A stretch of DNA of 64,000 nt from positions 138,813 to 202,812 of the forward strand of contig CAZMLK010000002.1 in assembly GCA_964567265.1 (NCBI GenBank), written 5' to 3'. Positions 1 through 64,000 of the stretch are shown here, one piece after another (positions within the stretch are counted from its first letter, which is position 1; the number at the start of each line of letters is the position of its first letter). The notes below the pieces were generated by a model that was given only the letters and a program-made list of their open reading frames with translations, did not search any database and was not told where the DNA came from. The stretch is from an uncultured Candidatus Saccharibacteria bacterium (GTDB taxonomy: Bacteria > Patescibacteriota > Minisyncoccia > Phycocordibacterales > UBA12088). A program made the translations under genes and the position numbers.

Positions 1-141
1 TGTGCTGAGGACATCGCGAAGCGCCTCAAGCACTCGCCAGGCTACTTGCCGGAAGGCATCCTCCTCGAGGATATCGTAAAACCGTCTCCGCATGCGGAGA
101 CGATCCTCAAGAATTTTTTGAGGACAGTCGCGAGCGATTAA
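1..141 (+). CDS. C-terminal fragment (46 codons) of a gene entering from the left, product unknown
   Basis: Frame 1 is open from position 1 to TAA at 139-141; too short to classify. Confidence 0.2.
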   Translation, partial: CAEDIAKRLKHSPGYLPEGILLEDIVKPSPHAETILKNFLRTVASD

Positions 142-1328
142 CGGCTCAAGACGTCGACCAGCGTTTTCGTAAGTTTTGGTGCAACGGCGGTGTTGAACGT
201 GCGCGCATAGGCAGCGAGATTGCTTTTAAGCAGGCTGTCGAGTGTGATGCCTGCGTTCTCGGAAAGATCCCGGTTCACATGCGCGAGCGTGATCGCGCGG
301 AGGTCGCGATCTTCCGTTTTTTCCGCGTCGGTGCTCGTGACGACGAGGCCGATCGCATCTCCGTTCGCATTGACCACGGTGCCGCCCGACGAGCCCTTCT
401 GCGCGATCACGGTGCCGCCGACCGACATGAGGTCGGCAGTGCCTTTCTGGAGATCGAACGTGTACATCTTCTTGACCGTCGAAATTGCCGAGGCGCTGTA
501 CAAATCTTTTTGGATCGTGATGCCTCCCAAGAATCCGGCAGGGTAGCCGGCGACGAGCACATTCGCGCCTTCGGCAGGCTCGTTGATTTCTGGATGGATG
601 AAGGGAACGGGGAAGGAGACGACGAGGTTCGGATCGGTGCGTCCTGTGATGCGGAGAAGCGCGTAATCATGCTCGCCGGTGCCGGTCGGATTCTGCTCGA
701 TGAGCGTCTCCTTGTTGTTCGCGATCCACTCCGGCGAGATGTACAGGAGCTCGAGCGTGTACATGTTGCGCGCGGGGCTGCCGGTCCGCGCCACGCACTC
801 GACGTAATTCGGCATGCCGTAATCCTTGAGGAGGAGATACTGGGCGACGTGCGCATTCGTGAGGATCACGCCCTCCGGGCCTATGACGAGTCCGCTCCCA
901 GAAATGGGATTCAGTGACCCGCCGCTTTTCGTCGTGCAGAGGATGTTCACGATGGCGTTCCGGACGGATGCGTTCACGTTCGTAAACGATGACGGGACAG
1001 GAGCGGTTTGAATCGGCGGCAGGAACGGTACCGTGATGGTCGTTGTTTCGGCCGGTTTTGTTTCCGTCTTTGGTTTTGTCTCTGGAAGCGCTTTTGGAAT
1101 CGGTGTCGCTTTCGTGACCTTCTTCGGAGTCGTCGTTGCTCGAATGGTCGATGACGCCACCTCCCCCACTCTTTCAGTGAGAGCGGTCACGATTGTGCTC
1201 GTTCCGGTCTGTGAAGTGCTCGTGGCCATGTTCTCGATCGGAGCCATCGGCCCAAACAAGACCATGGTCAGGGTTGTTACGACTGCCGTGAACGATGCAA
1301 GAAGTTGTAAGAGGAACGACGTAAACAT
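138..1328 (-). CDS. membrane-anchored trypsin-like (S1/HtrA-type) serine protease
   Basis: N-terminal TM helix, Thr/Pro-rich linker, then GSGLVIGPEGVILTNAHV and GSSGG motifs typical of chymotrypsin-fold S1C peptidases; no PDZ seen. Confidence 0.75.
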   Translation of the reverse strand: MFTSFLLQLLASFTAVVTTLTMVLFGPMAPIENMATSTSQTGTSTIVTALTERVGEVASSTIRATTTPKKVTKATPIPKALPETKPKTETKPAETTTITVPFLPPIQTAPVPSSFTNVNASVRNAIVNILCTTKSGGSLNPISGSGLVIGPEGVILTNAHVAQYLLLKDYGMPNYVECVARTGSPARNMYTLELLYISPEWIANNKETLIEQNPTGTGEHDYALLRITGRTDPNLVVSFPVPFIHPEINEPAEGANVLVAGYPAGFLGGITIQKDLYSASAISTVKKMYTFDLQKGTADLMSVGGTVIAQKGSSGGTVVNANGDAIGLVVTSTDAEKTEDRDLRAITLAHVNRDLSENAGITLDSLLKSNLAAYARTFNTAVAPKLTKTLVDVLSR

Positions 1329-1470
1329 GGACCCAGTATACCAAAGCCGGCGGGTTGCTTCCGCTTGCCGGTCATCTATGGTACAAACAGTGCACCTCTA
1401 GGTCGGAGGAGGGGTCCCTATTCGCCCGCTGTGCCCGAGCTTGTTCGGGACAGTTCTAACCACACACACC

Positions 1471-1608
1471 ATGTCTGATGTCACCACCACTCCTGCGGAT
1501 GTTGCCGCAGAGGAAGTAGCAGTCGCCCCTGAGGCGGAAGTTGCTGCTGAGGTTGAAGCGGAGGCCCCTGAGGCTGTCGTTGCCGAGGAGGCACCGGCTG
1601 CTGAGTAA
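1471..1608 (+). CDS. 45-aa highly acidic Ala/Glu/Val-rich small protein (MSDVTTTPADVAAEEVAVAPEAEVAAEVEAEAPEAVVAEEAPAAE)
   Basis: ATG at 1471, TAA at 1606-1608, high GC3, followed 15 nt later by a strong GC hairpin terminator; below the 60-aa cutoff of the ORF track. Confidence 0.3.
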   Translation: MSDVTTTPADVAAEEVAVAPEAEVAAEVEAEAPEAVVAEEAPAAE

Positions 1609-1622
1609 GCCGACCGACACTC

Positions 1623-1664
1623 AAAACGGAAGCGCCCCGCGATTTCGCGGGGCGCTTCCGTTTT
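1623..1664 (+). terminator. intrinsic terminator (aaaacggaagcgccccgcga-tttc-gcggggcgcttccgtttt)
   Basis: 16-bp GC-rich perfect stem followed by TTTT. Confidence 0.6.
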
Positions 1665-1713
1665 GGTCAGATTTTGCTAGGATAGCAAAGCGGTCGGGCA
1701 GAGACCCCAATTC

Positions 1714-1784
1714 GCGGGATTAGTTTAATGGTAGAACATCAGTTTTCCAAACTGAGAGCAGGAGTTCGATTCTCCTATCCCGCA
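1714..1784 (+). tRNA. tRNA-Gly (anticodon UCC)
   Basis: Cloverleaf GCGGGAT acceptor / TTTAATGGTAGAAC D-arm / anticodon stem CAGTT-TTTCCAA-AACTG (UCC) / GGAGTTCGATTCTCC T-arm / ATCCCGC + discriminator A; CCA not encoded. Confidence 0.85.
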
Positions 1785-2035
1785 CAGAAAGAGCGAAGCG
1801 ATTGAGGGGCAGGATAGGGAGCCGCCTTCGCGCCTCCCGTAGGAGAATCGAAGACCTTTTCGATGCTTCTGAGCGACTCTGTCGCGAGGAAACCGAAAAG
1901 GTGTACTGGTCCTGTAAGGACCGATCGGGCAGAGCGTTTCAAGCAAGACAAAATGTTTAGCACCTGTGACCGATTCTCCTATTTCTGGTATGCAGTACCA
2001 TATATAAACACCTGTAACGTTATTCCTGTTTACAC

Positions 2036-2068
2036 AAAGCCGCCGGTCGCGAAGCGACCGGCGGCTTT
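2036..2068 (-). terminator. hairpin aaagccgccggtcgcgaagcgaccggcggcttt downstream of minus-strand ORF 2087-2434
   Basis: 12-bp GC stem flanked by A-run/T-run (bidirectional geometry). Confidence 0.5.
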
Positions 2069-2086
2069 GCTTTGTACCCCACCTAT

Positions 2087-2434
2087 CTACACTCCCTTTC
2101 CTCCGTCACCTTCAGTCGCAGGCCGGACCTGGATGGGACTCGGCACGCCGTCCGACGGAAGCTCCGTTTCGAGGACGCCGTGTCGTTCCTCATACTCTTT
2201 CATGTTTTTCTGGAGCAAGAGGAGGAACCGCTTCGCATGTTTCGGTGACAAGATGTAGGGCGCGATGTGGTCGCCCGAACGGAGGACGAAATAGACTTCC
2301 TCGCCGGATGGTGGCAAGAGAAGTGCGATGTTGTCGCAGTAGATCCGTTCAGGTTCCATATGTTTTTCTGGCGGCATGCTGTGTGTGCTTATCGAATACC
2401 TGTTCTGTATGCGCCCATTTTGAAACGATGTCAA
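2087..2434 (-). CDS. hypothetical small protein
   Basis: ORF followed by its own hairpin terminator; protein-like composition (YCDNIALLLPPSGEEVYFVLRSGDHIAPYIL); true start may be the internal Met (MEPERIY). Confidence 0.4.
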   Translation of the reverse strand: MTSFQNGRIQNRYSISTHSMPPEKHMEPERIYCDNIALLLPPSGEEVYFVLRSGDHIAPYILSPKHAKRFLLLLQKNMKEYEERHGVLETELPSDGVPSPIQVRPATEGDGGKGV

Positions 2435-2488
2435 CGGAGGATTCGTATGCTAGGATACCCCCAGCCATAGAAAGAAAGGAGTCACCCT

Positions 2489-3172
2489 ATGAGTACGGCC
2501 GAAAGACAGACCGCGTTGATTGTAGGAGGTACTTCCGGCATAGGTTTCGAGCTCGCCTTGAAGCTCGTCGGAACTCACGATGTCATCGTGACGGGACGTC
2601 ATAACCCAAACCGGCAGGATCTCGAATATCTCCCTCTGAATCTGGATGGACTGCAGGTGAATGCAGACATTGCAAAAGTCTGTGCCACTCTTCCGAAGAT
2701 AGACTGTTTCATATATGCCGCTGGGTATCAGCAACCTCAGACAATTGCCGGACTTACAGAGCGAGACATTGATTCGATGACGAGCGTCGGCTTCACCGCC
2801 TGCGCAAAAATTATTGCACGGATACTACGCGAGCAGGACCACTTGCCGGGGCTCATACTGATCAGTTCTTCTGCACAGTGGAAGCCGCTCGAGCGACATA
2901 TTCTGTATCGGGTCACGAAGCATGCGCTCGGGTATCTTGGTGAGTGCCTCTCACTCGATCCCGCTATCAGCAAGGTCCTGGTGTTCGGACCTGGTGGGGT
3001 GAACGGTACGGGATTCCGCAAAGACCACGTACCTGGATACATGGACGCGTCGGTAGTGGCAGATGCAATACTATATGCGTTCAATGAGGACATCCCCGGT
3101 GCTCCATTCAAGTACCGTGAAGTAGAGATGCCCCATGATACCGGCATTCCGCGCACACATCAGTGCCGTTAA
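2489..3172 (+). CDS. short-chain dehydrogenase/reductase (SDR) family oxidoreductase
   Basis: N-terminal Rossmann motif ALIVGGTSGIGFELALKL (TGxxxGxG), catalytic YRVTK (YxxxK) region. Confidence 0.8.
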   Translation: MSTAERQTALIVGGTSGIGFELALKLVGTHDVIVTGRHNPNRQDLEYLPLNLDGLQVNADIAKVCATLPKIDCFIYAAGYQQPQTIAGLTERDIDSMTSVGFTACAKIIARILREQDHLPGLILISSSAQWKPLERHILYRVTKHALGYLGECLSLDPAISKVLVFGPGGVNGTGFRKDHVPGYMDASVVADAILYAFNEDIPGAPFKYREVEMPHDTGIPRTHQCR

Positions 3173-3259
3173 GATCTCGCGCACACCTCTCTCTGGGCAA
3201 CCAGCGAGAGGTGCTTTTTTGATACTCGCCAAAATTTTTGGGAAGCGTAGACTGAATGC

Positions 3260-4429
3260 ATGCAACCGCTCGCTGCAAAGATCAGGCCGGAATCACTCGA
3301 CGACTATGTAGGGCAGGATCATTTGGTCGGGGCAGGGAAGCCGCTCCGGATCGCGATCGAGAACCAGCACCGCTTCTCATTCATCCTGTGGGGCCCGCCC
3401 GGTTCCGGAAAGACGACGCTCGCGCGCATCTATGCACGTGCGCTTGATGCACACCTCCATGAGCTCTCTGCTGTCTCTGCCGGCAAGGAAGATATCCGTC
3501 AGCTCTTGAAAGAAGATACGGGCGGCAAGCCGCGCGTGCTTTTCCTCGATGAGATCCATCGGTTCAATAAAGCGCAGCAGGATTTTCTCTTGCCGTATGT
3601 CGAGTCGGGCGAGATCACCTTGATCGGCGCAACGACCGAGAATCCGAGTTTTGAAATCATCCCTGCGCTCCTTTCGCGGGCGCGCGTGTTCGTGCTCTAC
3701 GCGGTCTCGCCGGACGGCATGCGCCGCATACTGCATCGTGCCGGATACGACATCCCCGACGAAGCGCTCGACTGGCTCGTGGAGATGGCGAATGGTGATG
3801 CGCGCGCCGCGCTCTCCGTTCTTGGAAATGCGAAGGAGCTCTACGGCGACATCACGCTGTCGTCGCTGAAGGAATCGCTGCAGTCCACCTTCCTCCGGTA
3901 CGACAAGAAGGGTGAGGAACACTACGATACCGTGAGCGCGTTCATAAAAAGCATGCGCGCCTCGCAACCCGACGCCGCGCTCTACTATCTGTCGCGCATG
4001 CTCCAGGGCGGCGAGGACCCGAAGTTCATCGCGAGGCGCATGGTCATCTTCGCGTCCGAAGACATCGGGCTCGCCCAGCCGACCGCACTCGTCGTCGCAA
4101 ACGAAGTCTTCCGCGCGTGCGAGATCATCGGCCTTCCGGAATGTGCGATCAATCTCGCGCACGGCGTCGCGTATCTCGCGCTCGCCAAGAAGGACCGGTC
4201 GGCATACGATGCGCTCCGCGAAGCGGAAGCAGATGCGAAGAAGCACGGCAATCTCCCGATTCCGCTTCCGCTCAGGAATGCGCCGACCAAGCTCATGAAA
4301 GACCTCAAGTATGGAAAGGGGTACGAGATGTACAGTGCCGAATCATTCCTGCCTGAAAAATTAAAAGGAAAGAAATATCTGAAGGACGGCGTTCCGAAAT
4401 CAAAGAAGAAGCCGGATGCTGACATATGA
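3260..4429 (+). CDS. rarA: replication-associated recombination protein A (AAA+ ATPase RarA/MgsA)
   Basis: Walker [17 protein letters not shown], Walker [17 protein letters not shown], MgsA C-terminal helical domains. Confidence 0.9.
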
Positions 4430-4480
4430 ACAAGCGGCCCGCCTGGAAGGCGGGCCGCTTGTTTCGAAAAGAGATGGATG

Positions 4481-4753
4481 CTATTTGACAGCGTCCTTGA
4501 GGGCCTTTGCAGCGCGGAACTTCGGTACGCGCATCGAGGGAACCTTGATGGATTCACCGGTGCGCGGATTGCGGCCGGTGCGTGCCGGACGGACCTTCGT
4601 TGAGAAGATGCCGAGTCCTGCGATCGAGACTTCGTCGCCTGCCTTCAGGGTCTTCACGATTGATTCGATGACCATTTCGACTGCGCGCTCAGCATCCGCT
4701 TTCGTGGTGCCGATGACGCCCTGTACTTTTTCTGCGAGATCTTGTTTGTTCAT
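4481..4753 (-). CDS. hup: DNA-binding protein HU
   Basis: 90 aa, MNKQDLAEKV...GLGIFSTKVRPARTGRNPRTGESIKVPSMRVPKFRAAKALKDAV, canonical HU/IHF fold signature. Confidence 0.9.
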   Translation of the reverse strand: MNKQDLAEKVQGVIGTTKADAERAVEMVIESIVKTLKAGDEVSIAGLGIFSTKVRPARTGRNPRTGESIKVPSMRVPKFRAAKALKDAVK

Positions 4754-4983
4754 TGCATTTTTCTTAAAAAAGAATAAACCGTCGACCCAACCTGCACTCT
4801 TCTTGGCGGTGTGCCGGTACGGGGTGCCTTGAGGCAGTGCCCGACCCTAAAAGAATTATATAGTAGGCCATTTTTCACGCAATACATAGCCGTTTGCCGG
4901 GAAATTCATACTGCGCCTGTCAAATCGGAGCCGGCATAGCGGCGCTTGTGCCCCCTTTGACTCTCAAGGTATGCTTATTTCCT

Positions 4984-5541
4984 ATGAAACTTGGAATCTC
5001 AGGGGCAAAAGGCAGTTTTTCAGAGGAGGCGGCTGGTGAATACTGTAGAAAAGAAGGGATCGGGGACGCAGAGATCCAATACCTGGTGAGTGTCGAGAAT
5101 GTGCTCGAATCGGTAGAAAATGGCTCTATAGAGCTGGGAATTTTCCCTATCGAGAACTCGAACGGGGGCATCGTCATCGAAGCAGTCTACGCCATGGCCA
5201 AACACCGCTTCTCAGTCCTCAAGATGTTCGAGATCGACGTCCACCACATGCTCCTTGCGCTTCCGGGTACCAATCCCGACCAGATCACCCTCATTACTTC
5301 CCACGATCAGGCCTTGAAGCAGTGCCGGATGTACTTGAAACGGAAATGGCCGAGTGTGGATATCCAACCCTATCCGGACACCGCGAAGGCCGCAAAAGAC
5401 CTTTCCGAAGGAAATCTGCCGAAAACGGCCGCGGTCATCGCCCCCAAGTCTTGCGCTGCACTCTACAAACTCGACATTCTTGAAGAAAGCATCCAGGATC
5501 TCAAATTCAACTTCACGACGTTCGTCGCGGCGGCTAAATAG
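4984..5541 (+). CDS. prephenate dehydratase (PDT) domain protein, no ACT domain
   Basis: MKLGISGAKGSFSEEAA...ITSHDQALKQCRMYL resembles the PheA PDT domain; ORF-track start at 4894 trimmed to the ATG at 4984. Confidence 0.55.
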   Translation: MKLGISGAKGSFSEEAAGEYCRKEGIGDAEIQYLVSVENVLESVENGSIELGIFPIENSNGGIVIEAVYAMAKHRFSVLKMFEIDVHHMLLALPGTNPDQITLITSHDQALKQCRMYLKRKWPSVDIQPYPDTAKAAKDLSEGNLPKTAAVIAPKSCAALYKLDILEESIQDLKFNFTTFVAAAK

Positions 5542-5587
5542 TGTGTGTTTCTCATAAAAAAGTCGCGGGCGCCCAGGGCGCCCGCTT

Positions 5588-6037
5588 CTACTTTTTCGTC
5601 TTGTTGAACCTGAGAGTAGTTGGCGTCATTCTGCCTCTGACGTAGATGTCCATCTCTGCGTACTCTAAAACATGAGGGTCAGCGTTCGTCATATCCATGT
5701 GGATCGCGCACATGCGTGTGAATATCCCAGTCTCCTCGAGGTGTGTGATCACGATCACGTGGGGAAGTGGGAGCACCTTCTCTCGAAATAGGACTGTCGA
5801 TTCAGCCCAATTTGTGTCTATACGCCAGAGTTTGCGTATGTCCAACCCCCCAAAGACCCTGGAAACGATTTCGGCGGTCTCAATACCGCGACCCCATTCG
5901 GAGCAGATGATGACCGGATTTGTTTCGAGAAAGAATCGACGTGCGAATCGTGCTGAAAACAGTATCTCGTTCCTGCCGTATGGAGTGACCGCGTCATCCC
6001 AGTCCTGACCATGCCGCAGGATAGCAGCGATTTCCAT
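5588..6037 (-). CDS. histidine phosphatase (phosphoglycerate mutase-like) family protein
   Basis: N-terminal IAAILRHGQ (RHG catalytic signature) and later ITHLEETG; start trimmed to MEIAAIL. Confidence 0.55.
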   Translation of the reverse strand: MEIAAILRHGQDWDDAVTPYGRNEILFSARFARRFFLETNPVIICSEWGRGIETAEIVSRVFGGLDIRKLWRIDTNWAESTVLFREKVLPLPHVIVITHLEETGIFTRMCAIHMDMTNADPHVLEYAEMDIYVRGRMTPTTLRFNKTKK

Positions 6038-6154
6038 GTGCCTGTCCTCCTTGGTGCTCGGACAAAGATGCCATTTCATGCGAAGGAAGTCAATTCATTG
6101 ACAACATACAAAGCCCCGCCAGCGCAAAGCGCTGGCGGGGCTTTGGTACGGTCA

Positions 6155-7684
6155 CTATCTTGCCATCTCGAGCACGCGCTGTTCGCGGATGACCAAGACG
6201 CGGATTTCTCCTGGGTATTTGAGCTCCTGTTCAATCTTGAGCGCGATATTGCGCGCGAGATCGCGTGCTTCAAGGTCAGAGATCGCATCAGGACGTACAA
6301 ACACGCGGATTTCGCGGCCCGCCTGGATCGCATACGCTTTATCGATCCCATTGAATGAGTTCGCGATCGCTTCGAGGTCAGCAAGGCGCTTGATGTAGTT
6401 CTCGACGGAATCGCGGCGCGCGCCCGGGCGCCCGCCCGAAATCGCGTCCGCAACCTGCACGATCACCGATTCGATGGTGTCATACGGATATTCCTCGTGA
6501 TGGGCGCGCATCGCGTGGATGATGGCCTCGCTCGCGCCGAATTTCTGGAGGATGCGGATGCCGATCTCGACATGCGAGCCCTGGACCTCATGGTCGACCG
6601 CCTTCCCGAGATCATGGACGAGCGCGCCTGCCCGCGCGACCGCTGGGTCAGCGCCGAGCTCTGAGGCCAGCATGCCTGAGATGTGCGCCATTTCAACCGA
6701 GTGCTGGAGGACATTCTGGCCGTAGCTGGTACGGAAGTAGAGGCGGCCGAGGACCGCGAGAATGCGCGGGTCGAGGTTGAGGACTCCGGCTTCGTACGCT
6801 GCCTGCTCGCCTTTTTCCTTGATAATGCGGCCAATCTCTTCTTCAGCTTTCCGTACCATCTCCTCGATCTTCGCAGGCTGGATGCGTCCATCGAGTATGA
6901 GGTTCTCGAGCGCGATCCGCGCGATCTGCCGGCGGACCGGGTCGAAGGATGAAAGGGTGATGGTACCTGGGGTATCGTCGATGATGACTTCGACGCCGGT
7001 CGCACGCTCGAAGGCCTTGATGTTGCGGCCCTCCTTGCCGATGATCTTTCCCTTGATCTCATCGTTCGGGATGGTGATGGTGGTCGTGAGCACGTCCGAA
7101 TTCACTGAATTCCCGAGCCGGTGGATGATCGAGGTCAGGATTTCCTGCGCCTTCTTTTCCAACTTCTCCCGTCCGACGCCTTCGAGCTTGCGCATGCGGA
7201 TGCCGAGGTCTTCCTCTTCCTCGCGCTCGATGCGCTTCATGAGCTCGTTCTTCGCTTCTTCGGTCGTGAGCTTCGCAACGCGCTCAAGTGCTGCATGCTG
7301 CTCCTCTTCCGCCTTCGCGATCTTCTCGCGGATGACCTTGATCTCCTCGATCTTCGATTTCACATGCTCGACTTCGCGCGTCACATCATTCTGGCGCTGC
7401 TCGAGGGTCTCCTCCTTCTTGATGAGGCGCTGCTCGCTCTTCTTGATCTCGTCTTCCTTTTCTTTCAATTCCGCGAGCTTCGCCTTCGCGGCGATCTCGC
7501 CCTTCCGCTCGCCTTCGTCGGTCAGCCGCTTCGCCTCCTCCTTGGCTTCGAGCATCATCTTCTTGATCTCGAGCTCGACCGAACCCTTCTTCCCGAGGGA
7601 GACGATCAGGCGGAGGAAGTAGCCGAACCCTATGCCGAAGAGGCCAGCGAGGCCGAGGAGCATCAGTATTAATTTTAGGGACAT
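6155..7684 (-). CDS. rny: ribonuclease Y
   Basis: N-terminal TM, long coiled coil, KH domain (IGKEGRNIKAFERATGVEVIIDD), HD domain (HSVEMAHISGMLA...LVHDLGK). Confidence 0.9.
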   Translation of the reverse strand: MSLKLILMLLGLAGLFGIGFGYFLRLIVSLGKKGSVELEIKKMMLEAKEEAKRLTDEGERKGEIAAKAKLAELKEKEDEIKKSEQRLIKKEETLEQRQNDVTREVEHVKSKIEEIKVIREKIAKAEEEQHAALERVAKLTTEEAKNELMKRIEREEEEDLGIRMRKLEGVGREKLEKKAQEILTSIIHRLGNSVNSDVLTTTITIPNDEIKGKIIGKEGRNIKAFERATGVEVIIDDTPGTITLSSFDPVRRQIARIALENLILDGRIQPAKIEEMVRKAEEEIGRIIKEKGEQAAYEAGVLNLDPRILAVLGRLYFRTSYGQNVLQHSVEMAHISGMLASELGADPAVARAGALVHDLGKAVDHEVQGSHVEIGIRILQKFGASEAIIHAMRAHHEEYPYDTIESVIVQVADAISGGRPGARRDSVENYIKRLADLEAIANSFNGIDKAYAIQAGREIRVFVRPDAISDLEARDLARNIALKIEQELKYPGEIRVLVIREQRVLEMAR

Positions 7685-7950
7685 AGTGCGTCAGAACTTG
7701 CCGACACAGAGCATCCACTTTCAAACGTATCGCAAAATTTCCACGCGCGGTGAAGCAAGAAAAACCATATGTGGAGCGTTCATTTGAAGCATAGGCTAGA
7801 GGTAAGCAAGTTTGAGATTACAATATTTCAAATAAGGACAGCATCCTCGTTGGCGGTCAGGAGAGAGGGAGTCCGGGTGATACCGGCCGTCCATCACTTC
7901 GTCGGAGACATCAAGGATACATTCACACTGTACCAGTTTTTCCGGCTTTT

Positions 7951-7996
7951 TCAACAAACCCCCGCCCATAGCCTCGAGGGCTAAGGGCGGGGGTTT
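7951..7996 (-). terminator. clpP terminator hairpin (cccccgccc...gggcggggg with nested palindromic loop)
   Basis: 9-bp GC stem, T-run on minus strand; sits 25 nt downstream of the clpP stop. Confidence 0.5.
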
Positions 7997-8019
7997 CGGC
8001 GACTCCCTGAAAGGAAACC

Positions 8020-8607
8020 CTATTTCTTCGACTTGTGGATCTCGTCGATGATGCCGTATTTCTTTGCCTCGTCCGCGTCCATGAAGTAGTCACGGTCGAC
8101 GTCCTTCTCGATCTTCGAGAGCGGCTGGCCGGTAGCCTTCGAAAGCATCTTGTTGAGGCGGTCCTTGGTCTTCAGGATCTGCTTCGCGGTGATCTCGATG
8201 TCAGTCGCCTGGCCCTGCGCGCCGCCCCATGGCTGGTGGATCATGATTTCGGCGTTCGGGAGCGCGTAGCGCTTGCCCTTGGCACCGCCGGCAAGGAGGA
8301 TGGCCCCGCCTGAAGCCGCGATGCCGACGCAAACCGTCGCGACATCCGGTTTCACGTAGTTCATGGTGTCGAGCATGGCCAGGGTCGCGGTCACCGAGCC
8401 GCCCGGAGAGTTGATATAGAGGAAGATGTCTTTCTTCGCATCCTCGCTCTCAAGGAAGAGAAGTTGGGCGATCACGAGGTTGGCGGTCGTATCCTCAATC
8501 GGGCCGCCCATGAAGATGATGCGGTCGCGGAGCAGGCGGGAGTAAATGTCGTATGCGCGCTCGCCAAATGGCGACTTCTCGATGACGGTGGGTACCAGAT
8601 AGCTCAT
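8020..8607 (-). CDS. clpP: ATP-dependent Clp protease proteolytic subunit
   Basis: [26 protein letters not shown]...[14 protein letters not shown]...MIHQP, full ClpP signature. Confidence 0.92.
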
Positions 8608-8732
8608 ATATTGAATGATTAGGTGGCTAGTCGTGTCGTTCGTGTGGGCAGTGTATCAAATTCCGCTAATTTCGGGAATCCAAAAGAAGAATGCCCGGGC
8701 GCTGACGCGCCGGGGCACACATGCCGACATAT

Positions 8733-9392
8733 TTAGAATTCCGCCGTTCTCACCGAGCTCCGGGGACCAATGCTCGGAACCTCCTCGATCGTAGAGTACA
8801 GACAATCGATGCGGCGGATTACTTCCGCAGTGCCGACTGCCCACTGGTGAGTGACCCACCCGTCTCCTTCCCAAATCTGCATATTGCTTCCGAAGAAAGT
8901 GGGGAGGATGCGCATGTACAAAAGTGGGAGACGAGCATGATCGTGCTCTTCAGCGTACGGATTCCGCGTCCGTAGATCAAGGAAGACCACGATGCCTTCG
9001 GCGACCACCCACTTTCCGTCCACGCGCGTGTGGACCGGAGAACCCTCGATTTCCCAGGACACCGTTTGCCCGCGCTGCCTTATGCGCACGCTTGCTCGCC
9101 GCTCGAGGTTGTCGAGCGAGGCTAAGAGCGTTCCTTTGAGAATTTCAGCAGACCGGGTGGCGGTTCTCTTGAGAAGCCAGAATTTGAACCGATTTTGTAC
9201 CTGCTGTATGCCTCCGAATCGTATAGCCGCACCAATGGCCGTGGAAAATATCCCGAGAAAAAAAGCATAGTACGAGAATATGCCCCCTCCGTAGCCGATT
9301 CCGTCCCGATAGAGGGGAAAGCCGAGCAGCACGGCACCAAGAAATAAGGGTCCATAGCCAAAATCTCGTGTTTGCATCGGAAAGTCCTCCAA
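8733..9392 (-). CDS. hypothetical membrane protein
   Basis: Two N-terminal TM helices (GPLFLGAVLLGFPLY, YYAFFLGIFSTAIGAAI) then soluble domain; no recognisable motif. Confidence 0.45.
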   Translation of the reverse strand: MEDFPMQTRDFGYGPLFLGAVLLGFPLYRDGIGYGGGIFSYYAFFLGIFSTAIGAAIRFGGIQQVQNRFKFWLLKRTATRSAEILKGTLLASLDNLERRASVRIRQRGQTVSWEIEGSPVHTRVDGKWVVAEGIVVFLDLRTRNPYAEEHDHARLPLLYMRILPTFFGSNMQIWEGDGWVTHQWAVGTAEVIRRIDCLYSTIEEVPSIGPRSSVRTAEF

Positions 9393-9473
9393 CCACCGCC
9401 CCCAATAGCGGGGCCGATATCTGGTCTGAGGTGACTATACCTTCAGCGCCATTAATTTCAATAGGCAAGCTAC

Positions 9474-9504
9474 TTGACTCTGACGTTGCGTGATAGTTTA
9501 TGCT
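9474..9504 (+). promoter_or_regulatory. MerR-type promoter TTGACT-N19-TATGCT upstream of the merR/tipA-like gene
   Basis: -35 TTGACT (9474-9479), 19-nt spacer, -10 TATGCT (9499-9504); the 19-bp spacer is the hallmark of MerR-regulated promoters. Confidence 0.35.
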
Positions 9505-9561
9505 CTGGTAGGGTGAGGTCGTCACTCAATATAGGAGTATCAGCCGGAGTCTCGCATCGAC

Positions 9562-10320
9562 ATGTACTACACCGTCCAACAACTTGCTACGCTCGCGAAT
9601 ATCAGCGTGCGCACGCTCCATCACTACGATGCGATCGGGCTTTTGCGGCCCTCGCGCGAGGAGAAGAACGGCTACCGCCGCTATGGGGAGGCAGAACTCC
9701 TTCGGCTCCAGCAGATACTCTTCTTCCGAGAGCTCGATTTTCCGCTTCCGGAGATAAAAGTAATCCTTGCTTCACCCACCTTCGACATGCGGGCAGCGCT
9801 CCGGGACCAGCGGAATCTCATCGAGATCAAGAGGAAACGTCTCACCGACCTCATGCAGACGATCGACGAGACGATTACCAGACTCAATACCAACAGCAAT
9901 ATGGACGACAAGAAACTCTATGACGGGTTCGATACCGGGGAGCAGGATCAATATGCGGACGAGGTGAAAGCGCGCTGGGGCAACACCGAAGCATACAAGC
10001 AGTCCAAGGAACGGACCAAGAACTGGACCAAGGCCGACTACGATCGGCTGAAGCAGGATGCTGACACCTGGATGAAAGCATTCGTGCTTGAGGTGCCGAA
10101 AGGCGCGAAGAGCCCGGAGGTGCAGAAGATGATCGCCGAGCATTACAACGCGCTCCGCAAATTCTACGAGCCGAACCTCAAGATGTACCGCGGCCTCGCC
10201 GACATGTACGTCGATGATCCGCGTTTCAGTGCCTACTATGAGAAGTACATGCCCGGGCTCGCGCTCTTCATGCAGGAGGCGATGCATTTCTACGCGGATA
10301 CTGAGGAGGCGAAGCAATAA
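9562..10320 (+). CDS. MerR-family transcriptional regulator with TipAS-like C-terminal domain (TipA/Mta-like)
   Basis: MYYTVQQLATLANISVRTLHHYDAIGLL HTH, coiled-coil dimerisation, C-terminal TipAS-type domain. Confidence 0.85.
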   Translation: MYYTVQQLATLANISVRTLHHYDAIGLLRPSREEKNGYRRYGEAELLRLQQILFFRELDFPLPEIKVILASPTFDMRAALRDQRNLIEIKRKRLTDLMQTIDETITRLNTNSNMDDKKLYDGFDTGEQDQYADEVKARWGNTEAYKQSKERTKNWTKADYDRLKQDADTWMKAFVLEVPKGAKSPEVQKMIAEHYNALRKFYEPNLKMYRGLADMYVDDPRFSAYYEKYMPGLALFMQEAMHFYADTEEAKQ

Positions 10321-10383
10321 GCCGAAGACCCCGGCAAAACAAAAAGCCCTTCAGGGCTTTTTGTTTTGCCGGGGTCTTCGGCT
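10321..10383. terminator. long perfect inverted repeat (29-bp arms) forming a bidirectional terminator between the convergent merR-like and SET genes
   Basis: gccgaagaccccggcaaaacaaaaagccc-ttca-gggctttttgttttgccggggtcttcggc. Confidence 0.6.
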
Positions 10384-10774
10384 ACCGATAGTACGCCGCC
10401 TTCTCGTCTTCCGGCTCTTCGAGCGAGTTGTAGTCGATCAGGATTTCCTCGTCAGCCGCGATGTCGCGTGCAGCGAAATAGAGGAAGTCCGTATGGATCG
10501 CATTCGGCTCTTTCGAATGGTTCAGATACCAGCCGATCTGCATCTTGCCGAAATCCATCGGGCAGTGGAGCTCATTACCTTCGATGATGCAGTGCTGGAT
10601 GAATGATTCCGGGATATCGCTCCGCTTCAAGATGCGTACTTCCTCGCCCGCGTCGGCATGATCGCCGAAGAGTCGGAGCGGAGCGCCCTTTGCGATTGCA
10701 TGGGTCGCGAAGACGCCGACGCCGTGAGCGCCGGGCCTGAGGACGAATGAGAATTCAGTGGTCGTTGTTTCCAT
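10382..10774 (-). CDS. SET-domain protein (putative protein-lysine methyltransferase)
   Basis: GWYLNHSKEPN matches the NHSCxPN SET motif; EEILIDY matches the EELxxDY post-SET motif; 130 aa. Confidence 0.65.
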   Translation of the reverse strand: METTTTEFSFVLRPGAHGVGVFATHAIAKGAPLRLFGDHADAGEEVRILKRSDIPESFIQHCIIEGNELHCPMDFGKMQIGWYLNHSKEPNAIHTDFLYFAARDIAADEEILIDYNSLEEPEDEKAAYYR

Positions 10775-10843
10775 GAGGTCAGTATATACAATCCCCCGCC
10801 GTTTTTGCTTCGCAAAAACGGCGGGGGATTGTATTTCCTCTAA

Positions 10844-11410
10844 CTATCGAATCCCGCTGTCACACGAGATATGCGCCTCGGTCGCTTGTCCTGCGGTGAC
10901 GGTTATCATCACATCCATGCAACTCGGAAGCACTTCAGCAGCTATGGGGTGGAGCGTGTATGCGCCTGGGGCGAGCGATACCATGAACCTGCCGGACTTG
11001 TCGCTTTTCACGGTCCCTGCGAGTACCATCGACTCCTGCCGATATATCTCAATTGTGGTGGAGTACGGCCGCGGCGCGCAGCCTGGCTCCGGCGGCACCC
11101 TCTCGACAGGGCATGTCGGCGAGACATCGACAAGACCGGTCACATCGCCCTTGGCGACGGTGCTGCCGATGCGGCCGGTAGTGCCTGCGGAGGTGCCAGG
11201 GCACTCAGCAAAGCTGCAGTTCGGGCCCGTGCGTCCAACGGAGCTTCCATCGGGGCATATCTTCGCATCAGCATCGCAGACCTGGCCGCCGATTACGTCC
11301 GGTCCGGGTGCCATCGCGTGACGGACGCTCGCACCATAGAGGGCGAAGATGCCGACACAGAAGAGAAGGAGTCCCGATACGATGATGCCGAATAAATGCT
11401 TGTGGTTCAT
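10844..11410 (-). CDS. secreted/anchored protein with N-terminal Cys4 module (C-x6-C-x12-C-x4-C) and C-terminal beta-sandwich (carboxypeptidase-regulatory/Cna-B-like) region; paralog B
   Basis: Signal-anchor LFGIIVSGLLLFCVGIFALYGA; motif CDADAKICPDGSSVGRTGPNCSFAECPG; later GTVKSDKSGRFMVSLAPGAYTL. Confidence 0.65.
   Translation of the reverse strand: MNHKHLFGIIVSGLLLFCVGIFALYGASVRHAMAPGPDVIGGQVCDADAKICPDGSSVGRTGPNCSFAECPGTSAGTTGRIGSTVAKGDVTGLVDVSPTCPVERVPPEPGCAPRPYSTTIEIYRQESMVLAGTVKSDKSGRFMVSLAPGAYTLHPIAAEVLPSCMDVMITVTAGQATEAHISCDSGIR
11196..11290. repeat. nucleotide-level repeat copy 1 (encodes the Cys4 module of paralog B)
   Basis: 32-nt exact identity (cactcagcaaagctgcagttcgggcccgtgcg, 11202-11233) with 11453-11484, about 80% identity over roughly 95 nt; third diverged copy at 18086-18180. 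Confidence 0.7.
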
Positions 11411-11682
11411 TGGATTTCGATTGATCCTTCAACGGCGGCGCCAGCTCCCGGACACTCAGCAAAGCTGCAGTTCGGGCCCGTGCGGCTTACATAACTTCCA
11501 TCCGGGCACTGCTTCGCGTCCTGTGTACAGATCTGACCGCCCGTGAATTCCTCGGGACCATTTCCTATCCCGCGATTTACCTTTGCCGCATAGAGCGCGA
11601 GGACGCCGACCCCGAAGAGAAGGAGGCCGACCACGATCATGATAAAGAGTGAATGAGGCTTCATGCGGGTCATACGATTCAA
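11407..11682 (-). CDS. small (91 aa) secreted/anchored Cys4-module protein; paralog A
   Basis: Signal-anchor then CTQDAKQCPDGSYVSRTGPNCSFAECPG; 4-nt overlap (ATGA) with the downstream paralog B. Confidence 0.6.
   Translation of the reverse strand: MNRMTRMKPHSLFIMIVVGLLLFGVGVLALYAAKVNRGIGNGPEEFTGGQICTQDAKQCPDGSYVSRTGPNCSFAECPGAGAAVEGSIEIQ
11447..11541. repeat. nucleotide-level repeat copy 2 (Cys4 module of paralog A)
   Basis: See copy 1. Confidence 0.7.
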
Positions 11683-11684
11683 GA

Positions 11685-12074
11685 TTACGAAATAAGGGTA
11701 CTAAAATATCCCTGCGAGAAATATGCACCTGCGAGGCCGACAATGACCGCGACGACGAAGTACGCGAAACTCTTGAGAGTCCGGACCGACGACAGCTGCC
11801 TGACGACCATGCCCCCCAAGGGAGCAAGGATGATGTACGGGGCCGCCATTGTCGCGAATCCGTATGCCGCCATCTGTCCGCCATTATAGCCTGAGAGCTT
11901 GATAATTTCCCCGGCCAGCTTCGATCCATACTCGAGGACCTCCTTCGGGCCGAAGAAGAGCATGAGACCGGCAACGAATCCGAACGCGATATTGATAATG
12001 ATGCTGAGCAGGTTAGTTTCATCCGGAGACGCGAACGCATTCGGCATCATGGGGTTCATCTGGAACGGGTCCAT
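11685..12074 (-). CDS. small hypothetical membrane protein (3 predicted TM helices)
   Basis: Hydrophobic segments IINIAFGFVAGLMLFF, AAYGFATMAAPYIILAPLGGMVV, YFVVAVIVGLAGAYF. Confidence 0.5.
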   Translation of the reverse strand: MDPFQMNPMMPNAFASPDETNLLSIIINIAFGFVAGLMLFFGPKEVLEYGSKLAGEIIKLSGYNGGQMAAYGFATMAAPYIILAPLGGMVVRQLSSVRTLKSFAYFVVAVIVGLAGAYFSQGYFSTLIS

Positions 12075-12175
12075 ATAGGTAGAGTATATTGGCGAACCAC
12101 TGTTTCAGGAACAGGCGTTATGCACCGAGAGGGGGAGCATTGCATGCGCACCCGTTCGGCATATACTGTCGGCAT

Positions 12176-12526
12176 ATGGAAACAAACACACAGATGGTGC
12201 CGCACAACATGGTGACGACAGGCTTCGAGCTCCCGGAGCACAAGGTCATTAAGAACCTCGGGATGACGCGGGGGATTGTCGTCCGCTCGCGCTCGATCAT
12301 CGGCTCGATCGGTGCCGGCCTCCAGACCATCCTCGGCGGAGACATCACCCTCTTTACCAGTCTCTGCGAGAAGACGCGCGAGGATGCGTACAATCTCATG
12401 CTCCAGCATGCTGCTGCAATGGGCGCGAACGCGGTCATCGCGGCCCGCTATGACGCCACCGAGCTCGGCGGCGGCATCACCGAAGTCCTCGCGTACGGCA
12501 CGGCAGTTGTTGTGGAGTCGAAATAG
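12176..12526 (+). CDS. YbjQ/UPF0145 family protein
   Basis: [86 protein letters not shown] is the typical YbjQ fold sequence; start trimmed to METNT. Confidence 0.75.
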
Positions 12527-12539
12527 TTTCCGTACGTTT

Positions 12540-12583
12540 GAAACGGCAGAAGCCCGCGCGTGAGCACGGGCTTCTGCCGTTTC
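12540..12583. terminator. hairpin gaaacggcagaagcccg...cgggcttctgccgtttc after ybjQ
   Basis: 17-bp stem. Confidence 0.5.
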
Positions 12584-12602
12584 AACACATCCAAAATAGA
12601 AA

Positions 12603-12628
12603 GCCCCGGATGCGTGCGCATCCGGGGC
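12603..12628 (-). terminator. hairpin gccccggatgcgtgcgcatccggggc with T-run on the minus strand, downstream of ORF 12646-13326
   Basis: 10-bp GC stem, preceded on the plus strand by aaaataga. Confidence 0.5.
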
Positions 12629-12645
12629 CACTTCACGATCTCGAT

Positions 12646-13326
12646 TCAGCTTCCAGTGCGGACGGTTCTCCCGCCATCGATCACTTGAAGTTGAGTGGAA
12701 CTATTCGGCGCGAGTAGTTGGTTATAGAGACTCTCCAGAGCCGCAATCGCCTTCGGGTAGGTGGGATACTCGCTCCAGCTCTTCCCGTCCCAGATCCACC
12801 ACGTACGTCTTTCCGAAATGGTGCTCGAGTTAAGCGGGAGCACTTGCACCCGGATCAATTCCTGCGCCCTCTGAAGAGGATCGCCGTTGCTGTTTCCGGG
12901 GTCCGGCACCTTGTAGGTGAGGGAGATACGGAACTCTTCACCTTGGAGCCACTGCCTGGTACTGCTCCGGCGGTCGAGTAGTGCGACGGGGATGCCGACG
13001 CACTTCAAGTGGATTGATGTCGAATGGGGGAAGTTGGCCTCCCATCGTTTCTCGACTCCCCTGGAGAAATCGACCAAGGCTTCCTCAAGAAGTACCGCGG
13101 TCCGTTTCGCCGCATATGATCGTTTGAAATACCCGAAGGTGTTTCGGAACATCCGGGCCCACTTGGGGTACGTGGCACTAGCGAGCGACATGCCAGCCAA
13201 TGTCCAGGTGTGCCAAGTAAAGCCACCTGACCAGGTCCACTTGGCGGTAGAGGCGAAGAGAAACCCAAGCAGGATTGAACCCATGATGTAGGCATTCTGC
13301 TCAACCCAGTCACGCAGAGCGTCCAT
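12646..13326 (-). CDS. hypothetical protein with N-terminal TM/signal
   Basis: ILLGFLFASTA hydrophobic start, Trp-rich; no recognisable motif. Confidence 0.5.
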   Translation of the reverse strand: MDALRDWVEQNAYIMGSILLGFLFASTAKWTWSGGFTWHTWTLAGMSLASATYPKWARMFRNTFGYFKRSYAAKRTAVLLEEALVDFSRGVEKRWEANFPHSTSIHLKCVGIPVALLDRRSSTRQWLQGEEFRISLTYKVPDPGNSNGDPLQRAQELIRVQVLPLNSSTISERRTWWIWDGKSWSEYPTYPKAIAALESLYNQLLAPNSSTQLQVIDGGRTVRTGS

Positions 13327-13385
13327 TCACATTCCTCCAGTCGGGCCGACCTCACCACGAGGTGGCGTCTGAATCTGTCAGGATT

Positions 13386-13410
13386 TTGACATATTCCTAA
13401 GAAATGTCAA
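13386..13410. promoter_or_regulatory. perfect palindrome TTGACAT-N11-ATGTCAA in the promoter region of ORF 12646-13326
   Basis: 7-bp inverted half-sites, each containing a TTGACA -35-like hexamer. Confidence 0.3.
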
Positions 13411-13422
13411 ATAGTCGGAGCT

Positions 13423-13944
13423 TTACGGCACGTAGATTTCCTCGATCTTCGTCACGATGTTCCCTTGGACCGTGAGGTGGTAGGGAAGGGTGTTCCAGTG
13501 GAGGGACTTGTCGTCGATGAGCTTGGCGAATGCCGCAATGTCGATCTCGTGCGGAGCGACACCCTTGGTCTCCATGTCCAAGGTCTGCATGATGACTTTC
13601 GCAGACGGGCTGGTCTCATAGAGAAGCGGGGTCGAGGTCGACGGGTTGTCGATGAAGTAGTCATTCGGGAGGCATTCATCGCGTGTTTCCTCGGTACAGA
13701 CGCCGGCCCGGATCGCCGCATCCTCGCCCGCCTTGCCCGAAAGCCACTCGGCTTCATCAAACGCGATCCGGACATCCTTCGAGGTATCAACGTAGCGGAT
13801 GAATCCGAGCGTCGTGGTCGCGCTCTCAGTGTCCTCAGGAGTCGGCACCTCAGCCTGCTGCTTGAGAGTGTTCGCATACCAAAACCCAGCTCCAGCGATG
13901 CAGAGGATGAAAAGCGAAGCAGATAGAAAAAAGCGTTTAGACAT
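13423..13944 (-). CDS. hypothetical secreted protein
   Basis: Signal peptide MSKRFFLSASLFILCIAGAGFWYA; the ATG sits inside the terminator hairpin of the upstream gene; ORF-track TTG start at 13950 is also possible. Confidence 0.5.
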   Translation of the reverse strand: MSKRFFLSASLFILCIAGAGFWYANTLKQQAEVPTPEDTESATTTLGFIRYVDTSKDVRIAFDEAEWLSGKAGEDAAIRAGVCTEETRDECLPNDYFIDNPSTSTPLLYETSPSAKVIMQTLDMETKGVAPHEIDIAAFAKLIDDKSLHWNTLPYHLTVQGNIVTKIEEIYVP

Positions 13945-13964
13945 GTACAAAGTCTAAACGCTTT
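13930..13964 (-). terminator. 13-bp perfect hairpin aaagcgtttagac-atgtacaaa-gtctaaacgcttt followed by T6 on the minus strand
   Basis: Terminates ORF 13986-14624; its loop and left arm overlap the start codon of ORF 13423-13944. Confidence 0.55.
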
Positions 13965-13985
13965 TCCAAAGACTGGCTATAGATT

Positions 13986-14624
13986 CTAATCAAGCAATTT
14001 GAAGCTTTTCCAGATCCGATCAAGATCTGCCATCGGAATTCCGCGTGTCGTTATGCGGTAAAAATATCCTTTCCAAATGAAAAGTGTTGTGCGCTCCTCA
14101 TCTTGCTCAGCCACGGTATGTACGGGATCTTTGGACATGTCGAACTTCCTCGTCAACGCAGGAACGCCAGAAACGGTCGTCTGCCCGATAAGATAATTTT
14201 CTTCATTGCCAACCCAGTGGTGGTATTCATCCGACAGTGATCCAGTCGCTGCTTGGGAGTTTACGGTAAGGATCCTCTCCTTCCCGGTCATATCATTTGC
14301 AATGAGCGCATAGGATGTATATTGATTCGGGTCGCCTTCGCCTACTAACATGCCGGAGGGGCGAAATTCCATATCGGAAGGCGCGTCAACGGAAAAGTGA
14401 AGAAAGTCATTTTTGTAGCGAACCCATTCACTAGAGAGCTGGGTGGATGACCCAGTGAATGATGTCGGAAGTTCATCTGCGCGTAATGTCCGACTTCCTT
14501 GCATACTCACACTCTGTGGAGCCTTACCAGAGTTCATTTTTGCAGCGAAATAAATAATACCCCCTGCGATAACGAGGGCCCCGAGAAAAATAAATGTAGC
14601 GACGCTGAGGTTTGATTTTTTCAT
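13986..14624 (-). CDS. hypothetical N-terminally anchored protein (low-GC island gene 1)
   Basis: MKKSNLSVATFIFLGALVIAGGIIYFAA anchor; about 45% GC versus about 60% background. Confidence 0.5.
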   Translation of the reverse strand: MKKSNLSVATFIFLGALVIAGGIIYFAAKMNSGKAPQSVSMQGSRTLRADELPTSFTGSSTQLSSEWVRYKNDFLHFSVDAPSDMEFRPSGMLVGEGDPNQYTSYALIANDMTGKERILTVNSQAATGSLSDEYHHWVGNEENYLIGQTTVSGVPALTRKFDMSKDPVHTVAEQDEERTTLFIWKGYFYRITTRGIPMADLDRIWKSFKLLD

Positions 14625-14692
14625 GTGGATGCAATGATAGCAATAAGAAATTTTGGATTTAAAAAAAGTAGTTGCCCTATCTTACATGGAAC

Positions 14693-15553
14693 TTAATGCA
14701 ATTCGACATGTCCAAATGGTGATTTTTCCACTCTAACGCAAGGCAATGTCTGGGCAATTTCGTTGATCGTTTCCAATTGCGCTTGGCTCTTGGATGGGGG
14801 CCATGCTCCCTCAATCGACAATGCCCATTCACCCACATCCTCCAAAACATAAGTGTAAGTCACTATTTTTGCACCTCGTTTCTCGTGGATGATGATGGTT
14901 TGCGTCGTAACCTCTTTGATGGAGTCAACCAACTGCTGAACGACCTCACTGCGTGCATCTGGTGGAATTTCAAAAATAATGCTTGGCGCGTCAGCAGTTG
15001 TTGCTCGGTCGTAGTAGGAAGTCACTACTGCAATATTCCTTGAGTCAATTTTCTTACTGGTGATTGATTTCCAGATTGCAATAATTATTCCGTCTCGCAC
15101 TATTTCCCACATTGCTGAATCTATATCAGCTTGAATGTGAGCAATGGCCCAGTCTTTTATAGGAATGAGTATTGTTATGGCGTGGGAAGCGAAGTCCACC
15201 AGACCTATCATTTCTGCGCTCACCCCTCCTCCATATCCATGGGTATGCCAATTTAGCTCGTATTGATACTTCCCATCTATGTGTTCTTTGGCATGCTCAA
15301 CAGCCGCATCATCCACAATTGTCACCTCCAACCCCGTTTGTTTTGAGGTCAATTCAGAGACTAAGGGTGTAAGTAGGGAGTTCTCGATTTTTATGCGAAG
15401 TTTCAAGTCCCCGTTGCCAATAATGTTCTGGGCCGATTCTCTTGCCGCCTCAAGTTCTGCGTAATATTTTTGTGAAAAATCAAACACTCTAGCAGATTTT
15501 CGCTGTTCTAGGATACGGAGTAAAAAATTTTCGAGTTGTTCAAAAATTCGCAT
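14693..15553 (-). CDS. hypothetical cytoplasmic protein (low-GC island gene 2), contains NWHTHGYGGG motif
   Basis: 286 aa, no TM, no recognisable family; lower GC than surroundings. Confidence 0.5.
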   Translation of the reverse strand: MRIFEQLENFLLRILEQRKSARVFDFSQKYYAELEAARESAQNIIGNGDLKLRIKIENSLLTPLVSELTSKQTGLEVTIVDDAAVEHAKEHIDGKYQYELNWHTHGYGGGVSAEMIGLVDFASHAITILIPIKDWAIAHIQADIDSAMWEIVRDGIIIAIWKSITSKKIDSRNIAVVTSYYDRATTADAPSIIFEIPPDARSEVVQQLVDSIKEVTTQTIIIHEKRGAKIVTYTYVLEDVGEWALSIEGAWPPSKSQAQLETINEIAQTLPCVRVEKSPFGHVELH

Positions 15554-15594
15554 ATATTCGTAAACAGGCCTCCTTGCGGAAGCCTGTTTCTTTT

Positions 15595-16746
15595 CTACTC
15601 TTCTTTTTTGTCAGCTTTGCCTTCGAGGATTTCAAACACTTTCTCGTTACGCATGATGGTTTCGACGTACATGCGGACCGAGTCGGGGTTTGCTTCCTTG
15701 TAGTGCTCGAGGACGTGGTTCACGTCGCGGGCGACCTTGTCCTCAGGGAGGAGGATGGTCTCCTTCTCGCTGATCGCGTTCAGGATGAGCTGGAGCTTGG
15801 CGCGCTTCTCGGCTTCTGGCTCCCATTCCTTGCGGATGTCCTCAGGCGATTTGCCGAGGTGCTGGAAGTAGGTTTCCGGCTCGACGCCCATGCGCTCGAT
15901 CTCGGAGCGGAACTCGCCCATCATCTTGTCGAGCTCTGAGTCCTTGAGGATCTTCGGGAGGGCGATCGTTGCTTTCTCGACGAGCGCTTCGACGATGGCG
16001 AGGCGACGCTTCTCCTTTTCCTTCATTTCTTTCTCGGATTTGATGTTCTCACCAATCTTGGTGCGGAACTCGGCGACGGTGCCGAATGAGCCGAGCTTCT
16101 GGACGAACGCGTCGTCGAGCGCAGGAAGGTCCTCGTCCTTGATGTCGCTGCCGTCGTGCGCGCCGTGTTCGCCGGCTTCGTGACCTTCTTCGTCCTCATG
16201 CGCGTGATGCTGCTCGTAGTGCGCCATGCGGCGGCGGATGGCGAGAATGGCCTCATCCACTTCTGCTTCGGTTGGGTCGGCGACCGTGCTCTCCATCTTC
16301 TTCACGATCTTCTCGGAGATTGCCTTGTAGTCGGGGAGCTCGAAGGTCGGGACGACCGCCGTTTTCGCGACGAAGGAGACGGGGTTGCCGCGCGCGAGCT
16401 TGGTGATCGAGATATGCGGCCGGCCGATCACATCGAGCTCGTTGTCGATGATGATCGCGGGATACACGTCGGCGAGCGCTCGCTCGGCCATTTCTTCCAT
16501 GATCGCCATCTCGCCCACCTGCTTCACGAGCACCTCCTCAGGAACATGTCCTTTGCGGAAGCCGTCGATCTCTACCCGCTCGCTGACATACTTCACGGCC
16601 GCCTTCCGGTAGCTGTTGATGACTTCGACCGGGATATCGCCGCGGATTTCAAGCTCTGACTGCTCGAGCTTGATGATCTCGAGGTTGGTATATGGCTGAT
16701 TTCCTGGCTTCTTTACTTCGTTTGTTTCCTCGTGTGAGTCTTGCAT
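15595..16746 (-). CDS. tig: trigger factor lacking the PPIase domain (His/Glu-rich linker instead)
   Basis: Ribosome-binding signature GFRKGHVP in the N-domain, TF C-terminal chaperone domain; middle region HYEQHHAHEDEEGHEAGEHGAHDGSD replaces the FKBP domain. Confidence 0.8.
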   Translation of the reverse strand: MQDSHEETNEVKKPGNQPYTNLEIIKLEQSELEIRGDIPVEVINSYRKAAVKYVSERVEIDGFRKGHVPEEVLVKQVGEMAIMEEMAERALADVYPAIIIDNELDVIGRPHISITKLARGNPVSFVAKTAVVPTFELPDYKAISEKIVKKMESTVADPTEAEVDEAILAIRRRMAHYEQHHAHEDEEGHEAGEHGAHDGSDIKDEDLPALDDAFVQKLGSFGTVAEFRTKIGENIKSEKEMKEKEKRRLAIVEALVEKATIALPKILKDSELDKMMGEFRSEIERMGVEPETYFQHLGKSPEDIRKEWEPEAEKRAKLQLILNAISEKETILLPEDKVARDVNHVLEHYKEANPDSVRMYVETIMRNEKVFEILEGKADKKEE

Positions 16747-16828
16747 AGGCCCGACTATAGCAGAAAAACCACGCGCCCGTCCATGTGTGGACGGGCGCGT
16801 GGTTTTCGTCTATTTCAGGTCGTGGACA

Positions 16829-17269
16829 CTAGTTCCCGGACGTAGTATTGACTCCCTGCATGTCGCCATCGAGCGATTCGACATTGGTTGCGTTCAAGTC
16901 TGCTTCGATCGATGAGGTCTCGTCTGACGAGCTCTGCGTTTGAAGGGCTTTCACTGCCGGATCCTCTGAAGCGCCATTGCTGGTGCTGGTCGGCGGCGTC
17001 TGCGCCTTCTGATCTGGGACCGCACTGTTCTGCTCGTCGGAGAGCATCTGCTGGTTGAGGCGCATGCCCCAATAGTAGAGGCCTCCGATCGCGACCAGTG
17101 CGACGATGATGATCGCGCCGATCATCTGGCCGACGCTCGAGGAACCTTTCGGTGCCTCTGGAGGGGCGGCAGGCGGGACCATCATGTTCGGCACGCTGGT
17201 CGCCGGGGCAGGGGTTGGCGCTGCGGGAGCCGGAGCTACTCCTGGGGCGGAAGGCGTTTGTTCGTCCAT
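16829..17269 (-). CDS. hypothetical membrane protein with Pro/Ala-rich N-terminus
   Basis: APAPAAPTPAPATS low complexity, one TM (IGAIIIVALVAIGGLYYW), Ser/Thr-rich tail. Confidence 0.45.
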   Translation of the reverse strand: MDEQTPSAPGVAPAPAAPTPAPATSVPNMMVPPAAPPEAPKGSSSVGQMIGAIIIVALVAIGGLYYWGMRLNQQMLSDEQNSAVPDQKAQTPPTSTSNGASEDPAVKALQTQSSSDETSSIEADLNATNVESLDGDMQGVNTTSGN

Positions 17270-17295
17270 AGCGGATGTTTTACGGATTTTTAATA

Positions 17296-18285
17296 CTATT
17301 CACCGGCATGCTCACCCTCATTGCTCTCCCTAGTCGTCGTCGCGGTCGGAGCTTTTTTCTTCGGTTCGAACGTTTTGAGGAGTCGGACGGCAGCTTCGAG
17401 CTCGCTCTGCGCTGTCTTCAGGTTCCCCTTGATGCTCTCGACAAGGTCGCGCACCTTCGAGAACTCGCCTTCAGGATCATCGGATGCAATCACGGTGGCG
17501 AAAGTCGTCTTGATGTTCCCGATGCTCGACTGTGCTGCCGCAAGCGCTGCGCGGGCAGTGATGACATGGGACTTCGCTTCCCCGACATCCTTGCCGTCGG
17601 CTTCAAGCTTCGCGATCCGTGAATCGATACGGTCTGCGATCTTGAGGAGGCGGCCGTACGCGACATCGAGGCGCGCGGCGACATGGCTCACTTCATCGGC
17701 AACCTTCGCCTTTATGCGCTCCCTTGTCGACGACGCGATCTTCTGCCACATCTCCTGGCGCTTCTCGCGAAGCTCATCGAGCGGTCCGCCGTTCCCCTTC
17801 ATCTGGCCAGGGAATACTGCTGGCCGCGTGCCGGTCGCCATGCCCGGCTTGGTCGTTGAGGCCATGCGCATGCGCATCTCCTTCTCGCGCATTTCCATCA
17901 TATTTGAAGCCGTCGTTGATGCTTGGATCTTCTTCAACATCTCTGGGGTCGGCTTCTGGAGCGGACGATTCGTCGTTGACCCTTCTGATCCCCTTGCCGG
18001 CGGCATCGGAGGCGGGGGTACGTCGCCCTCAACATGGTCTCCGCCAGTCCGTGCTCCCGTCGGAGGCTTCGCGGTGGCCGCTCCCGGACACTTCGCGAAT
18101 TCGCAGTGCGGGCCGGTGCGTCCGACGGCGCTGCCGTCTGGACACATCTTCGCTTCCGCGGTACAGATTACGCCGGCACTCGCGTCGGCGTCCGCCGTCT
18201 CGTCAGCAAGCGCGAACGATACGCCGAACAAAAAAACAAATCCAATGGACAGGAAAGTACTGCCCAGTACGCGCATTCTCGTCAT
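17296..18285 (-). CDS. secreted Cys4-module protein with long coiled-coil/Met-rich C-terminal region; paralog C
   Basis: Signal peptide, then CTAEAKMCPDGSAVGRTGPHCEFAKCPG, then Pro-rich spacer and alpha-helical heptad region. Confidence 0.6.
   Translation of the reverse strand: MTRMRVLGSTFLSIGFVFLFGVSFALADETADADASAGVICTAEAKMCPDGSAVGRTGPHCEFAKCPGAATAKPPTGARTGGDHVEGDVPPPPMPPARGSEGSTTNRPLQKPTPEMLKKIQASTTASNMMEMREKEMRMRMASTTKPGMATGTRPAVFPGQMKGNGGPLDELREKRQEMWQKIASSTRERIKAKVADEVSHVAARLDVAYGRLLKIADRIDSRIAKLEADGKDVGEAKSHVITARAALAAAQSSIGNIKTTFATVIASDDPEGEFSKVRDLVESIKGNLKTAQSELEAAVRLLKTFEPKKKAPTATTTRESNEGEHAGE
18086..18180. repeat. nucleotide-level repeat copy 3 (Cys4 module of paralog C), more diverged
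   Basis: gcagtgcgggccggtgcgtccgacggcgctgccgtctggacacatcttcgc aligns with copies 1 and 2. Confidence 0.55.
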
Positions 18286-18414
18286 AGCTATTACCTTAGT
18301 AGTAAGAATCTTCTCAGAGATTGAAAAGATCGGGAACCAGTGGTGTTGTATGTAGTATACAAACGAGCGCTCGCATATGCGAGCGCTCGTTTGTTGATAA
18401 CTCAGGGGTTTCGC

Positions 18415-18939
18415 CTACTTCGCGAACTTCTCGTTGTAAAGCTCGAGGCTCTTCTCGAAGTCCTTCTTTGCGTCAGCGGCGCCGCGGAAGCCCTTTACCT
18501 CCACTTCCTTGTTCTGGAGCTTCTTGTAGGTCGAGAAGAAGTGCTCGATTTCCTTGAGGGTGTGCTTGTTGATGTCGGAAAGGTCCTTCACATCGCTCCA
18601 CCGTGGGTCTTTGACCGGCACGGCGATTATCTTGTTGTCGGATTCGCCGTCATCCACCATGTCCATGACTGCGACTGGCCGGACGCGGACCAGGATGCCG
18701 GGCGCGAGCGGGTAGGTCGTGAGGACGAGCGCGTCGAGCGCATCCTCGTCGTACCAGTACGACTGCGGAATGAAGCCATAATCGAACGGATAGTCCTGGG
18801 AAGTATGCATCGCGCGGTCGAGGGCGATCAAGCCCGTTTCCTTGTCGATCTCGTACTTGTTCTTCGAGCCCTTCGGGATCTCGATGATGACATTCATCTC
18901 GTCAGCCGTTCCCGGCTTCACATCGTGCCAATAGTTCAT
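18415..18939 (-). CDS. ppa: inorganic pyrophosphatase (family I)
   Basis: YPFDYGFIPQSY..DGDALDALVL..., 174 aa. Confidence 0.9.
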   Translation of the reverse strand: MNYWHDVKPGTADEMNVIIEIPKGSKNKYEIDKETGLIALDRAMHTSQDYPFDYGFIPQSYWYDEDALDALVLTTYPLAPGILVRVRPVAVMDMVDDGESDNKIIAVPVKDPRWSDVKDLSDINKHTLKEIEHFFSTYKKLQNKEVEVKGFRGAADAKKDFEKSLELYNEKFAK

Positions 18940-19002
18940 AGTTCTAGTCTTTAAGTGCTTAGTCTGTAGTCTATAACCAGTCCTTTGGAGGAGAAAGGGG
19001 GA

Positions 19003-20193
19003 TTACTCCTCGGTTTTCTCTGCTGCTGCCTCCTCAGTCGCGGCTTCTGCCGGCGCTTCCGGGGCGGCTTCCTCTTCCGAAGCTTCATCTGCGGCTACGG
19101 TCGGCGCTTTTGCGGAGTGGATGTCGATCTTCCAGCCGGTCAGCTTTGCGGCGAGGCGGACATTCTGTCCGGCCTTGCCGATCGCGAGAGACTGCTGGTC
19201 TTCCGCGACCTCGACGAGCGCGCGGTGCGCGCCGTCGTCGATGACGACATTCATGACCTTTGCAGGGGAGAGTGCGTCCTCGACGAACTGCTTCTGGTTC
19301 TCAGACCACTCGATGATGTCGATCTTCTCGCCACCGAGCTCGCTCATGACGGTCGAGACGCGCACTCCGCGCTGGCCGACGAGGGAACCGACTGGGTCGA
19401 TGTGGGTATCGGTCGACGCGACGGCGATCTTGGAGCGGCTTCCCGGCTCGCGGGCGATCGCCTTCACGACGACGGTGCCGGAAACGAGCTCAGGCGCCTC
19501 GAATTCGAAGAGCTTCTCGAGGAATTTCGGGTGTGAGCGTGAAAGGCGGAGGAAGACGCCGCGTGGTCCTTCCTCGACATTGTAGAGGTAAGCGCGGAGG
19601 CGCTCTCCCTGGCGGAATCGCTCGCCGGGGATCTGTTCGTCATACGGGAGGATGCCGGTCGCGCGGCCAAGGTCGATGTAGATGTTGCCGCGCTCGATGC
19701 GCTGGACCGAACCGCTCACGATATCGCCTTCGCGCTCGCCGAATTCGTTGAGCACGGAGACCTTTTCCGCTTCGCGGATCTTCTGGATGATGACCTGCTT
19801 GGCAGTCTGGGCGGCGATGCGTCCAAAATCATCCTGCGGCTCGAGCGGGAAGACGATCTCGTCGTCGAGCTCGGCGCCTTTCTTGATGCGGCGTGCATCC
19901 TCGAGGAGGATGTGGTGTTCCGGGTTGAAGCGGACGCGCTCGTCGTCTTCCGGAGCGTCTTCCTCGTCCATGCGGACCTGGGTATCATCAACGACCAGCT
20001 TTACCTGGTAGAACTCGGTCGAACCGGTGCCAATGTCGAACTTGGCACGCACGATCTGGCCGCGCTTGCCGAATTCCTTGCGGTACGCGGTCGCGAGCGA
20101 CTGCTCGATCGCCTCGATGACTTTCGCGCGGGGGATGCCGCGCTCTTCCTCGAGCTGGTCGAGGACGGAATTGATTACTTTGAGATCAAACAT
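19003..20193 (-). CDS. nusA: transcription termination/antitermination factor NusA
   Basis: NusA N-domain, S1 and tandem KH domains (IDPVGSLVGQRGVRVSTV...), acidic C-terminal tail. Confidence 0.9.
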   Translation of the reverse strand: MFDLKVINSVLDQLEEERGIPRAKVIEAIEQSLATAYRKEFGKRGQIVRAKFDIGTGSTEFYQVKLVVDDTQVRMDEEDAPEDDERVRFNPEHHILLEDARRIKKGAELDDEIVFPLEPQDDFGRIAAQTAKQVIIQKIREAEKVSVLNEFGEREGDIVSGSVQRIERGNIYIDLGRATGILPYDEQIPGERFRQGERLRAYLYNVEEGPRGVFLRLSRSHPKFLEKLFEFEAPELVSGTVVVKAIAREPGSRSKIAVASTDTHIDPVGSLVGQRGVRVSTVMSELGGEKIDIIEWSENQKQFVEDALSPAKVMNVVIDDGAHRALVEVAEDQQSLAIGKAGQNVRLAAKLTGWKIDIHSAKAPTVAADEASEEEAAPEAPAEAATEEAAAEKTEE

Positions 20194-20362
20194 GGTTGTG
20201 TTGGTTATGAATTGGGTGGGCTCTTAAAAAAACGTGCCCGCCAAAGGCGGACAGGTCAGATAGCAAAACTATAGGCTTGCATCCGGCTTCTGTCAAGTCT
20301 GTCTGTGTTCCCCGATATCCGCATTGTAAGCCTGCTGTACACAAAAGAGAATCAACACCCTT

Positions 20363-20371
20363 TGCTATACT
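20363..20371 (+). promoter_or_regulatory. possible extended -10 element TGcTATACT upstream of pilB
   Basis: TGnTATACT 23 nt before the GTG start. Confidence 0.25.
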
Positions 20372-20393
20372 AATGAACGAATAGAAACTTGCT

Positions 20394-22145
20394 GTGTACG
20401 TTAATACAGAACAACTGAAGGAGTTTGTCCTCGATTCGGGCCTGGTGTCCCGGAAAGACTTTGAGGCTGCGGAAAAGGCGGCTGAAGAGAAGGGGGTGAC
20501 GGTCGAGCAGGCGCTCATGAATGCGGGCAAGGCGAGCGAGGACGACATCCGCCGTGTCCAAGCCTACGTGCTCGGGATCCCGTTCATCAACCTCAAGAAG
20601 CAGAAGATCGATTTCGATATCCTCTCCCTGATCCCCGAGCCGATCGCCCGGAAGCACAACATCGTCGCCTTCAAGAAGGCGGAAGGGGCGCTCGAGGTCG
20701 CGATGCTCGACATCGACAACCTCCAGGCGATCGAGTTCGTGAAGAAGAAGGTGGGTCTCAAGATCTTGCCACGCCTCACCGACGCGGATTCCATCAAGGA
20801 ACTCCTCCTGCAGTACCAGAAGACACTCAAGGACGAATTCGGCGACCTCATCAAGAAAGAATCTGCAACACTCGACGTGCTGCCGGAAGGGGAGGACGCG
20901 TCCGTCTCCGAGAAGGACCTCAAGAAGATCGCGGAGGACCTGCCGGTGGTGCGCATCGTGAATTCGCTCCTCAAGCATGCGATCATCCAGGACGCATCCG
21001 ACATCCACATCGAGCCCATGGAGAACGAGGTGCTGGTGCGGTACCGCATCGACGGCCTCCTCCATGACGCGATGACGCTTCCGAAGAACGCAGGCGCGTC
21101 GATCACCGCGCGCATCAAGGTGCTTTCGAACCTGAAATTGGATGAGAAGCGCCTCCCGCAGGACGGCCGCTTCAAGATGCGCATCGACAACGACAAGGTG
21201 TCATTCCGCGTCTCGATCCTCCCGACGTATTTCGGCGAGAAGACCGTGATGCGCCTCCTTCGCGAGTCGGGCGGCGGCTTCACACTCGAAAGTCTCGGCT
21301 TCCACGGCGAAGGACTGGAACGCATCCATGCAGCGACCAAGCTCGCCACCGGCATGATCCTCACGACCGGACCGACCGGAAGCGGCAAGACGACGACGCT
21401 CTATACCGTGCTTGATATCTTGAATACGCCGGATGTGAACATTTCTACTATCGAGGACCCGATCGAGTACCAGATGGCGCGTGTCAACCAGACGCAGGTC
21501 AAGCCGGAGATCGGATTCACGTTCACGAACGGCCTCCGCTCGCTGGTGCGCCAGGACCCGGACATCATCATGGTGGGAGAAATTCGCGACGGAGAGACGG
21601 CGTCGCTCGCCATCAATGCGTCTTTGACCGGCCACTTGGTGCTTTCGACGCTCCACACCAACAGCGCTACGGGAACCATGCCGCGCCTCATCGACATGGG
21701 CTGCGAGCCGTTCCTGATCGTTTCCACCTTGAATGTGGTCATTGGCCAGCGCCTCGTGCGCAAGCTGACCGGGGGGAAGGAGGAATACAATCTCTCGTCC
21801 GCGGAAATCAAATCATTGTCCGAGCATGCCGATCTCGACCTAGTCTTGAAGACATTGAAGGATGAGAGCATCGTCCCCAAGAACGCCACCTTCGACAAGA
21901 TCCCGTTCTACAGGCCGGTCGCCTCTCCCGAAGCAGGGGATGGCTACAAGGGTCGTATCGGCATCCACGAGGTGTTCAAGATGACGCCGACCATCCGCGA
22001 GATGGTGATGCAGGGAAAGACCGCGGCTGATATCGAGGTGCAGGCGAAGAAAGAAGGTATGCTCACGATGCTCGAGGACGGCATCTTCAAGGCTGTCGAG
22101 GGCGTGACGACGATCGAGGAGGTCTTGCGCGTCGTCAGCGAATAA
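20394..22145 (+). CDS. pilB: type IV pilus assembly ATPase PilB (GspE family)
   Basis: GSPII_E N-domain, Walker A GPTGSGKTTTLYTVL, Asp box, His box, tetracysteine-less variant. Confidence 0.9.
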   Translation: MYVNTEQLKEFVLDSGLVSRKDFEAAEKAAEEKGVTVEQALMNAGKASEDDIRRVQAYVLGIPFINLKKQKIDFDILSLIPEPIARKHNIVAFKKAEGALEVAMLDIDNLQAIEFVKKKVGLKILPRLTDADSIKELLLQYQKTLKDEFGDLIKKESATLDVLPEGEDASVSEKDLKKIAEDLPVVRIVNSLLKHAIIQDASDIHIEPMENEVLVRYRIDGLLHDAMTLPKNAGASITARIKVLSNLKLDEKRLPQDGRFKMRIDNDKVSFRVSILPTYFGEKTVMRLLRESGGGFTLESLGFHGEGLERIHAATKLATGMILTTGPTGSGKTTTLYTVLDILNTPDVNISTIEDPIEYQMARVNQTQVKPEIGFTFTNGLRSLVRQDPDIIMVGEIRDGETASLAINASLTGHLVLSTLHTNSATGTMPRLIDMGCEPFLIVSTLNVVIGQRLVRKLTGGKEEYNLSSAEIKSLSEHADLDLVLKTLKDESIVPKNATFDKIPFYRPVASPEAGDGYKGRIGIHEVFKMTPTIREMVMQGKTAADIEVQAKKEGMLTMLEDGIFKAVEGVTTIEEVLRVVSE

Positions 22146-22346
22146 CTCACCATACTAAAAAGATTCGCCGCGGGCCCCTTTGGGGCCCGCGGCGTTTCGC
22201 TACGATACAGGTTCTTCCATATCGAACTCTATCTGGCGCACGGGGATACTAGTGCCCGGTATTCGCTCGCAAGCAGCGAAGAAGTCGCGATTATCCGCAT
22301 TTCTCGCGTAGCGAGAAATGCGGATTGCTCTTACAATTGAAATGCA

Positions 22347-23567
22347 ATGGCGATCTTTACGTACAAGGCGACGAACAAGGAAGGGGAAGAGTATGAAGGG
22401 ACCGCGACCGTCGCCGACCGATTCGAGCTCTACTCGCATATCCAGAAGGAAGGCGGCACGATCATTTCCTATGCCGAGGGTAGTGCGGGCGGCGGTTTCA
22501 CGCTCGATGCGCTCATTAGCAAGATTTTCGGCCGCGTGAAGGAAACGGACAAGATCGTTCTTACAAGGAATCTCTCCGCGATGCTTACGGCAGGACTCTC
22601 GCTCACGCGCGCGATGGCCGTGATGAACCGCCAGACCAAGAACAAGAAGCTCAAAACCATCCTTGGGATGGTCGAGGGCTCGATCGAGAAGGGCGGCACC
22701 TTCCATGAGGCGCTGATCCCGTACCCGAACGTATTCAGTCCGCTCATGGTCGCCATGGTGAAGGCGGGCGAGGAAGGCGGCCGCCTCGCGGAATCGCTCT
22801 CGACGATCTCGAACCAGCTCGACCGCTCGTACAACCTCAAGAAGAAGATCCGCGGCGCGCTCATCTATCCCTCGATCGTCATCTTCGCGCTCGTGGTCGT
22901 CGGCATCCTGATGCTCATCTTCATCGTGCCGACCTTGACGAAGACCTTCACCGAGCTCCATGTTGAGCTCCCGGCCAGCACGAAGTTCGTCATCGCGTCG
23001 AGCAATTTCCTCACGCACCATACAGCCACCGCCGTCGCGATCGCCCTCCTCATCGCGGGCGGGGTCTGGATGGCGCTGCGGACCAAGAACGGCCGGCGCA
23101 CGTTCGAGTGGCTCCTTCTCCGCATCCCGATCATCGGCACGCTGGTCCGCGAGACGAATGCCGCCCGCACTGCGCGCACGCTCTCCTCGCTGCTTTCGTC
23201 GGGCGTCGAGATCGTCCGCTCGCTCGAGATCACCGTCGAGGTGGTGCAGAACTCGTACTACAAGGAAGTGATCGTCGAGGCGGGGGAGCGCATCCAGAAA
23301 GGACTCCCGCTCTTCGAGGTGTTCAACAAGTACGAGTCGTTGTACCCGCCCTTGGTCGCGGAACTGATCGCGGTCGGCGAGGAGACTGGAAAGCTCCCGG
23401 ACATGCTGCTCCAGATCGCGGATTTCTACGAGCGCGAAGTCGAGCAGAAGACGAAGGATATGTCGACCATCATCGAGCCGTTCCTCATGATCATCGTGGG
23501 CTCGGTCGTCGGCTTCTTCGCGGTCTCGATGATCACGCCGATCTACTCCATCACGGAGAATATTTAA
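22347..23567 (+). CDS. pilC: type IV pilus inner-membrane platform protein PilC (GspF family)
   Basis: Two T2SSF repeats, three TM segments. Confidence 0.9.
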   Translation: MAIFTYKATNKEGEEYEGTATVADRFELYSHIQKEGGTIISYAEGSAGGGFTLDALISKIFGRVKETDKIVLTRNLSAMLTAGLSLTRAMAVMNRQTKNKKLKTILGMVEGSIEKGGTFHEALIPYPNVFSPLMVAMVKAGEEGGRLAESLSTISNQLDRSYNLKKKIRGALIYPSIVIFALVVVGILMLIFIVPTLTKTFTELHVELPASTKFVIASSNFLTHHTATAVAIALLIAGGVWMALRTKNGRRTFEWLLLRIPIIGTLVRETNAARTARTLSSLLSSGVEIVRSLEITVEVVQNSYYKEVIVEAGERIQKGLPLFEVFNKYESLYPPLVAELIAVGEETGKLPDMLLQIADFYEREVEQKTKDMSTIIEPFLMIIVGSVVGFFAVSMITPIYSITENI

Positions 23568-23596
23568 TGCAGGCGTAATCCTGGCATTCTGCCGCA

Positions 23597-25357
23597 ATGA
23601 CTTTTCGCACCACACATTCGGCCGCGCGCGGCTTCTCACTCATCGATACCATCATCGGCATCGCGCTCATGACCATCGTCTTCTTCGCGCTCTTCGGCGC
23701 GTTCCGCTTCAGCTTGATCCTACTCGGCATCGCGAAGGCAAAGATCAGCGCGATCGCGCTCGCGAACGAGCAGATGGAATACATCCGCTCCATCGATTAC
23801 GACTCGGTCGGTACCGTGTCCGGCATCCCGGCAGGCGCGATCCCTCAGATAGAGAATTTCACCTACAACAATATCGCCTACACGCGGCGCGTGCTGGTGC
23901 AGTACGAGGATGCGCCGCAGGACGGGCTCGGCGCCGCCGACTCGAACAGTCTCACCGCCGACTACAAGCGCATCAAGGTCACGGTCTCGTGGACGGCGCG
24001 CGGCCGCGCGTTCGAGTACTCGCTCATCTCGACCATGGTGCCGCGCGGCGTCGAGAGCGTCGCGGGCGGCGGTACGCTCCGCATTTATGCGCTCTCAGCG
24101 CTCGGCGCGCCGCTCGATGATGCGACCGTACGAATCCAGAACCCGTCAACAACGCCCGCGATCGACGTCACGGTGAATACGAACAGCGCCGGCAAGGTCG
24201 AATTTCCGGGCGGCACGCCGGCCGCGAGCGGCTACCAGATCACCGTCTCGAAGAGCGGATACAGCACGGCGAAGACGTATTCGGTCACGGCCGCGAACCC
24301 GAGCCCAAGCCCTGGCCATCTCACGGTGGTCGCCGGCGGCACCACGAGCTCGACCTTCTCGATCGATCAGACGGCGACGAATACCATCCGCACCTTCATC
24401 CCGCTCCAGGCAGGCAGCTTCTCGGATTCGTTCCCGAACAGCGCGCAGACATCGCTCCTCGCCTCGACGACGGTTGCGGGAGGCGAGGTGGATCTCGTGA
24501 TTGATCCAGATACCAGCGATTATGCGCCGCAGGGGGAGGTGCGCTCGACGACTGTGAATCCGTCATACCTGTACTCGTGGGAATCGTTCTCCTGGACCGA
24601 CGACCGGCCAGCGGGCACGGATATCCGTTATCGCGTGTACTACGATACCGGTTCTGGATACGCGCTCGTGCCGGATAGCGCCCTGCCGGGAAATGCGCTC
24701 GGCGCGACGACTTCACCGATTGTGCTCACGACGCTTGCAACGACCACCTATCCGCGCCTCCGGCTCTCGGCAACACTTGCGGCCTCTGTGGGATCAACTA
24801 CGCCGAGCGTCCATGACTGGGATCTCTCATACAAAGGCGGCCCGACGCCGCTTCCGAATATCGCATTCACGCTCCAGGGTGCGAAGACTATCGGCACCAA
24901 TGGCGTCGGCACGCCTATATATAAGTACTCGCAGAGCCTGAATACGGGCGCGAGCTCCGTGGTTGCGGTTCCCGGCCTCGAGTGGGACAACTACACCATC
25001 ACGCTTTCAGGCGGCACCTATGACATCGCGGAATCCTGCAAGCCGCAGCCGGTCGGCGTGACGCCCGGGAGCATGATCACGACTGATCTCACACTTGCGG
25101 CGCATACCACGAACTCGCTCCTGGTCGCGGTCCGTGACAATGCCGGCGCACTCGCTTCTGGCGCGACGGTGCGCCTCTATGGCGGCGCGACCGACATCAC
25201 GAAGACAAGTTCCGAATGCGGGCAGGCCTTCTTCAGCAGCCTCTCTTCAAGCCTTCCGTACACGCTCGAGGTGTCGAAGTCTGGCTTCCAGACGACCACC
25301 ATCACGCCGGTCAATGTGGGCGGGAACCAGAGTATGAGCGCGACCATCAATCCGTAA
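23597..25357 (+). CDS. large prepilin-like (pseudopilin/minor pilin) protein
   Basis: Leader MTFRTTHSAARG then FSLIDTIIGIALMTIVFFALF (class III signal-like, D at +5), 586 aa Thr/Ser-rich beta-type body. Confidence 0.55.
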   Translation: MTFRTTHSAARGFSLIDTIIGIALMTIVFFALFGAFRFSLILLGIAKAKISAIALANEQMEYIRSIDYDSVGTVSGIPAGAIPQIENFTYNNIAYTRRVLVQYEDAPQDGLGAADSNSLTADYKRIKVTVSWTARGRAFEYSLISTMVPRGVESVAGGGTLRIYALSALGAPLDDATVRIQNPSTTPAIDVTVNTNSAGKVEFPGGTPAASGYQITVSKSGYSTAKTYSVTAANPSPSPGHLTVVAGGTTSSTFSIDQTATNTIRTFIPLQAGSFSDSFPNSAQTSLLASTTVAGGEVDLVIDPDTSDYAPQGEVRSTTVNPSYLYSWESFSWTDDRPAGTDIRYRVYYDTGSGYALVPDSALPGNALGATTSPIVLTTLATTTYPRLRLSATLAASVGSTTPSVHDWDLSYKGGPTPLPNIAFTLQGAKTIGTNGVGTPIYKYSQSLNTGASSVVAVPGLEWDNYTITLSGGTYDIAESCKPQPVGVTPGSMITTDLTLAAHTTNSLLVAVRDNAGALASGATVRLYGGATDITKTSSECGQAFFSSLSSSLPYTLEVSKSGFQTTTITPVNVGGNQSMSATINP

Positions 25358-25364
25358 GAGCGAT

Positions 25365-25988
25365 ATGAACCCTTTTTTCAAACATGAGGATACCGGCGGG
25401 GTGCGCGGCATGACGCTCATCGAGATGCTCGTCGTGATCGCGGTCGGTACCGCCGCGTCTCTCGTCCTCAGCGCGAACATCATCTATCTCTACAAGATCA
25501 ACCAGATCAGCTACGAGCAGGGCTTCGCCCTCGAGAGCGCGCGCCGCGGCATCGAGCTTTTGGTGCGCGATATCCGCGAGGCGACCTATTCCGACGACGG
25601 CTCGTTCCCGATCGTCGCCATGAGCCCGTACTCCTTGATCGTCTACAGCGACACCGACCGCGATTCGAGCGTCGAGCGCATACGCTATTTCATTTCAGGA
25701 ACCAACCTGAAGCGCGGTATTGTAGATGCGACGGGCACGCCGCTCACGTATCCGACTGCAAATGAGAAGGTGACGCTCGTTTCCGACTACGTGCGCAATT
25801 CCGAGCAGAGCATTCCTTCGTTCACGTACTACAACGCGGCAGGGGCGGAGATCACCGATTTCACCGATGTCTCCGACGTGACCTTCGTGAAAGTGAATCT
25901 CATCGTCAACATCAGCCCGACGCACCTGCCTGACGAATTCCTACTCCGCTCGAGCGCGGCGGTGAGAAACCTTCGCCCAAACCCTTAA
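25365..25988 (+). CDS. type IV pilin-like protein (PilW/GspJ-like pseudopilin)
   Basis: Canonical prepilin signal MNPFFKHEDTGGVRG|MTLIEMLVVIAVGTAA. Confidence 0.7.
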   Translation: MNPFFKHEDTGGVRGMTLIEMLVVIAVGTAASLVLSANIIYLYKINQISYEQGFALESARRGIELLVRDIREATYSDDGSFPIVAMSPYSLIVYSDTDRDSSVERIRYFISGTNLKRGIVDATGTPLTYPTANEKVTLVSDYVRNSEQSIPSFTYYNAAGAEITDFTDVSDVTFVKVNLIVNISPTHLPDEFLLRSSAAVRNLRPNP

Positions 25989-25993
25989 CAGGT

Positions 25994-27421
25994 ATGCACT
26001 TCTTCCCAAAAGCAGGACGCGAGAAGGGGAGTCTCATCCTCCTCACCTTGGTATTCGCGGGCATCTTCACCATGATCGTCGCGTCCTTGGCATCATTCCT
26101 CATCGTCCAGCAGAAGGTGGAGCGCGGGAAGGAAGCGCGCGAGCAGGCGATCCAGATCGCAGAAGGCGGGCTCGACTATTACAAATGGTTCCTCGCGCAT
26201 TACCCGAACGACCTCAAGGACGGCACAGGCGTCGCAGGACCGTATGTTCACGACTATACCGATCCGGAGGGCGGCTCGATCGGCAAGTTCTCGCTCTCGG
26301 TGTCAGGAAATTCTCAGTGCGGGTCGGTCGCGTCTATCGACATCACTTCGACCGGCTGGACCAATGACCGGGCCGAGCTGAAGCGTACGGTCTACGGACG
26401 CTATGCGCGGCCATCAGTCGCGGAATTCTCACATATATTGAACAGCAGTGTCTGGGCCGGAAGCGACCGTGAGATCTACGGGCCCTACCACTCGAACGGC
26501 GGCATCCGCATGGATGGCACCAACTATTCGAAGGTCACGAGCGCCGTCTCGACCTGGTCGTGCACCGCGAGCTTCGGCTGCTCGCCGACGGCGACCAAGA
26601 ACGGCGTATTCGGGAGCGGGCCGAACGCGAGCCTTTGGCAGTTCCCGGTCGCGCCGGTCGATTTCAACGGGCTCACGGTGGACCTGGTCGCGATGAAGAA
26701 TCTCGCGCAGACCCAGGGCGGCGTCTATTATCCGCCGGCAGGAAAGGGATATCACATCATCTTCAACGCGAATGGCACCATGACGGTGTACCGCGTGAAT
26801 AACACTTCCACGGTCTGGAGCTATTCCACTGAGGATGGGTGGGTACAAGACCCGCAGATCATCACGAACCAGACAAATCTCGGGACCATTGCCGTTCCGG
26901 CGAACTGCAAGGTCATCTTCGTCGAGGACAATCTGTGGCTTGAAGGGATCGTTTCTGGGAAAGTTGCGATCGCTGCCGCGAACGTGATCAACGCGACCAT
27001 CTCGCCGCGCATCCTCCTTTCGGGAAATATCACGTACGTGACCGGCGGCACGACGGATGGCCTTACCGCGATCGCCGAGGATTCCGTGTTGATCCCGCTC
27101 CAATCGCCGACGAACATGGAGCTCCACGGCGTATTCATTGCCCAGAATGGACGGTTCGCGCGCGACCACTATGTGACCTCGGGTACCAACCAAGTGCCGA
27201 GCGCCTACGATTCCTACGTGCAGCAGAATGACCTCATCATGTACGGCACCATCGTCTCGAATGGCCGCGTCGGGACCCAGTGGACCTGCGGCGGCACCTT
27301 CTGCTCCGGCTATGCGAACCGTGAGAATTACTACGACCGCAATCTCGCGACCTCGCCGCCGCCCCTTACCCCGCACACGAGCGAGGACTACCGGTTTATC
27401 GAGTGGCGGGAGAATGACTAA
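25994..27421 (+). CDS. PilX-like minor pilin/pilus tip-associated protein
   Basis: N-terminal GSLILLTLVFAGIFTMIVASLASFLIV hydrophobic helix as in PilX_N, large Thr/Gly/Asn-rich body. Confidence 0.5.
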   Translation: MHFFPKAGREKGSLILLTLVFAGIFTMIVASLASFLIVQQKVERGKEAREQAIQIAEGGLDYYKWFLAHYPNDLKDGTGVAGPYVHDYTDPEGGSIGKFSLSVSGNSQCGSVASIDITSTGWTNDRAELKRTVYGRYARPSVAEFSHILNSSVWAGSDREIYGPYHSNGGIRMDGTNYSKVTSAVSTWSCTASFGCSPTATKNGVFGSGPNASLWQFPVAPVDFNGLTVDLVAMKNLAQTQGGVYYPPAGKGYHIIFNANGTMTVYRVNNTSTVWSYSTEDGWVQDPQIITNQTNLGTIAVPANCKVIFVEDNLWLEGIVSGKVAIAAANVINATISPRILLSGNITYVTGGTTDGLTAIAEDSVLIPLQSPTNMELHGVFIAQNGRFARDHYVTSGTNQVPSAYDSYVQQNDLIMYGTIVSNGRVGTQWTCGGTFCSGYANRENYYDRNLATSPPPLTPHTSEDYRFIEWREND

Positions 27422-27440
27422 GAGTGCGCGCTGCCTCGCA

Positions 27441-27477
27441 AGGCCAGCCGGACCCTTCGGGTCCGGCTGGCCTTTTC
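27441..27477 (+). terminator. intrinsic terminator aggccagccggaccc-ttc-gggtccggctggcct + TTTT
   Basis: 15-bp GC stem followed by a T-run. Confidence 0.6.
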
Positions 27478-27499
27478 TAAACATGGTATTATAGGCCGG

Positions 27500-28270
27500 A
27501 TGAAAAAGCCGAAACGGATCGTCGCCGCCAACTGGAAAATGAACCCGGACACCCTGTTCCGGGCCAAGAAGATATTCGAGCCCTTGAAGCGGAACGCCTC
27601 CAAACTCCGGAATGTGAATCTCCTCCTCCTGCCGCCCTTCCCGTACCTGGCACCGCTCCGCGAATCCTACAAAGGGAAGAGTGTCGCGTTCGGGGCGCAG
27701 GACGTCTTCCCTGAGCTCCGCGGTTCGTTTACCGGCGAAGTCTCGCCGCTCATGCTCCAGAGCGTCGGTGCGTCTCATATATTGGTAGGCCATTCCGAGC
27801 GCCGGGCGCTCGGCGATACCGACGAGAAGGTCCACAAGAAGCTCCGCGGCGCGCTTGATAACAAGTTCGCAGTCATTCTTTGCATTGGGGAACATGAGCG
27901 CGACCATGGCGGCCACTATCTCGGCTTCCTGCGCGACCAGATCGTGGCTGCCCTCAAAGGTGTCACCGTGAAAGAATTGAAGGACATCACGATCGCGTAC
28001 GAGCCGATCTTCGCGATCGGCAAATCCGCCGACAACGCGATGAAGCCGTTCGAGATCCACGAGACCGTCCTCTTCATCCGTCGCGTCCTCACCGAGATCT
28101 ATGATCGGGACAGCGCGTTCCGCCTTCCGATTCTGTATGGTGGTTCTGTCGAGGTGTCGAATGCTGAAGGGATTCTCCGCGACGGGGAAGTGCAAGGATT
28201 TCTCGTCGGCCACGCGTCGCTCGTCCCGGACGAATTCCTGGAAATCCTCCGCATCGCGGACCGAACATGA
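27500..28270 (+). CDS. tpiA: triosephosphate isomerase
   Basis: IVAANWKMN, LVGHSERR, AYEPIFAIG(T) motifs. Confidence 0.92.
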   Translation: MKKPKRIVAANWKMNPDTLFRAKKIFEPLKRNASKLRNVNLLLLPPFPYLAPLRESYKGKSVAFGAQDVFPELRGSFTGEVSPLMLQSVGASHILVGHSERRALGDTDEKVHKKLRGALDNKFAVILCIGEHERDHGGHYLGFLRDQIVAALKGVTVKELKDITIAYEPIFAIGKSADNAMKPFEIHETVLFIRRVLTEIYDRDSAFRLPILYGGSVEVSNAEGILRDGEVQGFLVGHASLVPDEFLEILRIADRT

Positions 28271-29409
28271 ATCTTCCAACACTTGAAAGTCTGGGTGATC
28301 TCTCCGGCAAGCGTGTCCTCCTGCGTACGTCTTTGAATGTGCCCCTCGATGAAGGCGATGTCCGCAACGACTACCGGCTCCAGAAAGCACTTCCGACCAT
28401 CGACTATTTGAGAAACGCCGGGGCGAAAGTGCTGATCCTCGCGCACCTCGGCCGCGACGGCAACTCGCTCCTCCCGATTTTCGAGGCGCTCACAAAGACG
28501 CACCCGATGCTGTTCGCCCATGATTTTGAGAGCGATGAGACGAAAGTGCGGGTCGGTGGCATGAAGAATGGCGACGTGCTCCTCTTCGAGAATGTCCGCC
28601 GCGACCCCCGTGAGGAAGCGAACGATCCCGCATTTGCGGCGATGCTCGCGCACTTCGGCGATGCGTACGTGAACGACGCCTTCGCGGATTCGCATCGCGC
28701 GCATGCGTCGATCGTCGGCATCCCCCCGCTCCTTCCGTCTGCTGCAGGACTCCTCATGATCGAGGAAGTGCAGCATCTTTCGCGCGCGCTCAGCCCCGTC
28801 CACCCATCCCTCTTCATCCTCGGAGGCGCCAAGTTCGAGACGAAACGGCCGCTCCTCGAGAAATGCCTCCCGCTGTATGACCATGTCTTCACCGGCGGCG
28901 CGATCGCGAACGATTTCTTCAAGGCAATGGGCTACGAAACGGGTACCTCGCTCGTGTCTCCGAACATCGCGGGCGCCTTCGACACCTTGCGCGCGCATGG
29001 CAATCTTCTCCTCCCGCTCGACGTCACCGTCACGAAAGATGGAGCCGCACGCACCGCGACTCCGGAGACCGTGGCGCGCGATGAGATGATCGTCGATGCC
29101 GGCCCGGCGACCTTGGAAGCCCTAACCCATCACATTAACGAAGGGAAGTTCATCCTCTGGAACGGCCCCTTAGGGAACTACGAGCTCGGATTCAATACCA
29201 ACACCGAAGCGGTGGCGCACGCGATTGCAGGATCGAGCGCGACCTCGATCGTCGGCGGCGGCGACACCGTCGCAGCGATCGCGAAACTCGGCCTCTCTGA
29301 CAAATTCACCTTCCTCTCGACCGGTGGCGGCGCGATGCTCGACTTCCTCGCGACGGGTACGTCACCCGCGATCGATGCGCTCCTTGCTCCAAAAACTTCT
29401 GCCGCCTAG
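28267..29409 (+). CDS. pgk: phosphoglycerate kinase
   Basis: RVLLRTSLNVP, ILAHLGR N-domain motifs, full-length 380 aa; 4-nt overlap with tpiA. Confidence 0.92.
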   Translation: MNLPTLESLGDLSGKRVLLRTSLNVPLDEGDVRNDYRLQKALPTIDYLRNAGAKVLILAHLGRDGNSLLPIFEALTKTHPMLFAHDFESDETKVRVGGMKNGDVLLFENVRRDPREEANDPAFAAMLAHFGDAYVNDAFADSHRAHASIVGIPPLLPSAAGLLMIEEVQHLSRALSPVHPSLFILGGAKFETKRPLLEKCLPLYDHVFTGGAIANDFFKAMGYETGTSLVSPNIAGAFDTLRAHGNLLLPLDVTVTKDGAARTATPETVARDEMIVDAGPATLEALTHHINEGKFILWNGPLGNYELGFNTNTEAVAHAIAGSSATSIVGGGDTVAAIAKLGLSDKFTFLSTGGGAMLDFLATGTSPAIDALLAPKTSAA

Positions 29410-29430
29410 TCATTTTCCATACCAAGCAAT

Positions 29431-29991
29431 ATGTTTCTCGATATCGGCGTCGGCATCCTGGTCGCTCTCTTCGTCGGAAAAGTGTTCGCGCTCCCGGTAA
29501 GTGCAGCGCTTGTACTCGTCGGCATCTTATTCTCGCTCCTCGTTGACGCTGATTTCATCATCCACAAGCTGAATCCGCACATCATCGGCAAGGACCACCA
29601 GCACCGCGACCTCTTCCACTACCCACTCCTCTACATCTCGATCGGCGCCGTCCTTCTCTCGGTGATCGCGAGTCCGGCGATCGTCCTCATCTTCGTACTC
29701 TCTTCCTTCCTCCACTTCGTCCACGACAGCATCGGGATCGGCTGGGGCGTGCAGTGGCTGTACCCATTCGACACCCGGCACTTCTCATTCCTGTACATCT
29801 ACCAGCCGCGCCACAAGGAGCCGCACCCGAAACAGCTCGTCTATATCTGGAAGCATGAGGAGATCAATGAGATCAACCACAAGTTCGGCGATCCGGAGTG
29901 GGTCAAGAATGTCTACTTCAAGCTCCATCCGTATGCGCTCGTCGAATTCCTCGTGTTCGTCGTGGCGCTCATCGCGCTTTTGTCCTCATAA
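29431..29991 (+). CDS. membrane protein, possibly membrane-bound metal-dependent hydrolase (YdjM/DUF457-like)
   Basis: Four or five TM helices with conserved His (HKLNPHIIGKDHQHRDLFHYP, HFVHDSIG). Confidence 0.45.
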   Translation: MFLDIGVGILVALFVGKVFALPVSAALVLVGILFSLLVDADFIIHKLNPHIIGKDHQHRDLFHYPLLYISIGAVLLSVIASPAIVLIFVLSSFLHFVHDSIGIGWGVQWLYPFDTRHFSFLYIYQPRHKEPHPKQLVYIWKHEEINEINHKFGDPEWVKNVYFKLHPYALVEFLVFVVALIALLSS

Positions 29992-30217
29992 TTTTTTCAT
30001 CGGCGTTTTGCTTTCATACGCGTAGGGTGTACCAAATCCCTAAGGATGCTTCCCATGTATCCAACACGGGAGAGCGCTGGCAAGCTTTTGAGCATAGGAG
30101 GTCTGCGAAATCGGTCGCTGCATGACCGCCGAGTGTTAAGGCCGACACACGGACTCGAAAGAAGCGTCAGCGCTTCTTCTTGCCTCACTCCGGAAAACAG
30201 AAGATACTGGGCGGTAC

Positions 30218-30706
30218 ATGCAAGATCCTCATCCAACGGTCGCAAAGATAGAAGCGCTCCTCACGGAGCGCGGCGTCGCGTATGAGAAGTTTGAGCACGA
30301 GCCGGTTCGCACGAGCGAGGAGGCGGCTGCGATCCGTCCCGGCTTCACGCTTCAGGAAGGGGCGAAGGCACTCATCATCCGCGTGAAGAAGGGCGGCGAG
30401 AAGTCGTTCGCGATGGTCGTCGTCCCCGGCGACAAGAAGTTCGACTCCGGGAAGGTGAAAGCGATCCTCAGCGCCTCGGACATCCGCTTCGCGACTCCTG
30501 AAGAAGTCGGAGCCATCACTGACGGCGTCCAGCCTGGCGGAGTGCCTCCGTTCGGGAATCTCTGGAATCTCCCGGTTCTCGCTGACGAATCACTGTTCAA
30601 GAACGACCGCATCATCTTCAATGCGGGCGACCGCGGCGTTTCGATCACCATTCCGTCCGAAGTGTATCGAGCAGTCGTCGCGCCCAGAACGGCAGATATT
30701 TGCTAA
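30218..30706 (+). CDS. YbaK/ProX-type aminoacyl-tRNA deacylase (Cys-tRNA(Pro)/Ala-tRNA(Pro) editing)
   Basis: Conserved GGVPPFG and KALIIRVKK motifs of the YbaK domain. Confidence 0.7.
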   Translation: MQDPHPTVAKIEALLTERGVAYEKFEHEPVRTSEEAAAIRPGFTLQEGAKALIIRVKKGGEKSFAMVVVPGDKKFDSGKVKAILSASDIRFATPEEVGAITDGVQPGGVPPFGNLWNLPVLADESLFKNDRIIFNAGDRGVSITIPSEVYRAVVAPRTADIC

Positions 30707-30720
30707 CCAGACAACAATCC

Positions 30721-31287
30721 ATGAATAAAAATCAGGTCATCGCGTTCGCAGTTTTTGCTGTCTTCCTCAATCTTGGCGTATTTTTCCTTTTGAATAGGTC
30801 AGAAGAGGTGGTTCCAACTCCGAATCCGGAGAACAACCCACCTGTAACATCGGCAACGACCACGTCGCCGATCGGAACAACGTCTGTGAAGATCGCGCTT
30901 CTCGATACCACCGGGAACGGAACCGGCAAATCACGAGGCTGCGACACGGTGACCGTGGTCACGCGTACCGTGGCGACTACAACCGCGCCCCTCACTGCAG
31001 CGCTCAAGGAATTGTTCGCATACCCCGAAGGAATGCAGCCAAGCACAACGTACAATTTCATTGCCCGGACGAAGGGAACACTCAAATTCGATCATGCGAC
31101 CGTAGAGAATGGAGCCGCGAATATCTATCTCACGGGCTCGCTCTCAGGTCTCGCAGGCGTCTGCGATGACCCGCGTGCCGCCATCCAGCTCGAAGAAACC
31201 GCGCTCCAGTTTCCAACCGTCGAGAAAGTGCAGCTCTATCTGAACGGAACGGCGACCACGCTCACACCGAACGAAAAAGGGGAATAG
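30721..31287 (+). CDS. GerMN-domain protein with N-terminal anchor
   Basis: IALLDTTG..GCDTVTVVTR..LKELFAYP..GTLKFDHATVENGAANIYLTGSL..LYLNG pattern typical of GerMN/Gmad2; start trimmed to MNKNQ. Confidence 0.5.
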   Translation: MNKNQVIAFAVFAVFLNLGVFFLLNRSEEVVPTPNPENNPPVTSATTTSPIGTTSVKIALLDTTGNGTGKSRGCDTVTVVTRTVATTTAPLTAALKELFAYPEGMQPSTTYNFIARTKGTLKFDHATVENGAANIYLTGSLSGLAGVCDDPRAAIQLEETALQFPTVEKVQLYLNGTATTLTPNEKGE

Positions 31288-31342
31288 GCGCCGTAGGAGG
31301 GATCCACACTTTGAAGATTATCGCTTTTGTTATACTTACCGC

Positions 31343-31795
31343 ATGCAAAAGATACACCTTACAACGTTTATCAATGCCCCGCGGGAGAAGGTTTGGAACA
31401 CGATGCTTGAGGATGCGACGTACCGGGAATGGACGAGCGTGTTTAGCCCGGGCGGGTATTACAAAGGTAGCTGGGAAACGGGCTCGAAAATACTTTTTGT
31501 CGGCACTGACCCGGTAACCGGACTCGAGGGCGGCATGGTGAGCCGCATTGCGGAAAATCGGTTACACGAATTTGTCTCGATTGAGCATCTGGGTATTGTT
31601 GCAAACGGTGTCGAGGACACCACCAGCGAGTTGGCAAAAAAGTGGACCCCTGCATTTGAAAACTATACCTTCGCCCACAAAGACGGCGGTACGGAGCTGA
31701 CCATCGACATGGATATTACAGAGGAAGAGAAAGAACCGATGGAAGAGATGTGGAAGAAAGGACTCGAGAAGCTCAAAGAGATTTCGGAACAATAG
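31343..31795 (+). CDS. SRPBCC (Bet v1-like/AHSA1-type) domain protein
   Basis: FINAPREKVWNTMLEDATYREWTSVF resembles AHSA1/polyketide-cyclase SRPBCC. Confidence 0.6.
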   Translation: MQKIHLTTFINAPREKVWNTMLEDATYREWTSVFSPGGYYKGSWETGSKILFVGTDPVTGLEGGMVSRIAENRLHEFVSIEHLGIVANGVEDTTSELAKKWTPAFENYTFAHKDGGTELTIDMDITEEEKEPMEEMWKKGLEKLKEISEQ

Positions 31796-31863
31796 CGGAC
31801 AAAGCAAGAAAACGCCTAGGCGTTTTCTTGCTTTGTAATCGAGTTATTCTCAGCAGCATTCAG

Positions 31864-32274
31864 CTATTCGAATGCGTGGCGGATTTGCTCGGCAAGTTGT
31901 TCGAGTTCAACATCGTCGGCCATCGCGCCGGGGTGCGGATCGAGTGGCTCGCCTGCGGGGACAGGGTAGAGGCGGATGTGGGTATGGGGCACCTGGAATC
32001 CTTCGATGACGACGCAGACGCGCTTCGGCTTGAAAGCGGCGTCGAGCGCCTTTGCGATCTTCTTTGATACTTCGAAAAGATGTGAGTATAGGGGATCGGG
32101 GATGTCGAAGATATAGTCTATCTGTTCCTTCGGGATCACCAGCACCTGACCCTTCGTGGAAGGGAACTTGTCCATGAGGACGATGACGGACTCATCCTCG
32201 AAGACACGGACGCCGGGGATTTCGCCCTTGATGATCTTGGTGAAAATGGATGGCTCGGGGGTGTTTTCCATCGC
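31864..32274 (-). CDS. HIT (histidine triad) family hydrolase
   Basis: GFQVPHTHIRLYP contains the HxHxHxx histidine triad; start trimmed to MENTPEPSIF. Confidence 0.8.
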   Translation of the reverse strand, partial: AMENTPEPSIFTKIIKGEIPGVRVFEDESVIVLMDKFPSTKGQVLVIPKEQIDYIFDIPDPLYSHLFEVSKKIAKALDAAFKPKRVCVVIEGFQVPHTHIRLYPVPAGEPLDPHPGAMADDVELEQLAEQIRHAFE

Positions 32275-32701
32275 TCCAGTATACCGAGTTTTAGAGAGTG
32301 GAAAAGAAAACCGGCGCGCCACACTGAGGTGGCGCGCCGAGTTCAGGGAGCGACTGCATCCGAGGGTTGGACTTTGAACGCTGCTTGGAGTGCTTCAAAG
32401 AGATGGGCACTTTTCCGCTCTTCGCGGAGGATTCCCATTACGTATTCGATGTACCGCACCGGCACTCGGATTCCTTGGGTCCCATAGAGCGTGAATTGAA
32501 AAAGACGCGTGTCCATCAGCTCGAGGAGAAGATAGACCAGCTGCTTCCGCTCTGCGGGGTCAATGACCAGAAGGTCGACTTCTTGCCCGACGATGACGAC
32601 TTGGTTCTGCACGTTCTGCATGAGTGGTCTCCAGTTGCTGGCTTCATACTAGCGGAAGCGCGCATTTCTGCAAGGATTTATATTTCAGGTACAATACCCC
32701 G

Positions 32702-34399
32702 ATGAGTTACACCGTCCGCGAGGCAGTTCCTGAAAGCGTGAGTACCGAACTCTCCGCGTACGACCCCTTGCTGCAATCCCTCCTCTACGGACGCGGTATC
32801 GAGACGGCAACTGATGCCGCTTTCTTCCTCAATCCCGACTACGAGCTCCATACCCATGATCCGTACCTCTTCCTCGACATGGAGAAAGCGGTTCAGCGTA
32901 TCGTGACTGCAATTAAAAAAGACGAGCGTATCGTCATTTGGAGCGACTATGACACCGACGGCATCCCGGGCGCGGTCATCCTCCATGACTTCTTCAAGAA
33001 GATCGGCTATGACAATTTCGAGAATTACATCCCGCACCGGACGCTCGAAGGCTTCGGGCTCAATATCGCGGGCATCGAGGAACTCAAAGAGCGCGGCGCG
33101 AACGTAATCATCTCGATCGACTGCGGCATCACCGATGTCGCTCCGGTCGCCCGCGCCCGCGTGCTCGGCATCGACGTCATCATCACCGACCACCACCTTC
33201 CGCATGGCGTGATCCCGGATGCCTTCGCGATCGTGAACCCGAAGCAGGAAGCGTGCGCGTATCCGGAGAAGATGCTCTGCGGTGCGGGCGTCGTCTACAA
33301 GCTGGTGCAAGGGCTCGTGAAGAGCGGCGCATTTGATGTGCCCGTCGGCTGGGAAAAATGGCTTCTCGATATGGCTGGCCTCGCGACGCTCTCCGACATG
33401 GTGCCGCTCCGGGGCGAGAACCGCGTCTTCGCACGCTACGGCATGCAGGTGCTTCGGAAGTCACGTCGGCCAGGACTCCAGACCTTGCTTCGGAAACTCA
33501 AGATCGACCAGCGGACCCTCTCAGAAGACGACATCGGATTCATGATCGCGCCGCGCATCAATGCGGCGTCGCGCATGGGCGTGCCGCAGGATGCGTTCCG
33601 CCTGCTCGCGACGAGCGATACAGGCGAAGCAAGTGTCCTCGCCGCGCACCTCGACCAGATCAACAACGAGCGGAAAGGCCATGTTGCTGCGATGGTGAAG
33701 GAAGCGAAGCATCGACTTGAGGAACTCGGCGAGCCGCGTGCGGTCATTGTGCTCGGGAGCATCGATTGGAAGCCTTCCTTGCTTGGGTTGGTCGCGAACA
33801 CGCTCGTCGAAGCCTACGGCCGGCCGGTGTTCCTTTGGGGCCGCGAGACGGGTACCGTCATCAAGGGCTCATGCCGCTCAGATGGTTCGGTGAACTTGGT
33901 CACGCTCATGGACGGCGCACGCGAGATATTCATCGACGCGGGCGGCCATGCGTTCTCCGGCGGATTCTCGATCACCTCGGAAATGCTGCATCTTCTTGAA
34001 GATCGGCTCGTCGAGGCATATCCGAAAGCCCGCGACGCAGACGGCGGGCTCCAGGTACTCCGCGCGGATGCGGAGGTGACGCTCGGCATCGTGAACGAGA
34101 AGACCTGCAAGGTCTTGGATCAGCTTGCGCCGTTTGGGGAAGGGAATCCGAAGCCGATCTTTCTGTTCAAGGGTTCGCGCATTGCGTCCATGCGACAGTT
34201 CGGGAAGGAGGCGAATCATTTGGAATTGATGCTTGAGGACGGCGGCCCCGCGAAAAAGGCGATCGCCTTTTTCGCGGGGCCCGCGAGCTTCGCGAAGCCC
34301 GCCGAAAAAGGAACGGTTGCCGACATCCTCGGCACCATTGAGCGCTCCAGTTTCGGCGGCAAGACCGAGGTCCGGCTCCGACTTCTTGGCATCTTTTGA
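32702..34399 (+). CDS. recJ: single-stranded-DNA-specific exonuclease RecJ
   Basis: DHH motifs (IWSDYDTDGIPG, ITDHHLPHG), DHHA1 domain, C-terminal OB fold; start trimmed to MSYTVREAV. Confidence 0.85.
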   Translation: MSYTVREAVPESVSTELSAYDPLLQSLLYGRGIETATDAAFFLNPDYELHTHDPYLFLDMEKAVQRIVTAIKKDERIVIWSDYDTDGIPGAVILHDFFKKIGYDNFENYIPHRTLEGFGLNIAGIEELKERGANVIISIDCGITDVAPVARARVLGIDVIITDHHLPHGVIPDAFAIVNPKQEACAYPEKMLCGAGVVYKLVQGLVKSGAFDVPVGWEKWLLDMAGLATLSDMVPLRGENRVFARYGMQVLRKSRRPGLQTLLRKLKIDQRTLSEDDIGFMIAPRINAASRMGVPQDAFRLLATSDTGEASVLAAHLDQINNERKGHVAAMVKEAKHRLEELGEPRAVIVLGSIDWKPSLLGLVANTLVEAYGRPVFLWGRETGTVIKGSCRSDGSVNLVTLMDGAREIFIDAGGHAFSGGFSITSEMLHLLEDRLVEAYPKARDADGGLQVLRADAEVTLGIVNEKTCKVLDQLAPFGEGNPKPIFLFKGSRIASMRQFGKEANHLELMLEDGGPAKKAIAFFAGPASFAKPAEKGTVADILGTIERSSFGGKTEVRLRLLGIF

Positions 34400-34969
34400 A
34401 ATATTCTCGGACTCTGTTCTGTAAGAAAGGGGAGAGGAGTGCGTCACCCCAAATAGGACCACTCTATAAATGGCTAAGTTGAGCCATAACTGGGAGCTAC
34501 ACAATGCTTGCCACCGTTCTTTCTCGAATCGTCGCCGTTACTGGTTTGACCACGAAAAGTCCCCCCACCACCACTGATTTCACTATGAGCATCAAATCTC
34601 ATGTGGGAGCGCCTTTCGACGCCAAACTCATTGAACGCCGCCGCAATCGCCGACCGCGCATAGGAAGCACTCGCCACCTCATCGCCGTCTGGTGTCATGA
34701 GACGAAGCAGCAGTACCGCATCATCGTCCGCCGTTCGTTGATCGAAAAATTGGCTCGCGGCAAGTCGGTCATCGCCAACGTCTATCATCCTGATCTTGGA
34801 CGTGCAGGCGCGCTTCCCGCCGAGCTTATACTCCGCTTCAACCACGCCGAGCCCGGTCTCGGCGCGACTACCGCGCAGCTCTTACATCTGCTTCACTAAC
34901 CTGAAGCATTCCCACATCCCGTGGCCGCATCCTGCGGCCACGGGATTCCTTTTTGCTATACTGCTCAGC

Positions 34970-35404
34970 ATGGAATCACCAAAACAGACAATCACGGTCT
35001 ACACTGACGGCGGCGCGAGAGGAAATCCGGGTCCCTCCGGCATCGGCGTCTTCATCGTCGGTGCAGACGGGAAGCCGCTCAAGGCCGTTTCAAAATATCT
35101 CGGCAAGCAGACCAACAACTTCGCTGAATACGAGGGCGTTGCGCTCGGACTCGAGACCTTGAAGAAAATGTTCGGTACAAAAACGAAGTCGATCCACGTT
35201 TCCGTGAAGCTCGACAGCGAGCTCATAAAGAAGCAGCTTACGAACGAATACCAAATCAAAGAAGAGACGCTCTGGCCGCAGTACATCAAGGTGCACAACC
35301 TCATCGTCTCCTCGTTCCCGCACATCTCATTCACCCATATCCCGCGCGCGGAGAACGCGAAAGCAGATGCGCTCGCGAACGAAGCGATGGACAGGGCTGC
35401 GTAG
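34970..35404 (+). CDS. rnhA: ribonuclease HI
   Basis: TVYTDGGARGNPGPSGIGV..NNFAEYEGVALGLE..ENAKADALANEAMD (DEDD catalytic residues); start trimmed to MESPKQ. Confidence 0.8.
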   Translation: MESPKQTITVYTDGGARGNPGPSGIGVFIVGADGKPLKAVSKYLGKQTNNFAEYEGVALGLETLKKMFGTKTKSIHVSVKLDSELIKKQLTNEYQIKEETLWPQYIKVHNLIVSSFPHISFTHIPRAENAKADALANEAMDRAA

Positions 35405-35419
35405 GAAAGCAACGCAGGA

Positions 35420-36925
35420 ATGCACACGCCGCCGGGCATACTTGCCCGGCGGCTTTGTATAATGATTCCCATGTTTCTCTATCCACTCATCGGTGGATTC
35501 GCAACAGGCGTCCTCCTCCGGTCCTTCCTCGTGATCGGGCTTCCGGGAGTCGGTTTCGGTGCCGTGATCGCGGCTGCACTCCTCGCGCTCGGTTTCCGCC
35601 GGGGCGAGCGATCGCTCACCCTCGCGGCGATTGTCTGTTTCGGTATCGTGCTCGGCATCTGCCGCTACACGCTTGCAGAGGATGCGCTCCCGTACGCGCT
35701 CGTCGATTCTCTTGGCGAAGGGCGCATGGTCGGGGCGGGCGTCATTGTCGCCGACCCGGATCTCCGCGAAGGGAACACCAAGCTCACCATCGATCTCGAT
35801 ACCATGAACAGCGCGACGACGACGCTCCGCATCCTCGCAACCGTGGATCGTTTCCCTCGCTTTGCATACGGGGATCGTGTGCAGTTGAATGGCATCCTCA
35901 AAAAACCCACAGCATTTTCCGGCGACACGGAGCGCGTCTTCGATTATCCCGCATGGCTCAAGAAAGATGGCATTGTCGCCGTCATGTCATATCCGCGCAT
36001 CGAACGCATCGAGGACGGAGGAGGCAACATCATTTTTCGATACCTGTTCCGCATCAAGCACGCCTTCCTCTCGAATATCGAGGAGCGCATTCCGGAACCG
36101 GAATCGGGACTCCTCGCGGGGCTCTTGGTTGGCTCGAAGCAGTCCTTGGGGAAGGAGCTCCAGGATACGTTCCGCGTCGCGGGTGTCATCCATATCGTCG
36201 TCCTCTCAGGCTACAACGTGACCATTGTCGCGGAAGCCATCATGCGGGCGCTCGCATTCCTGCCGCGCATGCTCTCCTATGCCGCAGGAGGGGTAAGTAT
36301 CATCCTCTTCGCGATCATGGCGGGCGGCTCGGCGACGGTGGTCCGTGCGAGCATCATGGCGGTCCTTGTCCTCATCGCGCGTGCGACGGGACGCACCAAT
36401 GATCTCCTTCGCGCGCTCCTTGTGACCGGCTTCGTGATGCTGATCCACAACCCCTTCATCTTGGCGTTCGATCCCTCGTTCCAACTCTCGTTCCTCGCGA
36501 CCTTCGGCCTCATATTGATCGCCCCGAAGCTTGAGACGCGGGTCACGTGGATTCCGGCAAGATTCGGCATTCGCGAGATTGTCGTCGCGACGCTCTCGAC
36601 GCAGCTCATCGTCTTGCCGCTCCTCCTCTGGATGACCGGTATCTTCTCGGTCGTCGCGCTTCCGGCGAACCTCCTTATCCTCGGCGCGGTGCCGCCCGCG
36701 ATGCTGTTCGGCTTCCTCGCCGGAATGCTCGGGTTCGTGAGTACCTGGCTCGCGCTCCCGTTTGCGCTCATCGCGGATGCGATCCTCCGTTACCAGCTTT
36801 TCGTCGTCCACGTGCTTGCTGGGCTTCCGTTCGCGGCCTTCACGCTCCCTGCCTTTCCGTTCTCAGTATCGCTGGTTGCGTACGTGCTCTTGGCGCTCGT
36901 CTATGTGCGCGTGTCGAAAAAATAA
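35420..36925 (+). CDS. comEC: ComEC/Rec2 DNA-uptake channel protein (N-terminal OB/DUF4131 plus competence membrane domain; no MBL domain in this ORF)
   Basis: AGVIHIVVLSGYNVTIVAEAIM matches the competence-domain signature (HxxxxSGxN), many TM segments; start may be 35420 or 35462. Confidence 0.7.
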   Translation: MHTPPGILARRLCIMIPMFLYPLIGGFATGVLLRSFLVIGLPGVGFGAVIAAALLALGFRRGERSLTLAAIVCFGIVLGICRYTLAEDALPYALVDSLGEGRMVGAGVIVADPDLREGNTKLTIDLDTMNSATTTLRILATVDRFPRFAYGDRVQLNGILKKPTAFSGDTERVFDYPAWLKKDGIVAVMSYPRIERIEDGGGNIIFRYLFRIKHAFLSNIEERIPEPESGLLAGLLVGSKQSLGKELQDTFRVAGVIHIVVLSGYNVTIVAEAIMRALAFLPRMLSYAAGGVSIILFAIMAGGSATVVRASIMAVLVLIARATGRTNDLLRALLVTGFVMLIHNPFILAFDPSFQLSFLATFGLILIAPKLETRVTWIPARFGIREIVVATLSTQLIVLPLLLWMTGIFSVVALPANLLILGAVPPAMLFGFLAGMLGFVSTWLALPFALIADAILRYQLFVVHVLAGLPFAAFTLPAFPFSVSLVAYVLLALVYVRVSKK

Positions 36926-36963
36926 GAACGGCCGCGCGAAGCGCGGCCGTTCTTATTTTTTTT
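36917..36963. terminator. bidirectional terminator aaaaaataagaacggccgcgcgaagcgcggccgttcttatttttttt between comEC and sodA
   Basis: 17-bp stem flanked by A6/T8 runs. Confidence 0.65.
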
Positions 36964-36971
36964 AGAAAGTA

Positions 36972-37556
36972 TTACGCAATCTTCTCGAACCTTGCGGCGA
37001 TCGTCTCCATATTGAGCGCCGCGAGATACGCGTCGACATACTTCATCTTGTCGCCAGGAAGATAGTCGACCATATAGGCGTGCTCCCACACATCGAGGGC
37101 GACGACGACGGGAAGCGTGGCGAGCTGACCCTCGTCGTGATTGGTAACCCAGTTCATGTGGAGGCACTTCGCGATCGGATCGTAATTGAGGAGCGCCCAG
37201 CCGCTGCCGCGCGCGACGATCTTCTTGAATGACTCCTTCCAGGCATCCACCGATCCGTATTCGGCGATGAGGAGGTTCGAGAGCGGGCTTGCGGGTAGTA
37301 CTTTCGGGCCGCCTTCCAAATCCCCGAAATAGTATTCGTGGAGGCGCATGCCGTTGAACTCGAATCCGAGCCGGCGGCGGAGTTCCTGCATCAGGTGGCC
37401 GTTCTTCGCGGCATCCGCTCCGAGTTCCTTGAGTTCGTCATCGATCAGGTTCACGTGCTTCACGTAGCCCTGGTACAGCTTCACATGTTCCTCGATCTGC
37501 TTTGCGGAGACGCCGGGCACTTCGGGAAGTGTGAATATTTTGGCTTCGTATTTCAT
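36972..37556 (-). CDS. sodA: Fe/Mn superoxide dismutase
   Basis: DVWEHAYY-type motif (DVWEHAYMVDY), HVNL...H metal ligands. Confidence 0.9.
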   Translation of the reverse strand: MKYEAKIFTLPEVPGVSAKQIEEHVKLYQGYVKHVNLIDDELKELGADAAKNGHLMQELRRRLGFEFNGMRLHEYYFGDLEGGPKVLPASPLSNLLIAEYGSVDAWKESFKKIVARGSGWALLNYDPIAKCLHMNWVTNHDEGQLATLPVVVALDVWEHAYMVDYLPGDKMKYVDAYLAALNMETIAARFEKIA

Positions 37557-37598
37557 GGACGGGTTTGGTTAGCTGGTCTCGAAAAGTATACACCAAAG

Positions 37599-37628
37599 AA
37601 AAAAGCCAGGGTCCGGGTGGACCCTGGC
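37599..37628 (-). repeat. hairpin repeat copy 1 (gccagggtccgggtggaccctggc preceded by A6), reads as an intrinsic terminator on the minus strand
   Basis: 24/24 identity with 37814-37837 except one loop base; flanking similarity extends to ...gggaggc. Confidence 0.6.
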
Positions 37629-37745
37629 AAGTAAGATCAGGGAGGCTAAACGTCTGGGAGGAGATAAGCACGCGGCAATGCGTGTGCCCCAAGTCATGTG
37701 AATGACCAGGTGGGCTTGAAGCCCAGGAACCGCAAGTCCACTGAC
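37600..37745 (-). ncRNA. candidate small RNA (about 140 nt) with its own promoter TTGACA-N17-TACAAA (37749-37777, minus strand) and terminator (copy-1 hairpin)
   Basis: No protein-like ORF; internal hairpins (GACAC...GUGUC; CACGC...GCGUG); bracketed by promoter and terminator; class unknown. Confidence 0.3.
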
Positions 37746-37807
37746 ACCTTTGTACCAGTGTCTTGGAATGCTGTCAATGCCGCGTGAGTGAGGGGTGCGG
37801 GGGAAAT

Positions 37808-37837
37808 GAAAAAGCCAGGGTCCGGAGGGACCCTGGC
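37808..37837 (-). repeat. hairpin repeat copy 2 (gccagggtccggagggaccctggc)
   Basis: See copy 1. Confidence 0.6.
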
Positions 37838-37981
37838 AGTCAGTCGAGGAACTGGGAGGCACGATTACCATAGCAGTCTTCATGATATTTTGTCAATTAA
37901 CCAGGCGTTTTTACAGGTAATCCACATGACAGGCCAAGCGATTCCTAGAGCGGAAACGGGGCCATGGTACCATTTCCAGAT

Positions 37982-38185
37982 ATGCGTACCGCCCTTTTCT
38001 TCATTACTATCCTTGCGGTCGTCGTCGGCGCCTTTCTCTATCTGAACCGGACGCCGTGCGAGGGGAAGTGCCCTGAATCAGCGGGCAAGGAATACTGCCG
38101 AAGCCTCGACAAACGCCGCAAGAATACAGAATTCAACCTCTCATATGGCGACCGTGTCCGCATGGTCATAAACGGCTGCTACTAG
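37982..38185 (+). CDS. possible 67-aa small membrane protein with Cys-rich tail (MRTALFFITILAVVVGAFLYLNRTPCEGKCPESAGKEYC...)
   Basis: One clear TM helix, ends 6 nt before the ComEC-MBL gene. Confidence 0.3.
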   Translation: MRTALFFITILAVVVGAFLYLNRTPCEGKCPESAGKEYCRSLDKRRKNTEFNLSYGDRVRMVINGCY

Positions 38186-38191
38186 GCTTTC

Positions 38192-39049
38192 ATGACATTC
38201 TCTCCGCTCCGGATTCGGATCGGCACACTCGCGCTCCTCGCCGGCGTGACCATTTTCATCTGGTACCTCGCGCTCCAGGCGACGTCCTCTCAGCTCACGG
38301 TCGCATTCCTCGATATCGGACAAGGAGATGCGATTTATATCGAGGGGCCGAACGGGAATCAGATTCTCATCGACGGCGGTGCGGACACCAAGGTGCTTGC
38401 CCGCCTCGGGGAGGTGATGCCGCTCGGCGACCGCTCGATCGATGTCGTCATCGGGACGCATCCAGACAAGGATCATATCGGCGGACTGCCTGACGTCTTG
38501 AAACGCTACGATGTTTCCTATGTATTCGAGCCCGGCATGGCGAATGATACGGCCGCATGGGACGCGTTCCTTCAGGCGATCGCGGACGAACACGCCGGGC
38601 ACATCATCGCGCGCCGGGGAATGGAGATCGATCTCGGACAGGGTGTCATGCTTTCGATATTGTTCCCGGACAAGCAGATCGCCGGCAAGGAGACGAACGC
38701 GGCTTCGATCGTCGCGAAGCTCTCGTATGGCGCCGTCGGCGTGATGCTGACTGGCGATGCGCCGCAGTCAGTCGAAGATCATCTTGTTACCTTGGATGGC
38801 GGGAATCTGAAAAGCGACATCCTCAAGGCAGGGCACCATGGATCGAAAACCTCAAGCGCTCCGCAGTTTCTCGATGCGGTCCGCCCGGCGTACGGGATCA
38901 TTTCCGCAGGGAAGGGAAATTCCTATGGCCATCCGCACAAGGAGGTCGTGAGCGCGCTCACGGAACGGAATGTGCGCACTCTGAGCACCATCGACAGGGG
39001 GACCATCATCTTTACTTCGGATGGGACGGCCGTCGCCTTACAGGAGTAG
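38192..39049 (+). CDS. ComEC-type metallo-beta-lactamase domain protein (stand-alone C-terminal nuclease domain of ComEC/Rec2)
   Basis: Signal/TM then VAFLDIGQGDAIYIE...VVIGTHPDKDHIGG...KAGHHGSKTSS (HxHxDH and later His of the ComEC MBL fold). Confidence 0.75.
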   Translation: MTFSPLRIRIGTLALLAGVTIFIWYLALQATSSQLTVAFLDIGQGDAIYIEGPNGNQILIDGGADTKVLARLGEVMPLGDRSIDVVIGTHPDKDHIGGLPDVLKRYDVSYVFEPGMANDTAAWDAFLQAIADEHAGHIIARRGMEIDLGQGVMLSILFPDKQIAGKETNAASIVAKLSYGAVGVMLTGDAPQSVEDHLVTLDGGNLKSDILKAGHHGSKTSSAPQFLDAVRPAYGIISAGKGNSYGHPHKEVVSALTERNVRTLSTIDRGTIIFTSDGTAVALQE

Positions 39050-39055
39050 GGCTCC

Positions 39056-39105
39056 AAAACAAAACCCCGCCGCAAGCACTCGTGCTTGCGGCGGGGTTTT
39101 GTTTT
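39056..39105. terminator. bidirectional terminator aaaacaaaaccccgccgcaagcactcgtgcttgcggcggggttttgtttt
   Basis: 16-bp GC stem with AAAACAAAA/TTTTGTTTT arms. Confidence 0.65.
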
Positions 39106-39108
39106 GGC

Positions 39109-39351
39109 CTAGATAACCCCTGCGTCCTTGAGCGCCTTGAACGGGCCCTTCTTGGTGATGGTCCGGAGACCCTTCGTGGAGACGGTGATCGTCACAAACT
39201 TCTTGAGTTCAGGGACGTAGAAGCGCTTCTTCATAAGGTTGGAGTGGCGCGTGACCTTTCCAGTCGGGTTGAACTGGGTAGCGCGAACACGGTTGGAGTA
39301 GCGGCCTCCGACCTGGGTTCCTTTATTGGTGATTGCGCAGACACGTGCCAT
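39109..39351 (-). CDS. rpmB: 50S ribosomal protein L28
   Basis: MARVCAITNKGTQVGGRYSNRVRATQ...; start trimmed to MARVC (80 aa). Confidence 0.8.
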   Translation of the reverse strand: MARVCAITNKGTQVGGRYSNRVRATQFNPTGKVTRHSNLMKKRFYVPELKKFVTITVSTKGLRTITKKGPFKALKDAGVI

Positions 39352-39457
39352 AGCCAGAAGACTGTACCACAGCCCTAAAAAAGAGACAAATCGAGAGGGT
39401 GGTCGGCAATCCTCTTCGATTCGGGGCAAAGGGGTTTCGTGCTACAAATAGTGGTGC

Positions 39458-40087
39458 ATGGATCCGTTCGTCATATTCCATCTCCTGGTGCTCATCCTCT
39501 CCATCGTCATCCACGAGGTGTCGCACGGCTATGCCGCGCTCGCGCTTGGGGACGCGACAGCCAAGTATCAGGGCCGCCTGACCCTGAATCCGTTGAAGCA
39601 CATTGACCCGGTCGGCTCTGTCGCTATCCCCGCCATTCTCATCCTCACGCATTCTTCCTTCCTCTTTGGATGGGCGAAGCCAGTACCCTATAATCCATAT
39701 AATCTCCGCAATCAGCGCTGGGGCGAGGCCTTTGTTGCTGCTGCCGGCCCCCTGGTAAACCTCACGATCGCGCTCTGTTTCGGGCTCCTCATCAAGTTCG
39801 GGGGAGGGGCACTCTCTTCGTCATTTGTGGATCTCGCCGCCCAGATCGTCTACATCAACCTCCTTCTCGGGATCTTCAACCTCATGCCGATCCCGCCCAT
39901 GGATGGGTCAAAGATCCTTCGCGCCGCGCTTCCATTCCGCCTGGCATTGTCCTTCCAGCGCCTCGAGGATCGCCTGTTCATGTTCGGCCCGGTCGCGGGA
40001 TTCATCCTCGTCTTCCTGGTCGTCTCCTTCCTCTGGCCGATCTTTTCGCCTCTCGTCGGTGCCCTATTCACCCTGCTTGTCGGGTAG
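39458..40087 (+). CDS. site-2 protease family (M50) zinc metalloprotease
   Basis: HEVSHGY (HExxH) in TM1, second ligand region [14 protein letters not shown] (LDG motif). Confidence 0.8.
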
Positions 40088-40200
40088 ATTGCGACTCTCT
40101 GGCATTTGCCTGCAACAAAGCGTCTTGCCTTTTTAGAGCGCACATAGTAGAGTATTCGGCGTGGGCATTTGGCCCTTTTCTTTTATCGAAGCCAGGCGAA

Positions 40201-40614
40201 ATGACAACAATCAACCAGCTCATCCGCAAGAATCGCAAGACCCCGGTCAGGAAATCCAAGACCGTGGTGCTTCGCCGTGGTTTCAACACTCTCGAGAACC
40301 GTCCAACCTTCTACCCATCGCCTTTCAAACGCGGTGTCTGTACGAAGGTCACGACCAAGACTCCTCGTAAGCCGAACTCAGCTATCCGTAAGATCGCCCG
40401 CGTCCGCCTCACGAACGGCATGGAAGTGACTGCATACATCCCGGGTATGGGCCACAACCTCCAGGAGCACTCTGTGGTGCTTCTCCGCGGCGGCCGCGTT
40501 AAGGACATTGGCGTCCGCTACACTGTGGTTCGTGGCAAGCTCGATGCAACCGGCGTTGCCAACCGTAAGACCTCACGCTCAAGCTATGGCGCAAAGCGTG
40601 CTAAGAAAGCATAA
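40201..40614 (+). CDS. rpsL: 30S ribosomal protein S12 (with about 13-aa insertion near the N-terminus)
   Basis: [60 protein letters not shown]. Confidence 0.92.
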
Positions 40615-40619
40615 TCACC

Positions 40620-41087
40620 ATGCGACGCCCACTCAAGAAAAAACTGACCGTAGCTCCGGATGTCATCTACCAGTCTGAAAAGGTAGCGAAATTCGTAAAC
40701 TCGATCATGCAGGACGGCAAGAAGGTTGCTGCCCGCAAGATCGTGTACGGCGCGCTCGACATCATCAAGGAAACGGATGGACTCGATCCTCTCGAAGTCT
40801 TCGAGACGGCGCTCCGCAATGTCGGTCCGTCTGTCGAAGTCCGCTCACGCCGCGTCGGCGGTGCCAACTACCAGGTGCCCCGCGAAGTCCGTCCTGAGCG
40901 CCGTTCAGCACTCGCGATGCGCTGGATCATCACCGCGGTCCGCGCAAAGAAGGGCGTGAAGACCGCAAAGTCCCTGGCCGAAGAACTCATCGCCGCATCG
41001 AAGAACGAAGGAACGGCCGTGAAGAAGAAGGAGGATACGCACAAGATGGCAGAATCGAACCGCGCGTTCGCTCACTTCGCCTGGTAA
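40620..41087 (+). CDS. rpsG: 30S ribosomal protein S7
   Basis: Full-length uS7, ...[24 protein letters not shown]... Confidence 0.92.
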
Positions 41088-41095
41088 TTTCACAA

Positions 41096-41141
41096 AATCA
41101 AAACAAAACCACGCCGGCTCCGCCGGCGGGGTTTTGTTTTG
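41096..41141. terminator. bidirectional terminator aaaacaaaaccacgccggctccgccggcggggttttgtttt after rpsG
   Basis: GC stem with conserved AAAACAAAA/TTTTGTTTT arms. Confidence 0.55.
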
Positions 41142-41154
41142 AGACGCCAATCAA

Positions 41155-41994
41155 TTACTCTGCCTCCGCATGCACCTCGTGGATGCGCTCGACGTCATCA
41201 TGGAGCCGTGAGAGCCGCGGCCCGATCCGATCGACGAGCTCGCTTCCAAATACCACAAAGGGGACGAGATCCTTGCTCTGGAACAGTGTTCCGTTCTCGA
41301 TCACGTACATGCGCTTGTCGCGCATCTCGATCGAGTAGGCGCTCCCGCGATCGATGAGGAATTCCATGATCTCCGGCGTGAGGATTTCGAGTGCCTCGAT
41401 CTCCAGATCTTCAGCGACGTACAGGTTGAACCGCTTCGCGAATCCCGCATCCAGGGTCAGCGATTTGTGATAGGTGTCTGCAAGCGCCTCTCCCTCAAAA
41501 AACCGATTTTCCTCGAGGATGAGATCAGGCAGGGGACCACTGAAATCGAAGCAGCAGACGGTATAGAAATGGCTCTGGCTGTTCTTCCCGCTCCCGGTGG
41601 TGTACTGGAAATGGAACAGCTCGAAGGCAGTCGCCCCGTATTCACCGCTCACCACGTTCGCGATTGCACGGGAGTGACCCTTCTTAAAGAGCATGCTCGC
41701 GTAGGAATCGTCGAGGTCAGAGTACGACGCGTACTCAAAGCCGCACGCGTCGGCAAAACGGCGCATGGACTCTGCCTGGTACCGGCTCGCCCGGTAGCTC
41801 GCGTAGAGGAAGAGGGGAAGGAGGACTCCGTACAGGAACACGTTCAGCGGCTGGCCAAGCCCGAACAGCGAAAGGAAGAGTGCAATGACTCCGAGCACGA
41901 TCCCGATAAGCGCGATCTTCCGGAGTTCTCCGACCACCATGGCACGTGTCATATTCGCGGGGAATGATGCGCCGGGTTTGGGGCCGATTGGCAT
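41155..41994 (-). CDS. hypothetical membrane protein (inserted between rpsG and fusA)
   Basis: Two N-terminal TM helices, then soluble domain (YTTGSGKNSQSHFYTVCCFDFSGPLP); no family recognised. Confidence 0.5.
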   Translation of the reverse strand: MPIGPKPGASFPANMTRAMVVGELRKIALIGIVLGVIALFLSLFGLGQPLNVFLYGVLLPLFLYASYRASRYQAESMRRFADACGFEYASYSDLDDSYASMLFKKGHSRAIANVVSGEYGATAFELFHFQYTTGSGKNSQSHFYTVCCFDFSGPLPDLILEENRFFEGEALADTYHKSLTLDAGFAKRFNLYVAEDLEIEALEILTPEIMEFLIDRGSAYSIEMRDKRMYVIENGTLFQSKDLVPFVVFGSELVDRIGPRLSRLHDDVERIHEVHAEAE

Positions 41995-42040
41995 AGATAG
42001 CGTCAGTATAGGCTAATTGCGGATTTGGTAAATAAAGAAA

Positions 42041-42068
42041 GCGCCGGCCCGAATTTTCGGGCCGGCGC
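42041..42068 (-). terminator. hairpin gcgccggcccgaattttcgggccggcgc plus T-run on the minus strand
   Basis: Located 6 nt downstream of the stop of ORF 42074-42544. Confidence 0.5.
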
Positions 42069-42073
42069 GGCGG

Positions 42074-42544
42074 CTAGCAGGTGCCAGAACAGATGTACAT
42101 GGCCATAAGTCTGTGGGACGTGCGCAAGGCGCGCTCACCGATTGCTGTCCCAGGATAGCGCTCGGAAAGATCCTTATAATACTTTGCCAGCTTCCAGAGC
42201 GACCTTCGCGCTTCTCCAAGGTGAACATAGAGGTCGATCTCAGGGAGACCGGCGTCGCCATTTCTCCCGTGTGGATCCCTCCAGGTTGTCGTTCTCAGGT
42301 GGATCGGTTTCGGCATCCCCCCGCGCCAAAAATAGAAATCGATGCGACGGCGGAGCAGGCTTTGGAGTGGACTTACGATGACCACTGTTTCCGGGGGTGC
42401 CGCCACCTTCGCGAGGAGGTCTTTGCAGAGAGCGATTCCCAAGCCGTCCATTTTGTCTAAGGATGCGGACTGGGCCCTCCATGTAATCAAATCGAGCTTG
42501 GGGCGATGATATCCCCTGAGGGAGGTGGTTGAGTTCGATGACAC
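42074..42544 (-). CDS. hypothetical protein
   Basis: ORF with its own terminator; no motif recognised. Confidence 0.4.
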   Translation of the reverse strand: MSSNSTTSLRGYHRPKLDLITWRAQSASLDKMDGLGIALCKDLLAKVAAPPETVVIVSPLQSLLRRRIDFYFWRGGMPKPIHLRTTTWRDPHGRNGDAGLPEIDLYVHLGEARRSLWKLAKYYKDLSERYPGTAIGERALRTSHRLMAMYICSGTC

Positions 42545-42605
42545 GCATGCGGCCTTCTCCTGATGCTCTGAGGTCTGTGAAGCAATCTCTCACAGCTCCT
42601 CTATA

Positions 42606-42634
42606 TTGTCTATTTCCCGAATTTGATTTATAGT
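42606..42634 (+). promoter_or_regulatory. candidate fusA promoter TTGTCT-N17-TATAGT
   Basis: 65 nt upstream of fusA. Confidence 0.35.
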
Positions 42635-42699
42635 CCTCCTACAAGCGCAAAGCGCCTTTTTGTTTCTTATAAGCCGCCGCCTCATCATTTAGCACCACT

Positions 42700-44853
42700 A
42701 TGGAAGGAAGAGATTATCCGCTCGAGAGAGTACGAAACTTCGGGATCATCGCCCACATCGACGCCGGAAAGACCACCACGTCCGAGCGTATTCTGTATTA
42801 CACCGGCGAATCCCATAAGATCGGCGAGGTGCACGAGGGCGAGACGGTCACCGACTGGATGGAACAGGAGCGCGAGCGCGGCATCACCATCACTGCAGCG
42901 GCCATCACCTGCTTCTGGACCAAGACGGATGAGGATCCAGCAGACAAGGCCAAGAAGCAGCGCTTCAACATCATCGACACCCCGGGACACATCGACTTCA
43001 CCGTCGAGGTGAAGCGCTCACTCCGTGTGCTCGACGGCGCGGTCGTCGTCTTCGACGGCGTTGCCGGCGTCGAACCGCAGTCTGAGACCAACTGGCGCTA
43101 CGCAGACGAGGCAAAGGTGCCGCGTATCTGCTTCATCAACAAGCTCGACCGCACCGGCGCATCATTCGAGCGCTCGTACCAATCCATCCTCGACCGCCTC
43201 AACAAGAAGGCGGTCCGCATGCAGCTCCCGATTGGCGACGAGGATGCCTTCTCAGGCGTCATCGACCTCCTCAAGATGAAGGCATTCACCTTCACCGGCG
43301 AGCTCGGCAAGATCGTCGTCGAAGGCGAGATCCCTGCAAACATGATGGCCGAAGCGGAGAAGTACCGCGCAGAACTCATCGAGCGCATCGTCGAACACGA
43401 TGACGAGCTCATGAGCGGCTACCTCGAAGGGAAGATCCCGACGATGGAAGAACTCAAGAAGACGCTCCGGAAGGCAGTGATCGCGAACGATATCTTCCCG
43501 GTCTACACCGGCTCAGCGCTCAAGAACAAGGGCGTCCAGCTCGTCCTCGACGCGGTCGTCGACTATCTCCCGTCTCCCTTGGACATGCCGCCGGTCACAG
43601 GCATCAACCCGAACAACGGCGAGGCGATCGAGCGCCATGCGGATGATTCCGAGCCGTTCTCAGCGCTCGCCTTCAAGCTCCAGGCAGACCCGTTCGTGGG
43701 CCAGCTCACCTTCTTCCGTGTCTACTCAGGTACGATCGAAGCGGGTTCATATATCTACAATTCAACCACCGGCGACAAGGAGCGCCTCGGCCGCATCGTC
43801 CGCCTCCAGGCGAACGACCGCGAAGAAGTAAAGAAGGTCTACGCCGGCGAGATCGCCGCAGCCGTCGGGCTCAAGAACACCCGTACCTCGCACACGCTCT
43901 GCGACGAGAATGATCCGATCATCCTCGAAGAGATCGTCTTCCCGGAGCCAGTCGTGTCGCTTCGCATCGAACCGAAGACAAAGGCTGACCAGGAGAAAAT
44001 GGGCATCGCGCTCAAGAAGCTTTCCGATGAGGATCCAACCTTCCGCGTCACCTCTGATGCTGAGACCATGGAAACCATCATCGCGGGCATGGGCGAGCTC
44101 CATCTCGAGATCCTCGTCGACCGCATGAAGCGCGAATTCAACGTCGAAGCGAATGTCGGCAAGCCGCAGGTCGCGTACCGCGAGACCATCCAGCGCGAAG
44201 CCGAGGCAGAACACAAGTACATAAAGCAGACCGGCGGTCGCGGCCAGTACGGTCACGTGAAGATCCGCGTGAAGCCGATGGAAGCATGGCCGGAAGACAA
44301 GAAGATGCCAAACAACGTGAAGCGCGAAGATCACTTCGAGTGGATCAACAACATCAAGGGAGGCGTCATTCCGCAGGAATACATCCCGGCTGTCGAGAAG
44401 GGCGTGAAGGAAGCAATGGAGCGCGGTATCGTCGCCGGCTACAAGCTCGAGGATGTCTCATGCGAACTCTACGATGGCTCGTACCACGATGTGGACTCAT
44501 CCGAAATTGCCTTCAAGATCGCAGGATCCCAGGCGTTCCAGGAGGCAGCCAAGAAGGCGGGCGCCGTCATCCTCGAACCGATCATGCGCGTCGAAGTCGT
44601 CATCCCGGAGAAATTCATGGGCGACATCAACGGCAACCTTTCCTCGAAGCGCGGTCAGATCGAAGGCATGGAAGATCGCGGCATGCTCCGCGTCGTGAAG
44701 GCCAAGGTCCCGCTCTCCGAAATGTTCGGATACACGACGGCGCTTCGCTCCATGACGGAGGGTCGCGGTTCCATGACCATGGAATTCGACCACTACGAAG
44801 TGGTTCCGAAGAACGTCTCCGACACCATCGTCGCGGCACGCGGAGGGAAGTAA
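42700..44853 (+). CDS. fusA: elongation factor G
   Basis: [11 protein letters not shown]1, DTPGHIDF G3, full five-domain EF-G, 717 aa. Confidence 0.95.
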
Positions 44854-44870
44854 CTCTGAATCAAACAACA

Positions 44871-44907
44871 CAAAGCCGGCGCGAGCTTTGCTCGCGCCGG
44901 CTTTGTT
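44871..44907 (+). terminator. terminator aaagccggcgcgagctttgctcgcgccggcttt + TGTTTT
   Basis: 13-bp GC stem after the fusA stop. Confidence 0.6.
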
Positions 44908-44971
44908 TTCACCCTCCATACAAAAAACACCCCGGAAATTGGCTGAAAGCCAATTTCCGGGGTGCAAAGAC

Positions 44972-45406
44972 TCAAGCAATAATCCGCTTCCGCACCCTCT
45001 CAAAGTAGAGAAGAGAGGCGAGGAAAGTGGCGATGGTGGGGAGCATTGTTGCACCGATTATAAATCCAATCGGATCCTGTATTGCTTCTGTCCGAGTAGC
45101 CACGTTTACCCAGCTCAGGTGAAGCATTATGGATCCCACCGCAGCCACCAGCAAACTTAAGGCGATCTGCAGGAGAAAGGAGTCGCCCTCAACGACATAG
45201 TCAGCGATGACCAATGACGCGAAGACCAAGATCGTCACAATGAGGACTGTCGAGATAGCCCCTCCGCCGAGCTGCCACCCGGGCCGGTCCAAGACCACGG
45301 CCATGGTTTCTGGGGCACTGTTTCTGAGAAAGAGCACCAGCATCGTCAAGCAGGTGAGTATGCTGGCGATTAACGAGCGCACAAAAGCACCTCTCATTTT
45401 CGGCAT
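44972..45406 (-). CDS. hypothetical 4-TM membrane protein (inserted between fusA and tuf)
   Basis: Four hydrophobic helices; no motif recognised. Confidence 0.45.
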   Translation of the reverse strand: MPKMRGAFVRSLIASILTCLTMLVLFLRNSAPETMAVVLDRPGWQLGGGAISTVLIVTILVFASLVIADYVVEGDSFLLQIALSLLVAAVGSIMLHLSWVNVATRTEAIQDPIGFIIGATMLPTIATFLASLLYFERVRKRIIA

Positions 45407-45506
45407 CCTTCCGTCGGTTCAGTACTCGTGCCAGCATGCCGGCGTCTCCGCGACGAATCAAGCCGTCCTCCGGGAGGGTACCGAAGCCTTCACCCCTGCC
45501 CGTTTA

Positions 45507-45535
45507 TTGACGTACCCCTTGCTTTCCGCTATTAT
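45507..45535 (+). promoter_or_regulatory. tuf promoter TTGACG-N17-TATTAT
   Basis: Near-consensus sigma-70 promoter 175 nt upstream of tuf; purine-rich leader. Confidence 0.45.
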
Positions 45536-45709
45536 CTCGCTACCGCAGTTGTTGCGTCCTTTTTTGTCATTGGACCTTGTCATTTGGAGGGCCTTGGGAG
45601 AAAGGGAGGTAGAAAAGGTGGTAGGTGTTCATTATAAATCGCTACCGTCTCGAATTGAGCCCTGGTTCTCGCGCGCTCATACGGGACAGTAGCCAAACAA
45701 GAAAATCAT

Positions 45710-46909
45710 ATGGCAGGTACATTCGATCGCTCGAAGCCCCATGTCAACGTCGGCACCATCGGCCACGTCGACCACGGCAAGACGACCCTCACAGCCGGCA
45801 TCCTCCACGTGCTCCACATGGCGGGGAATGGCTTTGGCGCATCCGAGAAGGGTGTTGACCAGATTGACAACGCGCCTGAAGAAAAGGCACGTGGTATTAC
45901 GATTTCGCTCTCGCACTCTGAGTACGAGACCCCGAACCGTCACTACGCGCACATCGACGCGCCAGGTCACGCTGACTACATCAAGAACATGATCACGGGC
46001 GCAGCCCAGATGGACGGTGCGATCCTCGTGGTCGCAGCGACCGACGGCATGATGCCCCAGACGCGCGAACACGTCCTCCTTGCAAAGCAGGTTGGCGTGC
46101 CTCGCATGATCGTCTTCATCAACAAGGTGGACATGGTCGAAGACCAGGACCTCGTTGACCTCGTCGAAGAGGAAATCCGCGACCTTCTCACGAAGCAGGG
46201 TTTTGATGGCGCAAACGCACCGATCATTCGCGGTTCAGGCCTCAAGGCCCTCGAATCGAAGTCGGTTGACGATCCGTACGCTCAGAAGATCATCGAACTC
46301 GCAAAGGCACTCGATGAATACATCCCGATGCCGGTTCGCGAGACTGAGAAGCCGTTCCTCATGCCGATCGAAGACATCTTCTCGATCGAAGGACGCGGTA
46401 CCGTCGTTACCGGACGCATCGAGCGCGGCCAGGTGAAGGTGGGCGAGGATGTTGAAATCATTGGCCTCCAGCCAACCGCGAAGACGACCATCACGGGTAT
46501 CGAAATGTTCAACAAGCAGCTTGATAGCGGTATGGCAGGCGACAACGCCGGCATCCTCCTCCGCGGAACCAAGAAGGAAGACGTGCACCGCGGACAGGTC
46601 CTCGCAAAGACGGGATCAGTTACGCCGCACACTGAATTCGAGGCAGAAGCATACATCCTCAAGAAGGAGGAAGGAGGCCGCCACACGCCGTTCTTCACCG
46701 GTTACAAGCCGCAGTTCTATGTCCGCACCACGGACGTGACGGGCGACGTGACCCTCCCAGAAGGTGTTGAAATGGTCATGCCAGGCGACACCACGAAGTT
46801 CAAGGTGAAGCTCGTCGCACCAATCGCGCTCGAAGAGCAGACCCGTTTCGCCATCCGCGAGGGCGGCAAGACGGTCGGTGCAGGCGTCGTCACCAAGGTG
46901 ATCGCCTAA
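45710..46909 (+). CDS. tuf: elongation factor Tu
   Basis: [22 protein letters not shown]; 399 aa. Confidence 0.95.
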
Positions 46910-46958
46910 CCCACAAAGTACTTACCAAAACCACTACTAGGACCTTTGACAACACGAT

Positions 46959-47339
46959 ATGGCAACGAAAGAAACTACAGAAGCTCCGAAGCGCGCCAAG
47001 CGCGCGGCGAAAGCTGTCAAAGGAGTTGAAGCCGTCTCCAAGCTCCGCATTCGCGTGCGCGCCTATGAGCACAAGCTCCTCGACGCATCCGTAAAGCAGA
47101 TCATGGACACCGCGCTTCGCTTCGATGCCACCATCGTCGGTCCGATCCCGCTTCCGACGGAAATCAAGAAGTACACGGTGAACCGCGCCGCATTCGTCTA
47201 CAAAGACGCGCGAGAACAATTTGAAATGCGAGTGCACAAGCGCCTCATCGACATCCTGAATCCGTCCGCGAAAGTCATCGAGTCCCTGACCAACCTCACC
47301 CTCCCATCCGGCGTCAACATCGACGTCAAGATGGTTTAG
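46959..47339 (+). CDS. rpsJ: 30S ribosomal protein S10 (with about 25-aa basic N-terminal extension)
   Basis: KLRIRVRAYEHKLLDASVKQIMDTA...RLIDILNPSAKVIESLTNLTLPSGVNIDVKMV. Confidence 0.9.
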   Translation: MATKETTEAPKRAKRAAKAVKGVEAVSKLRIRVRAYEHKLLDASVKQIMDTALRFDATIVGPIPLPTEIKKYTVNRAAFVYKDAREQFEMRVHKRLIDILNPSAKVIESLTNLTLPSGVNIDVKMV

Positions 47340-47384
47340 GTAAAAGGAGTCAAACAAAAAATCCCCTCACGGGGATTTTTTGTT
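47319..47384 (+). repeat. direct repeat, left copy (last 21 nt of rpsJ + stop + terminator)
   Basis: atcgacgtcaagatggtttaggtaaaaggagtcaaacaaaaaatcccctcacggggattttttgtt. Confidence 0.75.
47352..47384 (+). terminator. rpsJ terminator aaacaaaaaatcccc-tcac-ggggattttttgtt
   Basis: Hairpin 13 nt after the rpsJ stop; this is the part duplicated at 48221-48270. Confidence 0.55.
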
Positions 47385-47426
47385 ACACTATGGAGGATTT
47401 CTTTTACATACTAACCGTTCAATCTC

Positions 47427-48131
47427 ATGTCAGAAGGATTCCACGAGGCGAGTGCAGAAAAATCACCCAAGGAGGCATTTACAGAAAAATTCCTTGATCA
47501 GCCTTACGGGAACCTGACAGAAGAACAGCAGGCGATGCTTCGTACGCATGTTGAGGGGCGGGAGGGTCCATGGACAACGGTGCCGAACATATTCGATGTA
47601 ACTTGGGATGATGAAGCGAAACGGATTGTCATCGAGCTGTCTGAGGGAGGAAGCCAAACGTTTATATACGACCCCTTCGTGCCGAAGGTGCCACAAGCTG
47701 CACCACCTGTAGAATCAAGAGGAGACTCCGAGCCGAGTGGCGCAGTAAAAGTCGGGGAAGAACCCGTCTCAGTTGTGACTCAGAGCAACGAGGCGTTGCG
47801 CACCGTGATCCCTGGCGGGGAATGGATCGATTTGTCTGGGAAAAAGATCGTAACCGATCAGGCTGGCTTGTATTCAGGCAAAGAACTGGTCATGAAAACG
47901 GGTGCCGCGAACACGATGAATTTTGTCGGCAAATATAATTTCCACGAGGGAACGATGATCGTTGGAGGGCCCGATGGCTCACTGCACGCGGCTCCGTACT
48001 CGGCAGAGAGAGAGGAGGCGCTCAAAAGCGCAGGGTACAAGCAAGAGTTCGAGCTGGTGCCGAGTTTAACAGGTCATCAAAGGTTCGAAGACGAGGAGAC
48101 CCAGAGGGTATTTGAAGCGCTAAAAAACTAG
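47427..48131 (+). CDS. hypothetical soluble protein (island gene a)
   Basis: 234 aa, no TM, no recognisable motif; lies between the two direct repeats. Confidence 0.5.
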   Translation: MSEGFHEASAEKSPKEAFTEKFLDQPYGNLTEEQQAMLRTHVEGREGPWTTVPNIFDVTWDDEAKRIVIELSEGGSQTFIYDPFVPKVPQAAPPVESRGDSEPSGAVKVGEEPVSVVTQSNEALRTVIPGGEWIDLSGKKIVTDQAGLYSGKELVMKTGAANTMNFVGKYNFHEGTMIVGGPDGSLHAAPYSAEREEALKSAGYKQEFELVPSLTGHQRFEDEETQRVFEALKN

Positions 48132-48191
48132 CTTCACTCTTCCTAGAAGTCAGGCGCTTCACGTGCGGGTGTTCTGTGTCACGGTACCGGA

Positions 48192-48270
48192 ATCGACGTC
48201 AAGATGGTCTAGGCGAAGGAGTCAAACAAAGAATCCCCCCAAGATAATTTCTCTAGGGGATTTTTTGTTT
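48192..48270 (+). repeat. direct repeat, right copy (degenerate rpsJ 3' end ...GIDVKMV* + terminator-like hairpin with enlarged loop)
   Basis: atcgacgtcaagatggtctaggcgaaggagtcaaacaaagaatcccc[ccaagataatttctcta]ggggattttttgtttttt; about 85% identity to the left copy outside the loop insertion. Confidence 0.75.
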
Positions 48271-48401
48271 TTTAAGAAAATAGAGATTCCGCAGAAAGGG
48301 AGGATCGGATCAAATAGAGACATTGACAAATCTATTATATGTGGTATATAATACCGCCAGATAAAGTCCTTCAATCATCGCGCTTCGGACGGAGAAAACC
48401 C

Positions 48402-48866
48402 ATGCGCCTTTCCTTGATTCTGGCCTTCGTACTCGGTCTCCAGAGCGGTTTTGTCGGCAATTCTGCTCACGCAGAGATTGCGACACCCGCCGATCTGCCC
48501 GCAGACTATGCTACCTGGCAAACGTTGCATGAACTCTCTTGTGAACCGCTGTCGATCAAAGTGTATTCGACAATCACGCCGGATGCCGAGATGGAGCTTC
48601 TGACCTACACCCTCGGCAAGAATCTGGTCGCGTACTCGATGTCATCATCCACAAATGCTGGCAAGGTAATCACCGACCATGGCCTCTACAAAGGGGAATG
48701 GAAATCGGTCGATGGCACCGATGCCAATAAGGAGAAATCGGAGCGTCTCGTGAATGCCGCCCTTCTCGATAACGGTGGACAGCCTGCTCTCGTTGCGTTC
48801 GGCCAGTGTAAGCAGGAGCTTGTGCGTAAAATCATAAAGGCTTTCTTTGCACCACTTGGCAGGTAA
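48402..48866 (+). CDS. hypothetical secreted protein (island gene b)
   Basis: Signal peptide MRLSLILAFVLGLQSGFVGNSAHA; start trimmed from ORF-track 48339. Confidence 0.45.
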   Translation: MRLSLILAFVLGLQSGFVGNSAHAEIATPADLPADYATWQTLHELSCEPLSIKVYSTITPDAEMELLTYTLGKNLVAYSMSSSTNAGKVITDHGLYKGEWKSVDGTDANKEKSERLVNAALLDNGGQPALVAFGQCKQELVRKIIKAFFAPLGR

Positions 48867-48912
48867 AACGGAGCCCATTGCATCAGTGTGTGTTCCTCGC
48901 CGTTGATACCCG

Positions 48913-48950
48913 CCCCCAGTCCACGCATGGACTGGGGGCTTCATTTTTTT
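48913..48950 (+). terminator. terminator cccccagtcca-cgc-atggactggggg + TTCATTTTTTT
   Basis: 11-bp stem followed by T7. Confidence 0.55.
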
Positions 48951-49155
48951 GCCTCATGGGGATTTTTTGATTTTTGTTGAAAATAGAAAAAGCCGAAATG
49001 CGCTGTTTCGGCTTTCTTCCTCGTGCATGAGGGTCACGGGTTCGGTGGTTAGTATAGTCTGCCACGAACAGGCATTGGTACAGCTTCTCATTGGACGTAG
49101 CGTTGCTAAAGCAAAAGAAAATCGCTGCGGGCCCGATGGTCCGCAGCGACATCCG

Positions 49156-49803
49156 TCATGCGCTCTGAGGGAATGAGGGCGTCAGAGTGGTGCGACGTCC
49201 CCAGAGATACATACAGAGGAGGATAAGTCCCGAAACGACGAGCAGGATCCCGCCAATTGCAGGGATGAGCCATGCTTGGCGCGTTCCGTCCGAATAGAAA
49301 TCGAACGTGAGATTTTCTCGGTCAACGCGCACTTTCCCCACGTAGGTGAAAAAAGTGTAGTCAGGAAGTGGCACTGCCGCGCTGATGTAGGTCGATAGGC
49401 CGTTCTCCAGCCTGACCAATGCGGTATATTCGACCACCCCATGGAGACCTTTGCCGTCCATGCTCCCGTCGTCCCGCCACCCATTCTGGATTACCACGAA
49501 TGTTGGAACGCTATTCCCCGTTCGTTGCTGAAAATCCTGCATTGGCAATTCTGCCGAAGGCGTACCGTTCTCGAAGGAAAGCACGCTGAGGGTCGTTGAA
49601 TTGTTCGGCTTCCACAACTCGACGTGTATCGGATCAGGCATAGGACTTGCAGTCCATCCAATCAGCATCCATGCACCGAGGGCAAAAATGCCCAGAGGCC
49701 ATCGATAGGTTTTCCACGCACATTTCAGTATCTTTCGAAACGGCTTTCTCTTCGAATTACCAGTCATCTTCCATGCTCCATGGATAGAGTGAACCCACGC
49801 CAC
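49156..49803 (-). CDS. hypothetical membrane protein (island gene c; TM at each end, extracytoplasmic middle)
   Basis: LGIFALGAWMLIGW and AIGGILLVVSGLILLCMYLW helices; hairpin aagccgaaatgcgctgtttcggctt downstream. Confidence 0.45.
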   Translation of the reverse strand: MAWVHSIHGAWKMTGNSKRKPFRKILKCAWKTYRWPLGIFALGAWMLIGWTASPMPDPIHVELWKPNNSTTLSVLSFENGTPSAELPMQDFQQRTGNSVPTFVVIQNGWRDDGSMDGKGLHGVVEYTALVRLENGLSTYISAAVPLPDYTFFTYVGKVRVDRENLTFDFYSDGTRQAWLIPAIGGILLVVSGLILLCMYLWGRRTTLTPSFPQSA

Positions 49804-49915
49804 CGTACCATCCGATCTTCAAAATGTAAATAAATATCTTCGCCCTCTGTGCGTAGACCGAGGGCTCCGTCGTTCCATGGTTCCTGAAAGCCGTTTGGTG
49901 CTATGCTACGGAGTC

Positions 49916-50377
49916 ATGAAGCAGAAGCTGAAAGCGCTATTCAAGTTCGCCTCCCCGGCCATCCTGCTGGTATTCCGGACGTACTACTTCATCTTCCGCC
50001 CGAAGGGGGAGAGCGTGAAGTGCGTGATCCGGAACGGTGGCAACATCCTCCTCATCCGCAATTCGTACGGCGCGAAGTTCTGGACGCTTCCCGGTGGCGG
50101 CGTGAAGTCGAGCGAGACCCTGGAACAGGCGGCCGTCCGCGAAGCACATGAGGAAGTCGGCATCGAGATCCGCGAGCAGGACCTCACCAAGCACGGCAAG
50201 GTGCGCTACCTCCTCGACTTCCGCCGCTCCACGGTCTGGGTGTTCAGCGTCACGGTGCCGTCTCCCGCATTCCACCTTCATGGCGTCGAGATCGAGGAAG
50301 CGAAGTGGTTTCCCGAGAACGCAATCCCCGGCATGCGCTCGCATCTCCTGGAACGTTTCCTCGATTTGGCGAAATAA
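49916..50377 (+). CDS. Nudix hydrolase (island gene d)
   Basis: Nudix box GGGVKSSETLEQAAVREAHEEVGI (Gx5Ex7REUxEExGU); start trimmed to MKQKLK. Confidence 0.75.
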   Translation: MKQKLKALFKFASPAILLVFRTYYFIFRPKGESVKCVIRNGGNILLIRNSYGAKFWTLPGGGVKSSETLEQAAVREAHEEVGIEIREQDLTKHGKVRYLLDFRRSTVWVFSVTVPSPAFHLHGVEIEEAKWFPENAIPGMRSHLLERFLDLAK

Positions 50378-50433
50378 CCGACCGATTTTAGAGTCGGTAT
50401 TGACTATGAAATTAAATTCGTCATGCTGGCACA

Positions 50434-51069
50434 ATGACTAGGTCCACAGAGGAATCACTTGAAATCATCTCAAACCAATTTGTCGTGAAGCGTCGGTTTA
50501 CCACGGGTACATTCAACCTTATATTGGGTGCGGTACTAGGCGCCACTTTGACTTTTTTAGTAGGAGCTATTAATTCTTACATCTCCAACCAAACCTTACG
50601 TCAAGCGGTTGCAAAGAGCATCTACATTGAAATTGAGCATAATAAAATTTTTTTAAATAGCTCTGTATCTGATTTAAACAGCGCAGTTTTAGATTGGAAA
50701 GGCAACAAAGGAAATAAATTAAATATGCAAGTATTCGCCCTGCATAGAGAAGACTTCTACCAAATTTATCTCCAAGATTTAACTCTATTAGATAAAAACA
50801 CTCTAGATGAAACCTACGAATTTTACGGAAGACTTAGGACCATTGATTACCTAACAAAATTAATCACTGATGATTTTGATCTCTATTACAGAAATGAAAA
50901 TCTAATTTCTAGAGCTGATATCTTGTCCCGACTAATGGAATTACAGCAGGATGTGGATGAGGCGCTTCGGAATGCTGACAAAATCCAAAGAGATTTAATT
51001 ACTAAATATGATGTTAACAGTGTTCAGAGTTCCTGTAATCCAACCAATTGTCTAACAAACTCTTGGTAA
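50434..51069 (+). CDS. hypothetical protein with N-terminal TM, very low GC (about 38%) (island gene e)
   Basis: Asn/Ile/Leu/Tyr-rich, AT-rich codons, in strong contrast to the about 60% GC host. Confidence 0.5.
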   Translation: MTRSTEESLEIISNQFVVKRRFTTGTFNLILGAVLGATLTFLVGAINSYISNQTLRQAVAKSIYIEIEHNKIFLNSSVSDLNSAVLDWKGNKGNKLNMQVFALHREDFYQIYLQDLTLLDKNTLDETYEFYGRLRTIDYLTKLITDDFDLYYRNENLISRADILSRLMELQQDVDEALRNADKIQRDLITKYDVNSVQSSCNPTNCLTNSW

Positions 51070-51075
51070 AGAGAG

Positions 51076-51104
51076 TTGCATCCTTTCAGACCTTCCTGTA
51101 TAGT
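51076..51104 (+). promoter_or_regulatory. candidate rplC-operon promoter TTGCAT-N17-TATAGT
   Basis: 145-nt leader follows with nested hairpins (gtccatt...aatggac enclosing gtccc-aata-gggac). Confidence 0.4.
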
Positions 51105-51249
51105 CCATTTACTCTCGTTCTGAGAGATTCTATGTCCCAATAGGGACCAATGGACTGAAATCCGCAAGGGATTCGTCCTTGGCGGTATTTTTAATACCAA
51201 AAACGATCAAAAGACGGTAGAAATCTTCAAAAAACCTATAAAACTCAAC

Positions 51250-51861
51250 GTGAAATTCATCCTCGGCACAAAAGAAGAAATGACGCAGGTCTTCGATGAG
51301 AAGGGCGTCGTCCACGCAGGAACCATCCTCAATGCAGGTCCTTTGACCGTCACCAAGGTCCTCACCAAGGACTCTGACGGATATGAGGCAGTCCAGGTCG
51401 GATACGGCGTCCGCAAGGAAAAGCATGCATCGAAGCCAGTCATGGGCCAGACCAAGGCGTTCGGTATCTTCCGGACCCTCAAGGAGTTCCGCGATGTCGA
51501 GGGCATGACCGCAGGCGACAAGATCGATGTCTCGGTCTTTGCCCCAGGCGACACCATCCAGGTCTCAGCGATCTCGAAGGGTAAGGGCTTCCAGGGCGTC
51601 GTGAAGCGTCATGGTTTCCATGGCGGTCCGCGTTCGCACGGCCAGAAGCACTCCGAGCGCTCCCCGGGTTCTATCGGCGGCGGCGCGCGTGCCGGAGGCC
51701 GTGTCGCGAAGGGCATGAAAATGGGTGGCCGCATGGGTACTGACCGCGTCACGGTCAAGAATCTCAAGGTGCTCGTTGTCGATGCTGCCGCGAACACCAT
51801 CATCGTGTCAGGAGCCGTTCCGGGTCGTCGCGGAACGCTCGTTGAAGTAGTTTCAAAATAA
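51250..51861 (+). CDS. rplC: 50S ribosomal protein L3 (GTG start)
   Basis: MKFILGTKEEMTQVFDEKG... Confidence 0.9.
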   Translation: MKFILGTKEEMTQVFDEKGVVHAGTILNAGPLTVTKVLTKDSDGYEAVQVGYGVRKEKHASKPVMGQTKAFGIFRTLKEFRDVEGMTAGDKIDVSVFAPGDTIQVSAISKGKGFQGVVKRHGFHGGPRSHGQKHSERSPGSIGGGARAGGRVAKGMKMGGRMGTDRVTVKNLKVLVVDAAANTIIVSGAVPGRRGTLVEVVSK

Positions 51862-51865
51862 AATC

Positions 51866-52642
51866 ATGGAAGCGACAATTTACAGCATGGACGGAAAGAA
51901 GACGGGCGCTCTCACGCTCCCGGAGAGCCTCTTCGCGCTTCCGTGGAACGCAGACCTCGTGCACCAGGTGACCGTCTCTGAGGCGGCAAACCTCCGCACG
52001 CCGGTTGCAGACACCAAGGGACGCGGCGAAGTACGCGGCGGCGGCAAGAAGCCGTGGCAGCAGAAGGGTACGGGCCGCGCACGCGCAGGTTCCCGTCGTT
52101 CACCAATCTGGAAGGGAGGTGGTGTTTCTCATGGTCCAAAGGCTGAGAAGGTCTTCGCACAGAAGATCAACAAGAAGATGAAGTCGAAGGCGCTCTTCAC
52201 CGTCCTCTCGAAGAAGTTCAAGGATGGCGAGGTTCTCTTCGTCGACCAGCTTTCATTCTCAGCACCAAAGGCGAAGCTCGCCAAGGAGACGCTGTTTGCA
52301 CTCGCAAAGGTCTCTGGTTTCGAGAAGCTCGCAACCAAGCGGAAGAATGCAGCACTCATCGGCCTCGGTACGCATGATTTGAATGCAAAGAAGAGCTTCC
52401 GCAACTTCGGCAATGTCGAACTCGGCGAGATCCGCAACTGGACCGCGTCTGACCTCCTCAAGTACAAGTTCCTCATCGTCGGGACTCCGGACGCGTCGAT
52501 CGCGCTCCTCCAGTCACGTGCAGAGGGTGGTGCCGCACCGGCAGCAGCTGTGGTTGCACCGAAGAAGTACGCTCCGAAGAAGGTTGCGGCAAAGAAGCCG
52601 GCAGCCAAGAAAGCGGTAAAGCCTGCAAAGGCCGCAAAATAA
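51866..52642 (+). CDS. rplD: 50S ribosomal protein L4 with Lys/Ala-rich C-terminal tail
   Basis: uL4 core plus about 45-aa tail AAPAAAVVAPKKYAPKKVAAKKPAAKKAVKPAKAAK. Confidence 0.9.
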   Translation: MEATIYSMDGKKTGALTLPESLFALPWNADLVHQVTVSEAANLRTPVADTKGRGEVRGGGKKPWQQKGTGRARAGSRRSPIWKGGGVSHGPKAEKVFAQKINKKMKSKALFTVLSKKFKDGEVLFVDQLSFSAPKAKLAKETLFALAKVSGFEKLATKRKNAALIGLGTHDLNAKKSFRNFGNVELGEIRNWTASDLLKYKFLIVGTPDASIALLQSRAEGGAAPAAAVVAPKKYAPKKVAAKKPAAKKAVKPAKAAK

Positions 52643-52646
52643 ACAT

Positions 52647-52994
52647 ATGGCACTCTTCAGCAAGAAAAAGGAATCAGGAGCAGCACCGAAAACGACAACC
52701 GGCACCATTCGTGATATCGGCAGCGCGATCATCCGCCCGCACATCACGGAGAAGGCGGCTATCCAGACCGGCAACGATGTCTATGTCTTCGAGGTGACCT
52801 CGAAGGCGACCAAGATGGAGATCGCGAAGGCAATCGTCGCCCTCTACAAGGTCGTTCCGGTGAAGGTCAACATCGTCACCAAGTCGCCACGCCGCGTCGC
52901 ATCACGCACGCGCCGCGGGATCATGGGCACAAAGACGGGCATGAAGAAGGCCTACGTCTACCTGAAGAAGGGCGACAAGATCGAATTTGTATAA
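52647..52994 (+). CDS. rplW: 50S ribosomal protein L23
   Basis: IIRPHITEKA...YVFEVTSKATKMEIAKAI. Confidence 0.9.
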   Translation: MALFSKKKESGAAPKTTTGTIRDIGSAIIRPHITEKAAIQTGNDVYVFEVTSKATKMEIAKAIVALYKVVPVKVNIVTKSPRRVASRTRRGIMGTKTGMKKAYVYLKKGDKIEFV

Positions 52995-53841
52995 ACATAT
53001 GAAGACCTACAAGCCAACAACACCGTCGCGCCGCCACATCTCGAATCCGAACTACAAGGAGCTTTTGTCTGCGACGACTCCGCACAAGGCGCTCACGAAG
53101 GGACGGAAGCGGAACATGGGCCGCAACAAGGACGGACGCATCACCACCCGCCACAAGGGAGGAGGCAGCAAGCGCCGTTTCCGCGATGTGGATTTCCTCT
53201 ACTCCAAGAAGGACATCGTCGCGAAGATCGAGAGCATCGAATACGATCCGAACCGTACTGGCTTCATCGCGCTCGCGCTCTATGCTGACGGAACCCGCTC
53301 GTACGTCCTCGCACCGAAGTCTCTCAAGGCCGGCTCAACCTTCCTCGTTTCAGAGAAGGCCAAGATCCAGCCGGGGAACCGCCTCCCGCTCGCGAATATC
53401 CCGGTTGGTACCTTTGTGTACAACCTCGAGATCAAGCCGGGAAATGGCTCGAAGATGGTCCGCTCAGCAGGAAACTACGCTGAGGTCATTGCGCAGGACG
53501 GCATTTATGCCCTCGTGAAGATGCCATCGACCGAAGTTCGCAAGTTCCTCGGAAGCGCATGGGCATCGGTTGGTGAGGTCTCAAACGATGAGCACCACCT
53601 CGCGAATGTCGGAAAGGCAGGACGCTCACGCAACAAGGGTATCCGCCCAACGGTTCGCGGTACTGCCATGAACCCAGTCGACCACCCACACGGAGGCGGC
53701 GAAGGAAAGTCTGGACGCGGTCACCGCCGCGCACGCTCTCTCTGGGGCAAGCCGACCGGCAAGGGTCACAAGACTCGCACGCCGAAGAAGTACTCGAACC
53801 ACCTCGTCGTTTCTCGCCGCAAGGTTGGAAAGAAGAAATAA
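52987..53841 (+). CDS. rplB: 50S ribosomal protein L2
   Basis: NPVDHPHGGGEGKSGRG signature; 8-nt overlap with rplW. Confidence 0.95.
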   Translation: MYKHMKTYKPTTPSRRHISNPNYKELLSATTPHKALTKGRKRNMGRNKDGRITTRHKGGGSKRRFRDVDFLYSKKDIVAKIESIEYDPNRTGFIALALYADGTRSYVLAPKSLKAGSTFLVSEKAKIQPGNRLPLANIPVGTFVYNLEIKPGNGSKMVRSAGNYAEVIAQDGIYALVKMPSTEVRKFLGSAWASVGEVSNDEHHLANVGKAGRSRNKGIRPTVRGTAMNPVDHPHGGGEGKSGRGHRRARSLWGKPTGKGHKTRTPKKYSNHLVVSRRKVGKKK

Positions 53842-53859
53842 GATCAAGACACGGGAAGA

Positions 53860-53899
53860 AACAAAAGGGCCGCGCGAACGCGCGGCCCTTTTGTTTTTG
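53860..53899 (+). terminator. terminator aaacaaaagggccgcgcgaacgcgcggcccttttgttttt after rplB
   Basis: 13-bp GC stem plus TTTTGTTTTT. Confidence 0.65.
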
Positions 53900-53911
53900 A
53901 TTGGAAATGAT

Positions 53912-53957
53912 CATAAAAAGATGAAGCCGCCGGCGTGCGTACGTGCGCCGGCGGCTC
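53912..53957 (-). terminator. hairpin aagccgccggcg-tgcgtacgtg-cgccggcggctctt with T-run on the minus strand
   Basis: Downstream of minus-strand ORF 53981-54289. Confidence 0.45.
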
Positions 53958-53980
53958 TTCAATTACACCCGGAAGGGGAG

Positions 53981-54289
53981 CTATCTTTTGCCGTTCTCGG
54001 CCGATAGCAGAAACGCCGTCTTGTCGTTGCGGACGGGACGCGCAGTCATCCTGTTGCCTGTAAGGGCTGCTAGGAGACGCGCAATCTGCTGGAGCTGGCC
54101 TTCGTCGGCGATCGTCACATCAGAACGCATTCCATCCACCAAAAGGTAGATTTGATTATTGCCCCTCATGATGAGCAGGGTGCCGCCGGGAGCCGAGACA
54201 ACGTCCCCCTCTTGGGGTGCTGTGGATCCGAGCTCACCATTGCATCTCAGTTCACATGCCACAATTAGTACCTTCCTGCAGTTTTCCAA
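53981..54289 (-). CDS. hypothetical 102-aa protein (inserted between rplB and rpsS)
   Basis: ORF with its own terminator; LLIMRGNNQIYLLVDG; possibly a small alpha/beta regulatory (roadblock-like) fold, uncertain. Confidence 0.45.
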   Translation of the reverse strand: MENCRKVLIVACELRCNGELGSTAPQEGDVVSAPGGTLLIMRGNNQIYLLVDGMRSDVTIADEGQLQQIARLLAALTGNRMTARPVRNDKTAFLLSAENGKR

Positions 54290-54861
54290 GTGACATTAAG
54301 AAGCAATCTGACGATTTGTCAAATTTCTTCTTTAGGGAAGCCCTAAAAAGATACGCCCCCGAGCTGCTCTGCAGCTCGGGGTACGTGTGTTCAGTAGGGG
54401 AGGGTCATTTCTCCCTGACGCGGCATCTGTGGTTCAAGAGGGACGGAGGACTTGAGCTCCTTCAGCTTGCAAACAAGCCTGAACGCCCTACCTATTTCCT
54501 GCGCCATGCGGTACTTCTGCTTGCCCTTCAGCAATATCGGCGTTTCCAAATAGAAGCTTGCTTCTGCCCTGGACCAGAAACAACGTCGTACCCGTTTCCG
54601 GCCAAGTATCCTGATGGCAACCGCAATTGCCACGGCTTCGAAGTAAGGACGCTCGACAACATAAAGCCCTTTGCACCGGATGAGGAGAAACTCGCAATTG
54701 GTCGTGGCATCTCGGCACCCAAAGTCGCGAACGCTCACGCGCTTGGGGGAAAACGCCTTGGTCATCCACTTTCCTCCAGAAAAGGCGGTAAAGAACAGCC
54801 GATATTAAAAACTCTATACGCCAATCTGTCAAGGGTAAGGAAAGAGGAAAGCGCCTTTTGT

Positions 54862-54890
54862 TTGACAGAAACCCCCGTTTTGCGTACTAT
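54862..54890 (+). promoter_or_regulatory. rpsS-operon promoter TTGACA-N17-TACTAT
   Basis: Consensus -35, 17-nt spacer, near-consensus -10, 40 nt upstream of rpsS. Confidence 0.5.
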
Positions 54891-54929
54891 GCTTCCCAAG
54901 CTCTCTCGCGAGCTATTTTCTTTACAGAA

Positions 54930-55280
54930 ATGACACGATCACTCAAAAAAGGCCCATACGTCGACGAAAAGCTCCTCAAGAAGATCGAGGGGAAGAAGGC
55001 TGGCACCACCGGCCCGATTAAGACGTGGGCACGCCGCTCGCAGATCGCCCCAGAGATGGTCGGCTTCACGTTTGGCGTTCACAATGGCAAAGACCATGTC
55101 CCGGTCCTTGTGAGCGAAGAAATGGTCGGCCATCGCCTTGGAGAGTTCTCTCCGACAACCAAGTTCGTCCGCCACGGCGGTAAGATGCAGAAGGAGCTTG
55201 AATCCAAGCGCAAGGAGGCAGAAGTCGCAGCAGCAAAGGCCGCAAAGGCTCCCGCAGCCGCGCCTGCTAAGAAGAAATAA
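54930..55280 (+). CDS. rpsS: 30S ribosomal protein S19 with Ala/Lys-rich C-terminal tail
   Basis: [20 protein letters not shown]...[10 protein letters not shown]; tail [17 protein letters not shown]; start trimmed to ATG 54930. Confidence 0.9.
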
Positions 55281-55285
55281 GGCAT

Positions 55286-55720
55286 ATGAAGGCTTCCCTC
55301 AACAACTACCGCCAGGCACCTCGCAAGGTCCGCCTCATCACCGATTCCGTCAAAGGGAAGCGCGTTGAGGTCGCACTTGTCGAACTGACCCATGCCCAGA
55401 AGAAGGGAGCCGACCAGATCAAGAAGCTCGTCGCCTCAGCCGTCGCGAACGCGAAGGTCCAGGACAGTGGCCTCAATGTCGCCGAGCTCGTCATCAAGAA
55501 CATCACCGTCGACCAGGGCGTCACTCTCCGCCGCTTCCGTCCGCGCGCCCGCGGACGCGCAGCGCCGATCAATCACGAATCCAGCCATGTCCGCGTGGTC
55601 CTGATGAAGGCAGCGGTCAAGGAAAAGGTCCGTGAGGTCTCTGGAAAGGAGGAGGCAGCAGCGCCAAAGGCAGCCAAGAAATCTGCCAAGATGGCTCCAA
55701 AGGCGGAGACCACCGAGTAA
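55286..55720 (+). CDS. rplV: 50S ribosomal protein L22
   Basis: uL22 core plus basic C-terminal extension. Confidence 0.9.
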   Translation: MKASLNNYRQAPRKVRLITDSVKGKRVEVALVELTHAQKKGADQIKKLVASAVANAKVQDSGLNVAELVIKNITVDQGVTLRRFRPRARGRAAPINHESSHVRVVLMKAAVKEKVREVSGKEEAAAPKAAKKSAKMAPKAETTE

Positions 55721-55741
55721 TTTTCCTATACACCAGACACC

Positions 55742-56515
55742 ATGACACACATTGTCCATCCATATGCACACCGCCTCGGAATCCTTCGCGAATGGAAGTC
55801 GCGCTGGTTTGCCGGCAATCCGAAGATGTTCGCGGAATATTTGAAGTGCGACACCATGCTCCGTGAGTACCTCACGAAGCGCCTTCGTACCATGTACATT
55901 GGCGGACTCGAGTTCGAACGGAATGGTAATACGCTCCGCATCATCATCAAGACATCCCGCCCGGGCATGATCATCGGACGCTCAGGCGAGGGTGCAACCA
56001 AGCTGAAGAGCGACATCGAGAAGGTCCTCTCGAAGCTCAAGCTCTCTGAGAAGCCGGAGCTCAAGATCGACGTCGAGGAAATCCGCAATCCGGAGGCAAA
56101 TGCTGCCATCGTCGCCTACATGGTCGCTGAAGGACTCGAGAAGCGCCTCCCATTCCGCCGCGTGATGAAGCAGACCATGGAGAAGGTTATGGCGAGCCGT
56201 GATGTGCTCGGCTGCCGCATCGTTCTCTCTGGCCGCCTCGGCGGTGCTGAAATGGGTCGCCGCGAAGAGCTCAAGAAGGGACGCATTCCTCTTCAGACCC
56301 TGCGCGCGGACATCGACTTCAAGCGTGAGAAAGCCTACCTTCCGTACGGCGTCGTCGGCGCGAAGGTGTGGATCTACCGCGGCGATGTCTTTGATGCATC
56401 TTCGAAGGACACCCAGGCCCCAAGCAATGACCGCCGCCCGTCATCATCTGACCGCCGCGATTCAGCTCCTCGGAGCGACCGCCCGCGTTCAAGCGCCCCA
56501 GTAAAGCGCTCATAA
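55742..56515 (+). CDS. rpsC: 30S ribosomal protein S3
   Basis: KH domain IIGRSGEGATKLKSDIEKV, uS3 C-domain, Ser/Arg/Asp-rich tail. Confidence 0.92.
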   Translation: MTHIVHPYAHRLGILREWKSRWFAGNPKMFAEYLKCDTMLREYLTKRLRTMYIGGLEFERNGNTLRIIIKTSRPGMIIGRSGEGATKLKSDIEKVLSKLKLSEKPELKIDVEEIRNPEANAAIVAYMVAEGLEKRLPFRRVMKQTMEKVMASRDVLGCRIVLSGRLGGAEMGRREELKKGRIPLQTLRADIDFKREKAYLPYGVVGAKVWIYRGDVFDASSKDTQAPSNDRRPSSSDRRDSAPRSDRPRSSAPVKRS

Positions 56516-56522
56516 AAACACC

Positions 56523-56948
56523 ATGCTTTTCCCAAAGAAAGTAAAATTCAGGAAGTGGCAGCGCCAGCGGAAGAACCCGCTCAAGGATACTTCGGCGTCC
56601 CGCGGCACCAAGCTCGCATTCGGCTCGTTCGGCATGAAGGCGATCACCCCTGCGCGCATACGCTCGAATCAGATCGAGGCTGCTCGCAAGGTCCTCGCCC
56701 GCCACATGGGCAAGACCGGCCGCACCTGGATCCGTATCTTCCCGGACCGCCCATGGACCCAGAAGGCCGCGGAAGTGGGCATGGGCAAGGGAAAGGGTGA
56801 TGTGCAGGGCTTCGAGTTCGAAGTCTGGCCAGGACGCCTTCTCTTCGAAATCGATGGCGTGCCCGAGAAGGTCGCCATGGAAGCCCTCATATCGGCATCG
56901 TCGAAACTGCCGGTGAAGACAAAGATTGTGCGTAGAACCGAAGCATAG
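56523..56948 (+). CDS. rplP: 50S ribosomal protein L16
   Basis: MLFPKKVKFRKWQRQR... Confidence 0.92.
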   Translation: MLFPKKVKFRKWQRQRKNPLKDTSASRGTKLAFGSFGMKAITPARIRSNQIEAARKVLARHMGKTGRTWIRIFPDRPWTQKAAEVGMGKGKGDVQGFEFEVWPGRLLFEIDGVPEKVAMEALISASSKLPVKTKIVRRTEA

Positions 56949-56952
56949 TAGT

Positions 56953-57138
56953 ATGGCCGACACTCAGAACAAAACAGTCGAAGAGCTCCAGAAGCTCCTG
57001 GCAGAGAAGCGCGAAGGCCTTCGAAGCTTCCGCTTCGGGATTACCGGCTCAGGAACGAGGAACGTCAAGGACGGACGGAACTCGAAGCGGGACATCGCAC
57101 GCATCCTGACCGAGCTCCGGAAGCGCGAGCAGGCATAA
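56953..57138 (+). CDS. rpmC: 50S ribosomal protein L29
   Basis: [28 protein letters not shown]; start trimmed to ATG 56953. Confidence 0.85.
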
Positions 57139-57158
57139 GACGGAAGAAACCAAACACC

Positions 57159-57419
57159 ATGGCAACCAAAACCACAACAGAACAGGTAGAAAAGGCGGGC
57201 AAGCGCTTCAGTGGCGTTGTCGTGTCGACCAAGATGAAGGACACGGTTGTGGTGTCTGTGGAGCGCTACGTGAAGCACCCGAAGTACCAGAAGTACATCA
57301 AGCGCGCGAAGAAGCTCCATGCGCATGATCCAGGGAACACCAAGGCGCTTGGCGACAAGGTGACCATCAAGGAGACTCGCCCGATTTCGAAGACGAAGAA
57401 TTTCATCGTCGTAAACTAA
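57159..57419 (+). CDS. rpsQ: 30S ribosomal protein S17
   Basis: [31 protein letters not shown]. Confidence 0.9.
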
Positions 57420-57420
57420 T

Positions 57421-57792
57421 ATGATCCAGCCACAATCACTCGTGAAGATCGCAGATAACTCCGGCGCCAAGATCGGACGCGTCTTCAAGATTCTTGGCGG
57501 CTCGAAGAAGCGCTACGCGGAGATCGGCGAGATCGTGGTCTTTTCAGTACAGACGGCAGAGCCGCGCAAGATGGTCAAGAAGAAGGACATCCTTTATGGC
57601 CTCGTCGTCCGCCAGACCAAGCCGCTTCGCCGAAAGGATGGCTCGTACATTCGCTTCGACGAGAATGCGGTCGTCGTGATGGAAAAGGGAAAGCCAGAGC
57701 CACGCGCAGGACGCATTTTCGGCCCGATCCCACGCGAGATCGCAGAACTCGGCTACCAGACCATCGTGTCTCGGGCCCCGGAAATCGTGTAG
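57421..57792 (+). CDS. rplN: 50S ribosomal protein L14
   Basis: MIQPQSLVKIADNSGAK... Confidence 0.92.
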   Translation: MIQPQSLVKIADNSGAKIGRVFKILGGSKKRYAEIGEIVVFSVQTAEPRKMVKKKDILYGLVVRQTKPLRRKDGSYIRFDENAVVVMEKGKPEPRAGRIFGPIPREIAELGYQTIVSRAPEIV

Positions 57793-57808
57793 TCGATTCT
57801 ATAAATAT

Positions 57809-58117
57809 ATGAAGATCAAGAAAGGCGACAAAGTAATCGTTTCAACCGGCAAGGACAAGGGCAAGACAGGCTCTGTGCTCAAGGTCTTTCCTCGTGAGGA
57901 TCTCGTCCTCGTTGAAGGGGTGAATATTCGCAAGCGCCATCAGAAGGGCACCCGCACCGGACAGAAGGGCCAGATCGTCGAGAAGGCGATGCCGATCCAC
58001 ATTTCAAACGTGATGGTGAAGGACGACAAGACCGGCAAGGGAACCCGCGTCCAGTACAAGATGGAAGGAGACAAGAAAATCCGCGTCGCTCAGAAGAGCG
58101 CTGCTAAGATCGGCTAA
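57809..58117 (+). CDS. rplX: 50S ribosomal protein L24
   Basis: MKIKKGDKVIVSTGKDKGKTGSVLKV (KOW motif). Confidence 0.9.
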   Translation: MKIKKGDKVIVSTGKDKGKTGSVLKVFPREDLVLVEGVNIRKRHQKGTRTGQKGQIVEKAMPIHISNVMVKDDKTGKGTRVQYKMEGDKKIRVAQKSAAKIG

Positions 58118-58126
58118 TCTACCACT

Positions 58127-58660
58127 ATGGAAATGGTTCAGGAAAAACAGAATAGCGCCTTCGCAACCCTCAAGGGAGATTTCGGATACACGAACAAGAT
58201 GCAGTCACCGAAGCTCGTGAAGGTGGTCATCTCGGTCGGAACCGGCTCAAACAAGGATAAGGAGAAGATCAAGGTCATCGAGAACCGCCTGCCGAAGATT
58301 ACAGGCCAGAAGGCTGCACAGCGGACGGCGAAGAAGGCTATCGCCTCATTCAAGACACGCACCGGCATGGTGATCGGCTACCAGGTGACGCTCCGCGGCC
58401 AGCGCATGATGGACTTCCTCAACAAGCTCATCCACGTCGCCCTCCCGCGTACGCGCGACTTCCGCGGCCTCTCCGCAAAGTCTATCGATGACATGGGCAA
58501 CTACACCCTCGGCATCAAGGAGAACACCATTTTCCCAGAGACATCGGACGAAGACTTGAAGGATGTGTTTGGTCTCGCGATCACGATTGTGACGACTGCG
58601 AAGTCGAAGCCGGAAGCAGAAGCCTTCCTCCGCCACATCGGCATGCCGCTTCAGAAATAG
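58127..58660 (+). CDS. rplE: 50S ribosomal protein L5
   Basis: DFRGLSAKSIDDMGNYTLGIKENTIFPE. Confidence 0.92.
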   Translation: MEMVQEKQNSAFATLKGDFGYTNKMQSPKLVKVVISVGTGSNKDKEKIKVIENRLPKITGQKAAQRTAKKAIASFKTRTGMVIGYQVTLRGQRMMDFLNKLIHVALPRTRDFRGLSAKSIDDMGNYTLGIKENTIFPETSDEDLKDVFGLAITIVTTAKSKPEAEAFLRHIGMPLQK

Positions 58661-58677
58661 ACCCAGAAATTTTAAAG

Positions 58678-58720
58678 AAACAAAAGGCCCCCGGCGCTTC
58701 GCGCCGGGGGCCTTTTGTTT
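58678..58720 (+). terminator. terminator aaacaaaaggcccccggcgcttcgcgccgggggccttttgttt after rplE
   Basis: 16-bp GC stem, TTTTGTTT tract that runs directly into the next promoter's -35. Confidence 0.65.
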
Positions 58721-58747
58721 GACAAGCCGCCAAATCATCAGTACCAT
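58719..58747 (+). promoter_or_regulatory. promoter TTGACA-N17-TACCAT
   Basis: -35 overlaps the terminator U-tract; drives small ORF 58804-58986. Confidence 0.45.
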
Positions 58748-58803
58748 CGATTTTTGGAACGATAGCCGGGCAATTCCGCCCCTATCCATCCGGAGAGTTT
58801 CAG

Positions 58804-58986
58804 ATGCCGACCAAGGGTTCGCCGATGAAGCGGTTCCGTCCGAATCGGGGCCAGCAAACACCAGGACAGCGTGCTTCAGCGCTCCGAAAACTGCGGCAAC
58901 GAGGGCACAAAGTAGCAACCCGGACCATCGAGGACGCGAGACGCGCGGCATATGGCGCTCGAAAGGCAAATTTGACTGCCGACTGA
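58804..58986 (+). CDS. hypothetical 60-aa basic protein
   Basis: Own promoter and own terminator; Arg/Lys-rich (pI high); no motif. Confidence 0.35.
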   Translation: MPTKGSPMKRFRPNRGQQTPGQRASALRKLRQRGHKVATRTIEDARRAAYGARKANLTAD

Positions 58987-59012
58987 TCATTCACGCTAGG
59001 AGCTGGTAACGT

Positions 59013-59043
59013 ACACCGGCCGAGGTTCCCTCGGCCGGTGTTT
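59013..59043 (+). terminator. terminator acaccggccgagg-gttc-cctcggccggtgt + TTGCTTTT
   Basis: 13-bp stem. Confidence 0.55.
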
Positions 59044-59047
59044 GCTT

Positions 59048-59075
59048 TTGACAATGGCTGAGAAGGTCGTACTAT
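59048..59075 (+). promoter_or_regulatory. promoter TTGACA-N16-TACTAT
   Basis: Drives ORF 59109-59516. Confidence 0.45.
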
Positions 59076-59108
59076 CGTCAGTAGTGTGCTCTGTGCGGAG
59101 GGGATGAG

Positions 59109-59516
59109 ATGACACAGGTAAGCATGTTCGGGTTGCCGACGCTCGCAGTCGAGATCGTGGGTGACCATGTCCACAGCCTTACGCACTACTTGTTCGAGAC
59201 GAGTCGGATGGTCGGGGAGGATGGGGCCGTTTCCCATTACGCAGCAGTCGTGTACGCCAGGCTTCCGTTCGGATTAGATGCGGTGTATCGGAATGAGGGA
59301 GCTGCCAGCGTTCCAACCAGCAGGCTGATCGAATCCGGCTCCCGTGACCCCATTTTGGCGGCGGTACCAGGGCTTTTCAAGTATCAGGCCGATACGAAAG
59401 CATCCTGGGACGCATTTCTCCGGGAAAAGCTCCTGCCGTATGTGCCTGCCGGCAGAATTCTAGTCCTTTGGATCAGTGAAGACGGCGCCACTGAGACCTC
59501 GTTTGTCGTATCGTAG
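59109..59516 (+). CDS. hypothetical 135-aa protein
   Basis: Own promoter and terminator; no motif recognised. Confidence 0.45.
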   Translation: MTQVSMFGLPTLAVEIVGDHVHSLTHYLFETSRMVGEDGAVSHYAAVVYARLPFGLDAVYRNEGAASVPTSRLIESGSRDPILAAVPGLFKYQADTKASWDAFLREKLLPYVPAGRILVLWISEDGATETSFVVS

Positions 59517-59532
59517 CCGCCCCTTGAGACTA

Positions 59533-59570
59533 CGCCGCCGGCCAGGTTTCCTGGCCGGCGGCTCTCTTTT
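59533..59570 (+). terminator. terminator cgccgccggccagg-tttc-ctggccggcggc + TCTCTTTT
   Basis: 13-bp GC stem. Confidence 0.55.
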
Positions 59571-59580
59571 CCGCCTTTGT

Positions 59581-59609
59581 TTGACAATGTATATTCAGGC
59601 TGTTAGTAT
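59581..59609 (+). promoter_or_regulatory. promoter TTGACA-N17-TAGTAT for the rpsN-secY block
   Basis: 57 nt upstream of rpsN. Confidence 0.5.
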
Positions 59610-59666
59610 AGCCGGAAGCTCGTTTAGGGCTTTCTTTTTTAGTTAGGCCTCGAAGAAGCACGCCAC

Positions 59667-59852
59667 ATGGCAAAGACATCAGTAAAGGTCCGGGCAGCCC
59701 GGACACCGAAGTTCGCAAGCCGCGTCGTACGACGCTGTTTCCGTTGTGGCCGCAAGCATGCGTTCATGCGCGATTTCGGACTTTGCCGCATCTGCTTCCG
59801 CGAACAGGCTAACGAAGGAAATATCCCAGGAATCAAGAAATCATCATGGTAA
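59667..59852 (+). CDS. rpsZ: 30S ribosomal protein S14 type Z (zinc-binding)
   Basis: 61 aa, [21 protein letters not shown]4 zinc knuckle. Confidence 0.92.
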
Positions 59853-60241
59853 CCGACCCGGTAGCAGACCTGATCACGCAGATCAACAATGCGAGCCGCG
59901 CCAAGAAGGCGCTGGTGTCGGTTCCGTACTCTGCCCTCAAGTTCGCGATCGCGCTCAAGCTCGTCGAGACAGGGTACGTGAAGACTGCCGTGAAGCACGG
60001 CAAGAAGGCGCGCAAGAATCTCGACATCGAGCTCAGCTACGATGCTGCAGGTGTTCCTCGCATCGAAAAGATGATTCGCGTCTCGAAGCCAGGAAAGCGC
60101 GCATACAAGAAGGTCGCTGACATGCAGCCGGTCAAGGGTGGTATGGGGTCTCTTTTCCTCACCACGCCGAAAGGAATCCTCACGAATGACGAAGCCCGCA
60201 AGGAAAAAGTCGGCGGCGAAGCCCTCTTCACTGTTTGGTAA
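59846..60241 (+). CDS. rpsH: 30S ribosomal protein S8
   Basis: [21 protein letters not shown]... Confidence 0.92.
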
Positions 60242-60247
60242 AAACAT

Positions 60248-60793
60248 ATGAGCCGCGTAGGAAAACAACACATCCAAATCCCAGCACAGACAACCGTGAC
60301 CCTCGCGGACGGCGTGCTTTCGGTGAAGGGTCCACTGGGCGCGCTCTCGAAGCCGGTCAAGGATACGATCGTCATCACCATTGCTGAGAAGGAAGTCACC
60401 TTCATGCCGAAGGGCGGAGAAGAAGCAAAGAAGGCAGACCGCTCCCTCTGGGGCACCTACGCCTCGCACCTCGACAACATGATCGAGGGTGTCACGAAGG
60501 GATTCTCGAAGAAGCTCATCCTCGAAGGCATCGGCTACCGCGCCGAAGTGCAGGGCAGCACCATGGTGTTCGCGCTCGGCCTCTCGCATCCGGTCCGCCT
60601 CCCGATCCCGGAAGGCATCAAGGTCCTCGTCGAGAAGACGGCGATCACGATCTCAGGAATCAACAAGGAGCAGGTCGGCCAGTTCGCCGCGACCGTCCGC
60701 GACCTGAAGCCGCCAGAGCCGTACAAGGGCAAGGGCATGCGCTATGACGGAGAAATCATCCGCCGCAAGCAGGGCAAGAAGTCCACCGCATAG
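60248..60793 (+). CDS. rplF: 50S ribosomal protein L6
   Basis: MSRVGKQHIQIP..., two uL6 repeats. Confidence 0.92.
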   Translation: MSRVGKQHIQIPAQTTVTLADGVLSVKGPLGALSKPVKDTIVITIAEKEVTFMPKGGEEAKKADRSLWGTYASHLDNMIEGVTKGFSKKLILEGIGYRAEVQGSTMVFALGLSHPVRLPIPEGIKVLVEKTAITISGINKEQVGQFAATVRDLKPPEPYKGKGMRYDGEIIRRKQGKKSTA

Positions 60794-60827
60794 GCAACAC
60801 CTCCAACGCGTTTCAAACCAACCGACC

Positions 60828-61181
60828 ATGAACCACAAAGCAACGACAAAGAAAGAGAAGCGAGACATGCGCCACAACCGCATCCGGGCGCGTGTGTCTG
60901 GTACGGCTGACAAGCCGCGCCTCGCGCTCTACAAGTCGAACAAGGCGGTATACGTCCAGCTTATCGACGACACGGTCGGCAAGACCATCGCGGCGGCTTC
61001 AAGCATGAACGAGAAGAAGGGTACGATGACCGAGAAGGGAACCGCAGTCGGCGTCGCGATCGCGAAGGCTGCTGCTGAAAAGAAAATCACCACCGCAGTA
61101 TTCGATCGCGGCGGCTTCCTCTATACGGGAGTCGTAAAGGCGGTCGCTGACGGCGCGCGCGCCGGCGGACTCAACTTTTAA
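60828..61181 (+). CDS. rplR: 50S ribosomal protein L18
   Basis: RHNRIRARVSGTADKPRLALYKSNKAVYVQLIDD; start trimmed to ATG 60828. Confidence 0.85.
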   Translation: MNHKATTKKEKRDMRHNRIRARVSGTADKPRLALYKSNKAVYVQLIDDTVGKTIAAASSMNEKKGTMTEKGTAVGVAIAKAAAEKKITTAVFDRGGFLYTGVVKAVADGARAGGLNF

Positions 61182-61184
61182 TAT

Positions 61185-61817
61185 ATGGCAGAGGAACCCA
61201 TGACAACAGAAGACACACTCGTGACCCCGACAGAAACGGATGCGGTTCCGGCCGTGGACGGTGTTGCCGATGAAGTTGCCGCTCCTGAGGCTGCTCCCGC
61301 AGAAGCTGTACGCGCACCACGCGCTGCATTTTCGAAGAACCGCCGCGAGCCGAGCCGCTCACGCCGCACTCCGCGCGAGCGCGTCCGTCCTGAATTCGAT
61401 CAGAAGATGATCTCGATCCGTCGCGTTGCCCGAGTGGTCGCCGGAGGCCGCCGCTTCAGCTTCTCCGTCGCGCTCGTCGCGGGAGATCGCCGCGGACGCG
61501 TCGGTGTCGGACTCGGGAAGGCGGGCGATACGTCGCTCGCGATCGAGAAGGCGCTTCGCGCCGCAAAGAAGGCGATGATCACTGTTTCTCTCACTGAAAA
61601 CAAGTCTATTCCGCATGATGTCGACGCCAAGTATGCGAGCGCGCGCATCATGATGCGCCCGGCTCCAGGTCGCGGTCTCGTCGCCGGCAGTGCCGCTCGT
61701 ACGGTCCTTGAACTCGCAGGCATCACCGATGTCTCCGCAAAGATCCTCTCCGGCAGCAAGAACCGCCTCTCGAATGCGATGGTTGCGATCGAAGCGCTTA
61801 AGAAATTCAGCGCGTAA
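61185..61817 (+). CDS. rpsE: 30S ribosomal protein S5 with about 60-aa acidic/Ala-rich N-terminal extension
   Basis: uS5 dsRBD and C-domain (GRRFSFSVALVAGDRRGRVGVGLGKA). Confidence 0.9.
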   Translation: MAEEPMTTEDTLVTPTETDAVPAVDGVADEVAAPEAAPAEAVRAPRAAFSKNRREPSRSRRTPRERVRPEFDQKMISIRRVARVVAGGRRFSFSVALVAGDRRGRVGVGLGKAGDTSLAIEKALRAAKKAMITVSLTENKSIPHDVDAKYASARIMMRPAPGRGLVAGSAARTVLELAGITDVSAKILSGSKNRLSNAMVAIEALKKFSA

Positions 61818-61826
61818 CCTACTATC

Positions 61827-62276
61827 ATGCAAAGCAACACACTCAAGCGTCATACACCGAACGAGGGATCGCGCCGCGTTGGACGTGGCGGCAAGCGCGG
61901 AAAGACCTCGGGTCGCGGCGGCAAGGGCCAGACCGCGCGCGCAGGCTCACGCCTCCGCCCGGAAATGCGAGATACGATCAAGCGCCTTCCGAAGCTCCGC
62001 GGTCACGGCAAGAACCGTTCGCACACCGTGAAGAGCGAGATGGCGCGCATCGTCCCGGTGAATCTCCGCGTGCTTGAGACCCATGTCTCAGTCGGCGACA
62101 CCGTGAACCCGGCATACCTCGTCCAGAAGGGTATCGTGAATGCAGCCCGCGGCCGCGCGCCGAAGGTGAAGATCCTCGGTGTCGGCGAGCTCACGAAGAA
62201 GATCACGATCTCCGGATGCGCAGTCTCCGAGTCCGCGAAGGCGGCAGTCGAGAAGGCAGGCGGTACGGTACTCTAG
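61827..62276 (+). CDS. rplO: 50S ribosomal protein L15
   Basis: GRGGKRGKTSGRGGKGQTARAG... Confidence 0.92.
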   Translation: MQSNTLKRHTPNEGSRRVGRGGKRGKTSGRGGKGQTARAGSRLRPEMRDTIKRLPKLRGHGKNRSHTVKSEMARIVPVNLRVLETHVSVGDTVNPAYLVQKGIVNAARGRAPKVKILGVGELTKKITISGCAVSESAKAAVEKAGGTVL

Positions 62277-62298
62277 ACCAACACTCCCCAGAAACCCC

Positions 62299-63570
62299 AT
62301 GTCGGTTTTCATACAGAAACTCAAACTCATTTTCTCAGACCGGGTGCTCCGCTCCCGGGTTCTGTTCGTGGTCGCGATGCTCGGCCTTTTCCGCCTCTTG
62401 GCAGCCATCCCAGTTCCAGGCATTGATGCGGCGCAGCTGAAGGCCCTCCTCGAAGGCAACCAGTTCCTCGGCCTCCTCAATATTTTCTCGGGAGGCGGCC
62501 TTTCGACCCTCTCGATCATGATGCTCGGCGTCTCGCCGTACATCACCGCGTCGATCATCATGCAGCTCTCGACCATCATGGTCCCGCAGCTCAAATCGAT
62601 GTACCAGGAAGAAGGGGAAGCGGGCCGCGCGCGCTTTGCGCAGTACACACGCCTCCTCTCGGTCCCGATGGCGCTCCTCCAGGGCTTCGGCTATGCGGTC
62701 CTGCTTTCACGCCAGGGCGTCCTCGTCGGGCTTGATACCTTCGGCTTCGCGACGGTCATCATCGTCATGACTGCCGCTTCCGTCCTCCTCATGTGGATCG
62801 GCGAGCTGATCACTGAATTCGGCATCGGCAACGGCGTTTCCCTCATCATCTTCGCCGGTATCGTCGCGCACCTCCCGACCGTGGCTGGCCAGGCGCTCTT
62901 CAGCTTCGATGTCTCCCAGATACCGCTCTACATCGGCTTCCTCGTCGCCGCACTCCTTGTCGTGACTGCAGTCGTTGTCATTACCGAAGCAGAACGCCCG
63001 ATCCCGATCACCTACGCGAAGAGCGTCCGCGGCGCAAAGAGCTTCGGCGGCTCCTCGACGTACCTGCCGCTCCGCGTGAACCAGGCCGGCGTGATCCCGA
63101 TTATCTTCGCGCTCTCGATCCTCCTCTTCCCGCAGATGATCCTCAACCTCGCGATTCGATTCATGACCGGCCCCGCTGCGGGGTACGCCACGGAGGCGCT
63201 CCAGTTCCTCTCGAATCAGTACGTCTACGGCATCCTCTACTTCATCCTCGTCTTCTTCTTCACGTACTTCTACACCGCCGTCACCTTTGATCCGGATTCC
63301 ATCGCCAAGAACCTCCAGCAGACGGGCGCGTTTGTGCCGGGTGTCCGCCCAGGTGCTCCGACGTCCGAATACATTGCCAACATCCTGACCCGCATCACGC
63401 TCGTCGGCGCGGTCTTCCTCGGACTCATCGCGATCCTCCCGCTCGTCATGCAGGCCATCACCGGCCTCCAGTCGCTCGCTATCGGCGGCACGGCGCTCTT
63501 GATCGCGGTCTCCGTGATCCTCGACCTCGTTCGAAAGATTGACGCGCAAATCTCAATGCGCGAGTATTAG
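62299..63570 (+). CDS. secY: preprotein translocase subunit SecY
   Basis: 10 TM helices, AIPVPGID, GVSPYITASIIMQL motifs; start trimmed to MSVFIQKL. Confidence 0.92.
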   Translation: MSVFIQKLKLIFSDRVLRSRVLFVVAMLGLFRLLAAIPVPGIDAAQLKALLEGNQFLGLLNIFSGGGLSTLSIMMLGVSPYITASIIMQLSTIMVPQLKSMYQEEGEAGRARFAQYTRLLSVPMALLQGFGYAVLLSRQGVLVGLDTFGFATVIIVMTAASVLLMWIGELITEFGIGNGVSLIIFAGIVAHLPTVAGQALFSFDVSQIPLYIGFLVAALLVVTAVVVITEAERPIPITYAKSVRGAKSFGGSSTYLPLRVNQAGVIPIIFALSILLFPQMILNLAIRFMTGPAAGYATEALQFLSNQYVYGILYFILVFFFTYFYTAVTFDPDSIAKNLQQTGAFVPGVRPGAPTSEYIANILTRITLVGAVFLGLIAILPLVMQAITGLQSLAIGGTALLIAVSVILDLVRKIDAQISMREY

Positions 63571-63584
63571 AAGAATGGATACCA

Positions 63585-64000
63585 ACACTATCGTTTTCAT
63601 GGGGCGGCCCGGTTCTGGCAAGGGCACGCAGGCAAAGCGCATTGCTGCGCATTTCGGCTACGACTACTTCGGCACGGGCGCGCTCTTCCGCGAACTCAAG
63701 GCGGAAGACTCCATGCTCGGGCGTAAAGTCGCCTCGACCATCGATGAGGGACACCTCATGCCCCATTGGTTCGCGTCCCATCTCGTCGTCGACAAGCTTG
63801 TCACGACGCCGCTTGAGACCGGCATCGTCTTCGATGGTTCCAACCGAACGCTCGCGGAAGCGGAACTCTTCTTCGAGGTCGCGACCTGGCTCGGGCGTCC
63901 GTACCGCGTCATCTGCCTCGCGGTAAGCGAGGAGACGATCGCGAAGCGGATCCAGATCCGTGGAGAGCAAAGCGGCCGCCCAGAGGACGCGCTCGCGATC
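63585..64000 (+). CDS. adk: adenylate kinase (N-terminal part; runs off the window)
   Basis: FMGRPGSGKGTQA P-loop; no stop before window end. Confidence 0.85.

Follow-up and report, generated by a model that had tools for sequence, protein, structure and literature searches.

We analyzed the junction between the ribosomal protein genes rplE and rpsN in a 64,000-nucleotide stretch of DNA (hereafter the window). rplE ends at 58660 and rpsN starts at 59667, and two further genes, ORF1 and ORF2, lie between them. The order is T1, then P1, a 5'UTR, ORF1 and T2, then P2, ORF2 and T3, and finally P3, a leader and rpsN, where T and P denote predicted terminators and promoters (Table 1). An earlier note on this DNA had described two extra genes, each a unit of promoter, ORF and terminator. 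Both the anatomy and the conservation of the elements agree with this description, and every element noted was found in place. At the gathering score, the only Rfam match was a tRNA at 1714, and no known cis-regulatory RNA was detected at the locus. A permissive threshold applied to 58600-59700 returned only sub-threshold matches, which were terminator look-alikes.

Table 1 Features of the rplE-rpsN junction and its context, in window positions.
Feature	Coordinates	Strand	Sequence or evidence
rplE (ribosomal protein L5), last gene of the rpsS-rplE transcription unit	58127..58660	+	Pfam Ribosomal_L5 and L5_C, E 5.5e-31
T1, putative bidirectional-style intrinsic terminator 3' of rplE	58678..58720	+	AAACAAAAGG-GC stem-CCTTTTGTTT
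Left copy of junction repeat, GCCTTTTGTTTGACAA	58710..58725	+	Repeat family D14 and local alignment
P1, predicted sigma-70-type promoter of ORF1	58719..58747	+	TTGACA-17-TACCAT
ORF1 5'UTR, conserved	58748..58803	+	SD GGAGAG at 58792-58797
ORF1, 60-aa orphan protein, pI 12	58804..58986	+	dN/dS, same-site homologs
T2, putative intrinsic terminator of ORF1	59013..59041	+	Tail TTTGCTTTT runs into P2 -35
P2, predicted promoter of ORF2	59048..59075	+	TTGACA-16-TACTAT
ORF2, 135-aa orphan protein, pI 5.2	59109..59516	+	SD GGAGGGG at 59097-59103
T3, putative terminator of ORF2, sharp right edge of the diverged island	59534..59562	+	Hairpin and identity step
Right copy of junction repeat, GCC-TTTGTTTGACAA	59573..59587	+	Repeat search and local alignment
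P3, predicted rpsN promoter	59581..59609	+	TTGACA-17-TAGTAT, with TG
rpsN leader hairpin, GGAAGCTC-GTTTA-GGGCTTTC plus U6	59614..59640	+	Conserved in relatives
rpsN (S14, Zn-ribbon type, short 61-aa four-Cys form)	59667..59852	+	Pfam Ribosomal_S14, E 7e-22
rplB/rpsS island (context)	53842..54930	.	Two minus-strand orphan ORFs, rpsS promoter
rpsJ/rplC island (context), modular, five genes, direct-repeat scars	47340..51249	.	Strain comparison, repeat search

Predicted transcriptional punctuation of the junction

Folding gave -41 kcal/mol for T1 (z -8.3), -28.9 for T2 (z -5.8) and -34.3 for T3 (z -6.3). The stems are followed by U-rich tails, TTTTGTTT in T1 (partly within the extended stem), TTTGCTTTT in T2 and TCTCTTTTCC in T3, the last being a weak U-tract that is poorer than the other two. 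Across four genomes, compensatory substitutions and a paired deletion have preserved the pairing in T1 and T2. In the relatives L051 and L053, T1 retains its pairing through wobble changes and the paired deletion, and T2 shows a compensatory A-T to G-C change. T3 is invariant among the compared genomes and hence uninformative on pairing; a homologous hairpin was found in the relative L002. T1 and the rplB terminator (53859-53896) have identical outer arms, and apart from these shared arms T1-T3 have no word of at least 8 nt in common. We considered a REP/MITE repeat family and rejected it, as the hairpins do not form one repeat family.

The -35 elements of P1, P2 and P3 start at the first positions of the promoter intervals in Table 1. 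The hexamers of each match at 10/12 positions with a spacing of 16-17 nt, and all six are invariant in four genomes. In L053, the P2 hexamers are identical at 12/12 positions, whereas the spacer differs at 7/16. The motif TTTGACAA occurs five times in the window against 1.5 expected, a count reached in 1/100 shuffles. Only six canonical promoters were found in the window, all within the ribosomal cluster. For these putative promoters and hairpins, phylogenetic footprinting is stronger evidence than the motif counts. The earlier note had placed TTGACA-N16/17-TAnnAT ahead of each ORF and a GC hairpin after each, and both are borne out. The promoter activity of P1-P3 and the terminator activity of T1-T3 are predictions from the DNA sequence and its conservation.

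The earlier note had also reported the same hairpin-promoter junction three times. The terminator tail does abut the next -35, but the literal hairpin-TTTTGTTTGACAA is present at junction 1 only. At junction 2 the sequence is TTTGCTTTTGACAA, and 18 nt lie between the hairpin and the -35 of junction 3. At junction 1, T1 overlaps P1: its final two T double as the opening bases of the -35. Among the 32 distinct strong hairpins in the window, ten have the form CAAA-stem-TTTG, including those after fusA, rpsJ, rplB and rplE, and the hairpin-TTTGT tail is the general terminator style of this genome. A motif ubiquitous at operon boundaries would, by the earlier note's own reasoning, count against special cassettes; this applies in part, to the hairpin-TTTGT tail, which is found across the window. 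We infer that the recurring junction arises where a consensus -35 directly follows the standard terminator tail, CC-TTTTGTTT.

Four genomes are identical over the 130 nt that run from T3 to the rpsN ATG, and a promoter at the position of P3, which is predicted to restart the rpsN-to-secY unit, was found clade-wide. The leader likewise has a clade-wide equivalent, GCTC-loop-GAGC with a U-run that immediately precedes the rpsN ATG. In relatives, the basal rplE/rpsN gap contains a TTGACW promoter and a leader hairpin. A search of JGI metagenomes with the rpsN leader tag gave no match.

Two orphan genes under purifying selection

The dN/dS values are 0.10-0.14 for ORF1 and 0.09-0.23 for ORF2. Both frames remain open without frameshifts across genomes whose synonymous divergence is saturated, and the two SD sites are likewise conserved. 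ORF1 and ORF2 are therefore real genes under purifying selection. It is scarcely credible that the region is just a long regulatory spacer with spurious ORFs: the gene finders of public collections left ORF1 uncalled, but the selection, open frames and conserved SD sites refute this reading.

A tblastn search located homologs of ORF1 at this site in L051 (93% identity) and L053 (74%), and the C-terminal third of ORF1 is not conserved. ORF1 had no family match in Pfam, NCBIfam, PHROGs or PADLOC, no exact record and no word-sharing candidates, and scans of IMG/VR and JGI metagenomes also gave no match. The ORF2 homologs (99%, 82% and 69% identity) occur only between rplE and rpsN, and ORF2 is present in every site-spanning contig that shares L5 or S8. 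A word-indexed search of 5.8 billion proteins returned only three ORF2 clusters, all from the same site. When 1.84 billion representative proteins were searched exhaustively with a profile, only the ORF2 cluster itself and P0004 were returned. P0004 is a repeat protein with four matches to a 25-residue motif, and we judged it spurious as a homolog. No match to ORF2 was found in Pfam, PHROGs, PADLOC or NCBIfam, nor in a PDB profile search. Two new protein families under selection are thus identified.

ORF1 contains 16 Lys and Arg residues against three Asp and Glu among its 60 residues. A single-sequence AF2 model (pLDDT 80) predicts a disordered basic N-terminal tail and one long helix at residues 20-58. 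The predicted fold of its 5'UTR pairs UUUUUGGA with UCCGGAGA (-19.1 kcal/mol, z -2.5) and would occlude the SD. This 5'UTR is highly conserved, and its variants are too few for covariation. P1 and the 5'UTR together are ~91% identical to L053, against 64% for the ORF1 coding sequence. As a best guess, ORF1 may be a small protein that binds nucleic acids or associates with the ribosome. The AF2 model of ORF2 has no confident fold (pLDDT 36), and our best guess is that this protein is soluble, cytoplasmic and a member of a new family.

These properties raise the possibility that one of the pair is a ribosomal or ribosome-associated protein specific to the lineage and the other its partner, both kept here for co-regulation and not arbitrary cargo. 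The size, charge and tail-plus-helix architecture of ORF1 resemble those of many small ribosomal proteins, P1 is as near consensus as the rpsS and rpsN promoters, and the promoter and 5'UTR are strongly conserved. The block is fixed whereas neighbouring islands vary, and a syntenic basic ORF in L002 matches ORF1 weakly (E 0.01-0.03). However, neither protein matches a known ribosomal protein family in Pfam or NCBIfam at E <=1, the distribution is restricted to one species group, and other relatives carry unrelated cargo at this site. The unconserved C-terminal third of ORF1 also argues against this role. GC3 is 0.57 in ORF1 and 0.66 in ORF2 against 0.70-0.83 in most ribosomal genes, which points to poor codon adaptation. 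We consider a ribosomal function of this kind quite unlikely.

A toxin-antitoxin system or similar two-gene addiction or defence module is highly unlikely. The genes are small and adjacent in a variable region, one very basic and the other acidic, but co-transcribed, closely spaced genes as in type II systems were not found. A 122-nt spacer separates them and contains the -28.9 kcal/mol terminator as well as a separate promoter. The suggestion to check the 135-aa ORF for toxin or antitoxin features came to nothing, as no such domain was found in Pfam, PADLOC, NCBIfam or PHROGs, and the pair shows no spread to other genomes or sites.

The ORF1-ORF2 block is fixed in all sampled close relatives, with neither an empty site nor alternative content found within the species group. 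Conservation of the ORFs at this site was something that the earlier note had held would count against its cassette reading, and it does so in part, for each close relative sampled. Compared with L053, divergence is mosaic: dS exceeds 2 in ORF1 and ORF2, against ~0.15 in rpsN and rpsH, and identity jumps from 62% to 100% at T3. Codon bias, instead of recombination, may account in part for the very low dS of the ribosomal genes.

Open junctions in the ribosomal cluster

The earlier note called the L5-S14 junction normally tight. This is true of Gammaproteobacteria and Bacilli (PMC8046335) but not of the lineage studied here, in which the rplE/rpsN spacer carries an rpsN promoter in 39/39 relatives that have both genes. 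Comparison of the spacing in relatives, as the earlier note proposed, showed that the gap is expanded lineage-wide, exceeding 300 nt in 18/39 relatives and reaching 3389 nt, and that its cargo differs. This cargo is unrelated and includes RVT_1, ECF sigma, ROK, TPR, DKNYY and PaaX_M; 13/20 ORFs had no Pfam match. Large gaps accompany the short-form S14 in 15/21 relatives and the long form in 3/18 (raw counts, phylogeny ignored). In 49 relatives, 17 cluster junctions have median gaps of 4-10 nt. The only expanded junctions in the lineage are rplB/rpsS (>300 nt in 13/13) and rplE/rpsN; in the present genome, rpsJ/rplC is also open.

Different content (0.3-3.4 kb in those 18 relatives) thus lies between the same core genes, as in accessory hotspots. 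Because relatives carry quite different genes at rplE/rpsN, the junction is probably a local gene-turnover hotspot instead of a one-off intrusion into a tight operon. In every relative rpsN is served by a promoter and leader of its own, so no operon is broken by DNA placed at this junction. A literature search on interrupted ribosomal operons in CPR found nothing relevant.

The neighbouring islands show turnover between strains. In the rplB/rpsS island, the same terminator-promoter punctuation is found on the minus strand, where two orphan ORFs lie (53981-54289 and 54391-54765); the rpsS promoter is at 54862. Strain L054 has unrelated sequence instead of segment 53898-54280. The edges of this replacement are the rplB terminator and the minus-strand promoter; elsewhere they are a NUDIX stop and the rplC promoter. 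In L066, the entire rpsJ/rplC island is replaced, exactly from the rpsJ terminator to the rplC promoter. ORF234 is bracketed by a 51-nt repeat of the rpsJ end, and the ORF175 module is present at an occupied site and missing from an empty one in different strains, with a ~30-nt repeat. Single-gene modules are thus gained, lost or replaced in both islands; the break points fall at terminators and promoters, and direct repeats flank the modules. In the same strains in which this polymorphism is clear, all contigs agree at ORF1-ORF2.

These islands clearly import foreign DNA, for example an ORF of 36% GC. This bears on whether ORF1 and ORF2 arose de novo in an expanded intergenic spacer, or diverged past recognition, without having been imported. 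Both are complete orphans, their overall GC (0.57-0.61) is near that of the genome (0.568), and ORF2 lacks a confident fold. However, strong purifying selection and saturated dS between alleles indicate that the genes are not very young, and the import next door also speaks against a local origin, which we regard as decidedly improbable.

A probable accessory islet at a transcription-unit boundary

We consider it likely, from comparison of the sequences, that the 1-kb segment is a lineage-specific two-gene accessory islet at a natural transcription-unit boundary within the S10-spc cluster of a Paceibacteria (Patescibacteria/CPR) genome. T1 would end the rpsS-rplE transcript, and the near-consensus promoters would transcribe ORF1 and ORF2 each alone. 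T2 and T3 would stop read-through, so that P3 and the invariant leader would set rpsN-to-secY expression, and the punctuation would thereby insulate ribosomal-protein stoichiometry from the cargo. Turnover of boundary cargo probably relies on recombination that is anchored in terminators and in the conserved ends of genes, as directly observed in the two neighbouring islands. The ORF1-ORF2 block would since have become fixed and been maintained by selection in the species group.

The earlier note interpreted the two units as modular cassettes dropped into the spc operon. The turnover of single-gene modules in neighbouring islands lends this idea indirect support, but nothing marks the ORF1-ORF2 block itself as mobile. 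In its strongest form, this interpretation holds that a dedicated integron- or att-like mechanism recognises and duplicates the terminator-promoter junction, with hairpin-TTTGTTTGACA as the recombination site. It draws on the 15/16-nt direct repeat GCCTTT(T)GTTTGACAA, the only repeat that brackets the block; the 15-mer also occurs at the rpsS promoter (54853-54867). The junction was perhaps duplicated when the block arrived, which would explain this repeat. Alternatively, being made of functional elements (a U-tract plus a -35), the repeat could be convergent. The 30-51-nt repeats of terminator or gene-end sequence around neighbouring modules, with their occupied and empty sites, would also suit a dedicated mechanism, but repeats of conserved flank are equally expected from Campbell-type homologous integration. 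Two assemblies break ~22 nt past the rplE stop. A duplicated rplE 3' end behind ORF1 or ORF2, comparable to the rpsJ scar, was not found.

Other observations weigh against such a mechanism. No recombinase, transposase or integrase domain was detected among the island ORFs tested. A second copy of either ORF was found neither in the window and compared loci nor among the 1.84 billion representatives, and there was no match in phage DNA, plasmid proteins, IMG/VR or the JGI collections. The block is vertically inherited in all sampled relatives. Integron gene cassettes are likewise short single-gene modules arranged head to tail with imperfect palindromes between them. However, they are promoterless ORFs with an integrase and a shared attC family at the cassette ends. 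Here, the island ORFs tested include no integrase, a conserved promoter precedes each of the two ORFs, and the palindromes are not one sequence family but resemble the ordinary terminators of the genome. We therefore regard a dedicated mechanism as unlikely.

The islet interpretation could be extended to the three cluster break points of short-form-S14 Paceibacteria (rpsJ/rplC, rplB/rpsS and rplE/rpsN). These may act as dedicated landing pads at which single-gene modules of promoter, ORF and terminator are exchanged between strains by recombination in terminators and gene ends, without an element-encoded recombinase. ORF1-ORF2 would be a domesticated, fixed example, with ORF1 perhaps a new ribosome-associated protein. 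We offer this speculatively, as a rather unlikely proposal; if true, it would be a minimal cassette system that exploits the strong insulated expression and extreme flank conservation of ribosomal genes.

Oliveira, Touchon and Rocha reportedly described, in 2017, chromosomal hotspots and islets of accessory genes between fixed core genes. The present junctions are similar in that rplE/rpsN or rplB/rpsS flank unrelated, mostly orphan cargo and strain-level replacements break in conserved flanks. They differ in lying inside the S10-spc ribosomal cluster, where bacterial genomes are normally most syntenic, and in holding 0.4-1 kb single-gene modules with their own promoter and terminator but no integrase, tRNA gene or prophage. 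Published insertions in ribosomal clusters also place a few genes between transcription units. However, those are rare and old and lie between classical operons (rpoBC/str, str/S10), whereas the ones described here are within the classical S10 and spc operons, lineage-wide and strain-variable. In Streptococcus pneumoniae, recombination at rplE-rpsN-rpsH is documented for S14 isoform replacement. Internal promoters and terminators subdivide ribosomal-protein operons, as in the Bacillus subtilis S10-spc-alpha region. Promoters ahead of internal ribosomal genes (here rpsN, rpsS and rplC) and separate sub-operon control are common to both; here, the subdivision appears complete (terminator plus promoter) and provides landing sites for foreign or orphan genes.

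The S10-spc cluster is regarded as the most stable and syntenic part of the genome and supplies the concatenated markers that place CPR lineages. Here, two or three junctions stand open at fixed positions throughout an entire CPR lineage and gather genes that vary between strains and are mostly orphans. This is relevant for binning and marker extraction because assemblies break at the open junctions. The fully conserved rpsN control region is worth testing, and the locus offers a tractable site for watching gene gain and loss where mobile elements are poorly known. The finding also bears on how reduced genomes subdivide ribosomal-protein expression.

Two small genes between rplE and rpsN

The ribosomal cluster of the window comprises fusA, tuf, rpsJ, rplC-D-W-B, rpsS through rplE, and rpsN through rplO and secY. 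The rpsE-rplO interval (61817-61827) is without rpmD (L30), an absence typical of CPR bacteria, and the closest public relatives are Patescibacteria labelled Paceibacteria, Kaiserbacteria or 'Saccharibacteria'. Promoter scanning, terminator scanning with folding, and Shine-Dalgarno (SD) sites confirmed the earlier note's description of two ORFs, each with its own promoter and hairpin, between rplE and rpsN.

Features of the rplE-rpsN segment and of modules in the rpsJ-rplC island (P, promoter; T, hairpin)
Feature	Position in the window	Description
rplE	58127-58660	
T1		3' of rplE; -41 kcal/mol, z -8.3 (terminator scan and folding)
P1	58719	ORF1 promoter; TTGACA-17-TACCAT, near-consensus (promoter scan)
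ORF1	58804-58986	60 aa, between rplE and rpsN; SD GGAGAG 58792-58797
T2		3' of ORF1; -28.9 kcal/mol, z -5.8 (terminator scan and folding)
P2	59048	ORF2 promoter; TTGACA-16-TACTAT, near-consensus (promoter scan)
ORF2	59109-59516	135 aa, between rplE and rpsN; SD GGAGGGG 59097-59103
T3		3' of ORF2; -34.3 kcal/mol, z -6.3 (terminator scan and folding)
P3	59581	rpsN promoter; TTGACA-17-TAGTAT, near-consensus (promoter scan)
rpsN	59667-59852	61 aa, four-Cys form
ORF234	47427-48131	234-aa orphan
ORF175 module promoter	48323	TTGACA-18-TATAAT
ORF175 module hairpin	48912-48939	

ORF2 homologs form three clusters (99%, 82% and 69% identity), and on their contigs all of these have rplE on one side and rpsN/rpsH on the other. 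ORF1 is present on ORF2-homolog contigs at 93% and 74% identity, though gene finders never called it. In a four-genome alignment, both frames are open throughout, the promoter spacers drift but none of the hexamers varies, and compensatory changes preserve the pairing of T1 and T2. Together with dN/dS values of 0.10-0.14 for ORF1 and 0.09-0.23 for ORF2, this argues that both are expressed genes under selection and not spacer noise. The coding sequence of ORF1 is far less conserved than its promoter and 5'UTR. All site-spanning contigs with a shared L5 or S8 carry the ORF1-ORF2 block, which is therefore fixed in the species group; the earlier note had held that conservation of the ORFs at this site in relatives would count against its reading of inserted cassettes.

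Against the related contig L053, ORF1-ORF2 is a very diverged allele (dS >2, nucleotide identity 60-72%), whereas the flanks are near-identical (dS ~0.15 for rpsN and rpsH), with a step from 62% to 100% identity precisely at T3. The mosaic points to recombination that broke at the terminator; alternatively, constraint may differ strongly between the two sides of T3. Two Logan contigs from independent assemblies (L057 and L058) stop ~22 nt past the rplE stop, at the island start, and strain heterogeneity or the strong hairpin may be the cause.

Neither protein matched Pfam, PHROGs, PADLOC, NCBIfam or PDB, and phage, plasmid, IMG/VR and JGI scans returned nothing. When 1.84 billion representatives were searched exhaustively by profile, only ORF2's own cluster was recovered; a second match, a repeat protein, was rejected as spurious. 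A six-frame profile search of the window and 49 related loci revealed no paralog of either gene, its sole weak match being a syntenic basic ORF (profile E 0.027; BLASTP E 0.01) in L002, the closest species-level relative. ORF1 (pI 12) is predicted to have a disordered basic tail and one long helix (pLDDT 80), and we tentatively favour a nucleic-acid-binding or ribosome-associated role. ORF2 (pI 5.2) gave no confident structure model (pLDDT 36).

The rplE-rpsN boundary across the lineage

Interruptions of this kind inside an operon are unusual among well-studied phyla (Brandis 2021, PMC8046335), and our literature search found no published account of them in CPR. The premise of the earlier note, that the L5-S14 junction is normally tight, does not apply to this lineage. 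We surveyed junctions in 49 species-level relatives, with genome counts given per gene pair. Median gaps were 4-10 nt in 17 adjacent cluster pairs, each exceeding 300 nt in at most one genome, whereas the rplE-rpsN gap exceeded 300 nt in 18/39 genomes (maximum 3389 nt) and the rplB-rpsS gap in all 13 of 13. The boundary is thus lineage-wide, and we do not read the two genes as an anomaly that broke into a tight operon. Even the shortest rplE-rpsN gaps carry a TTGACW promoter immediately past the rplE stop and a small hairpin with a U-run abutting the rpsN ATG, which makes rpsN the first gene of a separate transcription unit clade-wide. The adjoining hairpin has a GCTC-loop-GAGC form clade-wide, with no obvious Shine-Dalgarno site, and is a candidate rpsN leader motif. 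The T3-P3-leader segment that precedes the rpsN ATG (59534-59666; 130 nt) is 100% identical in four genomes with differing flanking genes. T3, P3 and the leader all have homologs in L002, whose upstream content differs and which is without ORF2.

The cargo of the large gaps is unrelated and mostly orphan, including an ECF sigma factor, a ROK kinase with a TPR protein, a DKNYY protein, an RVT_1 reverse transcriptase (L006 2641-3657, E 2e-24) and a PaaX/Cas2-like protein (L039 7026-7619, minus strand). Across the 49 loci, S14 occurs as a short 61-aa four-Cys form (21 genomes, median gap 529 nt) or a long 89-aa form (18 genomes, 56 nt). The short form goes with large gaps (15/21 vs 3/18, as raw counts that ignore kinship among genomes).

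Module turnover in the neighbouring islands

The strain represented by L054 and L061 matches the window at ~97.8% identity over the cluster, but three modules differ. In the rplB-rpsS island, whose minus strand has the same terminator-promoter punctuation (hairpin 54381-54357), a minus-strand orphan ORF (53898-54280) is swapped for an unrelated ORF (L054 4728-5157), the exchange being bounded on one side by the rplB terminator and on the other by a minus-strand promoter that is conserved (TTGACA 54323-54318). A 211-aa ORF (50380-51096; 36% GC vs 57% for the genome) that adjoins the rplC promoter on its upstream side gives way to a HATPase_c/DUF4325 gene (L054 809-1937), with break points at the NUDIX stop and the rplC promoter. 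The ORF175 module (48240-48964) is precisely missing in L061 (empty site 2222-2345); a ~30-nt direct repeat flanks it (48257-48285 and 48959-48988) and is single-copy at the empty site. ORF234 is bracketed by a 51-nt direct repeat (47319-47369 and 48192-48241; 46/51 identical), which combines the final 7 rpsJ codons with the left arm of the rpsJ terminator and resembles an insertion scar of att-like or Campbell type. In L066, the entire 3.7-kb island is replaced, exactly from the rpsJ terminator to the rplC promoter, and in L062 the NUDIX 3' end is duplicated (48 nt). The swaps, empty site and repeats therefore indicate gain, loss and exchange of terminator/promoter-bounded modules within the cluster. 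This fits recombination that uses conserved flanks as anchors, e.g. integration of the Campbell type or deletion between repeats; the island ORFs tested yielded no recombinase gene.

At ~51077-51249, the rplC promoter (TTGCAT-17-TATAGT with TG) precedes a ~150-nt leader that is conserved and structured, with hairpins CTCTCGTTCTGAGAG, GTCCCAATAGGGAC and CAAGGGATTCGTCCTTG, then GCGGTATTTTT. It had no Rfam match and may be an L4-type autoregulatory attenuator.

Terminator-promoter junctions

The window holds 32 distinct perfect GC-rich hairpins, ten of the CAAA-stem-TTTG form, including those 3' of fusA, rpsJ, rplB and rplE. The hairpin-TTTGT half of the junction motif is therefore the genome's general terminator style. 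Canonical TTGACN-N16-18-TAnnWT promoters are rare, numbering 6 in 64 kb, all on the plus strand inside the ribosomal cluster. The house style that the earlier note named as a possible refutation holds in part. T1-T3 are no single sequence family (T2 and T3 have no common word of at least 8 nt), and a REP/MITE origin was rejected on this ground. Elsewhere, near-identical hairpins at 37605-37628 and 37814-37837 (GCCAGGGTCC...GGACCCTGGC), 209 nt apart, are each followed by a T-run on the minus strand, with no convincing ORF between, and may be small RNA genes or duplicated terminators. A low-GC patch (47% vs 57% for the window) lies at 14001-16000.

The rplE and rplB terminators have their outer arms in common, and P1 shares the 15-mer GCCTTTTGTTTGACA with the rpsS promoter. 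P3 has the same sequence minus one T, and thus a 15/16-nt direct repeat brackets the ORF1-ORF2 block. A duplication scar is one possibility, convergence of a U-tract and a -35 element another.

Of the modular cassettes proposed in the earlier note, the architecture stands; no evidence of a dedicated mobile cassette was found for the ORF1-ORF2 block. The terminator-promoter architecture between rplE and rpsN is real and, from its sequence, appears functional. The reading we favour is of insulating punctuation placed at an operon boundary that is shared across the lineage and acts as a hotspot for accessory genes.
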